A DNA stretch of 64,000 nucleotides, from contig OZ242184.1 in assembly GCA_965205855.1 (NCBI GenBank), positions 1,312,001 to 1,376,000 on the forward strand, written 5' to 3'. The stretch is from Thermodesulfobacteriota bacterium. Its GTDB lineage: Bacteria; Desulfobacterota_D; UBA1144; Nemesobacterales; Mycalebacteriaceae. The notes below the pieces were generated by a model. That model saw only the letters and a list, made by a program, of their open reading frames with translations. It was not told where the DNA came from and did not search any database. How positions within the stretch are numbered: the first letter of the stretch is position 1; the number at the start of each line of letters is the position of its first letter. The position numbers and the translations under genes were made by a program. This document shows positions 1 through 64,000 of this stretch, piece after piece.

Positions 1-1365
1 GAGGGTTTGCTGTCTTCATCTTTCATTCCGGTTTTTACCGAACACCTGTCCGCAAAAGGCGAACGGAGCGCGCGCGAGATGCTTGGCGCGGCTCTGACCG
101 CGTTGCTTGTCATTCTCGGAGTGATAACCGTCGCGGGAATTGTGTTTGCCCCTCAAATCGTCCACATATTCGCGTCCGGATTCGGGGATGAGACTTTCGC
201 GCTCACGGTTTCACTGGTCCGGCTGATGTTCCCGTACATACTGTTTGTGTCATTTGCCGCGCTCTCAATGGGTGCACTGAACTCGGTCGGACACTTTTTC
301 GCGCCCGCGATCTCGCCTCTGCTTTTCAATCTATCTTTCATAGTCGGGATTGTATTTTTTCACGACAGGTGGGACGAGCCCGCGATAGCGGCGGCTCTGG
401 GAGTTCTCGCGGGCGGCGCGGTGCAAAGCGCGGTGAACATTCCGTTTTTGAAATCATGTGGCATCGCTCCCGTGTTCGGAAACTTTTTCAAACACTCCCC
501 TGTACTGAAAAAAATAGGTTTTCTCATGCTGCCCCAGATATTCGGAATGGCGGTCTATAACCTCAACATCATAGTCAACACCCAATACGCGTCCTATATG
601 GAGAGCGGAACGGTGTCGTATCTCTACTTCGCGGAGCGGCTGACCGAATTTCCGCTCGGTATCGGAGCGGTCGCCATAGCAACCGTTCTTCTGCCGCGGC
701 TGTCCTCTCTGGCGGCGGAAGGGAACATGAAGGGGTTTTGCGCAAACTACGAAAGCTCCCTGAAAATGACCTTGTTCATAACAATCCCAGCCGCCGCGGG
801 ACTTATTGCGCTCGGTTTTCCAATATGCTCGGCTCTTTTTGAGAGAGGGGAATTCACAAGCGTAGACGCGCTTTTTTCATCTCAGGCACTTGCCGGATAC
901 GCAGCCGGCCTGTGGGCGGTCGCGGGAATAAGAATCACCGCTCCGGCTTTTTTTGCGCTACAGGACACAAAAACCCCCGTCCGCGCCGCCTCGCTCGCGC
1001 TCGTGATTAACCTTGCGCTCGGCTATCTGCTCGGCTTTGAGCTGGGCCTCGCGCACACGGGGCTTGCGCTTGCCAGTTCGGTGTCCGCCGTGGTGAATTT
1101 TCTTATTCTCACCCGTCTTCTCAGGAAAAGGCTCGGAATAAATCCCGAACGCGGGTTTGCACTCTGGTGCGTTAAAGTATCGGCAATATCGGCATTTTCG
1201 GGAGTAGTAGCGAAAATTTCGTATGAGGCGTTAAACGGGTTTGCGCCGCAAGCCGCTGTTCTGGCAATCACCATTGCATTTGCAACGGCGGTTTTTATGG
1301 TTTCGGCAAGAGCGTTGAACATCGCCGAAGCCGGAAGGGTTATGGCAATGGTGCGGAGAAAATAG
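1..1365 (+). CDS. murJ: Lipid II flippase MurJ/MviN (5' end truncated by window edge)
   Basis: Frame open from base 1 (EG-LLSSSFIPVF), multi-TM, RLMFPYI and YLYFAERLTEFPLG motifs. Confidence 0.95.
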   Translation, partial: EGLLSSSFIPVFTEHLSAKGERSAREMLGAALTALLVILGVITVAGIVFAPQIVHIFASGFGDETFALTVSLVRLMFPYILFVSFAALSMGALNSVGHFFAPAISPLLFNLSFIVGIVFFHDRWDEPAIAAALGVLAGGAVQSAVNIPFLKSCGIAPVFGNFFKHSPVLKKIGFLMLPQIFGMAVYNLNIIVNTQYASYMESGTVSYLYFAERLTEFPLGIGAVAIATVLLPRLSSLAAEGNMKGFCANYESSLKMTLFITIPAAAGLIALGFPICSALFERGEFTSVDALFSSQALAGYAAGLWAVAGIRITAPAFFALQDTKTPVRAASLALVINLALGYLLGFELGLAHTGLALASSVSAVVNFLILTRLLRKRLGINPERGFALWCVKVSAISAFSGVVAKISYEALNGFAPQAAVLAITIAFATAVFMVSARALNIAEAGRVMAMVRRK

Positions 1366-1387
1366 ACGGAACAACTGTCCTTATGGG

Positions 1388-1396
1388 TGATAGACT
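1388..1396 (+). promoter_or_regulatory. Putative extended -10 element (TGaTAGACT) for the R-M locus
   Basis: TG-n-TAGACT, 9 nt upstream of TTG 1406. Confidence 0.4.
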
Positions 1397-1405
1397 AAAA
1401 GCCCA

Positions 1406-3496
1406 TTGGAGAATACTAAGGTAATGCCCTCGCAAGACATACTGCAAGAAATACTCAAAGACAGCAAATACAAATACAAACTTTCTCTTTTTTCACCGGA
1501 AGAAATTGCAGAGTTAAGAAGCAAGGTTGAAATCAAAAGGGCAAAGACAAAAGAAACTCCATACATAAAATGCGCGGTTCGTGGAAAAGACATTCAATTA
1601 AAACCCGAAGAAATTGTCCGTCAACTTTATACTTCACGGCTTATAAACGAATACGGTTATCCTCAAAACAGGCTCGCTTTTGAACACCTTGTCACTTTCG
1701 GCAGGGAAAAGAAAAAAGCCGATATTGTCATTTTTGACAAAGACCGCATTGATGCCCCTTACATCATTGTTGAACTGAAAAAACCAAAACTCAAAGACGG
1801 AAAAGACCAACTTCGCTCCTATTGCAATGCCACTGGCGCGCCGATTGGCGTTTGGACCAATGGCGAAAAAATATCTCATTACCACCGCAAAGATCCGAAT
1901 TATTTTGAAGACATCACCGATATTCCCAAAGCAAACCAAAGCCTCAAGGATATTCTAAGCGATCGGTTCACGCTAAAAGACCTCATTATCAAGGATAAAA
2001 TAGCCAATGAGCGAAAATCTTTAAAGGACATCATCTTAGAAATGGAGGATGAAGTTCTAGCCAATGCAGGAGTCGATGTCTTTGAAGAAGTTTTCAAACT
2101 TATTTTTACCAAACTCTATGATGAATTTTGCAGCAAAAAGGACAAGGCCAATATAGAGTTTTATCTTGAGCAGAATTTAAACAATGATGAAAGAGGGGAC
2201 TTTGACAGACTCAAGGAATCCCTTACTGATCTGAATGACAAGAATTTCCGTGTGATGGAGTTCAGAAACACCGGGCAAACCGATACTGAACTTAAAAACA
2301 AAATCCAGACGCTGTTTAATGAGGCGAAAAGCCAGTGGTCAGGCGTTTTCCCCGAAGGCTCAGCCTTTGAGTTATCCGATAGTCACTTGTCCGTCTGTAT
2401 CTCCAGCTTGCAGGATGTAAAGCTGTTCAACTCCAATCTGCTCGTGGTAGATGAAGCCTTTGAATATCTGGTCAGCAAATCCGCCAGAGGCGAAAAAGGT
2501 CAATATTTTACCCCGCGCCATGTGATTGATATGTGTGTGCAGATGCTCAACCCCAAACGGGGCGAGACCATGATCGACACCGCCTCCGGTAGTTGTGGTT
2601 TTCCCGTTCATACAATTTTCAAACTAACGGGTCATCTCTTTACCAATGCAGAAATTCCCGAAGTGGATAAACAGCATATCCTCAAGGTTTTTGGTATCGA
2701 CTTCGATGAAAAAACAGTGCGGGTTGCCCGAACCCTCAACCTGATTGCTGGCGATGGCGAAACCAATGTTTTACACCTCAATACGCTGGACTATGAACGC
2801 TGGAGCGACAAAACCGAGAAAGACCCGAAATGGATTACCACCTACGGCAAGGGCTTTGAGCGGTTAAAGGCACTCAGGGCAGAGAAAGACAGTGATAAAC
2901 GCTTCAATTTTGATGTGCTGATGGCCAACCCACCCTTTGCAGGCGACATCAAGGAAAGCCGCTTGCTCCACCAGTACGAGTTTGGCTTCAAGGCCGATGG
3001 CAAGAAGGCTCAAAGCAAAGTCAAGCGGGATATTCTATTTATCGAGCGCAACCTTGATTTTCTAAAACCCGGTGGTCGCATGGCGATCGTGTTACCGCAA
3101 GGTCGCTTCAACAACACTTCGGACAAACATATCCGTGATTTCATCTCTGAGCATGGCCGTATCCTGGCTGTGGTTGGTTTGCATGGCAATACCTTCAAAC
3201 CCCACACAGGCACCAAAACCAGCGTGTTATTCGTGCAAAAATGGCATGATGAACTTTGCCCAAAAGTTGAAGATTATCCGATCTTCTTTGCTGTATCTGA
3301 AATGGGCGGAAAGAATAACTCAGGCGATTATATCTATGTTGAAAATGGCAACGGGAAATACAAGCTGGATAACAACGGTCACCTGATCGTTGACCATGAT
3401 CTACATAACCATGATGGAATGCTGCAAAATGGCATTGCCGAAGCCTTTATTGATTGGGGAAAAACGGAAAATTTCTCCTTCTGGCAGGAGGGGTAA
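1406..3496 (+). CDS. Fused restriction endonuclease (HsdR N-terminal-like PD-(D/E)XK) / N6-adenine DNA methyltransferase
   Basis: N-terminal ADIVIF...IIVELK...QLRSY nuclease motifs; GQYFTPR, motif I DTASGSCGF, motif IV NPPF; start may be ATG 1424. Confidence 0.9.
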   Translation: MENTKVMPSQDILQEILKDSKYKYKLSLFSPEEIAELRSKVEIKRAKTKETPYIKCAVRGKDIQLKPEEIVRQLYTSRLINEYGYPQNRLAFEHLVTFGREKKKADIVIFDKDRIDAPYIIVELKKPKLKDGKDQLRSYCNATGAPIGVWTNGEKISHYHRKDPNYFEDITDIPKANQSLKDILSDRFTLKDLIIKDKIANERKSLKDIILEMEDEVLANAGVDVFEEVFKLIFTKLYDEFCSKKDKANIEFYLEQNLNNDERGDFDRLKESLTDLNDKNFRVMEFRNTGQTDTELKNKIQTLFNEAKSQWSGVFPEGSAFELSDSHLSVCISSLQDVKLFNSNLLVVDEAFEYLVSKSARGEKGQYFTPRHVIDMCVQMLNPKRGETMIDTASGSCGFPVHTIFKLTGHLFTNAEIPEVDKQHILKVFGIDFDEKTVRVARTLNLIAGDGETNVLHLNTLDYERWSDKTEKDPKWITTYGKGFERLKALRAEKDSDKRFNFDVLMANPPFAGDIKESRLLHQYEFGFKADGKKAQSKVKRDILFIERNLDFLKPGGRMAIVLPQGRFNNTSDKHIRDFISEHGRILAVVGLHGNTFKPHTGTKTSVLFVQKWHDELCPKVEDYPIFFAVSEMGGKNNSGDYIYVENGNGKYKLDNNGHLIVDHDLHNHDGMLQNGIAEAFIDWGKTENFSFWQEG

Positions 3497-3499
3497 AGG

Positions 3500-4966
3500 G
3501 TGCAGGTAAGCATATTAAAATTCTCCGACACTACACAAAATGATGGCACTTTTCGATTAGATGCTGAACACTATCGAAAACAATATTTAGATAATCAAGA
3601 TAAGCTTTTGAATTTTGGCTCTCAACCACTACTTGAAATAATCTCACAACCTGTAATGACTGGTCACACTCCGTCGATGAAAGTCGAATCATATTATGGA
3701 GGTAGTGTAGGTTTTGTTAAAACAGATAATCTTAGAGGATTTAGAATTTCAGGGCAGTTTTCCCATTATTTAAGCAGTCATGGGAACGAAGTGATAAAGA
3801 GAAGTTCTCTCCGAGAGGGAGATTTGATTGTTACCATAATAGGAGCAACACAAAAAATAGTTGGTCGAGCGGCGTTAATTCGTAAACAAGATTTACCTTT
3901 AAATATAAATCAAAATATTGCTCTTATAAGACTTAAATCTGTTTCACCATATTTTTTATCCATCTATCTTAACTCAAAGATAGGCAGATTAGCTTTATGG
4001 TTTCTTTCACGGCAAACCGAGCAAGTAAATCTTAACTGCCGTGAAATTGAAAAGACTCTAGTTCCAAAATTTTCTAAATTATTTATTGAGATAATTGAAA
4101 ATTCCTATAGGCGCGCGGTTTTAAAAGAAACCGACTCCAGCATATTATATGAGGAAGCTCAAAATTTCCTACTTACCGAGCTAGGACTAAACGACTGGAA
4201 TCCCAAACACCAGCTTACCTTTATCAAAAATTATTCTGATACCACACAAGCCGAACGTATCGACGCAGAATACTATCAGCCGAAATACGATGAGATTATC
4301 AGTGCCATCAAAAATTATTCAGGTGGCTGGGAAAGTTTGGAAAAATTGGTTGAGATAAAAAAATGTATTGAAGTTGGAAGCGGTGAATATCTCGCTGAAG
4401 GCATCCCCTTTATCAGAGTCAGCAACATTAGCCCTTTTGAAATATCTGAGGAAAAATATATCTCGGAACAACTCTACACAAAACTAACACCAAACGAACA
4501 GAATGTACCTTTTATAAAATCAAAGAACCATCAACCACAACAGGGAGAGATATTATTTAGTAAGGATGGCTCCCCAGGAATTGCCTACCACCTAAAAGAT
4601 AGTCCTCAGAAAATGATCGTTTCTGGAGGCATACTGCGCCTCAAGAGCAAAACAGACAAAGTAAGCAATGAATATCTCACCTTGGTATTAAATTCTGTTT
4701 TGACACAAGAACAGGTGAAACGCGATATAGGCGGCTCTATCATATTGCATTGGCGACCCGATCAAGTGAAAGAAACAATCATTCCTATTTTATCTGATGC
4801 TAAACAGCAAGAAATCCAACAAAAAATCACCGAGTCTTTTAACCTGCGAAAACAATCTAAACACCTGCTGGAATGTGCAAAAAAAGCAGTAGAAATAGCA
4901 ATAGAGCAAGACGAACAGACCGCTATAAAGTGGCTTGAGAAAGAAACAGCCAAGCAACCAACCTAA
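3500..4966 (+). CDS. R-M specificity (S) subunit, HsdS-like, two TRDs
   Basis: Internal repeat RLDAEHY / RIDAEYYQPKY, NINQNIALIR, terminal helical spacer; 3 nt after the MTase stop. Confidence 0.85.
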   Translation: MQVSILKFSDTTQNDGTFRLDAEHYRKQYLDNQDKLLNFGSQPLLEIISQPVMTGHTPSMKVESYYGGSVGFVKTDNLRGFRISGQFSHYLSSHGNEVIKRSSLREGDLIVTIIGATQKIVGRAALIRKQDLPLNINQNIALIRLKSVSPYFLSIYLNSKIGRLALWFLSRQTEQVNLNCREIEKTLVPKFSKLFIEIIENSYRRAVLKETDSSILYEEAQNFLLTELGLNDWNPKHQLTFIKNYSDTTQAERIDAEYYQPKYDEIISAIKNYSGGWESLEKLVEIKKCIEVGSGEYLAEGIPFIRVSNISPFEISEEKYISEQLYTKLTPNEQNVPFIKSKNHQPQQGEILFSKDGSPGIAYHLKDSPQKMIVSGGILRLKSKTDKVSNEYLTLVLNSVLTQEQVKRDIGGSIILHWRPDQVKETIIPILSDAKQQEIQQKITESFNLRKQSKHLLECAKKAVEIAIEQDEQTAIKWLEKETAKQPT

Positions 4967-4969
4967 CCC

Positions 4970-5353
4970 TCACCCCGTCTTCCTCATCTCAAACCTGCCC
5001 CCGCGTCCGAAGGTATTAACAAAATACCCGCGAATGTGGGTTTCACTTTCAATAACGCCGAAAAACAGGGCTATTAAGTCGCCCGCAGCGGTTTCCCTTC
5101 TGATTGTGAGCAGATTTTTCGAGTCTTGCGGAGCATTTTCGGGAATGGAAACAACTTCCCCGGCAATCTTTGACAAACTTTTTTGAGGATCCGGATTCTC
5201 CTCTCCGGTTGCCGGGTCTATGAGGTAATACGACTCTCCGAAAACGCTCCTTCCGCTCTGTTCAAGGATGAGTTGATGGAGTCCCCTTTTCTTCTTTCCG
5301 TCTTTGCCAACAGGAAAACCTTCCAGTTCCCATTTGCCGCCGATGTTCTCCAT
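4970..5353 (-). CDS. Hypothetical protein (beta-strand rich)
   Basis: 127-aa ORF with AGGA SD, downstream of 5380-5814 on the same strand. Confidence 0.65.
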   Translation of the reverse strand: MENIGGKWELEGFPVGKDGKKKRGLHQLILEQSGRSVFGESYYLIDPATGEENPDPQKSLSKIAGEVVSIPENAPQDSKNLLTIRRETAAGDLIALFFGVIESETHIRGYFVNTFGRGGRFEMRKTG

Positions 5354-5379
5354 TGTCCTTTCCGGCGGAAAGCGAAAAA

Positions 5380-5814
5380 CTACTCCTTGTTCTCTTTTTC
5401 CACTTTCGGCTCCTTTTTTGCCTCTTCTTCCTTCACTTCTTCAGTGGGAGCAGATTCTTCGGTTTTCTTTTCTACGGAAGTTTCAGACGTTTCCTGCTTT
5501 GTTTCTTCCGCTTCGAGTTTTTCTTCAGCAGGAACTTCCGCTTTCGTCTCAGCGGGCTTCTCTGCCGCGCTCTCCTTTTTCACTTCCTCTTTGGGCGCTC
5601 CCGCTCCGTCCGCTTCTTTTGCGGGGACCTTTGCGGACGGCACCTCTTTTACGGGTTCGGGCGGAATCGGCACATTGAGCAACCCTTCCTCAACAAGAAC
5701 TTTTATCTTGTTGCGTCCGTTAACCGCTCTTTTGCGCTTCGTGGTTCTGACGGCGTACCTGCCGTCCGCGCGCTCGTAGATGATGTGGTCGGATGTTCTC
5801 TTTACGATTTTCAT
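5380..5814 (-). CDS. Hypothetical protein: small basic N-terminal domain plus E/K/A-rich disordered tail
   Basis: AAGGAGAAAGG SD upstream; low-complexity C-terminus. Confidence 0.8.
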   Translation of the reverse strand: MKIVKRTSDHIIYERADGRYAVRTTKRKRAVNGRNKIKVLVEEGLLNVPIPPEPVKEVPSAKVPAKEADGAGAPKEEVKKESAAEKPAETKAEVPAEEKLEAEETKQETSETSVEKKTEESAPTEEVKEEEAKKEPKVEKENKE

Positions 5815-6004
5815 GGTGTTTACCTTTCTCCTTTTGATACTCGGTTGGATTTGCCCAACGCCTCCGCCGGGAGCAGGGGCTTACTGTACAGCATTCGCGA
5901 AACTATGCAAACGGGTTTTGCCTTGAAATCGGTTTACCAATAAAGCAGAATTGAGGGAAAGAACTTCCGCCGGATTCCCTTTTCCTGAGACGGTCGCTAA
6001 ATCA

Positions 6005-6460
6005 ATGAACATACTCGTAATCCATGGGCCAAATCTCGGTCTTCTCGGCAAACGACAGCCGGACATATACGGAAGTGAAACGCTTGACGATATAAACGCG
6101 AACCTCTCCGCGCTAATGCGGAAAAAAGATCCCGAAGGCAAAATTGAGTTCTTTCAAAGCGACTCGGAAGGGGAAATTGTGAGCGCAATACAAAACACAC
6201 TGGACAAGTTTGACGGAATCGTAATAAACCCCGCCGCATACACGCACACAAGCGTTGCCGTGCGGGACGCGATACTTTCGGTCGGTGTTCCTACGGTTGA
6301 AGTTCATATCTCAAACATCCACAAAAGAGAAGAGTTCCGGCACAACTCCTTTGTTTCGCCCGTGGCAACGGGAGTGGTGGCGGGATTTGGAGCCGCAAGT
6401 TACCTTCTGGGACTGCGCGGCCTTCTTGAACATCTTGCGGGCAACAAGAACAATGGATAA
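6005..6460 (+). CDS. aroQ: Type II 3-dehydroquinate dehydratase
   Basis: [40 protein letters not shown]; start moved to ATG 6005. Confidence 0.97.
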
Positions 6461-6680
6461 AGGCAAAACCGCATATTCGGAATACAAAGTCATCCAGATA
6501 TCCGAAGGTTTGTTCGGAACAATTTTTCTCGGTTCTTCGAGACTGCCCGTAAAAAAAATGGAAGAGGAAATGAACAAATACGCCGCTACGGGCTGGCAAG
6601 TGGTGTTTCAGATTATTGAACAAAAACGCCTTCTGCTGTTATGGTCGCGCGAAACGGTAATTATAACCCTCGGGCGATAA
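6453..6680 (+). CDS. DUF4177-like small protein
   Basis: EYKV...[12 protein letters not shown] pattern; ATG 6453 overlaps the end of aroQ. Confidence 0.7.
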
Positions 6681-6695
6681 CATAAAGGACTTCAA

Positions 6696-8462
6696 ATGAA
6701 AAAAAACTGGCTTATAAAAGAGCAAACCCCAGAACTAAGCGCGGAACTCGCGCACAAGACGGGGGTGTCTCCGCTTGTGGGGCAACTGCTTGTCAACAGG
6801 GGAATAAAAACCGGCGAACGCGCCTTGAGGTTTTTTGAAAACAGCATCAGAGACCTTCCAAGCCCGTTGCTTATGTCGGGAATGGAAGACGCGGTCTCAA
6901 GGATAGTGAAGGCCGTTTACGAAGGCGAAACGGTGGCAGTCTACGGGGACTATGACGCGGACGGCGTAACCTCCACATCGCTTCTGTGCGGATTCTTCAG
7001 ATCTCTTGAAATGGATGCAATCTACTTTGTTCCGCACAGGGTGAAAGACGGATACGGGATAAATGAACGCGCCGTTAGGGAACTAAGCGAGCGCGGCGCG
7101 ACTCTTATAGTCTCAACCGATTGCGGCATAACGGCGGTCAGCGAGATAGAAACCGCAAAGGGGCTCGGAATAGATTTCATCATCACAGACCATCACCTGC
7201 CGGAAGAAAAGATTCCAGATGCAGTGGCGGTGGTGAATCCCAAACTGCCGGGTTGCAAATACCCCGAAGATGAAAAAGAACTCGCGGGCGTGGGAGTCGC
7301 CTTCAATCTCGCGCTGGCGGTGAGGGCAAACTTGAGAGAAAAAGGTTTTTTTGACAGCCGCGAGGAGCCGAACATGGCGCAGTATCTGGATCTGGTCGCA
7401 ATCGGCACGGTCGTGGACAGGGTGCCTCTCGCGGGCGCCAACAGAATCATGGTCAGAGAGGGCATAAGGAAAATGAGGCTCTCCCAGAGACCCGGCATAG
7501 AGGCTCTCAAGGAAGTTAGCAGAATAAACGGCGGACTCAACTCCGATGACATAGCGTTCAGGATAGGGCCCCGCATAAACGCTGCGGGCAGAATCGGGGG
7601 ACCGGAAACCGCCGTTGAGCTTCTGTTGTCCGAGAACTCGGAGGAAGCGCGCAAAACCGCAAGACAACTTGACAAAATGAACAGAAACCGCCAGCAGCTT
7701 GAGCGCAACGCCGTTGAAGAAGCCGCTTCAATGTTGAAACAAGTGCCCGACGATGAGCAACCGGCCTGCATAGTTCTTGCGTCCGAGCGGTGGCATCCGG
7801 GAATAATAGGACCCCTCGCCTCACGGCTTGTGGAAAGACACTCCAAGCCCGCGTTTGCCATATCAGTCGGGGAAGACGGAATCGGAAAAGGCTCGGGAAG
7901 AACCGTTCCGTGGGTCAACCTTCACAAGGCACTGGAACACTGCGCGGACTCGCTTGAGCGGTACGGAGGACACGCGATGGCGGCGGGCATCACCGTGGCG
8001 GAATGCAACATAGACAAATTCCGCGAGTCTCTTAACGCTCATCTCAAAGCAACCGGTGCCGGGCGCGAAAACTCGGTGCGGGAAAACTCCTGCGTTATAG
8101 ATGCGAAAATTGAGATTGAGAATGTAACGGCCAAAACGGCGGAACAAATGGAATCTCTTGAACCGTTCGGAAGCGGGAACCCGAAGCCGGTTCTGCTGCT
8201 TGAAGGCGCGAAAATAGTTTCGCACAACATCATAAAAAATTCTCACCTCAAACTTTTTGTGGACAGAGGCGCGGGAGAAAAACCTCTTGAGGCGATGTGG
8301 TGGAATGCGGCGGAGAGAGAGAGAGAAATTGCCGCCGGAGGAAAGGCGGACATAGTTTTTACAATGGGAATGGAAAATTGGGGCAACCGGCGGAGCCTTT
8401 CGCTGAAGATAGTTGACATAAGTCGTGGGCGGACGAGAAACGGAGGCGGCGTTGGGAGCTAA
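6696..8462 (+). CDS. recJ: ssDNA exonuclease RecJ
   Basis: YGDYDADG, TDCG, TDHH, PRINAAGR, GGHAMAAG. Confidence 0.97.
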   Translation: MKKNWLIKEQTPELSAELAHKTGVSPLVGQLLVNRGIKTGERALRFFENSIRDLPSPLLMSGMEDAVSRIVKAVYEGETVAVYGDYDADGVTSTSLLCGFFRSLEMDAIYFVPHRVKDGYGINERAVRELSERGATLIVSTDCGITAVSEIETAKGLGIDFIITDHHLPEEKIPDAVAVVNPKLPGCKYPEDEKELAGVGVAFNLALAVRANLREKGFFDSREEPNMAQYLDLVAIGTVVDRVPLAGANRIMVREGIRKMRLSQRPGIEALKEVSRINGGLNSDDIAFRIGPRINAAGRIGGPETAVELLLSENSEEARKTARQLDKMNRNRQQLERNAVEEAASMLKQVPDDEQPACIVLASERWHPGIIGPLASRLVERHSKPAFAISVGEDGIGKGSGRTVPWVNLHKALEHCADSLERYGGHAMAAGITVAECNIDKFRESLNAHLKATGAGRENSVRENSCVIDAKIEIENVTAKTAEQMESLEPFGSGNPKPVLLLEGAKIVSHNIIKNSHLKLFVDRGAGEKPLEAMWWNAAEREREIAAGGKADIVFTMGMENWGNRRSLSLKIVDISRGRTRNGGGVGS

Positions 8463-9798
8463 CGGAATCAAAAAAATTACAATAATTGGAGCCGGACAAG
8501 TGGGAACCCTTCTTGCCGAAGACCTGTGCCATCAGAAACACGACATAGTGCTGGTTGATAAAAGTAAAAACGAGATCAATATCATAAAAGACCAACTCGA
8601 CATAATGTGTATTGAGGGAGACGCGAGCCATCCCGATGTAATTGAAGAGGCTGGGATGTGCGATTCTGACATTGTTCTCGCGGTTTCGGGAGACGACAAA
8701 ACAAACATCCTGTGCGCCCTGACAGCAAACTTGCGGGGAGTCAAAACCACAATCGCAAAGGTGAGAAACCCCGTATACGCGGGATATGTGAATATGCTGA
8801 AACAGGAAGGCATCGCCGTGGTCAATCCGGGTGAAATCATATCAACAAACATAAAGAAAATCGTAACCGAATCGCACTTTGCCTGGAGCAGCAGAAAAAT
8901 AGCGGACGGCAAGATAGACCTGTTCAAACTCAAGATCAACGAGAAAGCGCCGGTTCTGGAAAATTCGTTAAAAAACCTTGACATCTCCCCGTGGATACTT
9001 GTGGGGGTGGCAAGAGAAGGAAATATGGTCATTCCTTCCGGAGACACGGTTCTTATGCCCGGAGACAATGTCTACGCGCTTGGAGACGCCTCCGCTTTTG
9101 ACAATCTGAAAGCCGCGCTCGGAATTACGGAAGACAAAAAATTGAAAAACATAATCATAGTCGGAGCAGGACTGCTCGGCTCTCTTACCGCCTCACTGCT
9201 TCACCAGAGCGGGACCACGGTCAAAGTGATAGAAAGCGACCCCGACGCGGCGGCGGAACTTGCCGACAATGTTCCGGGAATCATTGTGCTGCGCGGAGAC
9301 GGAACGGACGCCCAGATACAGAAAGAAGCGGGCATTGAAGTGGCGGACTATTTTTTCGCCCTCACGGGCGACGACGGGGAAAACATTCTCAGCTCGCTTC
9401 TCGCGCGGCGGCTCGGAGCCAAAAAAAATATGGTTCTCTACACAAAGCCCGACTATATGGATGTGCTTGAAACCACGGGCATAGATGCCGGCATAAGCGT
9501 CCGGCTGTCGGTGGTGAATGAAATCCTGGCAATGCTTGACATCGGAAAAACGGTCAAAACAACGCTTCTTGAGGAAGGGCGCGGAGAAATAATGGAATTT
9601 GTCGTGGGGGAGGACTCGAACATACGCGGAACCTCGCTTCAAAACGCGGGTCTGCCGGAAGGGTGCATTGTCGGCGCATGCATAAGGGGAGACAAAACAA
9701 TAATACCCAGAGGGAATTTCACTCCACAGATAAATGACAGGGTAATAATTTTCACCCTGCCCGAGTCGATACACAAAGTTGAGAAGGCGATATCGTAA
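8452..9798 (+). CDS. trkA: Trk potassium uptake regulatory subunit TrkA
   Basis: Two GxGxxG RCK_N/RCK_C repeats; GGAGG at 8442-8446 supports TTG 8452 start. Confidence 0.93.
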   Translation: MGANGIKKITIIGAGQVGTLLAEDLCHQKHDIVLVDKSKNEINIIKDQLDIMCIEGDASHPDVIEEAGMCDSDIVLAVSGDDKTNILCALTANLRGVKTTIAKVRNPVYAGYVNMLKQEGIAVVNPGEIISTNIKKIVTESHFAWSSRKIADGKIDLFKLKINEKAPVLENSLKNLDISPWILVGVAREGNMVIPSGDTVLMPGDNVYALGDASAFDNLKAALGITEDKKLKNIIIVGAGLLGSLTASLLHQSGTTVKVIESDPDAAAELADNVPGIIVLRGDGTDAQIQKEAGIEVADYFFALTGDDGENILSSLLARRLGAKKNMVLYTKPDYMDVLETTGIDAGISVRLSVVNEILAMLDIGKTVKTTLLEEGRGEIMEFVVGEDSNIRGTSLQNAGLPEGCIVGACIRGDKTIIPRGNFTPQINDRVIIFTLPESIHKVEKAIS

Positions 9799-11253
9799 GT
9801 GAACTACAGTTTTTGCTTCAACACACTCGGCAGCTTCCTACGAATCCTTGGAGTGATGATGCTTATTCCGGCAATTCTGCCACTGATAGAAGGCGAAAAA
9901 GGGGTAATAAGCCTTATCACTTCCGCAGCCATCACCTTCGGCGCGGGGGTGATTCTCGTAATTTCCACGCGCACAAAAGGGGAGATTGAGGAAATTGACA
10001 GAAAATCCGGATTTCTGGTGGCGACCCTGTTCTGGGTTGGCGCGAGCTTGTTTGGCGCCCTTCCCTATCTTGCTTACGGTACCCTGACAAATCCGGTGGA
10101 CGCCATCTTTGAGGCGACAACAGGATTTACAACCACCGGGTCAACCATCATAGCGGATGTTGAAAGTCTTCCTCACGCAATAACCCTTTGGAGACACCTC
10201 ACACAGTGGGTCGGAGGAATGGGAATTGTCGTTCTCGCAATAGCAGTTCTTCCGCGCCTTTCAATCGGGGGCGGGCGGCTCATGGCTCTTGAAGCTCCGG
10301 GCCCGTCAACGGAGCGGCTTACGCCCAAAATCGCCGAAACCGCAAAAAGCATCTGGTTTGTATATGTCGCGCTTTCGTTTCTGCTTATCGCCATCCTTCT
10401 CGCGTGCGGAATGTCTCCGATTAACGCCGTGGCACATTCGTTCAGCACAATGTCAACCGGCGGGCTTTCCTCTCTCAACCAGAGTATTGGAGGTTTCAAC
10501 AGCGTTATTATTGAAGTTGTTATCATGATTTTTATGTTCATTTCGGGAATGAATTTCGTAATTTTCTATCTGGTAATGAAGGGAAAATGGAAAAACGCAT
10601 TCAGAGGCGAGGAGTTAAAACTCTATTTTTTTATAACCGTCATGGCGATTATTGTCGTCTTGCTGGATGTGTGGACGCATCACAGTTTTGAGGATTTTGG
10701 CGAGGCGTTGAGACACTCGGCTTTTCAAGTCGTCTCGGTGGTAACGACAACCGGCTACAGCTCAACCGATTTTATTTCCTGGCCCCCGATGTCATTGCTG
10801 GTGTTGAGTCTGATTATGATTGTCGGCGGGTGTTCCGGCTCAACCTCCGGGGCGATGAAGCAGTCAAGGGCAATTATTATCCTCAAAAAATGCTACGATG
10901 ACATGAGAAAAATGGTCTATCCGAACCTTGTGTCCACAATCCGGTTTGACGGCAAAAAAATAGACAGCCCCATCGTCTCAAATATAATGAGTTTTCTTTT
11001 TCTCTACCTCACGACTTTGCTTGTGGGAACCCTGTTGATAAGCCTGATTGAGCATGAGCATATCGGCATCGGCATCGCGTTTTCTTCGGCAATCGCCGCA
11101 ATAGGAAACGCCGGAGGGGGCCTGGTGCCAAACGACCACTACGTGGGATTTGAAAATTCCACAAAATTGATTCTTTCCGCACTGATGATAATAGGAAGGC
11201 TTGAAATCTATACGATTCTCGTGCTTCTGATACCCGATTTCTGGAGAAAATAG
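9799..11253 (+). CDS. trkH: Trk potassium uptake membrane subunit TrkH
   Basis: TTTG, STGG, TTTG, GNAG pore loops; GRLEI. Confidence 0.95.
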   Translation: MNYSFCFNTLGSFLRILGVMMLIPAILPLIEGEKGVISLITSAAITFGAGVILVISTRTKGEIEEIDRKSGFLVATLFWVGASLFGALPYLAYGTLTNPVDAIFEATTGFTTTGSTIIADVESLPHAITLWRHLTQWVGGMGIVVLAIAVLPRLSIGGGRLMALEAPGPSTERLTPKIAETAKSIWFVYVALSFLLIAILLACGMSPINAVAHSFSTMSTGGLSSLNQSIGGFNSVIIEVVIMIFMFISGMNFVIFYLVMKGKWKNAFRGEELKLYFFITVMAIIVVLLDVWTHHSFEDFGEALRHSAFQVVSVVTTTGYSSTDFISWPPMSLLVLSLIMIVGGCSGSTSGAMKQSRAIIILKKCYDDMRKMVYPNLVSTIRFDGKKIDSPIVSNIMSFLFLYLTTLLVGTLLISLIEHEHIGIGIAFSSAIAAIGNAGGGLVPNDHYVGFENSTKLILSALMIIGRLEIYTILVLLIPDFWRK

Positions 11254-11255
11254 CC

Positions 11256-12194
11256 ATGGAGTTTCTGAAAAACTTTTCCACGGAGGAAAGTTTGAAAACA
11301 GTTTGCGCGCTGGGCAATTTTGACGGAGTCCATTTGGGGCATCAAAAGGTTATCTCGGCTCTGAAAGACAAAGCGAAACATTACGGCGTAAAATCATGCG
11401 CGGTAACTTTCAACCCTCATCCCCAGAAATTTATGGGAAACAAAACGGTCAGGCTGCTTGTGCCTTTTGAGGAAAGGCTCCGGTTGCTTGAAAAAAGCGG
11501 GCTTGACATATGCGTGAGCCTGGAGTTCTGCGAAAGTCTCGAGCTTATGTCTCCGGAAAATTTTATCAGGGAAATAATGGTGGAAAAAGCCGGAATTAAA
11601 TCCATAGTGGTGGGGCCGCGATTCAGATTCGGCAACAAAAGAAAAGGCGATGTTGGTATGCTGAAAAATCTGGGCAGCAGGTTCGGATTTGAAACCACGG
11701 TTCTTGAGCCAGCACGAGTCGGAGGCACGCGGGTCAGTAGCAGCAGGATAAGAGACCTGATACTTGAGGGACGCGCGGAGGAGACTTCCGAGTTGCTCGG
11801 ATACAATTATTATGTGAAAGGCGTCGTGGACAAGGGAAAAAAACGCGGAAGGGAAATAGGGTTTCCAACAGTCAATCTCAAAACCGACTGGGAGATTCTT
11901 CCCGCGCCGGGCGTTTACGCCACAACCACGGTGATTGACGGAAAATCCGGAAAAAGCATAACCAACATAGGACGCAGGCCCACTTTTGGAGAAGACAGCT
12001 TAACGGTTACCGAAAGTCATCTGCTCGACACGGACGGGGATTTCTACGGAAAAACCGCGACCGTTGAGTTTGTAAAGAAGATAAGAGATGAAAAAAAATT
12101 CGGCTCCGCACGCGAGCTGTGTGCGCAGATAGAAAAAGATATTGAGCGGGTTCGCGTCATACTGAAAGACAAAGAGGAAAAGCAACCGGAATGA
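11256..12194 (+). CDS. ribF: Bifunctional riboflavin kinase / FAD synthetase
   Basis: GNFDGVHLGHQ, VSSSRIR, GREIGFPTVN. Confidence 0.97.
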   Translation: MEFLKNFSTEESLKTVCALGNFDGVHLGHQKVISALKDKAKHYGVKSCAVTFNPHPQKFMGNKTVRLLVPFEERLRLLEKSGLDICVSLEFCESLELMSPENFIREIMVEKAGIKSIVVGPRFRFGNKRKGDVGMLKNLGSRFGFETTVLEPARVGGTRVSSSRIRDLILEGRAEETSELLGYNYYVKGVVDKGKKRGREIGFPTVNLKTDWEILPAPGVYATTTVIDGKSGKSITNIGRRPTFGEDSLTVTESHLLDTDGDFYGKTATVEFVKKIRDEKKFGSARELCAQIEKDIERVRVILKDKEEKQPE

Positions 12195-13054
12195 AAGTCT
12201 CAAAAACACCGGCGGGCGTAACGGGTTTGTTCGGCATTTTCGGACATCCCGTGCGACACAGTCGCTCTCCCAACATGCACAACGCCGCTTTTTCCGCCCT
12301 TGGAATGAACTGCATCTATCTGGCTTTTGACATTCTTCCCGAACTGGTCAAACCCGCCGTTGAATCTTTGCGGGCGCTCTCAATACGCGGAGTCAACATA
12401 ACCGTCCCGCACAAACAGGCGGTCATGCGGGAAATGGATTTTCTCGCCCCGTCCGCCGAGCTTGCGGGCGCGGTCAATACTGTTAAAAATCAAAACGGCC
12501 GGCTTGAGGGACACAATACCGATATTGAAGGCGCTCTCAAAGCGCTTGATGTTTCAATGGGTTTCCGGCCGGGGGGAAAAACCGCCCTTGTCATAGGAGC
12601 GGGCGGAGCCGCAAGGGCTTTGCTGTCTGGGCTTTGCATGGAAAACGCGACAATGGTTTTTATCGCAAACAGAACACCGGCAAAAGCGGAAAACCTTGTG
12701 AATGAGTTTGCGGGGAAATTCACAAAAACACGGGTGGAATATTCGGGTCTTGAAGGTGCGGAAATACTGAATAGTGCTCGCCGCGCAGACATCATAATCA
12801 ACTGCTCGTCCGGTGGGATGGAGGGAAACACGCCGCTTGAAATTCCCCTTGAGGAATTCGGCGGGGAATTCGGGGTTTACGACCTTGTTTACAAACCGCG
12901 CGAAACCCCTCTTGTCGCAAGAGCGCGGGAACTCGGAATAAAGGCGGAGTCGGGAATTGATATGTTGCTATATCAGGGAGCAAAATCATTTGAGATTTGG
13001 ACCGGGAAGGAAGCTCCGATTGAGACCATGAAAAAAGCCCTGGCCGGAGGTTGA
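12191..13054 (+). CDS. aroE: Shikimate dehydrogenase
   Basis: HSRSPNMHN, NITVPHK, GAVNT, NTD, GAGGAA. Confidence 0.96.
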   Translation: MKVSKTPAGVTGLFGIFGHPVRHSRSPNMHNAAFSALGMNCIYLAFDILPELVKPAVESLRALSIRGVNITVPHKQAVMREMDFLAPSAELAGAVNTVKNQNGRLEGHNTDIEGALKALDVSMGFRPGGKTALVIGAGGAARALLSGLCMENATMVFIANRTPAKAENLVNEFAGKFTKTRVEYSGLEGAEILNSARRADIIINCSSGGMEGNTPLEIPLEEFGGEFGVYDLVYKPRETPLVARARELGIKAESGIDMLLYQGAKSFEIWTGKEAPIETMKKALAGG

Positions 13055-13059
13055 AAAAA

Positions 13060-13806
13060 ATGGCACAAAGCACTCTTTTGATTTACGAACCCCTTGGCTC
13101 ACTTCCGGGTGCGGAATACTGGAAGCAATACATAGAGTTCTACGAGAAGTTTTGGGACAGACCCGCTTCTCACAAATCAGCATGGTGGGGAGCGGAATAC
13201 GATGAATTCAGAAAATCCTTTGCAAACAGCCTCAATATCGGCACGGACGAAATAAGGAACTGTTTTTTTACAAAAAAAGACGCCGATTATTTTGTGTGTC
13301 GTCTGGGCGACGAGTCAGGTTTCAATATCATTTCATCCGAAAACGACATTCCGTTTGAATGGCTTGCGGCTTTTGACGAAAAAAAGCGCGATTTCTTCTA
13401 CACGCATGTCGGCTTCGGAGCCGTTCATCATGACTCAATCTACTATACGGAAAAAATAGGAAAAGCAATGGAAAGAATAGAAGCCGCCGGCAAATTTCTC
13501 GGGCGAATAGAAGAAGCGGTTTCCAAGTATCCCGTCCTTGAAAAATTAAGGGAGCTACCCGCGAAAGCAGCGGATATGAACAGTTGGTTGCGCGGTTTCA
13601 ACCCGGAAGGGGAAATAGTTTTAAACTACGGCGAAATATGCTCCTTTATAACCCGAGACTCAATGAAAAACGAGAACTCCGTAGGCGACTTGAAAAGGAT
13701 AATCGCAAGTGTGGACAAGGGCGACTTTGAAAAAGCGGAGTCCGATTTGAAACTCTTGAACGCCAAATGGGACGAGATAAAAAGCGCGATTCACAGGAGC
13801 GGTTAG
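13060..13806 (+). CDS. Hypothetical protein
   Basis: About 250-aa ORF with GGAGG upstream, operonic with aroE; start TTG 13051 or ATG 13060. Confidence 0.75.
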   Translation: MAQSTLLIYEPLGSLPGAEYWKQYIEFYEKFWDRPASHKSAWWGAEYDEFRKSFANSLNIGTDEIRNCFFTKKDADYFVCRLGDESGFNIISSENDIPFEWLAAFDEKKRDFFYTHVGFGAVHHDSIYYTEKIGKAMERIEAAGKFLGRIEEAVSKYPVLEKLRELPAKAADMNSWLRGFNPEGEIVLNYGEICSFITRDSMKNENSVGDLKRIIASVDKGDFEKAESDLKLLNAKWDEIKSAIHRSG

Positions 13807-13842
13807 CTGCTGTTAGCATCCCGAAAACAGAGAAGTTTCATA

Positions 13843-14679
13843 TTGAAAGCCTTCTGCCTCGCGAAAGACAGCATAGAGAGAAACTTGGAATCGTTCTTTA
13901 AAGAAAACGGTTACTACATTCTCTCCCAACGGCTGTTTGAAGACAAGCTTAGAGGCGGTTTTTTTATAAGAACGGCGTTCAACTCGGAGCGGGGCGAAGA
14001 GGAAATTGAGAAAATACGTGACGGATTTTCCCGCGCAGTGGCCGAGAAATTCGGCATGGAATGGGGGATTTACGACCCGCTCAAGCCGTTCAAGGTTATG
14101 ATTATGGTCTCAAAACTTGACCACTGCCTGAGGGATTTGCTTTACAGGTGCGAAACCGGACGCCTGCCGATGGAAATAACCGCCGTTGTTTCCAACCACA
14201 ATAATTTGCGCGAATATGTTGAAAATAAGGGAATAAAGTACATTCACCTGCCCGTCAGCAAAGAGACAAAGCCGCAACAGGAAGCGAAGCTTTTGAAAAT
14301 CATCAAAAAGACGGATACGGAACTTGTTGTGCTTGCGCGTTACATGCAGATTTTCTCCGCCGAAACCGCGGAAAAACTTTATGGAAGATGCATAAACATA
14401 CACCACTCGCTGCTACCGGCGTTCAAGGGCCCGAAGGCCTATCATCAGGCATACAAATACGGAGTGAAAGTTGTCGGCGCGACTGCGCACTATGTGACTG
14501 AAGATCTGGACGAAGGACCGGTAATTGAGCAATGGTCAACCCGTGTTGACCACACTAAAATGCCCGAAGACTTAAAAAAAATCGCAACAGAAAACGAACG
14601 AGAAGTCCTCGCAAAAGCGGTCAGATACCATATTGAACACCGCATATTCATTGACGGAAGAAGAACGGTTATTTTGTAG
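13843..14679 (+). CDS. purU: Formyltetrahydrofolate deformylase
   Basis: VSKLDHCL, VLARYMQI, INIHHSLLPAFKG, TAHYVTEDLDEGP; start uncertain. Confidence 0.93.
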   Translation: MKAFCLAKDSIERNLESFFKENGYYILSQRLFEDKLRGGFFIRTAFNSERGEEEIEKIRDGFSRAVAEKFGMEWGIYDPLKPFKVMIMVSKLDHCLRDLLYRCETGRLPMEITAVVSNHNNLREYVENKGIKYIHLPVSKETKPQQEAKLLKIIKKTDTELVVLARYMQIFSAETAEKLYGRCINIHHSLLPAFKGPKAYHQAYKYGVKVVGATAHYVTEDLDEGPVIEQWSTRVDHTKMPEDLKKIATENEREVLAKAVRYHIEHRIFIDGRRTVIL

Positions 14680-14699
14680 GGAAGATAAACCCGAACGGT

Positions 14700-15119
14700 T
14701 TATTTGTTTTTCAGCAACTTCACAAGAAGATTCAGTTTTCTTTTAAGAATCCGTTCATCTTTGAGTTCACACTCCCATATCCGTAATGTATTCCATCCCA
14801 TACTTTTAACTGTTTTATCCACAATCCTGTCGCGCTTTTTATTTGCACCTATCTTTTTAACCCAGAACTCTTTGTTATTTGTGGGGACTTGACCATGCCT
14901 TGGACAGTCATGCCAGAAACACCCGTCAACAAAAACCGCCACCTTACATTTTGGAAAAGTAATATCTGGTTTGCCAAAAATTGGATATTTCCGGCGCCAG
15001 CCAGTCAGGCAATTTTGCTTTAATATATCAATCAGTTTTCCTTCGGTTGATTTGTTTCCTGTGGACCTTACCCTCGCCATAAGCCACGATCTTTTTTCTT
15101 TGGTATAGATGTCAACCAT
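14700..15119 (-). CDS. vsr: Very short patch repair endonuclease
   Basis: D-x-KEKRS-xM, GKPD, FVDGCFWH, FWxxKI-xN-xxRD, IWEC; ATG 15119 overlaps the upstream stop. Confidence 0.95.
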   Translation of the reverse strand: MVDIYTKEKRSWLMARVRSTGNKSTEGKLIDILKQNCLTGWRRKYPIFGKPDITFPKCKVAVFVDGCFWHDCPRHGQVPTNNKEFWVKKIGANKKRDRIVDKTVKSMGWNTLRIWECELKDERILKRKLNLLVKLLKNK

Positions 15120-16757
15120 TGATTTGTGAGTCATCAAGTTGACACAGGAGAAATGAAATCAAACTCAAGATATTTAAGCAATCTTTTCTCTTAAACGGCA
15201 AACTATCAACCGGAGTGTGAGCTGCCAAATTTCTAAATCCTTGAAAGAGACCAACCGAAAGAGAGCATTGACCTTTTTGCATATTGATTTCGTTCCTACT
15301 GGACAGCTTTGAAATTTGAACTTTCGGATGGTTAGTTATGTCAAATTTACCGTTTTTAAATTCATAAACGACATTAAAAGCTTTCCTCATCATATCGACA
15401 TCACTCTTATATTCACCATCCATTTTTCCTTTAACCTCACTGGCATAGATTTTTACCCTTCAGTTGCAGCTTCCGGGTATTGTTCATTTTCATAATATTC
15501 CTTCAGTCTATCTTTTATTTTTGGGTGCAGATGGTGCCAATGATAGCGTGCATAATGTGAAGTAATCCCGTATAATTTTTTGGTAAATTCCGTTGCTATG
15601 TCAGTTTCAATTTCAGGAATATCTTTAATGTCTTCCAACAACTGAATGACTATATTGTCCATGGGAGACGGAACCGAACCGAGCCAGCCTTTTATATCGT
15701 GTATATTTTGAATGGTTTCGTTTTTTATATTTCTGCGCTTTTCACGCCAACCCCTTTGAATAGATTGAACACATTTTCGAATATATTCATGTAAGTTGTT
15801 AGCTTCCGCATCACCCCAAGTTATACTTTGTCTGTTAGTAGAGATAACATCTTCTGAAAAATCTTCTATAAAATCAACGTGTAAAAATCCACTCAAATAT
15901 GAAAAGAAATGACTGGATGTTCCCTCGGAAAATTGATAGGGTGTTTGAACAAGTTTTCCTCTGGAAAACAAAGAAATGCCACGTGCGTTAAATCTTGGAG
16001 CAATTGGTTTTCTGGTCGTGATAACTTTTCCTTTAATTTCCATTCTGTGCTTGTATTGAGGATCAATATCAACAAAATCATCAGGAAACTCCCAAGAGAA
16101 TTCCTGTTCAAATCCATCAAAGCGCATTTCGTTTGTTAATTGATTTTCTTTATTATTGTTATATCTAAAGGTGACGGTAAATTCTTCATCAAAAATAAAA
16201 AATTTTGCTATACTTTGAGCCAAACTTTCTTCTGAAAAATCAGATTCCCTTTTTATATTTTCCAAAGTTATTTCCGTACCGAATTCACTTTCTTGGGCGG
16301 GCTGATCCAGTGCAATTGGATTTATAACGTAGTCCCCGTCCGCACTCATTAAGCTATTCCAATCCATGGAAAATTCGTTTCTAATGCTATCTTTGACGGT
16401 TCTTACCGTAATCGTTTGGACAATCCCAAAAAATGAAAGTTTCCCCAAACCTTTTTTGCCAATGACTCTTCTACCTCTCGGAGTCAAACCTTCTTCTTCA
16501 TCCCTGCGGTTTCTCCCAATAACAAGAAACTTACTTCTAATACAATCTGAAGACATACCTATTCCGTTGTCTCTCACGACTATTCTTTTGTTTTCATCCG
16601 TATCATGAAGTTCTATCTCAACTCTTGTGGCATCGGCATCATAGGAATTGGCTACCAGCTCACTCAAAACCGGAGGAAGAGTCGAATACATACGAACCCC
16701 AAGGTGTTCTATGGTCTTAGGGTCAAATTTCATTACAAAATTGTTTTGTCCGTTCAT
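15112..16757 (-). pseudogene. GHKL/MORC-like ATPase fused to TIGR02391 (Ymh/HEPN-like) domain, split by a 1-nt frameshift near 15455
   Basis: ELVANSYDA, DNGIGM, GKKGLGK GHKL boxes; reads GAA GGG TAA, and one extra G restores EGVKIYASEVKGKMDG into the 15112-15423 frame containing GFRNLAAH. Confidence 0.8.
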
Positions 16758-16767
16758 AATACTGCCT

Positions 16768-17073
16768 TCAATAACCACAGACAGACTTGGCTATTCTATA
16801 TGCAAGTTGTGGGGGAACCGCATTACCTATTAATTTGGTTACAACCATAGAACTGTTGGATTGAAACTTATAATTTTCAAATGTTTGCAATGCCGCGCCT
16901 TCCCTGAGAGACAATCCTCTATGTTCTGTGGGATGTGCAAAGCGACCATTGGAAATTCCGCTAAATCTTGTTGTTAGAGTTGAAGCGGGTTTTTTCCACC
17001 TTAGTCTACCGTACACATCTTTGAAACAATTATCCCTTCCCCGATAGGCTCGAAGTTGGAGATTAGGGAGGAC
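16768..17073 (-). pseudogene. C-terminal remnant of a C5-cytosine DNA methyltransferase
   Basis: YGRLRWKKPASTLTT, HP-EHR-LSLREGAALQTF (motif IX), IGNAVPP (motif X); motifs I-VIII absent and an in-frame stop at 17074-17076. Confidence 0.88.
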
Positions 17074-18859
17074 TTACTTTTATGCGAAATATTCCATTAC
17101 GTAAAGATCCTGAATTTGGCAATACATCAGGTGTGGGATGCACAAATTCACCTTGATTGGCGTCTCGTATTAGATAGTCATTTTCGGCGTCCGTCTTACA
17201 CCGGATCCACCTGTAAGAGTTGATGGGTATACTTTTTATGTCGTCCTTCTCTAAATTTATTGGCTTTAAGTATGTTGGGAATATTTTCCCTTTGTATATT
17301 TCCTCGCCCCCGGGCATTTGGGTCTGATCCATAACAATATCTCCAAAACCAAAAAGCTCCTGAAGATCAGGATTATTCTTGACAAGATTAGAAAGGAATT
17401 CCTTGCTGGATTCTTTCTCGATTTGTTCACTTTGGCGACGAAGTTTTATTTCTCGCGCATATTTTTTTAGTTCCCCGTCCTCTTTCAGGGAGTTTATAAC
17501 AATTTCCTTTAATTCCCTGGTCAATTCTATTTTTGCCATTCTTTCCCGGTCCGGCTTAAATACTGCGGAACGTGCCGTATTATCCATGGCATTACAGTCA
17601 ATTTGAACAAGGAGGTGATTTCTTAAATCATCAAGTTTTGCCTTTCCCAGAAAGCTGGCTCTCTCTTTGGCTTGAGATTGACCGTTGATTGTATAGAACA
17701 TTCTATATGGATGGTTACGCAGATAGTCTTTCATAGCGTCCAATACAAAATAAGATATGCGAATAGTTCCCAAGCTGAAATTCTCTGAATTTTCAACCAC
17801 GCCCTCAAAATCGACTTTGCTTGTTTCATCTTCATTATCATCGGATTTGAGTACCGTTTTCATGCCTGAAAAAGTCCTTGGTGCTATACCTTCCGATCTA
17901 AGACCAACCTTTGTTGGTTTCGCATCAAAGTCATAAAGACGAAGAGGCAAGGCACAGTCGATAAGGTTCGTCGTAAGCGCGTCATATAGACCTATGTCAA
18001 CCGCACGGGCCCCGGGGCCTATGTCATATTCATACAATTTCACAACGCTGCCTTCGTGAATAACCCCGATGTCTTCTCTATCAAAGACTTTTATTTCATC
18101 AGACTTAAAGCAAGCAATTTTACCACTGGGACAAAAATACTCGACCACCGGTAATTCTTCTCTTTTGCGAACCCCCCTCACTCTTATGAGAGTCCAGCCC
18201 CATAATCCGTCTGATTCGGATGTGGTTCTTTTGGAAAGAACAAATTTGTACATCCCTTTCCTAATTTCGCCCCGAGTGCAAAAAGTTATGGATCCGGTGC
18301 TACCCATGTTAAAACGACCTTGAACAAATGGTATCCCCTCTTTGTTTTTTTCTCCGAGAGACAAGAAAGTTTTTTCAAAATCCCCATGATTCTGACCTTC
18401 GCCGAAATCAACTATCGTATAATTGGGGAATTTATCCCTCTTGACTTTCCGCTTAACTCCTATCAGAACACACTTTTCAGCCAGTGCCGTTCTTTGCCCT
18501 TGACTCAGCAACGTCAATTTTCCTTCATGCACTTCGGGAAAAAATAATTTGACCGCTTCACTCATACTTCGGGGGAGCGTTTCGCTTTCAAAATTCAACC
18601 CTTTTTCCTTAGCCTTCCGCATAAGGATTGCATCAATAGAGTTAATAATCAGTTCTGCAAGCGCACCGACTGGTTCACTGGTTTGAACACCAACTCTGTC
18701 CCAATTCTTTTCAGCGCCGCCATAGGGCCTCCAATTTTCATCATCAGCAAATTCCGCCTGATCGATTAAAATTCGTTCAACTTCCTCGGTAGACATAGCA
18801 CGAAGAAGATGTTCCGCCGTTGATTTGGAAAGGTTACTGTTGGAAAATTTACTTGGCAT
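17063..18859 (-). CDS. Divergent GHKL-type ATPase of unknown function, probably C-terminally truncated
   Basis: ALAELIINSIDA, DFGEG, QGRFNMGSTG; ends abruptly at the junction with the MTase remnant. Confidence 0.75.
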   Translation of the reverse strand: MPSKFSNSNLSKSTAEHLLRAMSTEEVERILIDQAEFADDENWRPYGGAEKNWDRVGVQTSEPVGALAELIINSIDAILMRKAKEKGLNFESETLPRSMSEAVKLFFPEVHEGKLTLLSQGQRTALAEKCVLIGVKRKVKRDKFPNYTIVDFGEGQNHGDFEKTFLSLGEKNKEGIPFVQGRFNMGSTGSITFCTRGEIRKGMYKFVLSKRTTSESDGLWGWTLIRVRGVRKREELPVVEYFCPSGKIACFKSDEIKVFDREDIGVIHEGSVVKLYEYDIGPGARAVDIGLYDALTTNLIDCALPLRLYDFDAKPTKVGLRSEGIAPRTFSGMKTVLKSDDNEDETSKVDFEGVVENSENFSLGTIRISYFVLDAMKDYLRNHPYRMFYTINGQSQAKERASFLGKAKLDDLRNHLLVQIDCNAMDNTARSAVFKPDRERMAKIELTRELKEIVINSLKEDGELKKYAREIKLRRQSEQIEKESSKEFLSNLVKNNPDLQELFGFGDIVMDQTQMPGGEEIYKGKIFPTYLKPINLEKDDIKSIPINSYRWIRCKTDAENDYLIRDANQGEFVHPTPDVLPNSGSLRNGIFRIKVSPP

Positions 18860-18905
18860 TGCTTAACAATAAAGAATGAGAAATCTGGAACAGGGTAGCA
18901 TTGGA

Positions 18906-19457
18906 TTACTTTACAATCAAACCCTCAACAACCTCTTCAAACCGCTTTGCTCTTTCCTGTCCGATATGGGTTTCCCCTATCATTTTATAAACAATTTTGC
19001 CACTACGGTCCACAATGTAGAAAGCGGGCCAGTAACGGTTTTGCATCTTTCTCCAGTATTTGAAATCATTGTCCATCATTACGGGATGGGTGAGATTGAA
19101 CTCCCTGACTTTCCCCTCCAGATTTTTTCTGCTTTTCTCGCGTTCAAACTCCGGCGTGTGTATTCCTATCACCCGAATTTCGCTGTTTGCAAAACGTTTT
19201 TCCATTTTCAAAAGCCAAGGGAAAGAACGGTAGGAATTCCAGCAGTCAAAAGCCCAGAAATACACAACGGTAACCTTGTTTTTAAGAGAGGACTTTTCAA
19301 GCGGCTCCGAGTTGAGCCAGTCTTTCTGCAGCGATGAGGTGAATTCCGGCAATTTGCGCGAAATAAAACCGTCCGCATGCGCGGGCGCGCCTCCGAATAC
19401 CGCGCACGCAAGAAAAAATATTGACGCAAGCAGAGATGTAATTCCGGTTTTTTTCAT
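18906..19457 (-). CDS. Exported redoxin (DipZ/TlpA-like thioredoxin fold), CxxS
   Basis: Signal peptide MKKTG...AHA, FWAFDCWNS, IGIHTPEF, NRYWPA. Confidence 0.85.
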   Translation of the reverse strand: MKKTGITSLLASIFFLACAVFGGAPAHADGFISRKLPEFTSSLQKDWLNSEPLEKSSLKNKVTVVYFWAFDCWNSYRSFPWLLKMEKRFANSEIRVIGIHTPEFEREKSRKNLEGKVREFNLTHPVMMDNDFKYWRKMQNRYWPAFYIVDRSGKIVYKMIGETHIGQERAKRFEEVVEGLIVK

Positions 19458-19464
19458 AAGCAAC

Positions 19465-19860
19465 CTACGGAAGAAACCTATCGGAATGCTCCGGCGGCGG
19501 CAACCTGCATGAATCCAGATTTCCAAACCACCGGTAGCGGTTTGAGGCAATGCGGCGGTAAATTGAATCCCGTATAAATCCGGGGACATACATAAAAACT
19601 CCAAAAAGCGGCCAAGCCCCTCCGAGACCGGTGAGAATTTTTATTACCGCCGTGGAATCACGGCAGATTCCGTCTCTGTCCGAATAAAAAATGCTCCACT
19701 TGCGGAAATCATCCGGAAGCGGCGGCAACACTCCGGCCGCGGTCTCTCCCTGAACCGGAGAAAAAAGAAACTTTCGCTTGTGGTCTCTTTCCAGAATAAA
19801 ATCAACAAACCCGTTGCAAAAACCGCAAACGCCGTCAAAAAAAACCACACGCCTGTTCAC
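19465..19860 (-). CDS. DCC1-like thiol-disulfide oxidoreductase (DUF393)
   Basis: [22 protein letters not shown]. Confidence 0.9.
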
Positions 19861-21116
19861 GAAAACACCGCAAGTAAAAGACCCGCGGCAACCGCCGAAC
19901 CGAGAACTCCGGCGACATTGGGACCCATCGCGTGCATAAGCAGAACATTCTGAGGGTCTTCCTTCGCACCAACCTCCTGAGAAACACGCGCTGCCATCGG
20001 AACCGCGGACACGCCCGCCGAACCGATAAGAGGGTTTATCTTGTTTACGGATAAGCGGTTGAGCAGTTTTGCCTGCAAAACTCCCGATGCGGTCGCCACG
20101 GCAAAAGCTATTACTCCGAGCAGAAGAATACCTATGGTTTCAAGTGTCAGAAACTCTTTGGCGGATAGTTTTGAGCCCACTCCGAGACCGAGAAAGATGG
20201 TAGTGATATTTATAAGCGAGTTTTGAGCGGTATCTGTAAGACGGTCCACAACACCGCACTCCTTCATCAGATTACCGAACATAAAAAACCCTATAAGCGG
20301 CGCGGCAGACGGAAGAAAAAGCGCGCACAGCACAACGGAGATAAGAGGAAACAGGATTTTTTCCGTTTTTCCCACAGGCCTAAGCTGCTTCATCCTGATC
20401 CTCCTTTCCTCTTTTGTTGTAAGGGCTTTCATTATTGGAGGCTGTATCAGGGGAACAAGCGCCATATAGGAATAGGCGGCGACGGAGATTGCTCCCAGAA
20501 GTCTGGGAGACAACTGGGATGAGACATATATTGCCGTCGGACCGTCCGCTCCGCCTATGATGCCTATGGACGCCGCATCCGCAAAAGAGAAATCTATTGC
20601 TTCAACAAAATGAGTGAGCGCGAGCGCCCCGATAAGGGTGGCAAATATGCCAAACTGCGCCGCGACTCCGAGAAGTATTGTTTTGGGATTGGCGATAAGG
20701 GGCCCGAAATCCGTAAGCGAGCCGACTCCCATGAAAATTATCAGCGGAAAAACACCCGTCTTTATGCCTATGTTGTAAACATAGTTAAGAACCCCTCCCG
20801 GCTCGTTTATGCCGGCAAGCGGTATGTTGGAAAGTATGCACCCGAAACCTATCGTAACAAGCAAAAGTGGCTCAAACCCTTTTTTTATTCCCAGATAGAG
20901 AAGCAGAAAACCCACGGAAACCATCATGAGCTGTCCGGGGCCCTCAACCCATGAGTCGCCGTATGTGAAAAAACCGTTTACACCGGTCTCCTCGGCAAGG
21001 TTGAGCAAAATTCGGCCAAGCGAAGGAAGATCATTGTCGCCGCCACCCACGGCAAAAGCCGGAAGCGCGCAAGCCACAAGAACAAACACGGCGAAAAAGA
21101 AAGATATTTTTTTCAT
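19857..21116 (-). CDS. oadB: Na+-translocating decarboxylase beta subunit
   Basis: [44 protein letters not shown]. Confidence 0.95.
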
Positions 21117-21132
21117 GCCAAACAAGTTTTCG

Positions 21133-22971
21133 TCAGTCCGAGTTGATTGTGAGCAGAATCTGCCCCGTTTCAACAACATCCCCGACATTGACATCTATTG
21201 ACGCCACCACACCGGAACACGGAGACGCGGCCGGGGTCTGCATTTTCATTGCCTCAAGCAGTATCAGAGGCTGGTTTTCCTCAACTTTGTCCCCAACCGA
21301 GACGGAAATTTTATAAACACTTCCGGGTACCGCGGACACAAGCTGCGTAACATCGCCCCCGGCTGAGGGAGAGGGAGTAGATTGCGCCGGAGATTTTCCG
21401 GCGGCGTCACCCTGCGTCCCTTCGCTGACACGCACGGCGTAGTCCCTGCCGTCAACGGTAATGGCGAAAGTATCATCTTTTCCGCGTATGCGCACGGCGT
21501 AGTCCTTGTTGTCAACGGAAACGGTGAAGGCATCGGGGGTCTTGCCCGAAGAATCCGCGCCGCTTTTTCCGGTGGTTTCTTTCCTGACATTCACGGAAAA
21601 ATCGCCTTTAAGAAACTCAAGCCCCTTGTTTCCTCCGGCGGTCTCAAGAGCGCCCACTATAAAGATGTTTTCTTCGGTTACGGGCAAACCCTCCCTTTCA
21701 AGTATCACCTTTGCAGCCGGAATCCCCGGCTCAATTATCTCAAGAGGGTCACCTTCAAAGCGGGATTTTCCCATCTGCTCTTCGGCTATTTTTACAACCT
21801 CCGGGTCCGGCGGGACGGGCGTACGCCCAAAGTAACCCAGAACCATATTGCCGTACCCGTCCGTTATTTTTTTCCACTTTCCCTGTGTTACATTGGCAAA
21901 AGCCTGCTGAAAATAGAATTGCGAAACCGGCGTTACCGAAGTTCCAAAGCCTCCCTTGGCAACACACTCGGACATCTCCTCTATCACTTTCGGATAAAGG
22001 GCGAGCGTGTTGGTGTCGCGCATCATCATCGTATTTGCCGTGAGCGCACCGCCGGGCATCGGTGAAAGCAGAACCTCGGAGGAAATTCCGAGCGCTTCGG
22101 GAGGAAAATAGTAGTCCGCCATACACTCCTTGAAAACCGCGTTCGCCTCAAGAATCTTCTGTAAATCCACATCAAGGGTGAAATCGGTTCCCTTGAGAGC
22201 GCCGCACATGGAGATAATGTCCGGCTGGGATGTTCCTCCGGAAACGGGAGCTCTCGCGACGCATATCCCGTCGCAGCCGGCTTCTATCGCCGCGGTGTAC
22301 TGGGCGATTCCCTGAGACGCCGTTTCATGGGTGTGAACCCAGATGACAGTGTCATCGCCGACAATTTTTCTCGCCTCTCTGACCGTGTCGTAAACTTTGC
22401 GGGGATTTGATGTTCCCGAAGCGTCCTTGAAACAGATGGAGTCAAACGGGAGCCCGGAGTCAAGTATTTCCCGGACTTTGGAAACATAAAACTCCGATTC
22501 ATGCGCGCCTTCGCATCCCGGAGGAAGCTCCATCATCGTAACAACAACCTGATGGTGAATACCGGCGTTTTTTATGCATTGAGCCGAATACTCAAGGTTT
22601 CTCACATCGTTGAGGGCATCAAAATTCCTTATATGCGTTATACCGTGCTTTTTGAACATACGGGCGTGAAGGTCAATCATGTCCCTGGGTTGCGCGGAAA
22701 GAGCGACAACATTGATGCCCCTTGCAAGAGTCTGAAGATTGACATTCGGACCGACCGCGTTTCTGAAACTGTCCATCATATCAAAGGCGGACTCCCCGCA
22801 ATAGAGGAAAAGACTCTGAAATCTCGCGCCACCGCCCGCTTCAAAATGGGTTATTCCCGCGCCGCTCGCGGCTTCAACAGCCGGAATGAAATCTTCGGTT
22901 AACACGCGCGCGCCGAAGAACGATTGAAATCCGTCCCTGAAAGATGTGTCCTGAAAAAGTATTTTCTTCAT
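21133..22971 (-). CDS. oadA: Oxaloacetate decarboxylase alpha / carboxyltransferase with biotin carrier domain
   Basis: [30 protein letters not shown] biotinyl motif. Confidence 0.9.
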
Positions 22972-22987
22972 ATCGTAAAAACAGACC

Positions 22988-23227
22988 TCACACTCTTTTT
23001 GATTTGTATACCGAAACCGCTGCGGATACAACGGCGACAACCCTGCCGCTGTCCTCATAGTCCGGACTTGCGCCCGAAGACGGATTTTGAGTTGCCGGCA
23101 TCGCGGACGACTCGGACGCCGTGTCGAAAAAATAGGCGGAGACTTTTATCAGAACCAGAAGCAATGTGAGGAAAACATAGACAACAAACATCCCCGCAAG
23201 CATAAGTTTTAAGCCCTCAAACAGCAT
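22988..23227 (-). CDS. oadG: Decarboxylase gamma subunit
   Basis: GLKLMLAGM-VV-VFL TM helix, C-terminal VAVVSAAV; directly upstream of oadA. Confidence 0.88.
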   Translation of the reverse strand: MLFEGLKLMLAGMFVVYVFLTLLLVLIKVSAYFFDTASESSAMPATQNPSSGASPDYEDSGRVVAVVSAAVSVYKSKRV

Positions 23228-23294
23228 AGGTAACGGTTGGCTGACAAGCTTGTACAGCTGTGTTATTTAACAGGAAGCGGGCTTTGTTGTCAAC

Positions 23295-23322
23295 TTGACC
23301 GAAACGCTATTTGTGGTACTTT
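23295..23322 (+). promoter_or_regulatory. Putative sigma70 promoter for the rpmH operon
   Basis: TTGACC-N16-TACTTT with TG extended element. Confidence 0.5.
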
Positions 23323-23336
23323 TACGCTTATCTGTT

Positions 23337-23486
23337 ATGAAAAGAACTTTTCAACCGCACAGAAAAAAGGCAATAAAAACCCACGGATTCCGCGCAAGGA
23401 TGGCGACCGTGGGCGGACGTCGCACTTTAAAGAGACGGGTGCAGAAGGGCAGACATGTTTTGACCTTACAGTTCCGGTCAAAATGA
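23337..23486 (+). CDS. rpmH: 50S ribosomal protein L34
   Basis: MKRTFQP...THGFRARM...RR-KGR. Confidence 0.97.
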
Positions 23487-23833
23487 GCATAAACCACGGT
23501 GCGAAGCTTCGGAAAAGAGAAAAATTGATGGAAAAAGCCGAGTATGTGCGAGTCCTGAAAAAAGGAAATAGGGTTTCTTCCGCAAATTTCACCCTCGCGG
23601 TGCTGGAAAACGGCCTGGTTTTTCCGCGTATCGGTCATGTTGTGGCAAAAAAAACGGTTTCGCACGCGGTTTCGCGCAATAAAATCAAACGTTACTTCAG
23701 GGAAGTGTTCAGACTCAACAAACGGGAATTCGGCGAAAAAGACTTTATTTTCATAGCGAAAAGCGATGTGTCAAACCTCTCTCTGAAAACTTTCGGCGGG
23801 GAAATACTGCGCCTGATAAACGGGGAGAAATGA
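23483..23833 (+). CDS. rnpA: RNase P protein component
   Basis: [17 protein letters not shown]; ATGA overlap with rpmH. Confidence 0.93.
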
Positions 23834-23834
23834 A

Positions 23835-24092
23835 ATGGCTACCCGCGCGGTTACCGTTCTGGCGGTTTTTCTCATAAAACTGTACAGAATTTCAATCTCG
23901 CCTCTTCTGGGCCCTCGGTGTCGTTTCCATCCGACATGCTCGTCCTATTCTCTTGAAGCGATAAAACTGCGCGGTCTGAGAAACGGAGGGATGATGGCTC
24001 TGCGCAGAATCGCCAAATGTCATCCTCTCAACCCCGGTGGCTACGACCCGGTAAGCGGACACGGAGCGGGAAAAAACCCCGAAAACAGATAG
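23835..24092 (+). CDS. yidD: Membrane protein insertion efficiency factor
   Basis: [24 protein letters not shown]. Confidence 0.96.
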
Positions 24093-24096
24093 CACA

Positions 24097-25740
24097 ATGC
24101 AGGATGAAAAACTCACTTCCAATTACATAATTTTTGTCGTCCTCGCTCTGGTGGTTATTTTCGGATACGCAAAGCTGTTCCCCGGCCCCGTGAACGAAAC
24201 GGACGGCGCTTCCGAACCTAAGACGGCCGAGTCCGTGCCGGAAAAAAACAAAACCGTAAAATCTGCCACGCCAGTCGCACAAACCAAAAACCTGTGGAAC
24301 AACTCGCAAAACGGAAAAATAATAGAGATTCAAACCCCGCTGTACATCGCGCATCTTGACACCGCGGGTGGAAAAATAAAAAAATGGATACTCAAAAACT
24401 ACTCGGAAGACACCGGCAGAGAAGACAACCTGAACCTTGTGGATGCCTCGTCAAGCGCTCCCGAAGTGGTTTTATCTTTTGAAAAAGCAACCATTCCAAA
24501 TGTAATTCCCTTTGAATACAAGGGAGAAAAGGTTGTTGTCGTGGAAGGAATAGCGCGGGAGATAGCGCTTTCATATGAGAAAAACGGCGTAAAAGTCGTA
24601 AAAAAACTGTCTTTTGCTCCAGACACATACCTGATTGGCGGCAAGTATGAGATACAAAACGACTCTTCCGAAACAGTAGAATACGCCGAGCATTTCCTCC
24701 AATACGGAAAAATAGAGGAGGAAAAATACGGACCCAGCGATGCCCTTGTTGTTTCAATCAGCGGAGATAGAAAACAGTTTAACGCTCCGGGAGATGTGGA
24801 GGAACCTCTTTCCGGTAGCGTGGACTGGTTGGGGTTTTCAAGGAAATACTTTCTGCTCGCGGTTCTGCCACAATCCGGCGAAAAGACCGATATTTATGCC
24901 TCAAACAAAGACGACCGCGGCGTGGACACGCGCTTCTCATACGGAAGATTCTCCGTCCCTTCGGGCACGACCTCTTCGCGCAGATGGAAGTCATATATCG
25001 GACCCAAAAAGGAGGATATGTTAAAGGCCTCCGGCTACGGGCTTGAGAACTCCATCGATTACGGATGGCTTGGAACGCTTTCAAAACTCGCTGTAAGGGT
25101 GCTCAAATACACAAACCAGACTTTCAACAATTACGGAGTTTCAATAATTGTCATAACGATTGTGTTCAGGCTGCTGTTTCTTCCCCTTTCCATAAAAGGA
25201 ATGCGCTCAATGAAAAAAATGCAGAAGAAAATGGAATCCGTAAAACCGAAACTCGATTTGTTGAAGGAAAAATTCAAAGATGACAAACAACGCCTTAACG
25301 ACGAGACAATGAAACTCTACACAAGCCACGGAATCAACCCGCTCAGCAGCCTTGGCGGATGCCTGCCGATGCTCGCCCAGATTCCCGTGTTCATAGCGCT
25401 TTACTACGGACTGCTCTATTCAATAGAGTTGCGCCACAGTTCTTTTCTGTGGATAGACGATCTGTCTGCGCCCGAAGTTCTTTTCAACATACCCTGGACG
25501 TCGGCGCCTTTCAGAATTCTGCCCCTCGCCATGGGGATTTCATGGTGGCTTTCAACAAAACTCACCCCAATGACTGCGGGCGGCGACATGGCTTCAATGC
25601 AGGCGAAAATAATGCAGTTTATGCCCGTTGTATTCACTTTTGTCATGTGGGATTTTCCGTCCGGGCTTGTGCTTTACTGGACGGCAAGCAATGTGCTGAG
25701 CGTCGGGCAGCAGTTATATATAAACAGGAGCACCGCCTGA
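24097..25740 (+). CDS. yidC: Membrane protein insertase
   Basis: YIGPK, DYGW, GCLPMLAQIPVF, FLWIDDLS, PSGLVLYW. Confidence 0.97.
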   Translation: MQDEKLTSNYIIFVVLALVVIFGYAKLFPGPVNETDGASEPKTAESVPEKNKTVKSATPVAQTKNLWNNSQNGKIIEIQTPLYIAHLDTAGGKIKKWILKNYSEDTGREDNLNLVDASSSAPEVVLSFEKATIPNVIPFEYKGEKVVVVEGIAREIALSYEKNGVKVVKKLSFAPDTYLIGGKYEIQNDSSETVEYAEHFLQYGKIEEEKYGPSDALVVSISGDRKQFNAPGDVEEPLSGSVDWLGFSRKYFLLAVLPQSGEKTDIYASNKDDRGVDTRFSYGRFSVPSGTTSSRRWKSYIGPKKEDMLKASGYGLENSIDYGWLGTLSKLAVRVLKYTNQTFNNYGVSIIVITIVFRLLFLPLSIKGMRSMKKMQKKMESVKPKLDLLKEKFKDDKQRLNDETMKLYTSHGINPLSSLGGCLPMLAQIPVFIALYYGLLYSIELRHSSFLWIDDLSAPEVLFNIPWTSAPFRILPLAMGISWWLSTKLTPMTAGGDMASMQAKIMQFMPVVFTFVMWDFPSGLVLYWTASNVLSVGQQLYINRSTA

Positions 25741-25778
25741 GGCGGAAACAAAAAACCGGATAGTCGGAGGAAATAAAA

Positions 25779-26471
25779 ATGCGAACAATTGAAAAAGAAG
25801 CGGACACGACGGAAGAAGCTTTTGAGAAAGCCCTTCTGGAACTCGGAGCCCGCAGAGACGAAGTTGAAATGGAAGTTTTACAGGAAGCTTCAAGGGGAAT
25901 TTTCGGAATCGGCAGCAGAAAAGCGAAGGTCAAAATCACCTTAAAAAGCGGGGTCAGCGCGCCGTCTGCGGCGAGCCGTTCTTCCGAAGGGATGCTTGAG
26001 GAAGCTGGCAAAGCAACCGGGAAAATTCTGGATATGATGGGAATTGAGCATTCCATGAAAACCTTGGAAACCGATTCTGCTGTGCAAGTGGATTTGAAAG
26101 TTGAAGAGTCTCAGGGCTTGCTCATAGGAAAATACGGGGAAACGCTGAGAAATCTCGAATATGTGGTATCCAGGATAGTTTCGGTAAAGACGGGACAGCA
26201 GTCGGGACAAGGGAAAAGGGTCTCAATAGATATAAACGACTACAAGAGAGAAAGAGAGAAAGAGATTGAGAGAAAAGCCGTGGAAGCCGCGAAAAAGGTC
26301 GTGGGGTCGGGAAGGCCGTTCACCTTCCACAGGATGCAAGCTTACGAGAGAAAGGTTGTCTATACGGCGGTCAGGAACATGAAAGGAATAAAGTTTGAGA
26401 CAAAAGAGGACGGTAACGCGAAAAAGATCACATTCCTGCCGGTCGGTGAAGGAAAAGACAACCGGAAGTAG
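25779..26471 (+). CDS. jag: Jag/KhpB RNA-binding protein (Jag_N, KH, R3H-like)
   Basis: GIFGIG, LIGKYGETL; position after yidC. Confidence 0.92.
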   Translation: MRTIEKEADTTEEAFEKALLELGARRDEVEMEVLQEASRGIFGIGSRKAKVKITLKSGVSAPSAASRSSEGMLEEAGKATGKILDMMGIEHSMKTLETDSAVQVDLKVEESQGLLIGKYGETLRNLEYVVSRIVSVKTGQQSGQGKRVSIDINDYKREREKEIERKAVEAAKKVVGSGRPFTFHRMQAYERKVVYTAVRNMKGIKFETKEDGNAKKITFLPVGEGKDNRK

Positions 26472-26476
26472 CAGTT

Positions 26477-27220
26477 TTGAAACGCGAGGCGGAAATCTTC
26501 GTTGAAATTGTATCCTCGTCCCGCGGAGGTGCGGCACTTACAGGCGCGGGCATAAGCACGGAATCCGGAATCCCGGACTACAGATCTCCCGAAAAGGGAC
26601 TTTGGGAAAAGATGGACCAGTCGGTTGTATCGTTGGACGGGTTTATGAAAGATCCCGCCGCCTATTATTCATACGCTCTGGAACTCCATCCCGTGCGCAG
26701 TGCGGCAAAGCCGAACGCCGGACATTTTCTTTTTTACGAACTTGAGAACCGAGAAATGATTGGCGGAGTAATAACTCAGAATGTGGACGGGCTTCACTTT
26801 GAGGCGGGTTCTAAAACCGTGCATGAACTTCACGGCTCTATAAGGGAAACCGTCTGTCTTGAGTGCGGCGGGTTTGTGCCGATGGACGATGTTATGCGAA
26901 GAGTTGCCGGAGGCGAAGTCGCTCCTTTGTGTGAATGCGGCGGGGTTTTGAAGCCCAACGCGGTGTTCTTCGGCGAGCCGCTGCCCCGTGAGCCGTGGAA
27001 CAATGCGGTGAAACTTACCGAAAATTCCGATTTGCTCATAGTAGCTGGATCATCGCTTCAGGTAACACCGGCAAGCACAATACCCCAAATCGCTCTCAGG
27101 AAAGGAGCAAAACTGATTATTCTGAATCTTATGGAAACACCCTACGACGATGAAGCCGACCTTGTGGTGAGGGAGAAAATCGGAGAATTCGCACAGAAAG
27201 TGGTCAATATACTTATTTAG
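26477..27220 (+). CDS. cobB: NAD-dependent protein deacylase (sirtuin)
   Basis: TGAGISTESGIPDYR, TQNVDGLH, ELHG, Cys pairs, GSSLQV. Confidence 0.95.
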   Translation: MKREAEIFVEIVSSSRGGAALTGAGISTESGIPDYRSPEKGLWEKMDQSVVSLDGFMKDPAAYYSYALELHPVRSAAKPNAGHFLFYELENREMIGGVITQNVDGLHFEAGSKTVHELHGSIRETVCLECGGFVPMDDVMRRVAGGEVAPLCECGGVLKPNAVFFGEPLPREPWNNAVKLTENSDLLIVAGSSLQVTPASTIPQIALRKGAKLIILNLMETPYDDEADLVVREKIGEFAQKVVNILI

Positions 27221-27278
27221 CATATTGCCGCCCTGCTCCACAAAACTCCGTATCCACACGACTACGAATGTCATGCAA

Positions 27279-27310
27279 AAAAAAGAGGAGACAACCGCCT
27301 CCTCTTTTTT
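27279..27310. terminator. Bidirectional intrinsic terminator
   Basis: AAAAAAGAGGAG-acaaccgc-CTCCTCTTTTTT between convergent genes. Confidence 0.85.
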
Positions 27311-27334
27311 AACTGAAACCTGAGAAACTCGGGC

Positions 27335-27784
27335 TTACTTCCCGCCTTCCTTTCTTTGCACAAGAATCACCCATTTGCCCTTCTGGACAACATCGCCATC
27401 CTGATTTACAACATCAAGTTCCCAAATCAAAAAGCCCATGTTGGGTCTTTTGTGCTCGCGTTTTTCGGCAAGGCGGCGTTTTATTTTGATTGTGTCGCCG
27501 AACTTGACCGCGCCGGAAAAGCGCCAGTCCTCAAGCCCCATAAACGCTATTGTGGCGAGTCTGGGCATTGTGAACCAAAGCCCGGATGAGATTGAAAGAA
27601 CACACAAGCCGTGCGCGACACGGGTTTTGAAAACGGTGTTTTTCGCAAACTCCTCGTCTATGTGCATATTGTTGAAATCGGCGGAAAGGCCCGCAAAATT
27701 CATAACATCGGCTTCCGTAACCGTTCTTCCGGTGCTTTCATGCTCTTCACCGACTTCTATGTCTTCATAAAAGATCTTTGACAT
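27335..27784 (-). CDS. MaoC-family (R)-hydratase, hot-dog fold
   Basis: RTVTEAD, FAGLSADFNNMHID, VAHG. Confidence 0.9.
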   Translation of the reverse strand: MSKIFYEDIEVGEEHESTGRTVTEADVMNFAGLSADFNNMHIDEEFAKNTVFKTRVAHGLCVLSISSGLWFTMPRLATIAFMGLEDWRFSGAVKFGDTIKIKRRLAEKREHKRPNMGFLIWELDVVNQDGDVVQKGKWVILVQRKEGGK

Positions 27785-27804
27785 GACGTTTATACCTCCT
27801 GTGT

Positions 27805-28227
27805 TTATCCGGAAACCGGGCGAAACTTCGGAAGGGTTACCTCATCGGTAACATCGTCAAAAACAACCTCAACTTCCATCCCGATTTTGACATCGTTAAC
27901 ATCGCACTCAACAACGTTGGACATCATCTTCACTCCCTCGTCCAGCTCTATGAGCGCGACAACATAAGCGCCGTCCTCTTTGTATGCTTTTGTGGGTCCC
28001 ATGTGGTGAATGGAAAATGTCCACACCTTTCCTCTTCCCGGAGATTTCACCCACTCAATGTCGGCGCTCATATCATCCCCCGGGGAGAACGCCCGCGGGT
28101 AAAAGAAAAACTCCCCGCTCTGCTTTGATTTAGGAAGCATAAGCGCGTGCTTTCTGCATCCATCCCAGTAGGGTTTTGTTTCCGGACGAAACTCTGGAAG
28201 CGGTTTTGCATATTTGTTTTCAGACAT
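27805..28227 (-). CDS. DUF35 (rubredoxin-like plus OB-fold) thiolase partner
   Basis: PYW, YPR, G-GKVWTF, YVVALIELDEG, IGMEVEVVF, LPKFRP. Confidence 0.9.
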   Translation of the reverse strand: MSENKYAKPLPEFRPETKPYWDGCRKHALMLPKSKQSGEFFFYPRAFSPGDDMSADIEWVKSPGRGKVWTFSIHHMGPTKAYKEDGAYVVALIELDEGVKMMSNVVECDVNDVKIGMEVEVVFDDVTDEVTLPKFRPVSG

Positions 28228-28263
28228 TTTTCAAATTCCTCCTGATTAGTAAAAACACCCCTG

Positions 28264-29472
28264 TCAGTTGAGCGGCTGATTGCCCAAAAGTATGGTGCTG
28301 TGAGCGGAAACAATACCGCCGTTGCCGTGAACAAGCGCGACTTCCGCGCCGTCAATCTGCCTCTTGCCCGCCGCGCCGCGAAGTTGAAGGGTCGCCTCAA
28401 CAACATGGTGCATCGCGCCGAGGTGTGCCTGAGAGAGAAGACCCCCGTGCGTGTTGACCGGCAGGTCTTTTCCTTTTTCCATTCTGCCTTCAAGTGCAAA
28501 AGGCCCGCCCTCTCCGGGTTTGACAAATCCGAGACCTTCAAGTTCAAGAAGAACCGTTATCGTAAAGCAGTCGTAAAGAAAGGCGACATCAACATCACCG
28601 GTGCCTACCCCCGCCGTGCCGAACGCTTTGTCGCCGGAAGTTTTGACCGCATTGTATATCTGGCCGAGGTCGTGAAGCGTGGTCAGATACTGGTGAGAAT
28701 ACCCCTGTCCCATTCCCCACATATAGGCGAGTTTGTTCTGTATGCCGAGCTCCTTCGCCTTGTCTTCGGTGGTAACGATAAAAGCGCAACCGCCGTCCGA
28801 GATAATTGAGCAATCATACTTTGTCAGCGGCTCCGCTATGACGCGCGACTCAAGAACGTCCTCAATGGAAAGGGGCTCTTTGTTCATGGCGTTTTCCTTG
28901 TCCGCCGCGTGTTTTCTCATTGTTGTGGCAACCGCCGCGAGATGCTCCCTGCTGTTGCCGTATTCGTGCAGATACCTCTGTGCCGCAAGCGCGTATCCGC
29001 CCGGTGTCGTAAGCCCGTATGGAAACTCAAACTCCGCGTGGCACATCTCTCTTACAAGAGCGAGCATTCCCGAAGACGATATTCCCGAAAGGGTGTTGTC
29101 TCCCCTTACGCACAGGACAACCTCCGCCTGACCCGAAGCGATTGCCATTGCCGCCTCCGCAGCCATCCAGACGGCAGTTGAGCCGCCAACGGCTATTGAA
29201 GAAAAGAATTTCGGGTTCATGCCGAAGTAGTCGGCAAAAGTGGTGCAATGCATAAAGGTCTGTTCCACAAGCGAAAACGCCGTTACAAGACCGTCAACAT
29301 CATTTTTTTTAATTCCGGCGTCTTCTATTGCGAGTTTTGACGCCTCCGAGAGAAAATGGAATGAACTTTTGTCGGGAATTTTTCCCTGTTCCGTCTCGCC
29401 GACTCCAGCGATGACAATTTTGTGTTTTTTAAGAACCTCACGGGCTTCTTTCATACCGAGTTCCGCACTCAT
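28264..29472 (-). CDS. SCP2/Ltp2-type thiolase-family protein
   Basis: IAGVGET, DCSIISDGG, LYDCFT, VNTHGGLLS; GGGGAG SD before ATG 29472. Confidence 0.9.
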   Translation of the reverse strand: MSAELGMKEAREVLKKHKIVIAGVGETEQGKIPDKSSFHFLSEASKLAIEDAGIKKNDVDGLVTAFSLVEQTFMHCTTFADYFGMNPKFFSSIAVGGSTAVWMAAEAAMAIASGQAEVVLCVRGDNTLSGISSSGMLALVREMCHAEFEFPYGLTTPGGYALAAQRYLHEYGNSREHLAAVATTMRKHAADKENAMNKEPLSIEDVLESRVIAEPLTKYDCSIISDGGCAFIVTTEDKAKELGIQNKLAYMWGMGQGYSHQYLTTLHDLGQIYNAVKTSGDKAFGTAGVGTGDVDVAFLYDCFTITVLLELEGLGFVKPGEGGPFALEGRMEKGKDLPVNTHGGLLSQAHLGAMHHVVEATLQLRGAAGKRQIDGAEVALVHGNGGIVSAHSTILLGNQPLN

Positions 29473-29491
29473 AACTCTACTCCCCCTTGTT

Positions 29492-29537
29492 TTGAATAAG
29501 CAGTTTTTTATACTACAATGGACGCAATGAATGTCAA
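29492..29537. promoter_or_regulatory. Overlapping divergent sigma70-like promoters
   Basis: Plus strand TTGAAT-N16-TACAAT (29492-29519); minus strand TTGACA-N16-TAGTAT (29537-29510). Confidence 0.5.
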
Positions 29538-29558
29538 ACAAACGGGAGAACGCGCAAA

Positions 29559-29843
29559 ATGGCTGTTATGAACAGACTTGAAGTTCAAAAGCGGATAAAG
29601 AAACTGAGCGGCGAATGGAAAGCCGGCAAAACAAGCATTTACTCGAATTTCACTCTGGGTAACTTCTCCGAAGCCCTCGCCTTTGTAACCCGTGTGGGAA
29701 TTGAGGCGGAAAAGGCAAACCACCACCCGGACATCCTTATGCACGGCTGGAAGAAGGTTAAAATCACGCTTTCCACTCACAGCGAGGGCGGGGTTACAAA
29801 AAAAGACTTCGCGCTTGCGGAGAAAATATCAAAACTGTTGTGA
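29559..29843 (+). CDS. phhB: Pterin-4-alpha-carbinolamine dehydratase
   Basis: AEKANHHPDI, LSTHSEGGVT-KD. Confidence 0.93.
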   Translation: MAVMNRLEVQKRIKKLSGEWKAGKTSIYSNFTLGNFSEALAFVTRVGIEAEKANHHPDILMHGWKKVKITLSTHSEGGVTKKDFALAEKISKLL

Positions 29844-29859
29844 CAGAGGGCAAATAAAG

Positions 29860-30137
29860 CTTTCATCGGTAAACTATGTATCAATAACGGTGACAACCAT
29901 AGCGACGTTTGCGCTCGGCGCAGTCTGGTATAACTGGGGCCCGGTTTGAAGTTTAAAACTATCAGAGATGCCTTCAAAACTGAGTTTCCTCATCGGAGCG
30001 GTGGTAAGAGCGGTAATAGTAAAACACCACTGGGGTGGGCTTCTGAAAATTGCAACCGCGATTGATGTGGGTTATTCGTATGTGAGCGTTTTGATTTTCT
30101 CACTGTTTGCGTGTTTGTGGGGCAAAGCCTCCACCTG
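29860..30137 (+). pseudogene. DUF1761-like membrane protein remnant
   Basis: VNYVSI...FALGAVWY, in-frame TGA at 29947-29949, then IDVGY...CLW; no clear start and shortened middle. Confidence 0.55.
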
Positions 30138-30154
30138 ATCCGCCGCAATACGAT

Positions 30155-30349
30155 ATGGTCGTTTTAAGTTTTATTATTTTTATGGCGCTTTTCCTCGGGA
30201 TAGGTCTGTTTGTGTACCTGCGCTCAAAAAACAGCGATAACGACTACTTGCTTGCGGACAGGTAGATGCCGCCTTCCCTTACCGCTCTGCCGGCCGCCTC
30301 AACCAGCCACAGCGGTTTCCGGTTCACGACGATGATAGGTTTTGTCTAA
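30155..30349 (+). pseudogene. 5' remnant of a sodium:solute (PutP-like) symporter
   Basis: MVVLSF...GIGL...DYLLADR*MPPSLTAL...SG...MIGFV*; in-frame TAG at 30263, ends after 64 codons. Confidence 0.7.
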
Positions 30350-30557
30350 GGAGTTTATCCGAAAGTGCGCGAAATTTCGGAAGCCGGAGTTCAGGCACCT
30401 TTTCAGACCTCCTCGCACGCTGGACGGGCGAACGATATGCCCTATTTGCAAGAGAATTGGTGAAAACTTCTCTGAGCAAAAGAAACTGTACTACAGTTTG
30501 ACCTTGTTTATCCTATCCATCAATAAGCCACAATCTATGGATGGGAAATAAAAAAAC

Positions 30558-33314
30558 CTAACTACCGCAACACTTCTTAAACTTCTTCCCGCTCCCGCAC
30601 GGGCACGGGTCGTTTCTGCCAACTTTTTTCTCCACTCTGCGCACTGGAGTAGCGACCTGCGGAGCGGATGGAATAGCGGATTCTCCCATCCCGCCGGATG
30701 ACAACACCAAATCCTGCGGCTCCGGTATCTGGTCTTCAAGGGTCGGGATTTCCTCACTTGCCAGCTGGACACTGAAAAACTTGGAGCAAATCTCCTCTTC
30801 GTAGGTGTCAATCAGGGTTGAAAACATATCAAAACCATCGTTTTTATACTCGTAAAGCGGGTCTTTCTGAGCATAGCCACGAAGCCCTATTCCCTCTCTC
30901 AAGTGGTCCATTGCAAGCAGGTGGTCTTTCCACAGATAGTCAATGGTTTGAAGCATTATGAATTTTTTTATATCTATAATGTTTTCCGCGCCTATGTCGG
31001 CTTCTTTTTCCGCATAACGTTCCATCACCAGATATTCAAGATTGCTCGACGGCCGCTTTTCGCCGAAATTAAAAATGCTCTGCGCCTCTTTTATTACGGC
31101 TTCAGAGTCCTTTCCGGCGGCGGATATTTCCGCGGACAGGTCTTCGGAGAGTTTTTTCACTATTGAAAGAAAATTCTCTTTAAGCGCTTCGCCGCCTTCA
31201 AGAATTTCCCGGCGCATTTTGTAAACGACTTCTCTCTGAGTGTTCAGCACATCATCGTAATCAAGCAGGTGCTTTCTTATGTCAAAGTTGCGGCTTTCCA
31301 CCTTCTTCTGCGCGGACTCTATAACGCGGGTCATCATCCCGTGCTCCATCGGAACGCCCTCCTCCCAGCCGACCATATCCATGATTGAAGAAATCCTTTC
31401 GGACGCGAAAATCCTCATAAGCGGGTCTTCAAGCGATATGTAGAAACGCGAAGAACCGGGGTCTCCCTGACGCCCCGAACGGCCTCTGAGCTGGTTGTCT
31501 ATACGCCTTGACTCGTGCCTTTCCGAGCCGATTATGTGAAGTCCGCCGAGATCAACAACTTCTTTCCTTCCGGCTTCGGCGACCGTCTGGGCTTCGGCAA
31601 TGGATTTCTCCCGTTCGTCTTCCCCGCCGTTTTTCACCATATCTGCCGCGAGAAACTCCGGATTTCCGCCAAGCACAATGTCGGTGCCGCGTCCTGCCAT
31701 GTTGGTTGCAATCGTAACCGCGCCCTTCCTTCCCGCCTGCGCCACAATCTCCGCCTCTTTCGCGTGGTTTTTCGCATTCAGAACCTTATGCGCAATTTCG
31801 TGTTTGCTGAGATGTCCCGATATTTTCTCCGACTGCTCAATGGAAGTCGTCCCGACAAGAACAGGCCTGCCGAGCGCGTTCAACTCCCTGATTTCAGAGC
31901 ATATAGCCTCCGTTTTTTCACTATCGGTTTTATAGATCACATCGTCAGAATCGTCTCTCACCATATCCTTGTGTGTCGGAATGACCGTAACATTTAGTTT
32001 GTATATCTTTTGAAACTCAAACGCCTCGGTATCTGCGGTTCCGGTCATCCCCGCAAGTTTGTCATACATCCTGAAATAGTTCTGAAGCGTTATTGTCGCA
32101 AGCGTCTGATTCTCCTGCTCTATGTCCGCATTCTCTTTCGCCTCAACCGCCTGATGAAGCCCGTCGCTCCATCTTCTTCCTTCCATAAGCCGCCCCGTGA
32201 ACTCGTCAACTATCACCACCTTGCCATCCCGCACCATGTAGTCTACATCCCTGTGGAACAGATGCCGAGCCCGGATAGACTGATTGACGCAGTGCAGCAT
32301 CTCAAGGTTGGCGGGGTCGTAAAGGTTTGTTATCCCGAACGCGGACTCCACCTTTGAAATCCCGCTTTCGTATAACTCTGTCCTGCGGTTTTTTTCATCA
32401 ACGGAGAAGTCCTTTCCTTTCTCAAGCGGCTCCACAATGCGGTCTGTTTTATGGTAGATATTCGTTGAGCCGCCCGACGGCCCCGAAATGATAAGCGGCG
32501 TGCGCGCCTCGTCTATGAGAATGCTGTCAACCTCGTCAACAATGGCGAAAAAATGCTCCCTCTGAACATATTCCTCAAGGGAAAACCCCATGTTGTCCCG
32601 TAGATAGTCAAAGCCGAACTCGTTGTTTGTTCCGTAGGTAATATCACAGGCATACGCCTCTTTTCTTGAACACGGGACAAGTTTCCCTTTGAAAGCCGCC
32701 GCGGCTTCGGGATTTTTCCCGCTTGAGACACCCGTCTCATCTCCGACCCAGACCGACAGGTTTTCACTCAAAGCCCGCGCTGCGTTTTCGGGGTTTTCCC
32801 ACTCAACGCGGTAGGATTCCCGTGCGTTTATGACCCCGACCGCAAGACCCAGCATTTTATATGCGGGACCCATCCACAGGGCGTCTCTCCCGGCAAGGTA
32901 GTCATTGACCGTAACAAGGTGCGCTCCTTTTCCCGCAATGGCGTTCAGATACAAAGCGGGGACAGCGACAAGGGTTTTTCCCTCGCCCGTTTTCATCTCC
33001 GCGACCTCGCCTCTGTGAAGAACAAGTGCGCCGATAATCTGCACATCAAAGTGTCTCATTCCGAGAGCGCGTCGGGCCGCCTCGCGCACAAGGGCAAATG
33101 CTTCGGCAACAACGGAATCAAAGGTCTTTTTCAGGTCCGCGTCCGGGTCCTCAAACCGCGCCCGCAACTCCGCCGTTTTTTCCGCAAATTGCGCGTTTGA
33201 AAGAGCGGAGACCTCCGCCTCAAGAGCGTTCACGCTCTCCACAACGGAATACATCTTCCGCACCCGTCTGTCGTTCTGGGTTCCGACTATTTTTTTGAAG
33301 AATTTGCCAAACAC
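30558..33314 (-). CDS. secA: Preprotein translocase ATPase SecA
   Basis: MKTGEGKT, VDEVDS, ATNMAGRGTDI, QLRGRSGRQGD, GRNDPCPCGSGKK. Confidence 0.98.
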   Translation of the reverse strand: MFGKFFKKIVGTQNDRRVRKMYSVVESVNALEAEVSALSNAQFAEKTAELRARFEDPDADLKKTFDSVVAEAFALVREAARRALGMRHFDVQIIGALVLHRGEVAEMKTGEGKTLVAVPALYLNAIAGKGAHLVTVNDYLAGRDALWMGPAYKMLGLAVGVINARESYRVEWENPENAARALSENLSVWVGDETGVSSGKNPEAAAAFKGKLVPCSRKEAYACDITYGTNNEFGFDYLRDNMGFSLEEYVQREHFFAIVDEVDSILIDEARTPLIISGPSGGSTNIYHKTDRIVEPLEKGKDFSVDEKNRRTELYESGISKVESAFGITNLYDPANLEMLHCVNQSIRARHLFHRDVDYMVRDGKVVIVDEFTGRLMEGRRWSDGLHQAVEAKENADIEQENQTLATITLQNYFRMYDKLAGMTGTADTEAFEFQKIYKLNVTVIPTHKDMVRDDSDDVIYKTDSEKTEAICSEIRELNALGRPVLVGTTSIEQSEKISGHLSKHEIAHKVLNAKNHAKEAEIVAQAGRKGAVTIATNMAGRGTDIVLGGNPEFLAADMVKNGGEDEREKSIAEAQTVAEAGRKEVVDLGGLHIIGSERHESRRIDNQLRGRSGRQGDPGSSRFYISLEDPLMRIFASERISSIMDMVGWEEGVPMEHGMMTRVIESAQKKVESRNFDIRKHLLDYDDVLNTQREVVYKMRREILEGGEALKENFLSIVKKLSEDLSAEISAAGKDSEAVIKEAQSIFNFGEKRPSSNLEYLVMERYAEKEADIGAENIIDIKKFIMLQTIDYLWKDHLLAMDHLREGIGLRGYAQKDPLYEYKNDGFDMFSTLIDTYEEEICSKFFSVQLASEEIPTLEDQIPEPQDLVLSSGGMGESAIPSAPQVATPVRRVEKKVGRNDPCPCGSGKKFKKCCGS

Positions 33315-33323
33315 TGGGGTATT

Positions 33324-33332
33324 AGTTTATCA
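33324..33332 (-). promoter_or_regulatory. Extended -10 (TGaTAAACT) 9 nt before the secA GTG
   Basis: Motif match; no SD before GTG. Confidence 0.5.
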
Positions 33333-33431
33333 CATTCGTTTAGGTCATTTCCGCGTGAAAGCGTTATTGAAACTGTCCAAGTAACCGGACTCTTGAAAAC
33401 ACACTGGCAACTTTACGGTTAAAGTTTTAAG

Positions 33432-35420
33432 ATGGAGAGAGCGTATTATTCAAATGGTATTTCCGAATTTATTGAAGAGAGCAAAGACTCCATTATCGGC
33501 AAACTTGCCCAGGGCGGCACATTCGACATAACTCAGCCCCAACGCAAAGCATGGAGCGAGGAGATAGACATTGTAAAAAACACGGTAAGGCATTATTACG
33601 GTAACGGAAAAGTCTATTTTGAGTATGAAATTCCAAGACTTGGCGGACGAATTGATGTCCTTGTTTTGATTCGCGGCGTTATTTTTGTAATTGAGTTTAA
33701 GGTAGGGGCAAGTGAGTTTTCAAACTCGGCGATTAACCAAGTGTGCGACTACTCTTTAGACCTCAAAAACTTTCATAAAACAAGCCATGGGGCAATGGTT
33801 GCACCAATTTTGGTTGCAACAGAGGCAAAAAGCACAATATGTTCCACAAGCAAAAAAGTGCACGAAGACAAACTTCTGTACACGACACTTACAAACGCGG
33901 AAAATCTTCCCGATGTCATAGCCGAAACTTTGAAATTTGCGGATAATGAGCAAAAAATAGACTCCAATCTTTGGGAAGTCGGTCGTTACAGCCCAACACC
34001 CACTATTATTGAAGCAGCAACGGCGCTTTATAGAGGACATTCGGTTGAGGAGATTTCCCGTAGCGAGAGCGGAGAGAACTTGACCAGAACATCCAAAACG
34101 ATTGCAAACATAATTGAGTTAGCAAGGAACAATTCGCATAAATCCATCTGCTTTGTTACGGGCGTGCCAGGGGCTGGCAAAACCCTTGTCGGACTTGATA
34201 TTGCAACAAAATACATAGACAAAGAAAGCGATCTTTACAGTGTTTTTCTATCGGGAAACGGGCCTTTGGTAAAAATACTGCGCGAGGCTCTGGCACAAGA
34301 TAAGGTGAGGCACCAAAAAGAAATCGGCAATTCCAAAAGCACACTTGGTAAAGCTCGTACCCAGGTTAAAACCTTCATACAAAATGTGCATAACTTCCGC
34401 GATGAATACATAAAAGACCAAGAAGCACCTCTTGAGCATGTGGCAATTTTTGACGAAGCCCAACGCGCATGGAATTTGCAACAAACCTCAAATTTTATGA
34501 AGCGCAGAAAAAACATTGACAATTTTGACTTTTCAGAACCGGAGTTTTTAATTTCGTGTCTGGACAGACACACAGATTGGGCGACTATTATCTGCTTGGT
34601 CGGGGGAGGACAGGAAATTAACACAGGAGAGTCGGGAATAAGCGAATGGATTGCGGCCATCTGTAATAAATTTCCAGAATGGCATATCTATATTTCCCCC
34701 CATTTGAAAGACGGCGAATATAAAGTCGCCCACCAACTTTTAAATTTGAAAGACAAAGTGAGTGTGGAGAAAAAAGACGAGTTGCATTTATCCGTATCTA
34801 TGAGGTCTTTTCGCGCTGAAAATGTCTCATCACTTGTCGGGCAACTGCTGGATTTGGAAACAGACTGCGCAAAGCAAACACTTGCCGAAATAAGCCCTCA
34901 TCAGTATCCAATTTTTCTGACGCGCGATCTGAATACCGCAAAAAATTGGCTTCGCGGCAAGGCGCGCGGCTCCGAACGTTATGGAATTATGGTTTCTTCA
35001 CGCGCGGCAAGGCTGAAACCTTACGCCGTTGATATCAGACCCAAAGTTGACCCGATTCACTGGTTCCTTAAGTCCAAAGAAGATGTCCGTTCTTCCTATT
35101 ATCTTGAGGATGTTGTAACCGAGTTTGATACTCAGGGCTTGGAAATAGATTGGACTTGTGTAGCTTGGGATGCCGATTTTCGTTATACGCCACAAGGGTG
35201 GGAAAATTGGTCGTTTAAAAAGGGGAAATGCTGGAACCGTGTAAGCAAACCCGAACTGCAAAATTACCAAAAAAACGCATACCGTGTTCTTCTCACACGT
35301 GCACGACAAGGGATGGTAATAGTTGTCCCCGAAGGCAGTTCCGAAGACCCGACACGCGACAAATCTTACTATAACCCCACATTTAATTACCTTCGGGAAA
35401 TCGGCTTCAAGGTTATTTAG
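33432..35420 (+). CDS. DUF2075 (Schlafen group-3-like) SF1 helicase with N-terminal PD-(D/E)XK nuclease
   Basis: RIDV...VIEFK...QVCDY; GVPGAGKT; IFDEAQR; SMRSFR; QGLEID; [11 protein letters not shown]. Confidence 0.88.
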
Positions 35421-35443
35421 TTTTACCCGGCTATTATCCAGAT

Positions 35444-35475
35444 AACCGGAAATCCATAAATATGGATTTCCGGTT
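35444..35475. terminator. Perfect 15-bp inverted repeat, probable bidirectional terminator
   Basis: AACCGGAAATCCATA-aa-TATGGATTTCCGGTT between convergent genes. Confidence 0.7.
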
Positions 35476-35500
35476 TTGAGACAATAGCTGAAAGTAAAAA

Positions 35501-38500
35501 TTATACCGCTTCAGCCAAATCAACCGACACAACCGCAGAATTGGACGCCTTACTCGCAGTTATCCCTATAAGCGCATCCACATCGGCGATTGTTGTTTTA
35601 TTATGCGTAACCACAAGCGCCTGAGAACCGCGGGAGATTTCTCTTAGAAGAGCCGCAAACCTTCCCGTGTTTGAATCATCAAGCGGGGCATCTATCTCGT
35701 CAAGAATCAGGAACGGAAGCGGGCGCACAAGACACGAGGAAATTATGAACGCTATCGCGCTGAGTGCCTTTTCGCCGCCGGAGAGCAAACTCATGCTCTG
35801 GAATTTTTTGCCGCCGGGTTTTACAACAATGTCCACCCCCGTTTCAATTGGGTCATCGGGGTCGGTCATAACAAGTTTTCCCTCCCCTCCCTTGAAAAGG
35901 GTCGGAAGCAGCTCGCGGAATTTCATGTCCATCTCCTCAAACGCGTCCGCGAATTTCCTGGCGGACTCACGGTCAATCTGGGCGATGGATTTTCTTAAAG
36001 ACGAGACATTTTTCTCAAGATCTTCAATCTGGGTTTCCAGAAAATCATGCTGCTTGCTCACTTCCTCATATTCTTCGGGCGCGAGAAGGTTCACAAGACC
36101 GAATTTGTCAATTTTTTCCCTTAAATTCAGAAACTCATTTTTTGTATCTTCAAAACCCGCCACTTTTATCTCTTCCTCTCCGGGCGGCTCCACACCGCTT
36201 TTTTCGGTAATTTCCCCCATTTTCACAGACAGGTATTCCATGTTATTTTCCATTGTTCTTAAATTTATCTGAATATCGCTACGCTTTGCTCTCAATTCTT
36301 CAACGCGCTTGTCGAGCCCTCCAATGCCTTCGCGTAAACCCCGCATGTCCGAGAGAACGCGCGCGCGGTTTTCCCTGATTTGCTCAACACTCTCCCGTTT
36401 TTTCTCAAGCTCCCCGGTAAGCGCCTCTATGCTCTGCCGTGCCTCTTCGGAAGATGTCTGCATTCTGGCCTTTTCATCGGTTTTGTTTTGTATTTCGGAC
36501 GATACGCGCCCGATGCGGTCGGCAATATCTTTTTCTCTCAGGAGAAAACCCTCAACTGCACTTAACGCATTTTTCCGGCTCTGCTCAAGGGAGGAGAGTT
36601 TTATCTTCAGGTTGCCAAGGTTTTCCGCAAGTGCGCTTTCGCGTTTCTCAATCTCGGAGTTTTTCTGCTCAAACCCGGAAAGCCGGTTTTTCAGCGTTTG
36701 CCTTTTTTCGCGGAGTCCCTCAAGTTTTTTGCGGCACTCGTTGAGCCGCGCGGTTTTCGCCTCAAACTCCTCGTCCGCCTCCGCCCCGGAAGACTCCAGT
36801 TCCGTAAGCTGTGCCTCTTTGCCCTCAAGAGAGAAGTTGAACCCCTTAAGGTCTCTTTCAATCGCGCCGAGTTTCACCCTGTCGGTCTGTATGCGTTCTT
36901 CCAGAACGCTCATTTTGGATTTAAAATCCTCCATGCGCACCTCGAAGCTACCCGATTTTTCAAGGGCAGATTTTATCTTTTTGTCAAGCGCGGCAACCTC
37001 CGCCGCGAGCCGGTCAATCTCAGACTTTCTCTGAAAAACCCCGCCCGTGGTCCAGCCGCCCGTAACGGCCCCCGAACTGTCAAGAAAATCACCTCCCAAC
37101 GTGGCGAACGAAAGCCCGGGCGAAGCCGCCGCGCACTTGAAAGCGTCCGAAAGGGTGTCAACAACGCATATCCCGTCAAGGAGTTTGCGCATGGAATCCC
37201 CGCCCTCACCGCGCAGACTCACCACTTCGGAAATCGGACGCGCGCCCGCGGGAGCGGAAGGGCTTTCGGTGCTTGAGGCGGAATCAACCGGCAGAAAGGT
37301 CGCCCTTCCCTCCGCGCTTCTACGCAGGCGGTCAATCGCCCGTGAAGCGTCCTTTCCCGTGCCTACGACTATCCAGCTGAGCCGCTCGCCGAGAGCCGCC
37401 TCAAACGCTTTGGCGTATTCAGGCGGAACATCGGCGTAATCGGACAAAACGCCGAGCACTCCCACGCCTTTGCCTTCAAGAAGTATCCGCCGGGACGATT
37501 CGGGGAGCCATTCAAAAGATTTCTGTATGTTGCCAAGCTCCTCAAGGCGCGAAACGCTCCGGCTTCTGAGCTCTTTGAGCGAGTTGATGTCGGCGAGCAA
37601 CGCTTTGTGCTCCTCGCCGAAAGAAACGGTGTCCTCTTCAATGGTCTTTTTCTGTTTGCCGGACTCTTCCTGAGCGTTTTTGAGCCGCTCAAGCTGCGAG
37701 GCAAACTCCGCGCGCTGCGATGACAGGCTCCGTTTTTCCTCCGTAAGCGCGTCTTTCTGCTCGGACAGATAGCTCCTTCTCACGGAAACTCTCTCAACCT
37801 CTCCGGTAAGCTTCCTGTATGTAATCTCGGTTGAATCGCACTGTTCAACGGCGCCGAAAAAACTGTTCTTGAACTCTTCAAGGCCCTCTCTGTCAACACG
37901 CGTGCCAGATTTGAAAGACTCAAGCTCCCCACCGGCAATGCCGACTTCGGAGCGCAGCCCGGAGATTTTCCCGTCAGAGCCTTCCGCTTTCGACCGCGCC
38001 TCGGCGATCTTTTCCTTTATGTCCCGCGCCTGCCGCTCAAGGGAAAGTTTTTCACTTTCAAGCCCGGCAATAAGCCCCTCAATGTCGTCTTTTCTTCCCG
38101 CGAAAATCTCTTTTGAGGAAACCTCGCCGTTGATTTTCTCCCTTGCGGCAAGTATGTCGGAGTCGGCGGACGAAATTGCCGTTTCAAGACTTTGCGCCTC
38201 GTCTTCAAGATTTCTCAGCCGTGTCGCCATACCGTTTTTTTCCGTATCAATCTCTCTTGCGGAAATATCAATCGCGGATATTTTCTGTTTCGCCTCGCTC
38301 AGTTTCCTGTCGCTTTTCGCCTTTTGCGCTCCGAGCATCAGCAACTCAAGCCGCGCCGCATGCCCGGTAAGCTCGTTAAGTTTCTCCGCCTGTTGTGCCT
38401 GCCGCCGGAGTTTTTCCCTGCGACTGCGGGCTTCGCCACTCATCTCTCTGATCCTGTAAAGATTCTCTTCGGTCTGTTTGAGCCTTCCGACCGTTTCCTT

Positions 38501-39013
38501 TTTCCTCGCTTTGTATCTCACGATTCCGGCGACTTCCTCTATAAGTCTGCGCTTGTCTTCGGGCTTCGCCATTATGAAACTCTCCACCTCGCCTTGACCT
38601 ACAATCGAGTGGGAGCGCGCGCCCGCGCCGGTGTCCATGAAGATGTCAACAATATCTTTGAGCCTGCACGCGACGCCGTTGATTGAGTATTCGCTTTCGC
38701 CGTCCCGGTAGTATCTGCGCGTTATTGAAATATCGCCAAAGCCGTGTCTCGGCACATCGGACAGTACAAGCTTAACCTCCGCCATGCCAACCGGCTTCAG
38801 AGATACCGTTCCGTCCGAAATCAGGTCCTCCATGCAACCCGCGCGTAGCATCCTGGGATTCTGCTCGCCTATAACCCAGCGCACGGCGTCTATGACATTG
38901 GATTTGCCACAACCGTTGGGACCGACTATGCCGTTCAAACCCGAATTAAACTCTATCCTTGTTTTTCTGTGGAACGACTTGAACCCCGAAAGTTCAAGTG
39001 AGGATATTCTCAA
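35501..39013 (-). CDS. smc: Chromosome segregation protein SMC
   Basis: GFKSF, GPNGCGKSN, hinge GRATFLP, LSGGE, LDEIDAPLD. Confidence 0.97.
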   Translation of the reverse strand: MRISSLELSGFKSFHRKTRIEFNSGLNGIVGPNGCGKSNVIDAVRWVIGEQNPRMLRAGCMEDLISDGTVSLKPVGMAEVKLVLSDVPRHGFGDISITRRYYRDGESEYSINGVACRLKDIVDIFMDTGAGARSHSIVGQGEVESFIMAKPEDKRRLIEEVAGIVRYKARKKETVGRLKQTEENLYRIREMSGEARSRREKLRRQAQQAEKLNELTGHAARLELLMLGAQKAKSDRKLSEAKQKISAIDISAREIDTEKNGMATRLRNLEDEAQSLETAISSADSDILAAREKINGEVSSKEIFAGRKDDIEGLIAGLESEKLSLERQARDIKEKIAEARSKAEGSDGKISGLRSEVGIAGGELESFKSGTRVDREGLEEFKNSFFGAVEQCDSTEITYRKLTGEVERVSVRRSYLSEQKDALTEEKRSLSSQRAEFASQLERLKNAQEESGKQKKTIEEDTVSFGEEHKALLADINSLKELRSRSVSRLEELGNIQKSFEWLPESSRRILLEGKGVGVLGVLSDYADVPPEYAKAFEAALGERLSWIVVGTGKDASRAIDRLRRSAEGRATFLPVDSASSTESPSAPAGARPISEVVSLRGEGGDSMRKLLDGICVVDTLSDAFKCAAASPGLSFATLGGDFLDSSGAVTGGWTTGGVFQRKSEIDRLAAEVAALDKKIKSALEKSGSFEVRMEDFKSKMSVLEERIQTDRVKLGAIERDLKGFNFSLEGKEAQLTELESSGAEADEEFEAKTARLNECRKKLEGLREKRQTLKNRLSGFEQKNSEIEKRESALAENLGNLKIKLSSLEQSRKNALSAVEGFLLREKDIADRIGRVSSEIQNKTDEKARMQTSSEEARQSIEALTGELEKKRESVEQIRENRARVLSDMRGLREGIGGLDKRVEELRAKRSDIQINLRTMENNMEYLSVKMGEITEKSGVEPPGEEEIKVAGFEDTKNEFLNLREKIDKFGLVNLLAPEEYEEVSKQHDFLETQIEDLEKNVSSLRKSIAQIDRESARKFADAFEEMDMKFRELLPTLFKGGEGKLVMTDPDDPIETGVDIVVKPGGKKFQSMSLLSGGEKALSAIAFIISSCLVRPLPFLILDEIDAPLDDSNTGRFAALLREISRGSQALVVTHNKTTIADVDALIGITASKASNSAVVSVDLAEAV

Positions 39014-39041
39014 CTTTTCCGCCCCTGCAAATCAGTTTCAA

Positions 39042-40022
39042 TCATCTGAGAATCTCTCCGCTTGTCTCCACATCGGCGCGCAGGTAAAGGTTGTTGACCC
39101 AGTTTCTGAGAATCTCATCCTGCGTTTTGTCCGCACCACTCATCGCTATCTGAACCTTCTTCGTCAAAGCTGCGGAATCCGCCTTTTTTCTTCCGGAAAC
39201 AACGGCGAGGCTGTAAACGCCGCCGTCCGGGGAAACGGCTATCGCCGCGCCGCGGCTTTGCAGCGGGAAAGTGAACAGCTTCGTGCCCGCAGACTCGACC
39301 GGATCGGGAATTTCAAAAGGAGTGAAAAACTGGGTTTGTTGCGGCTGTTTTGAGAATTTTTCCGCAACCGCATCTATGTCTCCCAATGCGAGAAACTCCT
39401 CAAACGCTTCCTGCGCTTCGGAAAAACTGTCAAAAGGTATGTAATCAACCTTGATTTTGGCACCTGTGAGATTGAAAAGATTTGACAGCTCCGGCTCGGA
39501 CAAACGCGAAGACACACGTGAAAGGGCAACCATCTTCAAGACAAGCCCCTCGTCCCGTATGGAATTTTCAAACTGGGAAACTGTCAGTCCCATCACGCGG
39601 CGGACAACCCGTCTGTAGTACTCCGTGCCCGCAAACTCGCCATCGGGACGAAAAGCCGAGTTGCCTGTAATCGCTTTTCCTACTTCCTCGTCCGGAAACC
39701 TCAAGCCAAGAGAAAAGGCCTCCTGAGCAAGCAGTTTGCGTTCAATAAGGAAACTGAGCGCGGCTCTGTCTATCGCGTCCTGAAGCTCAACGGGAACCCT
39801 GTCCAGATTTTCCGTCTGCGCACGATGGATTTGTCTTCTGACAAACTGGTAGTAAGAAAGCGGAACGGAGTCGCCATTAATCTCCGCGGCAACGCCGGTT
39901 GCGAGACTGCTCCACGGCAGCCCGCCCGTATAGCCCAGACCGACAATGAAAGTAAGAGCGAGAAAAATTACCACCGCTCTCACAAACCAGGAATTTAACT
40001 TTTCTTTCAGGCCCGTGCTCAT
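39042..40022 (-). CDS. PpiD/SurA N-terminal domain periplasmic chaperone
   Basis: N-terminal TM helix, AAEING, LIERKLLAQEA-LGL; reduced PPIase region. Confidence 0.75.
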   Translation of the reverse strand: MSTGLKEKLNSWFVRAVVIFLALTFIVGLGYTGGLPWSSLATGVAAEINGDSVPLSYYQFVRRQIHRAQTENLDRVPVELQDAIDRAALSFLIERKLLAQEAFSLGLRFPDEEVGKAITGNSAFRPDGEFAGTEYYRRVVRRVMGLTVSQFENSIRDEGLVLKMVALSRVSSRLSEPELSNLFNLTGAKIKVDYIPFDSFSEAQEAFEEFLALGDIDAVAEKFSKQPQQTQFFTPFEIPDPVESAGTKLFTFPLQSRGAAIAVSPDGGVYSLAVVSGRKKADSAALTKKVQIAMSGADKTQDEILRNWVNNLYLRADVETSGEILR

Positions 40023-40116
40023 ATCAATGCGCCAAGCCCAACCTCGCCTTTATTTTACACTGAAAAGAGCGCGAAAGTCCAAAAAATCCAGACCTTTTTT
40101 CGTATATGCTGTTGCA

Positions 40117-41067
40117 ATGATAACCTGTCTCGGAGGCGGAGTCGGAGCTGGAAAATTTCTCAAAGGTCTGTCTCTGCGGATGCGCAACCGCGACCCTTCG
40201 GAAAAGCTTTCCGTTATCGTCAACAGCGCGGACGACATAAAACTGTTCGGGCTTCACATATCCCCCGACATAGACACGATAATTTACTGGCTTTGCGGAA
40301 TAGTGGACAAAAAAAAAGGCTGGGGAATCAAGGACGACACATTCAACTTCATGGACGCAGTTTCCACCCTCGGAGGGGAGGACTGGTTCAGGATAGGCGA
40401 CCGAGACCTCGCGACCCATGTTGCGAGAACCATGATGACAGCGCGCGGACTCACGCCCTCGGAGGCGGCGCGGGAGATTTCCCGCAAGCTCGGAGCCGCG
40501 GACAAAGCCGATATAATGCCGATGACCGACTGCGATGTGGAAACCTGGGTGCGCACCAGACAGGGGGAAATGCATTTTCAGCAATACTATGTCCAAAAGC
40601 GCATGGAGCCTGAGGTTTATGAAATCAACTTCCGAGGAATGGAGTCCGCGACTCCGGCTCCGGGAGTGCTTGAGTCAATAGCGGAGGCGGACACAATAGT
40701 GCTGTGTCCGAGCAACCCGGTAATAAGCATCGGCCCTATCCTGGAGGTTCCCGGCTTAAGGGATGCTCTTGTCCAATCAAAGGGAACAGTCGCCGGAGTA
40801 AGCCCGCTCATAGGGGGAAAACCGCTGAAAGGACCCGCCGACCGCCTTATGAAAGCCCTCGGACTTGAGGTTTCCTCGTTTCAGGTAGCAAAGATGTATT
40901 CGGACTTCCTCAACCTCATGGTGATAGACAACAGCGACAGCGCCGAAGCGGCGCAAATAGAGTCTCTCGGAATTGAGACTCTTGTTACGAACACGTTGAT
41001 TTCAAGCACGGAAAGGGCTGGCACGCTCGCGGACGAAGTGCTTGAAAAAGTTGATATTCTCCGTTAG
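40117..41067 (+). CDS. cofD: 2-phospho-L-lactate transferase (F420 biosynthesis)
   Basis: LGGGVG-KFL-GL, ISPDIDT, WFRIGDRDLATH, HFQQY, PSNPVISIGPIL, KGPA. Confidence 0.93.
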   Translation: MITCLGGGVGAGKFLKGLSLRMRNRDPSEKLSVIVNSADDIKLFGLHISPDIDTIIYWLCGIVDKKKGWGIKDDTFNFMDAVSTLGGEDWFRIGDRDLATHVARTMMTARGLTPSEAAREISRKLGAADKADIMPMTDCDVETWVRTRQGEMHFQQYYVQKRMEPEVYEINFRGMESATPAPGVLESIAEADTIVLCPSNPVISIGPILEVPGLRDALVQSKGTVAGVSPLIGGKPLKGPADRLMKALGLEVSSFQVAKMYSDFLNLMVIDNSDSAEAAQIESLGIETLVTNTLISSTERAGTLADEVLEKVDILR

Positions 41068-41102
41068 TCTCATACTGACCGTTTCAAGGCAAAGGGAGCT
41101 CC

Positions 41103-41522
41103 ATGCAAGTAAGTAAAACTCTTGATTACGCGATAAGGTCATTGACCTATCTGGGTAACAATCCGAGCAGAAAATGCGGGATGAAAGAAATTTCCGAAAA
41201 CCAGCGCATACCGGACAAATATCTGGCAAAAATACTGGGACGCCTTGTAAAAAGCGGAATTGTGCGCTCGGAGCGCGGGCCCTCGGGCGGATACATGCTC
41301 TCCAGAGAGGCTTCCACGCTGAATCTCAGAAACGTCTATGAAGCGATTGAGGGAGACATACACATAATTGACTGCATGAATGAGGAAGGCCCCTGCGCAC
41401 TTTACGAAAACTGCACCCAGCTCGCCGTCTGGGACAAGCTTCAGATGGCGATAATAAAAACTCTGGAAAAGGTAAGTCTTGAGAGCCTGACGGGCAAACG
41501 GGGAGCGAAAGATGAGCATTGA
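41103..41522 (+). CDS. Rrf2-family Fe-S transcriptional regulator
   Basis: DYAIR, S-RG-GGY-L, three Cys (C-x6-C-x5-C); first gene before sufB. Confidence 0.92.
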
Positions 41523-42963
41523 CTTTGAAGAGCTTGCGAAACAGGAATACAAATACGGCTTTTCAACCAATGTTGAACAGGATATCGCGCCAAAAGGGCT
41601 CGGCGAAAATATCATCCGCTTTATATCGGGGAAAAAGGAAGAGCCGGAGTGGATGCTGGAATGGAGGCTGAAAGCCTACGAGCGATGGCTCTCAATGAAA
41701 GAGCCGAGATGGGCGAATGTGAAATATCAGCCGATAGACTACAACAACATAAGCTACTACGCAGCGCCCAAGAGCGGAGACGCGCCCAAGAGTCTTGACG
41801 AAATAGACCCTGAAATATTAAAAACATACGAAAAACTCGGCATACCGATTGAAGAACAGAAAATGCTCGCGGGCGTAAAATCCGACACGGTTGCCGTGGA
41901 CGCCGTTTTTGACAGCGTTTCGCTTGTAACAACCTTCAAGGAAAAACTCGCCGAAGAAGGCGTGATATTCTGCTCAATTTCCGAAGCCATACGCGAGCAT
42001 CCCGAACTTGTGAAAAAATACATCGGCTCGGTTGTTCCGCATTCGGACAACTTTTTTGCGGCTCTGAACTCTGCGGTCTTCAGCGACGGTTCCTTCGTTT
42101 ATGTGCCCGAGGGCGTGCGTTGCCCGATGGAACTGTCTACGTATTTCAGAATCAATGCGGAAAATACGGGACAGTTTGAAAGAACGCTCATAATCGCCGA
42201 CAAGGGAAGTTACGTAAGCTACCTTGAGGGATGCACCGCGCCGATGAGGGACGAAAACCAGCTTCATGCGGCGGTTGTCGAACTTGTGGCTCTTGATGAT
42301 GCGACCATAAAATACTCCACAATCCAGAACTGGTATCCTGGAGACAACGAAGGCAAAGGCGGTATCTACAATTTTGTCACAAAACGCGGAAGGTGCGCCG
42401 GAAACGGCTCTCACATATCCTGGACTCAGGTGGAAACAGGATCAGCAATAACATGGAAATACCCCGGGTGCATACTTGAGGGAGACAACTCGGTCGGAGA
42501 GTTCTACTCAGTCGCACTGGCAAACAGAATGCAACAGGCGGACACTGGAACAAAAATGGTGCATATAGGCAAAAACACAAGTAGCACAATTATTTCAAAA
42601 GGCATCTCCGCGGGCAAGGGGCAAAACACCTACAGAGGGCTTGTTAACATAGGAAAATCCGCTTCGGGTTCGCGCAACTACACTCAATGCGACTCAATGC
42701 TGATAGGGGACTTGTGCGGAGCGCACACTTTTCCGTATATTGAAGTAAAAAACTCAACCGCTCATATGGAGCATGAGGCTTCCACCTCAAAAATCGGGGA
42801 AGACCAGATATTCTACTGCCAGCAAAGGGGGCTGTCCGCCGAGGATGCCGTCTCGCTGATTGTAAACGGATTCTGCAAGGAAGTTTTCAAGGAATTGCCT
42901 TTTGAGTTCGCGGTTGAGGCGGAAAAACTCTTGAGCGTAAGCCTTGAGGGCAGTGTCGGCTGA
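41512..42963 (+). CDS. sufB: Fe-S cluster assembly scaffold
   Basis: [30 protein letters not shown]. Confidence 0.97.
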
Positions 42964-42999
42964 CTTTGCTGGCGGCTTAAATTTCACGGGAGAAAAAAA

Positions 43000-43746
43000 A
43001 TGCTTGAAATAAAAAATCTGCATGCCGGAGTTGATGGCAAAAAAATACTGAAAGGGCTGAACCTGAAAATAGGCGCGGGAGAGGTTCACTCAATCATGGG
43101 TCCGAACGGTTCGGGTAAAAGCACCCTTTCTCAGATCCTTTCCGGAAAAGACACCTACGAGGTTACCGAAGGCAAGGTCGGGTTTGACGGCGAAGACCTG
43201 TTTAAAATGGAACCCGAAGAGCGCGCCGCGGCGGGAGTTTTCATGGCGTTTCAGTATCCGATTGAGATACCGGGAGTATCCAACTCGTACCTTCTCAGGG
43301 AGGGGCTTAACTCCATCAGGAAAAAACGCGAGCTGAAACCGGTAAAGCATGTGGAGTTTTCTAAACTCGCCAGAGAAAAAATGAAAAATCTGGGCATAGA
43401 CGATTCGTTTCTTTCGCGTCCAGTCAACGAAGGTTTTTCAGGCGGAGAGAAAAAAAGGAACGAGATATTTCAGATGCAAATCCTTGAGCCGAAACTCGCC
43501 ATACTGGATGAGACCGATTCGGGGCTTGACATAGACGCCTTGAAAATCGTGGCTCAAGGGGTGAACTCAATGAGGTCCGGAGACAGGTCTTTTATCATCA
43601 TAACCCACTATCAGCGGCTTCTTGAATATATTGTGCCTGATTTCGTCCATGTAATGTCGGAAGGCAGGATAGTGAAATCCGGCGGCAAAGAGCTCGCCCT
43701 TGAACTTGAAAGCAAGGGCTACGGCTGGATTGAAAAATCCGCGTAA
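43000..43746 (+). CDS. sufC: Fe-S assembly ATPase
   Basis: [33 protein letters not shown]. Confidence 0.97.
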
Positions 43747-43769
43747 GGCCTCATAAAACCGGAGAAAAT

Positions 43770-45092
43770 ATGTCATCGAAAAAAAATAAAAACGGCACTC
43801 ACAACTTCATGAAATTGTGCGGTTCCGCAAAAGGCACAGGGCTGCCTCTTTTTGACGATATAAGGGAAAACGCCGCGAAAGCGCTTTCTAAACTGGAGTT
43901 TCCGACCGTGCGGCATGAAGACTGGAGGTTCACAAACCTTGCTCCGGTCGCGGCGGGTTCGTATGCGCTTGCCGGAAAAAATACCGGCATAATGCAAAAA
44001 GACTTTGCGGACTCCATTATTGACGGGCTTGGCGGTCCCGCGCTTGTCTTTGTCAACGGTGTCTTCGCACCCGAACTTTCAAATCCCCCGGACAACCGAG
44101 CAATGCCACTTGTGTGCCCGCTTTCCAAAGCCGGAAAAACCCATCCGGAAAAAACAGCGGCCCATCTCGGAAAACTGTCCGACTGCGAAAACGAATTTTT
44201 CACCGCGCTTAACACGGCGCTTTTTGAAGACGGGGCTTTTGTTTTCATTCCCGAAAAAACTGAAGACAAAACTCCGATCTATATTGTTTATGTAACCGAC
44301 TGCAGAGATGCCTCGCGAGTATGCAGTCCCAGAAATCTTATAATAGCGGAAAACAACTGTTCGGCGAGAATCGTTGAGCATTACATCTCAATCGGAGACG
44401 GCAATTGCCTTTCAAACACCCTGACCGAGGTTTCAATCGGCGCGGGTAGCACAGTTGAGCACTACATGCTTGAGTTTGAAAGTAAGGGCGGAGTCAACAT
44501 CTCAACGCTGAACCTGCTTCAGGAAAAAGACTCCAACGCGCTTTCCCATTCCGTTCTGCACGGCGGCGCCATTGTGAGAAACAACGTTCATCCAAAACTT
44601 GCCGGACGGGGATGTAACTCTCTCATAAACGGTCTTTTTATGCCGACCGGGCGGCAGCACATGGACAACTTTATGAAGGTGGAACACGCCGCTCCGCACT
44701 GCGACAGCCGTCAGCTTTACAACGGTGTTCTGAACGAAATGGGACGCGGGGTTTTTCACGGCAGAATCATAGTTCACGAAGGCGCGGTCAAAACGGACGC
44801 GAAGCAGACAAACCGCAATCTGTTGCTTTCAGACAAGGCTCAGATAGACACAAAACCCCAGCTTGAAATCTACAACGATGATGTCAAATGCACTCACGGA
44901 GCGACCATCGGACAAATGGACGAAGACGCCGTTTTCTATCTGCGTTCGCGCGGAATACCCGAAGCGGAGGCGCGCGCGGTAATTCTGAGGGGATTCACGG
45001 CGGAGAGTTTTGCTCTTATGACCGTTGAGCCCGTGCGCGACTTTCTTGACAAGAAATCCGAACAATGGTTTGACACCGCGCTCGGAAGCTGA
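43770..45092 (+). CDS. sufD: Fe-S assembly protein
   Basis: EDWRFT, KPQLEI, DDVKCTHGAT, FYLRSRGI. Confidence 0.95.
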   Translation: MSSKKNKNGTHNFMKLCGSAKGTGLPLFDDIRENAAKALSKLEFPTVRHEDWRFTNLAPVAAGSYALAGKNTGIMQKDFADSIIDGLGGPALVFVNGVFAPELSNPPDNRAMPLVCPLSKAGKTHPEKTAAHLGKLSDCENEFFTALNTALFEDGAFVFIPEKTEDKTPIYIVYVTDCRDASRVCSPRNLIIAENNCSARIVEHYISIGDGNCLSNTLTEVSIGAGSTVEHYMLEFESKGGVNISTLNLLQEKDSNALSHSVLHGGAIVRNNVHPKLAGRGCNSLINGLFMPTGRQHMDNFMKVEHAAPHCDSRQLYNGVLNEMGRGVFHGRIIVHEGAVKTDAKQTNRNLLLSDKAQIDTKPQLEIYNDDVKCTHGATIGQMDEDAVFYLRSRGIPEAEARAVILRGFTAESFALMTVEPVRDFLDKKSEQWFDTALGS

Positions 45093-45100
45093 AGGCATTT

Positions 45101-45406
45101 ATGAAAAAGGTTACAAAAACCTCTGAAATCGCCCCCGGCGAAATAAAACCCTTCACGGTCGGGTTTGACACGATTGCCATCTGCAACATCGGCGGAAAGT
45201 TCTACGCCTTCCGCGACCAGTGCAGCCATCAGGAGCTTCCCCTTTCGGACGGGGAAATTAACGGAGAGGTTGTAACTTGCGCTTATCACGGAGCCGAGTT
45301 CAATGTGCGAACCGGCGAAGCGCTTTGTATGCCGGCTTACGAGCCGATAGAGATATTTAAGGTTAAAGTGAAAGGGGATGAGATTTTTGTGATGATGGGT
45401 GATTGA
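45101..45406 (+). CDS. Rieske [2Fe-2S] ferredoxin
   Basis: CSH...CAYHG. Confidence 0.93.
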   Translation: MKKVTKTSEIAPGEIKPFTVGFDTIAICNIGGKFYAFRDQCSHQELPLSDGEINGEVVTCAYHGAEFNVRTGEALCMPAYEPIEIFKVKVKGDEIFVMMGD

Positions 45407-45679
45407 GACATCCGGGTTAAAAAACCTTGTATTTTAATTTTGTTTTCAATACCCCTGTACGCTCCCGCAGTTACAATTGTTAGATGCGCAGATTCACTGC
45501 ACTTTTTGTTAATTCATTACACTCCCAAAATTCTACTGCACTATGAATTAAGTGTTTATATGTGCGTATGTAATACAACGTTTTATTTATATTTCGTTTT
45601 GTATCCAATACGCGAGCTAACCGTCATCAGAGCGTAGAGTAGCAGAAAACCTTAGTTTTCGTCTTTCAGTACTGAAAAA

Positions 45680-46141
45680 CTAACCCTTAATCAACCCTTC
45701 GGGCGCTTTTGACATATCAACCGCGCCGAAGTTTGTGGCGAAAGTCCAGAGGTAACCATCGGGGTCTTTGAAATCCGCCACACGGTCTCCCCAGAACATA
45801 TCTGCCGGCTCCCTGAGAACAGTTGCGCCGTTTGCACGGGCGTTTTCGGTAAAAGCGTCAATATCCGCGCAATACAGATAGAAAATTACGGGCATCGGGT
45901 TTTTTGTTGTCGCGGGAGATTTCATATCGGACATCTCCGCGTTTTCAGGACTGAACATCACAACGGGCCTGCCTTCAAAAAGCATGGCAACATGAACGGG
46001 CTTTCCCTCGCTGTTCTTTAATATCTCGTCTCCGCAAATTTTGAACCCGAAGGCGTTTTTGTAGAAACTGATTGATTTTTCGGCATCCTGCACGGTGAGA
46101 CACGATGTCATATTTCCGTTTTCCCTTCCGGAAAGCGGCAT
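45680..46141 (-). CDS. VOC/glyoxalase family protein (PhnB-like)
   Basis: FYKNAFG, MFWGDR, DPDGY-W. Confidence 0.9.
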   Translation of the reverse strand: MPLSGRENGNMTSCLTVQDAEKSISFYKNAFGFKICGDEILKNSEGKPVHVAMLFEGRPVVMFSPENAEMSDMKSPATTKNPMPVIFYLYCADIDAFTENARANGATVLREPADMFWGDRVADFKDPDGYLWTFATNFGAVDMSKAPEGLIKG

Positions 46142-46142
46142 A

Positions 46143-47474
46143 TCAGGAATTCATTCCGCTGAGAAATTCTTTGTTGTTTTTTGTGCCGCGCATCTTGTCC
46201 AGAAGGAACTCCATCGCCTCAATAGTGTTCATCGGGTTAAGCACTTTGCGCAACAACCAGACCCTTGTGAGCTCCTCTTCGCTGAGTAGCAACTCCTCTT
46301 TTCTTGTGCCAGAGCGCTGAAGCTCAAAGGCGGGGAAACTCCGTCTGTCGGCAAGCTTTCTGTCAAGATAGCATTCCATGTTGCCGGTTCCCTTGAACTC
46401 CTCAAAAATCACTTCGTCCATCCTGCTTCCGGTGTCTATAAGCGCGGTGGCAACGATCGTAAGACTTCCGCCCTGTTCGGTGTTTCTCGCCGCTCCGAAA
46501 AATCTTTTGGGCCTCTGAAGCGCATTCGCTTCAATTCCTCCCGACAAAACCCTTCCGCTCGCGGGAGTTACCGTGTTGCTTGCGCGCGCAAGCCGTGTGA
46601 GACTGTCAAGAAGCACAACCACATCCTTGCCCTGTTCAACATAACGCTTTGCCTTTTCAAGTACCATGTCCGCAACCTGAACATGCCGTTTGGGCGGTTC
46701 GTCAAAGGTTGAACTGACAACCTCGCCGACAACCGACCTCTCCATATCGGTAACCTCTTCCGGACGCTCGTCTATGAGCAGAACTATAAGCTGAACATCG
46801 GGATGATTTTCCGTGATTCCGTTTGCTATCCTTTGAAGAAGCATGGTCTTTCCCGTTCTCGGCGGCGCGACAATCATGGCCCTCTGGCCAAGCCCTATGG
46901 GAACAAAAAGGTTCAAAATTCTGGTGCTGAATTCTTTCGCTTCGTATTCAAGGTTCAGCTTCTTTTCCGGATACAGGGGAACAAGATTTTCAAAGGGCAC
47001 TCTTTCGTTGGATTCGGCAGGATCTCCGCCGTTGACCGACTCTATTTTCAGAAGCGCAAGGTTCTTCTCGCCAGCTCTGGGAAGCCGTACCTGACCGCTG
47101 ACGGTATCTCCGGTTTTAAGGCTGACCGAGCGAATCTGCGATTTTGAAACATATACATCGTCCGGCCCGAAGAGGTAACTGTTCTTCGGAGACCTCAAAA
47201 ACCCGTATCCTTCGGACAGGATTTCAAGAACCCCGTCGGCCTGAATCAATCCGTCTTCCCGCGTGCTGCCAGCTCGCATAATTGAGTAAATCAAATCCTG
47301 ACGCGACATTACAGTCGTGTCTTTAATGCCGGCTTCGGCGGCAAGGCTCGCAAGCTCGCTGTTGGCTTTTTGTCTGAGTATCTCCAGATTCAAAACTTCA
47401 CCATCCAGAGAGCCGTTTCCGCCTCTCCTTGGCTTGCGGGGAGTTTCGTCCGTCTGTTCGCTGTTTTGTGACAT
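46143..47474 (-). CDS. rho: Transcription termination factor Rho
   Basis: [32 protein letters not shown]. Confidence 0.98.
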
Positions 47475-47629
47475 AAACTAAATCGGAAAATATGTTGAAG
47501 AGCCGTAAAGGCAACTTGAAAAAACTCCGTTACAAAATCCCGCGACTACTCTTTTGTTTGAACAATTAGCCACCCGCATCATGGGAAGGCAAAACGGAAA
47601 ATGGTTCAGGAATTCTCTAACTTGTTTAT

Positions 47630-47658
47630 AACATATAACCACAAGTGCGGAATGTCAA
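47630..47658 (-). promoter_or_regulatory. sigma70 promoter for rho
   Basis: TTGACA-N17-TATGTT. Confidence 0.65.
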
Positions 47659-47713
47659 GAAAGGAAAACCTGAAATTAATTCCCGGCGTAGGCAGCGGGG
47701 CGTGACTCCCTCC

Positions 47714-47742
47714 TTGCCAAAGCCCCGCCTCTGTCTTACAAT
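47714..47742 (+). promoter_or_regulatory. sigma70 promoter for yebC-ruvCAB
   Basis: TTGCCA-N17-TACAAT; GGAGG SD before ATG 47799. Confidence 0.65.
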
Positions 47743-47798
47743 AACTTGGGTTAATTCCCGCTTTCACGGAGCGAAATCAGTAACGGAGGCTGCAAAAT

Positions 47799-48551
47799 AT
47801 GGCCGGCCATTCAAAATGGGCTAACATCAAACACAGAAAAGCCGCCGTTGACGCCAAGCGCGGAAAGGTTTTCACAAAGGTTATACGGGAACTCACTGTC
47901 GCGGCGCGGCATGGCGGCGGAGATGTGGATTCAAACCCGCGCCTGCGCACCGCGATCGCATTTGCAAAAAACAACAATATGCCCGGAGACACAATCGAAA
48001 GGGCAATTAAACGCGGCACCGGAGAGATTGAGGGCTCGGACTTTCAGGAGGTCTTCTACGAAGGCTACGGGCCCGGCGGAAGTGCGGTCTATGTTCAGAC
48101 GCTTACTGACAACAAAAACCGTACCGTCTCCGATATAAGGCACATATTCTCCAAACACGGAGGAAATCTCGGCGAAAACGGATGCGTCGCATGGATGTTC
48201 GACATGAAAGGCAGAATTGACTTTTCAAAGGACGCCGATGAGGAAAAAATTTTTGACGTCGCCATTGAAGCGGGCGCGGAGGATGTTCTCAACGAAGACG
48301 GCGCCGCCTCGGTGATAACACCGGTTGAATTTTTCGAGGAAGTGAAAAACGCCCTTAACAACACGGGTTTCAACTGTGAGGCCGCGGAGATAACGATGAT
48401 TCCGCAAAACAGCGTCAGGATAGAAGGAAAGGAAGCGAACAAAATGATACAGCTTGTTGAAATGCTTGAAGACAGCGACGATGTGCAGAATGTCTACGCG
48501 AATTTTGACATAGACGAGGAGTTGCTTGAAGAATTGAGCAACCAGACTTAA
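47799..48551 (+). CDS. yebC: YebC/PmpR family protein
   Basis: [36 protein letters not shown]. Confidence 0.97.
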
Positions 48552-49111
48552 TGAGGGTCATAGGAATTGACCCGGGCTCAAAAGTCTGCGGATACGGGAT
48601 TGTAGAGCAAGAGGGAACAGAGCTGCAATTTATAGAGAGCGGCGTGATATGCCCGAAGGCGCTGTTGTCGATTCATAAAAGACTTTATTTGATAAGCGAG
48701 GGAATCTCACTAAAAATTCAACAGTTCGCTCCGACATGCATGGCAATAGAAAAAGTGTTTGTGGCAAAAAATTCAAAATCCGCCCTGCACCTCGGACAGG
48801 CGCGCGGAGCGTTACTGACAATAGCGGGCGGACTGGAAATGGAAGTGCATGAATACTCTTCCACAACCGTAAAAAAAACCGTTACCGGAAACGGAAGGGC
48901 TTCAAAAGAGGAAATGCAGAAGATAGTTTCAATGATTATCGGCAAAAAAACCTTTGAAAGCTCGGACGAATCCGATGCGATTGCAATCGCCGTCTGCCAC
49001 ATTAACAATGTAAAAAACAGCGCGAAAATTCCCTGTCTTCCCACAAGAAAAACCACGCGAAGGAGGCGTTTCAGGCTGGATGATTTCACTGCTGAAAGGA
49101 AAAATTTTTAG
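48551..49111 (+). CDS. ruvC: Holliday junction resolvase
   Basis: IGIDPG, AIE, LGQARG, DESDAIAIA-CH. Confidence 0.96.
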   Translation: MRVIGIDPGSKVCGYGIVEQEGTELQFIESGVICPKALLSIHKRLYLISEGISLKIQQFAPTCMAIEKVFVAKNSKSALHLGQARGALLTIAGGLEMEVHEYSSTTVKKTVTGNGRASKEEMQKIVSMIIGKKTFESSDESDAIAIAVCHINNVKNSAKIPCLPTRKTTRRRRFRLDDFTAERKNF

Positions 49112-49676
49112 AAAATCACAGGAGCTGACTGTAATTGAAACCGGTGAGGGTGTGGGATACGGAGTTGTTGTGTCCTCACAGACCTACGGCAAACTACCCG
49201 ATGAAGGCGGGAACACCGAACTCATCATACACACCAACCTCTCCATAAATTCAAGGGAGGGAAACCTTGAACTGTTCGGCTTTTACGAACCGGACGAGGA
49301 AAATATGTTCAAAAAACTCATCGGCATAGCGGGTATAGGCCCGCGAGCCGCGATTAAAATACTCTCCGCCATTTCCGCCACAGACCTCGCCGAAGCCATA
49401 GTTAAGGGCAATCTGGACAAAAAAAAGATTCCCGGCATGGGACAGAAAAGGGCTTTGGCAATTATGAACGAACTCAAAGGAAAGGTGTTCTCATTGAGAG
49501 AAGCGGCGGCTCCTTCAAAAGAGACGGACGAGGAAAACATCATTTCCGCGCTTAAAAACTACGGGTTCAAAAATCCGGAGATAGAGAGCGCGATGAAAGA
49601 AATCCGGGAAATAGCAAATTCCGCAGACAGTATTGAAACCGCCGTTAAAAAGGTTTTAAGTATCATGAAAAAATAA
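49080..49676 (+). CDS. ruvA: Holliday junction branch migration protein
   Basis: GVGY, LFGF, GIGPR-A-ILS, IPGMG. Confidence 0.93.
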   Translation: MISLLKGKIFRKSQELTVIETGEGVGYGVVVSSQTYGKLPDEGGNTELIIHTNLSINSREGNLELFGFYEPDEENMFKKLIGIAGIGPRAAIKILSAISATDLAEAIVKGNLDKKKIPGMGQKRALAIMNELKGKVFSLREAAAPSKETDEENIISALKNYGFKNPEIESAMKEIREIANSADSIETAVKKVLSIMKK

Positions 49677-49698
49677 ATCGGCGGTTTTTCCCGAGAAA

Positions 49699-50733
49699 AT
49701 GAACAAAGAACAGACAGAAAGAATTATAAGTCCGCAAACCATATCGGATGACGAAACCACCCCGGAAAACGAGGAAAAACTCCGTCCCGAAGTCCTTGGT
49801 GATTTTCTTGGGCAGGAAAAAACAAAGGAAAGGATTGGAATCTTTATAGAAGCGGCGAAAAAAAGAAAAGCCGCCGCGGACCATCTGCTACTTTCCGGCC
49901 CCCCGGGGCTTGGCAAAACCACCCTAGCGCGCATTGTGGCTTCCGAGCTGGGAGCAAAACTTCACCAGACTTCCGGCCCCGTGCTGGAAAGAACGGGAGA
50001 CCTCGCCGCCATTCTCACGGGACTCGGCGAAAGGGACGTGTTTTTCATAGATGAAATACACAGAACAAACAGAGTTGTTGAGGAGTATATGTATTCCGCT
50101 ATGGAAGATTTCAGCATAGATCTGTTAATTGGGGAAGGCCCTTCGGCAAGGGCAATGAAGATCAATCTGGATAAATTCACCCTTGTCGGGGCAACTACAC
50201 GCACGGGTCTTATCACATCGCCGCTTCGTTCGCGCTTCGGAATGGAACTGAGGATTGAATACTACTCCGAAAAGGAAATAGAGAGGATAATCGTGCGCTC
50301 GGCAAAGATAATGAAAGTGGAGATAACCTCGGAAGCCGCCGGAGAAATCGCCTCAAGATCGCGCGGAACCCCGCGTGTGGCAAACAGGCTGCTGCGAAGG
50401 GCAAGGGATTACACGGAAGTAAGATCGGACGGGAAAATAAGCATCAAAGAGGCGAAGGAATGCCTTGCAATGCTTGAAATTGACGGCTTCGGGTTAGACG
50501 GGCTGGACAGAGCCATACTTGAGACAATCATCCTGAAATTCGGCGGTGGCCCGGTCGGGATTGAGACAATAGCGGCATCGGTTAGTGAAGACAAAGACAC
50601 AGTTGAACAGGTTTATGAACCCTTCCTTTTAAGGCAGGGACTTTTGGAAAAAACACCCAAGGGAAGAAAAGCCTCCCCTCTCGCGTATGAGCATCTTGGA
50701 ATGAAAAAACCGGGCGGCGGAACGCTTTTGTAG
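49699..50733 (+). CDS. ruvB: Holliday junction helicase
   Basis: GPPGLGKTT, FIDEIHR, GATTR, RGTPR. Confidence 0.98.
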   Translation: MNKEQTERIISPQTISDDETTPENEEKLRPEVLGDFLGQEKTKERIGIFIEAAKKRKAAADHLLLSGPPGLGKTTLARIVASELGAKLHQTSGPVLERTGDLAAILTGLGERDVFFIDEIHRTNRVVEEYMYSAMEDFSIDLLIGEGPSARAMKINLDKFTLVGATTRTGLITSPLRSRFGMELRIEYYSEKEIERIIVRSAKIMKVEITSEAAGEIASRSRGTPRVANRLLRRARDYTEVRSDGKISIKEAKECLAMLEIDGFGLDGLDRAILETIILKFGGGPVGIETIAASVSEDKDTVEQVYEPFLLRQGLLEKTPKGRKASPLAYEHLGMKKPGGGTLL

Positions 50734-50744
50734 AAAAGGCAAAC

Positions 50745-51176
50745 TCAGTCTTTCAGCGGAATTTCCCTTATGAATTCGTCCCAATGTCTGTCGTTTCTGT
50801 GGAGTACATCCACTCTTTTGCGCACCCCTTTATAACCGCCTTCTCCGGGGAAAAGACTTTCAAAAACCCTGTCACGCACCCTGAGCCATATGTCAACCGC
50901 TTCGTAATTTGTAAAACGTACAACGGTTTTGAAAGTCCAAACCGGGTCTTTTGTGTGAAGACGCTGAGAAAACATTCTGTATTTGCCCTTTATGATCTCC
51001 ATCCTGCGCATCTCTTCCCAGAACGGGAAAAGACGGGTTTTGTAAATCGCCAGAAACTCTTCCCTGTTCTCCGACGCGACCACATAGAAACTTTCCTCAA
51101 TAACCGGCGACTTGTTCTGTGCGTGCGCGTCCGCACAAACGAAAAAAACCAGCAACAACAGGGCAATTTGTTTCAT
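50745..51176 (-). CDS. Hypothetical secreted protein
   Basis: GGAGG SD; signal peptide MKQIALLL...AHA. Confidence 0.75.
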   Translation of the reverse strand: MKQIALLLLVFFVCADAHAQNKSPVIEESFYVVASENREEFLAIYKTRLFPFWEEMRRMEIIKGKYRMFSQRLHTKDPVWTFKTVVRFTNYEAVDIWLRVRDRVFESLFPGEGGYKGVRKRVDVLHRNDRHWDEFIREIPLKD

Positions 51177-51257
51177 AGTCCGCCTCCGGGTTTTTACGCC
51201 CGCAGATAATAGTGTAAATTGCTTGGCAAGGCACTTCAAATCGCCCCACCCCCGACA

Positions 51258-51881
51258 ATGCTGCTGATTTTGGTAAGACACGGCGAGACTGAATGGAACA
51301 GACAGCAAAGATGTCAGGGAAGCAGCGACATACCGCTCAATGAAAACGGCCGCTCGCAGGCGAAAAAACTCGCCGAATTCCTGGAAAGCGAAAATATTGA
51401 TGCAATTTTTTCAAGCGGATTAAAAAGGGCGCGCGAAACAGCCCGGGAAATAGCGAAACACCACAAACTCCAAATCCGCGTTGACGAGAACTTCAACGAG
51501 ATGGACCAGGGGGATTTTGAAGGAGTTCATTTTTCTGAAATAAGGGAAAAACACTCGGATAAACTGAAAGTGTGGACAGAAAACCCCGAACACTTTTGCA
51601 TACCGGGGGGAGAGTCAATGTTTGAAGTTCAGCAACGGGCGATGAAAGCGCTTATGGAACTTCAGAAAAAATGGCAGCACTCGAGGGTTATGGTTGTAAG
51701 CCACAACCTGACAATCGTAACTCTGTTGTGCCGATTCAAAGGAATGCCGATGCTGCGCTTCAGAGAATTTCAAATAGACGAAACTTCAAGAACTGTTGTC
51801 ATATGCGACGACCGGAAATACACGGTCTCTCTTTTGAACGACACTTCTCACCTCGACGCACGCCCACGGAAGAATAAATGA
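51258..51881 (+). CDS. Histidine phosphatase (PGM/CobC-like)
   Basis: LVRHGET-WN, RARETA, GGES, VVSH. Confidence 0.92.
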   Translation: MLLILVRHGETEWNRQQRCQGSSDIPLNENGRSQAKKLAEFLESENIDAIFSSGLKRARETAREIAKHHKLQIRVDENFNEMDQGDFEGVHFSEIREKHSDKLKVWTENPEHFCIPGGESMFEVQQRAMKALMELQKKWQHSRVMVVSHNLTIVTLLCRFKGMPMLRFREFQIDETSRTVVICDDRKYTVSLLNDTSHLDARPRKNK

Positions 51882-53524
51882 AAGAAAGAATAAGAGAGGA
51901 GGTTTTGCGCTCAATACGCGCCGTTACGGGAAAAGACCCGGACGGCTGTGTGTTTGAGATTGAAACGCCGCGGCGAAAAGAGTTCGGAGATTTCTCCACC
52001 AACGCGGCAATGGCGCTTTCAAAGAAAGAGGGGCTCAACACGCGCGAGCTTGCCGGGAAGATTGCGCGGTTTGCTCAGGAAAACTGCGACATATTTGAAA
52101 AAGTGGAAGTGGCGGGCGTGGGGTTTATAAATTTTTTCATCAAGCCCGGCGCCATCGTCTCGGAACTGAGCGTGATAAAGCGGCTCGGCGGGCGTTTCGG
52201 CTCCTCGAGACAAAAAGAGAAAAAAACCGTTCTGGTTGAGTTTGTAAGCGCAAATCCCACAGGACCTCTCCACTTCGGCCACGCGCGCAACGCCGTTGTC
52301 GGCGACGCTTTGGCAAATATTCTTGAGTTCACGGGCTGGAAGGTTACGCGGGAATTCTACATAAACGATGCCGGAAATCAGATGTCTCTGCTCGGCGAAT
52401 CGGTGCGGGCAAGACTGCTTGAGATACTCGGCGAAAAAACCGAGTTTCCCGAAGACGGTTACAAAGGGGAATACATACGGGAAATCGCCAGAGAGATTCT
52501 TGAGCGCGACGGGGACGCAAAAGGAGCACAACATGATTTTTGCCGGCGGTTCGCTTATGAAAAACTGCTTTCGGCCATACAAGATGACCTCAAATCCGTT
52601 GGGGTTGAGTTTGACAACTGGTTCAGCGAGCAAGAACACGTTCATTGCCCAGACTCCCGCGGCGCGAATATGCTCGCCAGAGTAATGGAAAAACTGCGAG
52701 ACAAAAAAGCGGTGGAAAACAGGGACGGAGCCGAGTGGTTCAAATCAACGGACTACGGGGATTCCCAGGACTGGGTTCTGATCAAAAAAGACGGCGCGCC
52801 CACATATTTTCTCGCGGACATTGCATACCATGAGGAAAAAATCTCAAGGGGTTACGACAAACTTGTGAATGTGTGGGGGGCTGATCATCACAGCCATTTT
52901 GGAAGGCTTAAATCGGCGATTGGCGCCATGGGTTTTGACGACTCCGTATTGCGGGTTCTGTTGATACAGTTCGTCCGCCTTGTTCGGAACGGCAAAGAGA
53001 CTTCAATGGGCAAAAGGTCGGGCAGTTATGTAACTCTGCGCGAGGTCGCAGACAGGGTGGGAGCGGATGTAACCCGTTTTTTTCTTCTTATGAGGGCAAT
53101 TGAAAGCCATCTGGACTTTGACCTTGAGCTCGCGTGCAAACATTCAAATGAAAATCCCGTTTACTATGTGCAATACGCACACGCGCGGGTTGAAAGCATA
53201 AAACGCAAAGCCGCGGAGAACAACATAATCTCGGATGCCGGTGAAACCGGGCTGCTAAAACTTGAATCGGAAATTGAAATTGCCAAGCAGCTCATAGCGT
53301 TTCCCGATGTCGTGCGCGACAGCGCGCGGACTCTTGCTCCGCACAAAATAGCGTTTTACCTGCAAGGCCTCGCCTCGTCTTTTCACTCCTATTACAAAGC
53401 CAACAGGGTTGTTACCGAAGACGCAAAGCTGTCCTCCGCGCGACTTTTTCTTTGCGAATGTGTAAGAATAGTGTTAAGCAACGGCCTCGGACTTCTCGGA
53501 GTGTCCGCGCCGGAGAGAATGTGA
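51878..53524 (+). CDS. argS: Arginine-tRNA ligase
   Basis: FGDFSTN, SANPTGPLHFGH, MGKR, YVQYAHAR, APERM. Confidence 0.97.
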   Translation: MKERIREEVLRSIRAVTGKDPDGCVFEIETPRRKEFGDFSTNAAMALSKKEGLNTRELAGKIARFAQENCDIFEKVEVAGVGFINFFIKPGAIVSELSVIKRLGGRFGSSRQKEKKTVLVEFVSANPTGPLHFGHARNAVVGDALANILEFTGWKVTREFYINDAGNQMSLLGESVRARLLEILGEKTEFPEDGYKGEYIREIAREILERDGDAKGAQHDFCRRFAYEKLLSAIQDDLKSVGVEFDNWFSEQEHVHCPDSRGANMLARVMEKLRDKKAVENRDGAEWFKSTDYGDSQDWVLIKKDGAPTYFLADIAYHEEKISRGYDKLVNVWGADHHSHFGRLKSAIGAMGFDDSVLRVLLIQFVRLVRNGKETSMGKRSGSYVTLREVADRVGADVTRFFLLMRAIESHLDFDLELACKHSNENPVYYVQYAHARVESIKRKAAENNIISDAGETGLLKLESEIEIAKQLIAFPDVVRDSARTLAPHKIAFYLQGLASSFHSYYKANRVVTEDAKLSSARLFLCECVRIVLSNGLGLLGVSAPERM

Positions 53525-53537
53525 AAGGGAAAATAAA

Positions 53538-54236
53538 ATGAGCGGAGAAATAAACAAGGAGATATTCAGCAGAAGCAAGGACAGAAAGGGCCCGGAAGGA
53601 ACAAAGATACTGGGAAGCAAAGTCAAAATACTCTGGCTCAGGCTTATCAAGCCCATTGAGGACTATCTGATAGAGAAAAAATGCCACCCGGATACGCTTA
53701 CATACACCACGCTTCTCATATCGGCGCTTACCGGTTTTTTCTTCTCGCAGGGTTGGATATTTGTGGCGGGAGTTTTTCTCCTTGCCGGTTCAACTGCGGA
53801 CATCTTTGACGGAAGACTTGCAAGGTCGCTCGGTGTCTCGTCGCCGAGAGGCGCGTTCCTTGACTCATGCGTTGACAGAGTGGCTGAAATCCTTATCTAT
53901 CTGGGGCTTATGAGCCATTTGCGCGACTCCTTTTTTATCTATGTGATACTTCTTGTCGCAGGTTCGTCCATTTTTGTAAGTTATATAAGGGCGCGCGCCG
54001 AAGGGCTTGGAATAAAATGCAACGTCGGGATGATGCAGAGAACGGAAAGAGTTGTCTATCTGGGAGTCGCGTCGCTTTTGAATTTTGTGATTGACGCACT
54101 CGCACAATCGGCGGGACTGAACGGCTCGGACTACGGAGTCAAGATTGCCCTTCTCGTATTGCTGGTTTTTTCGGTCTACACTTCTTTTGAGCGCGTGAAA
54201 CACACGATGAAAGAGATTGAAGAGATGACGCACTGA
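53538..54236 (+). CDS. CDP-alcohol phosphatidyltransferase
   Basis: DIFDGRLAR...GAFLDSCVDR, SYIRARAE, R-ER. Confidence 0.9.
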   Translation: MSGEINKEIFSRSKDRKGPEGTKILGSKVKILWLRLIKPIEDYLIEKKCHPDTLTYTTLLISALTGFFFSQGWIFVAGVFLLAGSTADIFDGRLARSLGVSSPRGAFLDSCVDRVAEILIYLGLMSHLRDSFFIYVILLVAGSSIFVSYIRARAEGLGIKCNVGMMQRTERVVYLGVASLLNFVIDALAQSAGLNGSDYGVKIALLVLLVFSVYTSFERVKHTMKEIEEMTH

Positions 54237-54255
54237 GGAAGTTGAAAGCTCCGCG

Positions 54256-54609
54256 CTATCCTCCCTTAACCCTTTCCTTGATTCTGCTCGCCTTTTTGGA
54301 AAGCCCACGCATATAGTAAATTTTGGATTGTCTGACCTTGCCCGGGCGTTTTACCTCAACCTTGTTTATAAGAGGCGAATTGATTGGAAAAACCCTCTCA
54401 ATCCCTATTCCGTAAGAAACCTTTCTGACCGTAAAGGTGCGCCGCACACCGCCTCCTCGCAGGCCGATAACGGTTCCCTCAAACACCTGATTTCTTCTTT
54501 TGTCGCCTTCAAGAATGTTGTAGTGAACCGCGATAAGGTCTCCCGAACGAAACTCAGGGATATCGTTCCTTATCTGCGACTCTTCAAACTCTTTCATTAT
54601 TTCACTCAT
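54256..54609 (-). CDS. rplS: 50S ribosomal protein L19
   Basis: FRSGD, QVFEG, FTVRKVS-G-G-ERVFP, GKVR. Confidence 0.97.
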   Translation of the reverse strand: MSEIMKEFEESQIRNDIPEFRSGDLIAVHYNILEGDKRRNQVFEGTVIGLRGGGVRRTFTVRKVSYGIGIERVFPINSPLINKVEVKRPGKVRQSKIYYMRGLSKKASRIKERVKGG

Positions 54610-54625
54610 TTTTAATCTCTCCAAT

Positions 54626-55924
54626 TCAAAACTTGCATGAAAAAAGCCTGTCCATTATAGCGGCGGCGGCACTGCGAACCGAAAGATGGTTGTAATCGCC
54701 ATAACCTTTGACCGGTTTGAGCATATGGTCGGCGGAGTCAATCACCTCGCGTGCGAGACCCCAGCCCGTTCCCAGAAGAAGAAGGTAGGGGCGGTCTGCC
54801 TTCATAATTTTCTCTCTCAACTCTTCGTATCCTGTCATGTCACCTTCAAACCTCGCGTCTGTCGCCACAACATCGGGCTTCATTCCTTCAATTTTTTCTA
54901 TGTCACCCATAGCCTCACCCAGCTCGGCTCTGATTTCCACAAGACCCATTGCATCGCTACGGGTCTGGTTGAGTTCCCTTCCCGCGCCTTCTGTCCAGTG
55001 CCTGACAACTCTTGCGGCAAGGGCGCGTTGCTCTCCCACGGGGTTGACCAGAAAAAACTTCTTCACTCCGTATGTCCTGCACGCTCTTGCAATATCGTGA
55101 ATATCAAGATTTGTAAAAGCGGAGGCGACTGTCTCAAGGCGCCTATTGTATACGGGATAATGAAGCAAAGCAACATACGCCCTGTAATCCAGCACCTCAT
55201 TTTTCTGAAACTCGCAAAGAATTTCGGTCTCTTTTTTTGAAAGGCTCGACCGGTCAAGAATTTCGGGTCTTTTGCGGAAAGTGTTTTTTATTCTCTCTTC
55301 CCTTCTCCACTGGTCCACTTTTTCATGGTTTCCCGAAAGCAGAACTTCGGGCGCTTGCGCGCCACGATAAACCTCCGGACGAGTATATTGCGGATGGCTC
55401 AAAAGACCGTTGTCAAGAGACTCGTTTTCAGTGGAAGCGCTGTTTCCCACAACTCCGGGAACAAGCCTTGAGACAGAGTCAACAATCACCGCGGCGGCGT
55501 ATTCCCCGCCGGAAACTATGTAATCTCCGATTGAAATCTCCATATCCGCGTGCAATTCGTTCACCCTTTCATCAACCCCTTCGTATCTTCCGCAGACAAT
55601 CACAACTTTTTCAAAATCCAGCAGTTTCCGCGCCACTTGCCCGTCAAACGGCGCGCCCTGAGCGGATGTGAGCACAACAACCGTTTTCTCCGTCCCTTTT
55701 CTTGACTCCTCAATCGCTTTGCCAAGCGGTTCGGGAAGAAAAAGCATTCCCTCCCCGCCGCCGTAGGGCTTGTCGTCAACGGTATTGTGCTTGTCGTCCG
55801 CAAAATCTCTGAGGTTGCGCACCCCTATTTCCACAAGCCCCTTTTCCCGTGCTTTGGATAAAACCCCGCACGAAAAAACGGAGTCAAAAAATTCGGGGAA
55901 AATTGTGATGATTTCGTATTTCAT
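54626..55924 (-). CDS. trmD: tRNA m1G37 methyltransferase TrmD fused to a C-terminal Tm1570/DUF2168 SPOUT methyltransferase
   Basis: DDKPYGGG, CGRYEGVDER, SIGDY-SGGE; second domain LLHYPV, DIHDIAR, GTGWGL, YNHLSVR. Confidence 0.93.
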   Translation of the reverse strand: MKYEIITIFPEFFDSVFSCGVLSKAREKGLVEIGVRNLRDFADDKHNTVDDKPYGGGEGMLFLPEPLGKAIEESRKGTEKTVVVLTSAQGAPFDGQVARKLLDFEKVVIVCGRYEGVDERVNELHADMEISIGDYIVSGGEYAAAVIVDSVSRLVPGVVGNSASTENESLDNGLLSHPQYTRPEVYRGAQAPEVLLSGNHEKVDQWRREERIKNTFRKRPEILDRSSLSKKETEILCEFQKNEVLDYRAYVALLHYPVYNRRLETVASAFTNLDIHDIARACRTYGVKKFFLVNPVGEQRALAARVVRHWTEGAGRELNQTRSDAMGLVEIRAELGEAMGDIEKIEGMKPDVVATDARFEGDMTGYEELREKIMKADRPYLLLLGTGWGLAREVIDSADHMLKPVKGYGDYNHLSVRSAAAAIMDRLFSCKF

Positions 55925-55959
55925 AAAACCCGCAGCGCGGCGTTTTTCTGCACTTGCCG

Positions 55960-56466
55960 TCAGCCGAGCGATTGCATGTTGCCAACCGCAAGCGTTCCTT
56001 TTTTAACATCTATTTTTTTGACAAATTTTTCCACGAGCGGAACAAGCAACTCGCCTTGCGGTTTTGAAATCACAAGAACGGACTGAAAACCGCTTTGCAA
56101 AACCGATTCCACCCGCCCGATTTCCTCTCCGTTTCCCGCGCAAACGGCGCGCAAACCTACAAGCTGGAAGTTGTAATATTCCCCCTCACCGGTCTCCGGC
56201 AGGTCGGATACGGAAACCAGCACAAGCGAGCCGCGCAGCCTTTCCGCGCCCTCTTTTGTGTTTACACCGGAAAGCTTCACAACCGCGCTTTTATCTCCGA
56301 TTCTCCTTTCGGTTATCTCAAAGTCTTCCGGCTCCGAATCGGCGGTTTTGATAAAAATACGTCCGAGGGTTTTCAACGCAGAAGCGTCTCCGCTGAAAGA
56401 AACAACCTTCAAGCCGCCGGTAAGTCCGTGGCTTTTTACAACCTTTCCGTAATCAATGAAACTCAT
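55960..56466 (-). CDS. rimM: 16S rRNA processing protein
   Basis: GKVVKSHGL-G, EYY-QLVG, LLVP; operon position. Confidence 0.93.
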   Translation of the reverse strand: MSFIDYGKVVKSHGLTGGLKVVSFSGDASALKTLGRIFIKTADSEPEDFEITERRIGDKSAVVKLSGVNTKEGAERLRGSLVLVSVSDLPETGEGEYYNFQLVGLRAVCAGNGEEIGRVESVLQSGFQSVLVISKPQGELLVPLVEKFVKKIDVKKGTLAVGNMQSLG

Positions 56467-56489
56467 TGCCTTCGCAAGAGCGCGGTTCT

Positions 56490-56729
56490 TTAGTCAACTA
56501 TGTCCATTGTGAACCAGATGCCTTTTTTGGCGGCGGCGGCGGAAAGCAAAATCCGCAGCGCCTTTGCGGTTTTTCCCTGCCTTCCGATAACCTTTCCCAT
56601 GTCACCCTGAGCAACTTTGAGGCGCAGAACCGTTTTTTCTTCCCCAATCGTCTCTTCTATTTCAACCTTGTCCGGTTCGTCAACAATTGAAGAAGCGAGA
56701 AAATGCAGCAGGTCCTTCAAGCTTCCCAT
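56490..56729 (-). CDS. khpA: KH-domain RNA-binding protein
   Basis: DMGKVIGRQGKTA-ALR; between rpsP and rimM. Confidence 0.93.
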   Translation of the reverse strand: MGSLKDLLHFLASSIVDEPDKVEIEETIGEEKTVLRLKVAQGDMGKVIGRQGKTAKALRILLSAAAAKKGIWFTMDIVD

Positions 56730-56731
56730 TA

Positions 56732-56965
56732 TTATAAAAGTCCCGAAATCAGTTTCTTTACCGTGTTGGAAGGCTTTGCGCCTTTTGAAATCCAATTCCT
56801 GATTTTGTCTGCGTCAACCTTCAACTCATGGGGACGTTTGACCGGGTCGTAAAACCCCAGAATCTCCAAAAACTTCCCGTCCCTCGCGCGCCGCGAGTCC
56901 GCCGCGACTATTCTGTAAAACGGCTTTTTCTTGGCTCCCATTCTTGTAAGTCTTATTCTTACCAA
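56732..56965 (-). CDS. rpsP: 30S ribosomal protein S16
   Basis: VRIRL-R-G-KK-PFYRIV; TTG start with GGGAGG SD. Confidence 0.97.
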   Translation of the reverse strand: MVRIRLTRMGAKKKPFYRIVAADSRRARDGKFLEILGFYDPVKRPHELKVDADKIRNWISKGAKPSNTVKKLISGLL

Positions 56966-57042
56966 ATCCAACCTCCCGCGCCGCCGTATTGTCCGCCGGC
57001 TACAATTAATGGAGTCTATACAATTCTCAAAGCAGTTCCAAC

Positions 57043-58377
57043 TCACAAAATCCCGGACATCCCGCGGGCAAGCCGTCCCATTTTGCCGGAACCGCCTTTT
57101 TTCATCATGGACTGCATTTTGACAAAGTTCTTTATAGTCCTGTTCACTTCCGCGACAGTCGTCCCGCTTCCGGCCGCTATACGCTTTCTCCTGCTTGTGT
57201 TGATAATTTTGTGGTTTCTTCTCTCCTTCGGAGTCATTGAGTCAATCACCGCAAGACTCATCTTCATCACCGCACGCGCCTTGTCCGCGGACTGCGGGTT
57301 TTTCAAAGCCCCTCCCAATGCGGGTAGCATCCCCGCGATACTCTCCACAGAGCCTATTTTGCCCATCGCAAGCATCGTTTCCCTGAAATCCTCAAGGGTA
57401 AAACGGTTTTTCGCCATCTTGCGGGCGATGCGCTCCGCATCCTCGTCCGTTACGGCGCGCTGAGCCTTCTCTATAAGGGTCAGCACATCGCCCATGCCGA
57501 GTATGCGGGACGCTATTCTTTCGGGATGAAAAACCTCAATGTCCGCCGTTTTCTCGCCGGTTGAGAAAAATTTGATAGGTTTTCCCGTTACAGCGCGCAT
57601 TGAAAAGGCGGCACCGCCCCTTGAGTCGCCGTCCATTTTGGTCAGAACCACGCCGCTTATATCAAGGGCTTTGTCAAAACTTTCCGCCACATTCACAGCG
57701 TCCTGCCCGGTCATGGCATCTGCCACAAGCAGGATTTCTTCGGGAGCGACAAGGTCTTTTATCCGCCGGAGCTCTTCCATAAGCTCCAAATCAACGTGAA
57801 GCCTTCCGGCGGTGTCAAAAATTACCGTGTCAAACCCGCCCGTACGCGCGAAATGTTTTGCTTCGGAGCATATCCGCTCCGACTCCAATCCTTCGGCGGG
57901 AGTGTAAAATCCGGCTCCGCAGGATTGGGCAAGTATCTCAAGCTGCCGTGCGGCGGCGGGGCGGCGGACATCGGCGGGAACAAGCAGGGGCTTTGCCTTG
58001 AGCCCTGCGAGATGAGCGGCAAGTTTTGAACAGAAGGTGGTTTTTCCGGCCCCCTGAAGACCGACCGTCATAACCGAGAAAAGCGAGCCGCGGCGGACGA
58101 GACCATCGCTTTTCTCACCGAGAAAGGCCGTCACCTCGTCTTTGACTATCTTTACAAAATGCTGTCCCGCGGTAAGCCCTTTGTCTTTTTCGGAATCAAC
58201 CGCTTTGCGCTTTACCGACTCAACAAAATCCTTCACGACCCGGAAATTCACATCAGCCTCAAGAAGACTGAGGCGAACTTCCTTCAGCGCGGAGTCTATG
58301 TTCTGTTCCGAGAGGCGAGCGTTTCCCCTGACCCTATCAAGCGCCGCCGAGAGTTTTTCCGATATTCCTTCAAACAT
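57043..58377 (-). CDS. ffh: Signal recognition particle protein
   Basis: LLEADV, GLQGAGKTT, DTAGR, TKMDGD, SRRKRIA-GSG. Confidence 0.98.
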   Translation of the reverse strand: MFEGISEKLSAALDRVRGNARLSEQNIDSALKEVRLSLLEADVNFRVVKDFVESVKRKAVDSEKDKGLTAGQHFVKIVKDEVTAFLGEKSDGLVRRGSLFSVMTVGLQGAGKTTFCSKLAAHLAGLKAKPLLVPADVRRPAAARQLEILAQSCGAGFYTPAEGLESERICSEAKHFARTGGFDTVIFDTAGRLHVDLELMEELRRIKDLVAPEEILLVADAMTGQDAVNVAESFDKALDISGVVLTKMDGDSRGGAAFSMRAVTGKPIKFFSTGEKTADIEVFHPERIASRILGMGDVLTLIEKAQRAVTDEDAERIARKMAKNRFTLEDFRETMLAMGKIGSVESIAGMLPALGGALKNPQSADKARAVMKMSLAVIDSMTPKERRNHKIINTSRRKRIAAGSGTTVAEVNRTIKNFVKMQSMMKKGGSGKMGRLARGMSGIL

Positions 58378-58385
58378 CGGAACTG

Positions 58386-58394
58386 ATTTTAACA
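58386..58394 (-). promoter_or_regulatory. Extended -10 (TGtTAAAAT) 8 nt before the ffh ATG
   Basis: Motif match; no SD. Confidence 0.55.
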
Positions 58395-58440
58395 GAAAAA
58401 AAAGTGGACAATGGGATTTTTCTTATTCAAAATAGAACGG

Positions 58441-59019
58441 ATGTCCGGATTAGGATTGTATTTGAAAAACGCTGTTTCTCACCCGCTGAAGACCGCTTCC
58501 CTAATGCCATCTTCGGAGAAACTCTGCAACATAATTCTTGATGAAGCGGATGTATCGTCCGCTGGCACGATTGTTGAGTTCGGCTCCGGCACGGGCGTGG
58601 CAACGGAAAAGATAGTTGAGCAGATGGACCCGTCCGCCTCTCTTGTGATAATTGAAATCAACTCCGATTTCGCAAAGGAAACGCAAAGACGATTTCCCCG
58701 GGCGGCCGTTTTCAACTGCTGCGCAAGTAAAACCACAAAATGTCTGGAGAGCCTCGGAATATCGGGTTGCGACCGAATTGTCTCCGGCCTGCCATGGGCG
58801 GTTTTCGGAGACGGGTTCCAGAAAAAACTTCTCTTCGCGGCGCAGCAGGCGCTTAATCCCGGCGGCATATTTGTTTCTTTCGCGTACAAATTCGCGCATA
58901 TGTTCCCATCGGGAAAGGGGTTTAAAAGAAACCTTGAAGCGGCTTTCAGCGAAGTAACCAAAACCAAAACCGAGTGGAGAAACGTTCCGCCGGCATTTGT
59001 CTACCGCGCGCGGAAATAA
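58441..59019 (+). CDS. Class I SAM methyltransferase, phospholipid N-methyltransferase (PmtA)-like
   Basis: PSS-L, VEFGSGTG, IVSGLP, NVPPAFVY; start 58411 or 58441. Confidence 0.8.
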   Translation: MSGLGLYLKNAVSHPLKTASLMPSSEKLCNIILDEADVSSAGTIVEFGSGTGVATEKIVEQMDPSASLVIIEINSDFAKETQRRFPRAAVFNCCASKTTKCLESLGISGCDRIVSGLPWAVFGDGFQKKLLFAAQQALNPGGIFVSFAYKFAHMFPSGKGFKRNLEAAFSEVTKTKTEWRNVPPAFVYRARK

Positions 59020-59033
59020 CGCGCGAACCCTTT

Positions 59034-59062
59034 TTGACACCGCACGGGCAAAGCCCTACACT
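59034..59062 (+). promoter_or_regulatory. sigma70 promoter for a probably leaderless polA
   Basis: TTGACA-N17-TACACT, ATG 7 nt downstream. Confidence 0.7.
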
Positions 59063-59069
59063 TCCGGTT

Positions 59070-61709
59070 ATGCAACCGCTTTACCTCATAGACGGAAGCT
59101 CCTACATCTTTCGCGCCTACTACGCGGTTGACAGAAACTTCACCACATCGTCGGGGTTTCCGACAAATGCCGTTTTCGGGTTCTCAAACATGTTGCGCAA
59201 ATTTATGAAAGATGTTAAGCCGCGCTATCTGGGCGTTGTTTTTGACTCAAAGAGCGACACTTTCAGAAAAAAGATATATCCCGAATACAAAGCGAACCGC
59301 GGAGTCGCCCCTGAAGACTTGAGCATACAGATTGTGAAAATAATGGAACTTACCAAGGCGATGGGCATAAGGGTTGTTCAAAAAGAGAGGTTTGAAGCGG
59401 ACGATCTCATGGCGACACTCGCAAAGGCGGCGGAAAGTCAGGGAAAAGAAGTCGTGCTGGTTACAAAAGACAAGGATTTCTGTCAGCTGGTTTCGGAAAA
59501 AACCACCATTTTCAACACAACGGGGGGGAAAACCGGAGTGGCGGAGGTTGAAAAAAAATACGGAGTTCCACCCGGAAAATTCATCGATTTTCTCGCACTC
59601 ACGGGCGACTCATCGGACAACATTCCCGGCGTTGAGGGAATAGGACCGGTAGGTGCGGCAAATCTCATCGCCGAATACGGAAGTCTGGAAAACCTCTATA
59701 AAAACACCGGAAAACTGAAAGGAAAACAGAGGGAAAGAATTGAGCGCGACAGGGAAAAGGCGTTTATGAGCAAAGACCTCGTAACCTTGAAAACCGATGT
59801 TGACACCGAAACTGACTGCGAAAAGTTCGCGTATGACGGGGTAAACACCGAGGAACTGAGCCGTCTTTACAAAGAACTTGAGTTTGACAACGAAACAAAC
59901 CTTGAACGTGGAAACTCGGGCAGCTACGAGCTTATAACGGATGAGAAGGAGCTCGACGCCCTGACAGCCGAGATAACCGGTTGTGGCTCCTTATCAATAG
60001 ACCTTGAAACGACCTCCAAACGCCCGACCCGAGCGGAGATTGTCGGCATAGCACTCACGACCCCACGTGGCAGGCACTGCTACATACCGGTCGGACACAC
60101 AAGCGGGGCTCAGATAGATCGCGAAACCGCACTTGAAAAAATCAGACAGGTCGCGGAAAACGAAAAAATCGCAAAGATAGGGCAAAACCTGAAATACGAG
60201 CACATAGTGTTTTCAAAACACGGGATTGAGCTCAGAGGAATCGGTTTTGACACAATGACCGCAGCACATTTTCTGGACTCGTCACATTTGAGTTACGGGC
60301 TTGACGAACTCGCGCGCAAGCGTCTCGGGCGCATGATGACCTCATACAAAGAGGTTACCTCAGAGGGGAAAAAACAGATCCCGTTTGCGGAAGTGCCGCT
60401 TGAAAAAGCGAAAGACTACGCATGCGAAGACTCCGATGTGTCAATGGAGCTTTACAAACAGCTGTCTGCGGAAATTGAAAAATCAAATATGACGAAAAAC
60501 TACCGCAAAGGCGTTCTCGCGCTGACGGAAGTCCTTTCGGCCATGGAGAGGAAAGGGGTGCTTGCGGACACGGTAATCCTCGCGGAAATATCACGTGATT
60601 TCGCCGGACACATAGACCGCATATCGTCTGAAATCTACGCGGTCGCGGGATTTGAACTGAACCTCAACTCCACCGCCCAGCTGAAAGACCTGCTGTTCGG
60701 AAAACTCGGACTCAAACCCTCAAAACGCACCGCAAAAGGAGAACCCTCAACCGATTCGGAGGTTCTCAGAGACCTTTCAACGCTCCATCCGATTCCGGGC
60801 ATGATTCTTGAATACAGGGAAATCTCCAAACTGAAATCCACATACGTTGACGCGCTGCCGAGGCTTGTGAACCCGTCAACTGGAAGGATTCACACATCAT
60901 ATAGCCCGACCGGAACCTCAACCGGAAGGCTCAGCTCAAGCGACCCCAATCTTCAGAACATTCCCGTGAAAAGCGCGGAGGGAAGAAAAATCCGGCGCGC
61001 GTTTGTTCCATCACCCGGCTTTATGTTCGTTTCGGCGGACTACTCTCAAATAGAGCTGCGTCTGCTCGCCCATTTTTCCGGGGACGAAAAACTCACTGCG
61101 GCTTTCGAAAACGGCGAAGACATCCATTCCTCAACGGCGGCGGAAATTTTTGGCATACCCGCGGAGTCGGTAACGCCGGACATGAGGCGACTTGCCAAAA
61201 ATATCAACTTTGGAATCATCTACGGCATAAGCCCCTTCGGTTTGTCAAAACAGCTCGGAACCTCGGTAAAACTCGCGGGCGAATACATGGACAGATACTT
61301 CGTACGCTATCGGTGCGTAAAGGATTACATGCGCGAATACGCGGAAAAGGCAAAGGCGCGCGGCTTTGCCGAAACCCTTCTCGGACGCAGACGTTTTATC
61401 GCAGACCTTACGTCAAAAAACAAAATCAGAATCAGAAACGGAGAAAGGGCGGCAATCAACACGCCCATACAGGGCTCCGCGGCAGACATAATAAATATAG
61501 CGATGATAAATATTCATAAGAAAATAGCGCGTAAAAAATCATCAATGATTCTTCAGGTTCATGACGAACTTATCTTTGAAGTCTCAAGGGACGAGGAGGA
61601 AGAGATTTCCTCAATAGTCCGGCACGAAATGGAAAACACGCCTTTTGACCTGAAAGTGCGAATGAAAGTGGACATAAAAAAGGGACAAAACTGGAACGAA
61701 CTCGGCTGA
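59070..61709 (+). CDS. polA: DNA polymerase I
   Basis: LIDGSS, EADD, DLET, TGRLSSSDPNLQNIP, DYSQIELR, QVHDEL. Confidence 0.98.
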   Translation: MQPLYLIDGSSYIFRAYYAVDRNFTTSSGFPTNAVFGFSNMLRKFMKDVKPRYLGVVFDSKSDTFRKKIYPEYKANRGVAPEDLSIQIVKIMELTKAMGIRVVQKERFEADDLMATLAKAAESQGKEVVLVTKDKDFCQLVSEKTTIFNTTGGKTGVAEVEKKYGVPPGKFIDFLALTGDSSDNIPGVEGIGPVGAANLIAEYGSLENLYKNTGKLKGKQRERIERDREKAFMSKDLVTLKTDVDTETDCEKFAYDGVNTEELSRLYKELEFDNETNLERGNSGSYELITDEKELDALTAEITGCGSLSIDLETTSKRPTRAEIVGIALTTPRGRHCYIPVGHTSGAQIDRETALEKIRQVAENEKIAKIGQNLKYEHIVFSKHGIELRGIGFDTMTAAHFLDSSHLSYGLDELARKRLGRMMTSYKEVTSEGKKQIPFAEVPLEKAKDYACEDSDVSMELYKQLSAEIEKSNMTKNYRKGVLALTEVLSAMERKGVLADTVILAEISRDFAGHIDRISSEIYAVAGFELNLNSTAQLKDLLFGKLGLKPSKRTAKGEPSTDSEVLRDLSTLHPIPGMILEYREISKLKSTYVDALPRLVNPSTGRIHTSYSPTGTSTGRLSSSDPNLQNIPVKSAEGRKIRRAFVPSPGFMFVSADYSQIELRLLAHFSGDEKLTAAFENGEDIHSSTAAEIFGIPAESVTPDMRRLAKNINFGIIYGISPFGLSKQLGTSVKLAGEYMDRYFVRYRCVKDYMREYAEKAKARGFAETLLGRRRFIADLTSKNKIRIRNGERAAINTPIQGSAADIINIAMINIHKKIARKKSSMILQVHDELIFEVSRDEEEEISSIVRHEMENTPFDLKVRMKVDIKKGQNWNELG

Positions 61710-61746
61710 GCCGCTTTACCGGAAATTCGGGCTATGACGCCCGCTT

Positions 61747-63219
61747 TCATCTCCGCAATATGTAGTTGACCATGGTTCTGACGCCAAAACCCGTTGCGCC
61801 TTTCGGGTAAAAGTCGCTTCCTCTTTCAAGATACGCGGGGCCCGCGATGTCTATATGCGCCCACGGAACACCTGAAACAAAATGCTCAAGGAAGAGAGCG
61901 GCGGTTATCGCCCCGCCCCAGCGGCCGCCTGAGTTTTTGATGTCCGCAAAGTTGCTTTCTATGTCTTTTCGCAAATCCGGGTTGAGAGGAAGCTCCCACA
62001 TCGGCTCTCCGGCAAGCGAGGAAGCCCTCATTATGTTGCGCGTGATTTTTGCGCTGTTGCTCATAACCCCCGCCGTGTGAGTTCCGAGAGCCACAACGCA
62101 CGCGCCGGTCAGGGTGGCGAGATCTATTATCTCCTTCGCTCCGGTTTCAACCGCGTAGCTCAGGGCATCGGCAAGAACGACACGCCCCTCGGCGTCGGTG
62201 TTAACAACCTCTATCGTTTTCCCGTTCATCGCCTTCACAATATCGTCCGGCTTGTAGGCCGAGGGACCGGTCATATTCTCCGCCGCCGCCACAATCCCGT
62301 GAACGGTTACGCCGGGCTTTTCCTCCGCAACGGCACGCATGGTCGCTATCACCACCGCCGCACCGGACATATCCATCTTCATGGTTCTCATCGCATCGGC
62401 GGGCTTGAGACTAAGTCCCCCCGAATCAAAAGTTATTCCCTTGCCGACAATCGCGATTGCCCGCGAACTGCGCTTCGCCCCGGAGGGAGAGTAGGTTATG
62501 TGTATGAGACGCGGCGGGTTTGAACTTCCGGCGCTGACCGCGAGCATGCCTCCCATTCCCCTTTTTTCCATATCACCGGGGAGAATGACCGAGCAGTCAA
62601 GCCCATTTTCCGCACAGACGCTTTCCGCGCATTGAGCCAGCGCAGAAGGCGTGAGAAAAGCCGGAGGCTCGTTAACCAGATCCCTGCAGAGAGAAACCGA
62701 TCGCGCGATATTTTCAGATTGCCGCGCCGCGGTTTTGAAAGAAACTGAGGAAAGGCGCGGGGAAAAAACCGCAATCTCAGAAATCCCGCCACACGGAGCC
62801 GAACCGCTTTTGTATTTGGAAAAAGAATACGAACCGAGAAGCGCGCCCTCCATAAGCGAGCGCACGGCTTCAGTGCTGTTTGAAACGGGAAAGTCCAGAA
62901 CAAGTTTTTTGACATGGAAACCGGCGTTTTTCGCCGCAAGCGAAGCCGCTTTGAAAAAATCCGCCGGCGCGGAAAAAGATTTGGCGTCACCGAGACCAAC
63001 AACCATAACCTCCGCCGCGGGAATCTGCCCGAGCGTGTCAATCCTGACAAAGGAACCGGGAGCAAGACCCCCCGTACGCGAAACGGCGCGCGAAACGGCT
63101 CCACCGAGTTTTTTGTCAATCGCAGAAATGCGCCGCGTGTCCGTGCCGTGGATTCCGACTGCAAGCATATCCGCTTTTACGCGGTAAGGGTCTTTTTTGA
63201 TGAGCGTGAAATCAGCCAT
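61747..63219 (-). CDS. pepA: Leucyl aminopeptidase (M17)
   Basis: VGKGITFDSGG, MKMDM, NTDAEGR, ATLTGA. Confidence 0.96.
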   Translation of the reverse strand: MADFTLIKKDPYRVKADMLAVGIHGTDTRRISAIDKKLGGAVSRAVSRTGGLAPGSFVRIDTLGQIPAAEVMVVGLGDAKSFSAPADFFKAASLAAKNAGFHVKKLVLDFPVSNSTEAVRSLMEGALLGSYSFSKYKSGSAPCGGISEIAVFSPRLSSVSFKTAARQSENIARSVSLCRDLVNEPPAFLTPSALAQCAESVCAENGLDCSVILPGDMEKRGMGGMLAVSAGSSNPPRLIHITYSPSGAKRSSRAIAIVGKGITFDSGGLSLKPADAMRTMKMDMSGAAVVIATMRAVAEEKPGVTVHGIVAAAENMTGPSAYKPDDIVKAMNGKTIEVVNTDAEGRVVLADALSYAVETGAKEIIDLATLTGACVVALGTHTAGVMSNSAKITRNIMRASSLAGEPMWELPLNPDLRKDIESNFADIKNSGGRWGGAITAALFLEHFVSGVPWAHIDIAGPAYLERGSDFYPKGATGFGVRTMVNYILRR

Positions 63220-63232
63220 GTGCGAACTCCGT

Positions 63233-64000
63233 TTACGGGTTTTTCTCTCCAAGCAATTCAAGTAGTCTATCCGAAATAAGGGAGAATTCTTCAATCCTCA
63301 ATGTCTCGGCTCTTCTCGTGCCGTCAACCGACGCACTCTCAAGCGCGATATCAACTGCCCGCATTGGAAACACGGAGCGGAGCGAGTTTCTTAAGGTCTT
63401 TCTGCGGGTTGAGAAAGCGGCGCGAACGGTTTTGCGGTAGAAATCCTCGCTTTTGAGCGGAAACCTTGTCGTTTCAAGCGAAACAAGACGAACCACCGAA
63501 GATGTGACGGCGGGGCGCGGAAAAAAAAGCGCGGGCGAGACATCAAAAAGCTTTTCGCAATCAAACTCCATCTGAATCGTTAACGAAAGAGAGCCGGACT
63601 CCCGAGTGCCGGGAGTGGCGACAATTCTCAAGGCGACTTCCCGCTGCACCATTATAACTATGAGCGAAAAAAGCCGCCGGTGTTCGGAAAGTATTCGTAA
63701 GACCGGCGAAGAAATTCCATAGGGAAGATTGGAAACCATCTTCAGCGGACGTCCCGAATAAAATCTTTTCAGATCCGTTTTTATCGCATCCCCCTCGATG
63801 AGGGTGAATTTCTTATCGGACATAATATCTTGCGGAAACATCTCAACGAGTCTTTTGTCTTTTTCAACCGCCCACACCCTCGCGCTTTTTTTGAGAAGAA
63901 AACGTGTCAGGGCTCCCGTTCCGGGGCCTATTTCAACAACCTCGTCGCAACCGTCAAGACGTGCCGAAGCGCATATCTTCTCAATGGTTCTCTCATCGCG
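63233..64000 (-). CDS. rsmA: 16S rRNA m6,6A dimethyltransferase (5' end outside window)
   Basis: VEIGPGTG upstream of the called ORF, NLPY, MVQREVA-R, RRKTLRN, RRAE. Confidence 0.95.
   Translation of the reverse strand, partial: RDERTIEKICASARLDGCDEVVEIGPGTGALTRFLLKKSARVWAVEKDKRLVEMFPQDIMSDKKFTLIEGDAIKTDLKRFYSGRPLKMVSNLPYGISSPVLRILSEHRRLFSLIVIMVQREVALRIVATPGTRESGSLSLTIQMEFDCEKLFDVSPALFFPRPAVTSSVVRLVSLETTRFPLKSEDFYRKTVRAAFSTRRKTLRNSLRSVFPMRAVDIALESASVDGTRRAETLRIEEFSLISDRLLELLGEKNP

Follow-up and report, generated by a model that had tools for sequence, protein, structure and literature searches.

GHKL ATPases joined to a Ymh domain are found in the putative REBASE family R.NmeAIP, which the pertinent part of Orlowski and Bujnicki (2008; PMC2441816) describes as an N-terminal GHKL domain followed by a C-terminal Hypoth_Ymh domain, with the 'P' suffix standing for putative. 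The operons treated in the corresponding part of Iyer, Abhiman and Aravind (2008; PMC2292703) combine MORC ATPases, a cytosine methylase and Vsr, and several of them also encode a further GHKL protein, 'paraMORC1'. In the Ymh passages of Anantharaman et al. (2013; PMC3710099), paraMORC carries Ymh as a C-terminal fusion in restriction-modification (R-M) contexts, and a PrrC/RloC-like RNase role is proposed for paraMORC-Ymh; the cited portions of PMC2292703 and PMC3710099 offer predictions made without experiments. Our searches of the published literature found no experimentally tested GHKL-Ymh protein or cassette member and, from 2014 onward, no paper on Ymh together with HEPN and defense and none on TIGR02391.

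We analyzed a locus at 14700-18859 of the window, the whole 64,000-nucleotide stretch of DNA under study. The best explanation of the whole locus, to which we assign a probability of roughly 0.85, is that it is the relic of a composite R-M-like cassette of four genes, of the 5-methylcytosine type, which was gained by horizontal transfer and pseudogenised recently. An initial annotation had proposed a candidate uncharacterised defence system, but the design is not new: GHKL-Ymh proteins and MORC-methylase-Vsr neighborhoods already appear in the cited parts of PMC2441816, PMC3710099 and PMC2292703. Because the parts of the cassette were predicted earlier, the window holds a dead copy of a known, though still putative, kind of system.

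Results

Gene content of the locus

The island (Table 1) has a GC content of 0.36-0.44 at 14500-19000 compared to 0.45-0.54 in the flanks, and its ORFs lie on the minus strand, tightly packed or overlapping, in agreement with the AT-rich, operon-like character that the initial annotation gave it. In a genome of the same genus (G001, locus L098), purU and the thioredoxin-like gene are ~44 bp apart and the island is absent, an empty site that we count as support for insertion. Profile matches confirmed that the four annotated gene families are present but not that they are intact: the C5-methyltransferase (MTase) is a remnant, the upstream GHKL gene is cut, and the fusion gene is frameshifted. 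What had been called a Dcm-like MTase is merely a C-terminal piece that aligns with residues 248-344 of 350 of the MTase at locus L007 and lacks motif I (SAM binding) and motif IV (PCQ, catalytic); intact homologues span PF00145 positions 2-322. A search of the whole 1.40-Mb, 98%-complete genome gave a PF00145 match in this remnant only, and no second copy of the upstream ~780-aa GHKL ATPase (A780) was found in the genome. The sole whole gene of the cassette is vsr, annotated correctly at the operon end. It is apparently intact, scoring above the TIGR00632 cut-off of 97.85 bits over the whole profile and matching PF03852 (E 2e-17), and it overlaps the end of the Ymh frame.

Table 1. Features of the locus, with positions in the window.
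Feature	Position	Strand	Observation
Whole inserted island	14680..18905	-	between purU (13843-14679, +) and thioredoxin-like gene (18906-19604, -)
vsr (very-short-patch repair endonuclease)	14700..15137	-	TIGR00632, 110.2 bits, profile positions 1-119 of 119
Rest of Ymh (predicted HEPN-type), shifted frame	15115..15459	-	PF09509 positions 55-119 of 119, E 1.6e-11
Frameshift	15456..15459	-	G-run one base short of the homologues' reading frame
GHKL-S5 part and first ~30 Ymh residues, 441-aa ORF	15453..16778	-	HATPase_c_3 PF13589, E 2.9e-23; premature TAA
C5 DNA methyltransferase C-terminal remnant, ~100 codons	16771..17073	-	PF00145 positions 263-322 of 324, E 1.8e-10
Deletion junction (CCTCCC)	17066..17071	-	A780 codon ~598 fused to MTase codon ~249
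A780, truncated gene, 598 aa	17063..18859	-	residues 1 to ~598 only; HATPase_c_3 match weak, E 0.0099

Two lesions in the cassette

A deletion of ~1.28 kb (~1283 bp missing by the coordinates of the related locus L001) cost A780 its last ~180 residues and the MTase its first ~248; A780 homology stops at 17075 and MTase homology begins at 17067, within 9 bp of each other. The second lesion is a frame change, mapped by tblastn with the GHKL-Ymh homologue P0001 exactly to 15456-15459, at residues 438/439. Contigs of the public runs X1 and X2 cross the deletion junction with 0 differences, a comparison confined to these two runs, as the contigs of X4 and X5 do not reach it. X1, X2 and X4, runs that represent two studies, all have contigs that show the frameshift with 0 differences: X1 and X2 are two samples from one study, and one of them may be the source, whereas X4 comes from another. 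Sequencing or assembly error was rejected in view of the agreement among contigs from three runs. A programmed frameshift at 15456-15459 was likewise rejected: the site lacks an X XXY YYZ slippery heptamer, and the methylase is in any case deleted.

Of the conserved columns that the surviving frames cover, 111/114 are kept in GHKL-Ymh, 126/127 in A780 and 31/32 in the MTase remnant, and the decay is recent, judged from this near-complete retention. As the ORFs that survive are long and show little degradation, the truncated proteins or Vsr may have residual activity in the window. The same retention of residues, with all four gene families in operon-like order, would also suit a defence system that works in this organism, as the initial annotation proposed, with a HEPN RNase under the control of an ATPase clamp that responds to methylation state. 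This reading is scarcely credible, however, with a methylase that is missing its catalytic motifs in a genome that has no other C5-MTase, an A780 cut short, a GHKL-Ymh frameshifted within Ymh, and lesions that are reproduced in independent contigs. The 1.28-kb deletion destroyed the methylase and A780, and the 1-base frameshift GHKL-Ymh; therefore, the system cannot work here. Two lesions alone disabled the methylase and both R-like genes, with the remaining frames nearly undamaged, and the locus shows how a small (1.4-Mb) genome came to lose a defence island.

The GHKL-Ymh protein

The 441-aa ORF is 60% identical to residues 1-438 of the 553 residues of P0001, and the shifted-frame part of Ymh aligns with P0001 residues 439-547; the ORF in this frame (15112-15423) matches TIGR02391 (E 1.1e-12) and the C-terminal half of Hypoth_Ymh. 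PF13589 and PF09509 occur in one polypeptide in 118 of the 120 intact homologues listed, and the window has the same two domains split over two frames. An Rx4H motif, RNLAAH, lies at 15217-15234; across 118 GHKL-Ymh homologues, its R is conserved in 93% and its H in 99%. GHKL motifs I-III are invariant. The MORC-HEPN fusion of the initial annotation is thus borne out as regards a Ymh domain with a conserved Rx4H motif but not as one continuous protein, the frameshift falling inside that domain. Membership in PF09509/TIGR02391, the Rx4H motif and the 2013 classification, as given in the cited part of PMC3710099, suggest that Ymh is HEPN-type. A profile of the family run against the PDB returned generic Hsp90/HtpG/MutL N-domains only, its Ymh part having no match at E <= 0.01, and an intact homologue gave a weak match to the PADLOC model Aga_HEPN (E 8e-6). 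GHKL-HEPN proteins are very common, with 2329 database matches.

The annotation had seen no recognisable restriction endonuclease in the locus, a statement contradicted by matches of the 441-aa ORF to PADLOC REase_II models and, below the cut-off, to NF050001 (E 7e-66), the family of BbrUII and HgiDII. Against an NF050001 cut-off of 550 bits, the window ORF (223 bits over profile positions 1-404 of 659) and the intact L007 homologue (223.5 bits) fall far below, whereas scores of 794 and 830 bits are reached by true members, proteins of 661-665 aa whose genes adjoin C5-MTases. Homology to BbrUII/HgiDII covers the N-terminal ~400 residues of GHKL-Ymh and ends at profile position 404-411.

The A780 family

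A780 homologues are 760-813 aa long and form 1416 clusters at 50% identity; in 30 homologues, the ExxxNxxDA and DxGxG motifs and the G-rich loop are invariant. A Foldseek search with a structure model of the homologue P0122 matched Topo VI-B, Hsp90, GyrB and MORC3/4 with E values from 7e-12 to 1e-8 across ~450 residues. Its Bergerat-fold motifs and modeled S5/transducer region identify A780 as a GHKL+S5 ATPase that also has an Ig-like sandwich and a tail of helices, and a recognisable nuclease fold is absent. The window protein is 86% identical to P0122 across residues 1-595 of 778 and lacks the whole helical tail and part of the Ig-like domain; the divergent GHKL ATPase annotated upstream therefore has the expected fold, as modeled on this homologue, but is truncated. 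No Pfam, NCBIfam or PADLOC model exists for the family, its sequence profile gave 0 matches to the PDB at E <= 1, and the homologue P0191 matched only 'hypothetical protein' clusters in the ESM Atlas, some with HATPase_c_3 or Big_2. A complex prediction for A780 residues 440-778 with its MTase had a score of 0.00 and speaks neither for nor against such a complex. Hma, Mza and other named GHKL systems were rejected as identities, with no PADLOC match for A780 and only weak, generic MzaB matches (E ~6e-8 to 8e-7) for the GHKL domain of GHKL-Ymh. A paper on WASA in Vibrio concerns a GHKL-Shedu protein and has no bearing on this locus.

Gene linkage in intact loci

A780, the MTase and GHKL-Ymh are all present in 7/8 loci of close relatives, and tblastn found Vsr in 8/8, split in one; locus L001 keeps A780-MTase-Vsr, with GHKL-Ymh absent. 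The neighborhood search proposed in the initial annotation thus showed that the four-gene combination recurs elsewhere, and the two ATPases co-occur because the intact cassette stands in these seven loci. For wider linkage, we counted genes in the best-scoring 80 loci per scan, from scans with 232 and 442 confirmed relatives, some of the loci being cut by contig ends. Within 5 kb, the 80 best-scoring GHKL-Ymh loci contain a C5-MTase in 80/80 cases, Vsr in 33/80 and A780 in 10/80. Among 83 non-redundant best-scoring A780 loci, 26 have a C5-MTase of this type (GHKL-Ymh present in 12 and absent in 14 of them), 17 have Vsr, and 57 have neither C5-MTase nor GHKL-Ymh; a convergent PF01555 N6/N4 methylase occurs in 20 other A780 loci. 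Records from Neisseria and Burkholderia hold MTase, GHKL-Ymh and Vsr, with A780 absent. Judged from these counts, the two ATPases are separable modules, and the second GHKL partner that the initial annotation described is real but optional.

GHKL ATPases act as dimers. This property, the separation of the two GHKL genes by nothing but the MTase in 7/8 close loci, and their co-transfer across phyla could point to an obligate heteromeric clamp in intact cassettes, with the two proteins forming one machine rather than two modules. Such a clamp is decidedly improbable, as A780 is absent within 5 kb in 70/80 best-scoring GHKL-Ymh loci, GHKL-Ymh is missing from more than half of the best-scoring A780 loci with a C5-MTase, most best-scoring A780 loci have neither partner, and L001 retains its genes without GHKL-Ymh. 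GHKL-Ymh might instead serve as a back-up in the manner of PrrC/RloC, a latent RNase standing guard over an A780-MTase restriction pair and triggered once a phage has disabled that pair; the analogy is put forward in the cited part of PMC3710099, and the four-gene cassette does offer a second R-like protein to guard. We consider this unlikely, given that the same 70/80 loci consist of methylase with or without Vsr and have no other R candidate, and that the N-terminal 400 residues of GHKL-Ymh are homologous to true restriction enzymes.

The Vsr counts bear on a non-defence reading, in which a mobile methylase travels with dedicated very-short-patch repair and MutL-like ATPases help Vsr as MutL does in E. 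coli. A MutL-Vsr functional link is cited in the pertinent passage of PMC2292703, and Vsr does accompany both ATPase families in part of the best-scoring loci; however, it is absent within 5 kb in 47/80 GHKL-Ymh loci, the conserved Rx4H nuclease motif would have no role, A780 also pairs with N6/N4 methylases, for which deamination repair is irrelevant, and the GHKL module has its relatives among restriction enzymes. A repair function is very improbable on these grounds.

Discussion

If the locus is the relic of an R-M-like cassette, the C5-methyltransferase of an intact copy would mark host DNA and serve two separable R-like GHKL ATPases, and Vsr would repair T:G mismatches from 5mC deamination. 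GHKL-Ymh would be a MORC/paraMORC-like GHKL+S5 module in which the DNase-side C-terminal domain of BbrUII/HgiDII has been swapped for Ymh/HEPN. We infer that its ATP-driven dimerisation on unmethylated target DNA would pair two HEPN domains, which would switch on a nuclease, most likely an RNase, and the protein may in this way contribute to abortive infection. A780 travels with several DNA methylase classes and may be a methylation-state sensor or clamp. More tentatively, it could represent a new class of methylation-linked restriction component without a known nuclease fold, reading the mark of whichever methylase accompanies it (C5, N6/N4 or DndB-like contexts) and acting with, or backed by, the GHKL-HEPN protein in the four-gene cassette; we regard this as possible, although at well below even odds. 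Intact cassettes thus bear on the question of whether an RNase, instead of a DNase, can be under the control of an R-M-like sensor, and also on the role of the unnamed 780-aa ATPase family.

Comparison with known systems

As the initial annotation had anticipated, the locus matches no named system in PADLOC, whose models name nothing in it beyond generic Type II R-M parts. PD-Lambda-3 (PDLC03987) shares a Ymh-type C-terminal domain in its component B (E 1.8e-10 for the window, 6.6e-12 for an intact homologue), but the match is confined to the final ~70-110 of the 270 profile positions (194-264 in the window), and the PADLOC models found no component A among the ORFs of the locus. The PrrC/RloC anticodon nucleases, as treated in the cited part of PMC3710099, may be analogous to GHKL-Ymh in being fusions of an NTPase to a HEPN-type nuclease within R-M neighborhoods; their ATPase is ABC-type rather than GHKL, however, and a separate restriction enzyme that could be guarded is absent from most best-scoring GHKL-Ymh loci.

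The MORC/paraMORC R-M neighborhoods in the cited portion of PMC2292703 have GHKL+S5 ATPases, cytosine methylases and Vsr, and no helicase, in common with the cassette, and A780 fits the paraMORC1 described there, an additional GHKL protein whose C-terminal extension is conserved, by verbal description only. BbrUII and HgiDII, from GTCGAC systems with m5C methylases, share with GHKL-Ymh a homologous GHKL and middle region and a C5-MTase immediately upstream, but have their own C-terminal domain (profile positions 412-659, left unassigned in the cited part of PMC2441816 and with only faint PD-(D/E)xK hints) where GHKL-Ymh has Ymh/HEPN. By the published description, in the part of PMC2441816 cited, and by Neisseria records, GHKL-Ymh probably corresponds to the putative R.NmeAIP family, which in Neisseria stands with M.NmeAI (C5mCGG) and Vsr: both combine GHKL with Hypoth_Ymh next to a C5-MTase and Vsr, and a Neisseria gonorrhoeae record has the order MTase, GHKL-Ymh, Vsr, with 37% identity to the L007 protein over residues 1-531. 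Compared to R.NmeAIP, the window has a frameshifted GHKL-Ymh and a deleted methylase, and the cassette adds a 780-aa GHKL gene upstream.

The island carries a relic of a methylase-linked cassette

Five minus-strand ORFs lie between purU and a thioredoxin-like gene (see table), in an island with a GC content of 0.36–0.44 versus ~0.45–0.54 outside. In G001, a genome of the same genus, these flanking genes are only ~44 bp apart, indicating that the 4.2-kb stretch in the window is an insertion; G001 has an intact cassette at another site. A 251-aa ORF between aroE and purU, of unknown function, is syntenic and 65–71% identical in three same-genus genomes. The initial annotation described the island as an operon for two GHKL ATPases, a C5 DNA methyltransferase (MTase), a HEPN-type domain and Vsr. 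These genes are present, but the MTase is only a C-terminal remnant, the ~780-aa GHKL+S5 ATPase (A780) is truncated, and the ATPase with a C-terminal Ymh domain (GHKL–Ymh) is frameshifted.

Homologues of the 441-aa ORF are ~553 aa long, and PF13589 and PF09509 are both found in 118 of the 120 matches listed, of 2329. In tblastn with its best match, P0001 (60% identity), one frame extends to residue 438 and a second begins at 439; the switch falls exactly at 15456–15459, in a G-run one base shorter than the homologues' reading needs. Homologues of the 598-aa ORF (760–813 aa, ≤87% identity) lack a Pfam domain; the window copy ends at about residue 598, with homology to 17075, and MTase homology starts at 17067 (residue ~248 of 350). 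Compared to the homologous locus L001, a single ~1283-bp deletion with its junction within CCTCCC (17066–17071) took away the 3' end of the ATPase gene along with the 5' end of the methylase gene.

Logan contigs of the sequencing runs X1 and X2 span 14500–19100 with 0 differences, these being two samples of one study, one of which may be the source of the window's assembly. A contig of X4, from a different study, spans 15129–16138, including the frameshift, with 0 differences; the coverage of the X4 and X5 contigs excludes the deletion junction. One X4 contig differs at 27 of 197 positions (18225–18421, inside the 780-aa gene), the others being identical; the X4 sample therefore contains either another, divergent allele or a copy from a relative. 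No further PF00145 match and no second A780 copy occur in the genome, which is a single contig of 1.40 Mb and 98% complete. The surviving frames keep nearly all conserved columns that they cover (111 of 114 for GHKL–Ymh, 126 of 127 for A780, 31 of 32 for the MTase remnant), indicating that decay was recent. The window copy is a relic in which the proposed cassette mechanism cannot operate. Loss of the methylase with both R-like genes disabled is the pattern expected of an R-M-like system decaying without host killing. A Neisseria gonorrhoeae record filed among plasmids (L092) is a second case of this module decaying: its MTase and GHKL–Ymh genes are each in two frames, and Vsr is whole.

Features of the island and of homologous loci
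Feature	Record	Coordinates	Strand	Remarks
251-aa ORF	window	13051-13806
purU	window	13843-14679
Vsr, complete	window	14700-15137	-	TIGR00632 110 bits, cut-off 97.85
103-aa ORF	window	15112-15423	-	Hypoth_Ymh/TIGR02391 second half, E 1.6e-11 / 1.1e-12
441-aa GHKL protein	window	15453-16778	-	PF13589 E 2.9e-23; PADLOC REase_II E 6e-32
MTase remnant, 82-aa ORF	window	16768-17016	-	open frame up to 17073; PF00145 positions 263-322 of 324 only
598-aa protein	window	17063-18859	-	HATPase_c_3 match only, weak, E 0.0099
Thioredoxin-like gene	window	18906-19604
780-aa gene, MTase, Vsr	L001	9334-10937
DndB-like gene	L036	3322-4461		distant A780 context
DndB-like gene	L054	1239-2495		distant A780 context
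PF01555 methylase	L038	6826-8043		distant A780 context; also in 19 other loci
Decaying module	L092	3002-6069
BbrUII/HgiDII-family system	L095	1-1103		Haloplanus plasmid

Relatives carry the intact cassette

We retrieved eight loci with the closest full-length A780 ATPase. Seven have the order 780-aa ATPase, C5-MTase, GHKL–Ymh, Vsr, with the MTase start overlapping the ATPase stop. The eighth, L001, lacks GHKL–Ymh and has Vsr directly after the methylase, making it a naturally occurring 'deletion variant'. Vsr was found by tblastn in all eight loci (split in L002). The source MAGs are titled Nitrospirales, Gammaproteobacteria and Thermodesulfobacteriota; because these phyla differ while the ATPase stays 72–87% identical, the loci point to recent horizontal spread of the cassette. 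Several of these MAGs have sponge-associated candidate names, which suggests that the recent exchange took place inside one habitat.

The two ATPases are separable modules

Our set of 83 non-redundant A780 loci draws on the 80 top-scoring of 232 confirmed relatives, together with the first eight loci and a single distant match; eight that duplicated the same records or were the window's own were removed. Within the fetched flanks, 26 of the 83 have a C5-MTase of the cassette type; 12 of these 26 also have GHKL–Ymh (9 with Vsr), eight have MTase and Vsr only, and six MTase only. Thus, the two ATPases of the initial annotation do co-occur elsewhere, in 12 of 83 A780 loci; a complete lack of such pairs, which would have counted against that annotation, is not what the loci show. 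All three partners are absent from the remaining 57, where a convergent PF01555 N6/N4 methylase lies directly downstream in 20 and others adjoin DndB-like proteins, a Type I-like N6 methylase, GmrSD or AbiEii. GHKL–Ymh is obligately linked to a C5-MTase: among 80 loci (the top-scoring of 442 confirmed relatives), the MTase is present in 80, Vsr in 33 and the 780-aa gene in only 10. An N. gonorrhoeae record and a Burkholderia plasmid have MTase, GHKL–Ymh and Vsr without the 780-aa gene. Together with the locus counts, these records indicate that the ATPases are co-occurring but separable modules sharing one methylase.

In distant A780 members, the gene directly upstream is DndB-like (PF14072) or an unnamed one of ~400 aa, and the convergent methylase lies directly downstream (20 of 83 loci); this arrangement resembles a further unnamed module linked to modification. 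Seven loci have a PIN-domain gene upstream.

The A780 family is linked to methylases of several classes. It comprises 1416 clusters (E ≤ 0.001) among 50%-identity representatives and had no Pfam, NCBIfam or PADLOC model in family scans of the window and intact homologues. GHKL motifs I–III are invariant in 30 homologues. In a model of the homologue P0122 (mean pLDDT 81.4), the first ~450 residues match Topo VI-B, Hsp90, GyrB and MORC3/4 in Foldseek (E 7e-12 to 1e-8). When modelled separately, the C-terminal 273 residues (pLDDT 85.5) combine long helices with an Ig-like sandwich and a small alpha/beta unit, with generic Ig-like structure matches only. No nuclease fold was seen in the A780 model, whose last ~140 residues were barely probed.

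GHKL–Ymh resembles restriction enzymes with a different C-terminal domain

The 441-aa ORF matches NF050001, the BbrUII/HgiDII restriction-enzyme family, over profile positions 1–404 of 659 (E 7e-66, 223 bits; cut-off 550). The intact GHKL–Ymh of L007 matches only positions 2–411, followed by TIGR02391 over residues 409–532, indicating that Ymh sits where the real restriction-enzyme family has its C-terminal domain. True members (794 and 830 bits) are 661–665 aa long, adjoin C5-MTases, and show no more than faint signs of PD-(D/E)xK in their C-terminal part. One such system, on a Haloplanus plasmid, adjoins an annotated Pycsar effector and cyclase gene in a defence island. Judged from sequence, the ATPase and middle region of GHKL–Ymh are homologous to restriction enzymes, and the protein carries a conserved motif of predicted HEPN type (Rx4H; R in 93% and H in 99% of 118 homologues), its GHKL motifs being likewise conserved.

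A proposed mechanism and its precedents

In an intact cassette, the C5-methylase would protect host sites, and GHKL–Ymh would recognize unmethylated DNA, with ATP-driven dimerization assembling a composite HEPN site. The substrate is probably RNA (a probability of roughly 0.6); the alternative is that GHKL–Ymh nicks DNA instead of cleaving RNA. The 780-aa protein may be a second sensor or clamp. Limiting 5mC-derived mutation is the established role of Vsr beside C5-MTases, and Vsr would do so here. With a function predicted from its genes, the intact system is an attractive target for experiment.

We found no experimental paper on TIGR02391, paraMORC plus HEPN or Ymh plus HEPN in defence, and a 2026 preprint still calls prokaryotic MORC/paraMORC roles 'proposed'. 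M.NmeAI is an active C5mCGG methylase (PMC4676702). The initial interpretation, a methylation-linked ATPase system, is supported in part, but the copy here is decayed and the design was in print by 2008 and 2013. Orlowski and Bujnicki (2008, PMC2441816) assign a GHKL domain both to R.HgiDII, whose C-terminal domain they leave unassigned, and to the putative R.NmeAIP (18 members), which has Hypoth_Ymh at its C-terminus. In Iyer et al. (2008, PMC2292703), MORC genes accompany cytosine methylases and Vsr, helicases being absent, and a subset of the loci also encodes a second GHKL family with a conserved C-terminal extension, 'paraMORC1'; the authors propose that R-M systems involve DNA looping. 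Anantharaman et al. (2013, PMC3710099) class Ymh as HEPN, describe paraMORCs in R-M neighbourhoods to which it is fused, and propose that the fusions act in the manner of PrrC/RloC.
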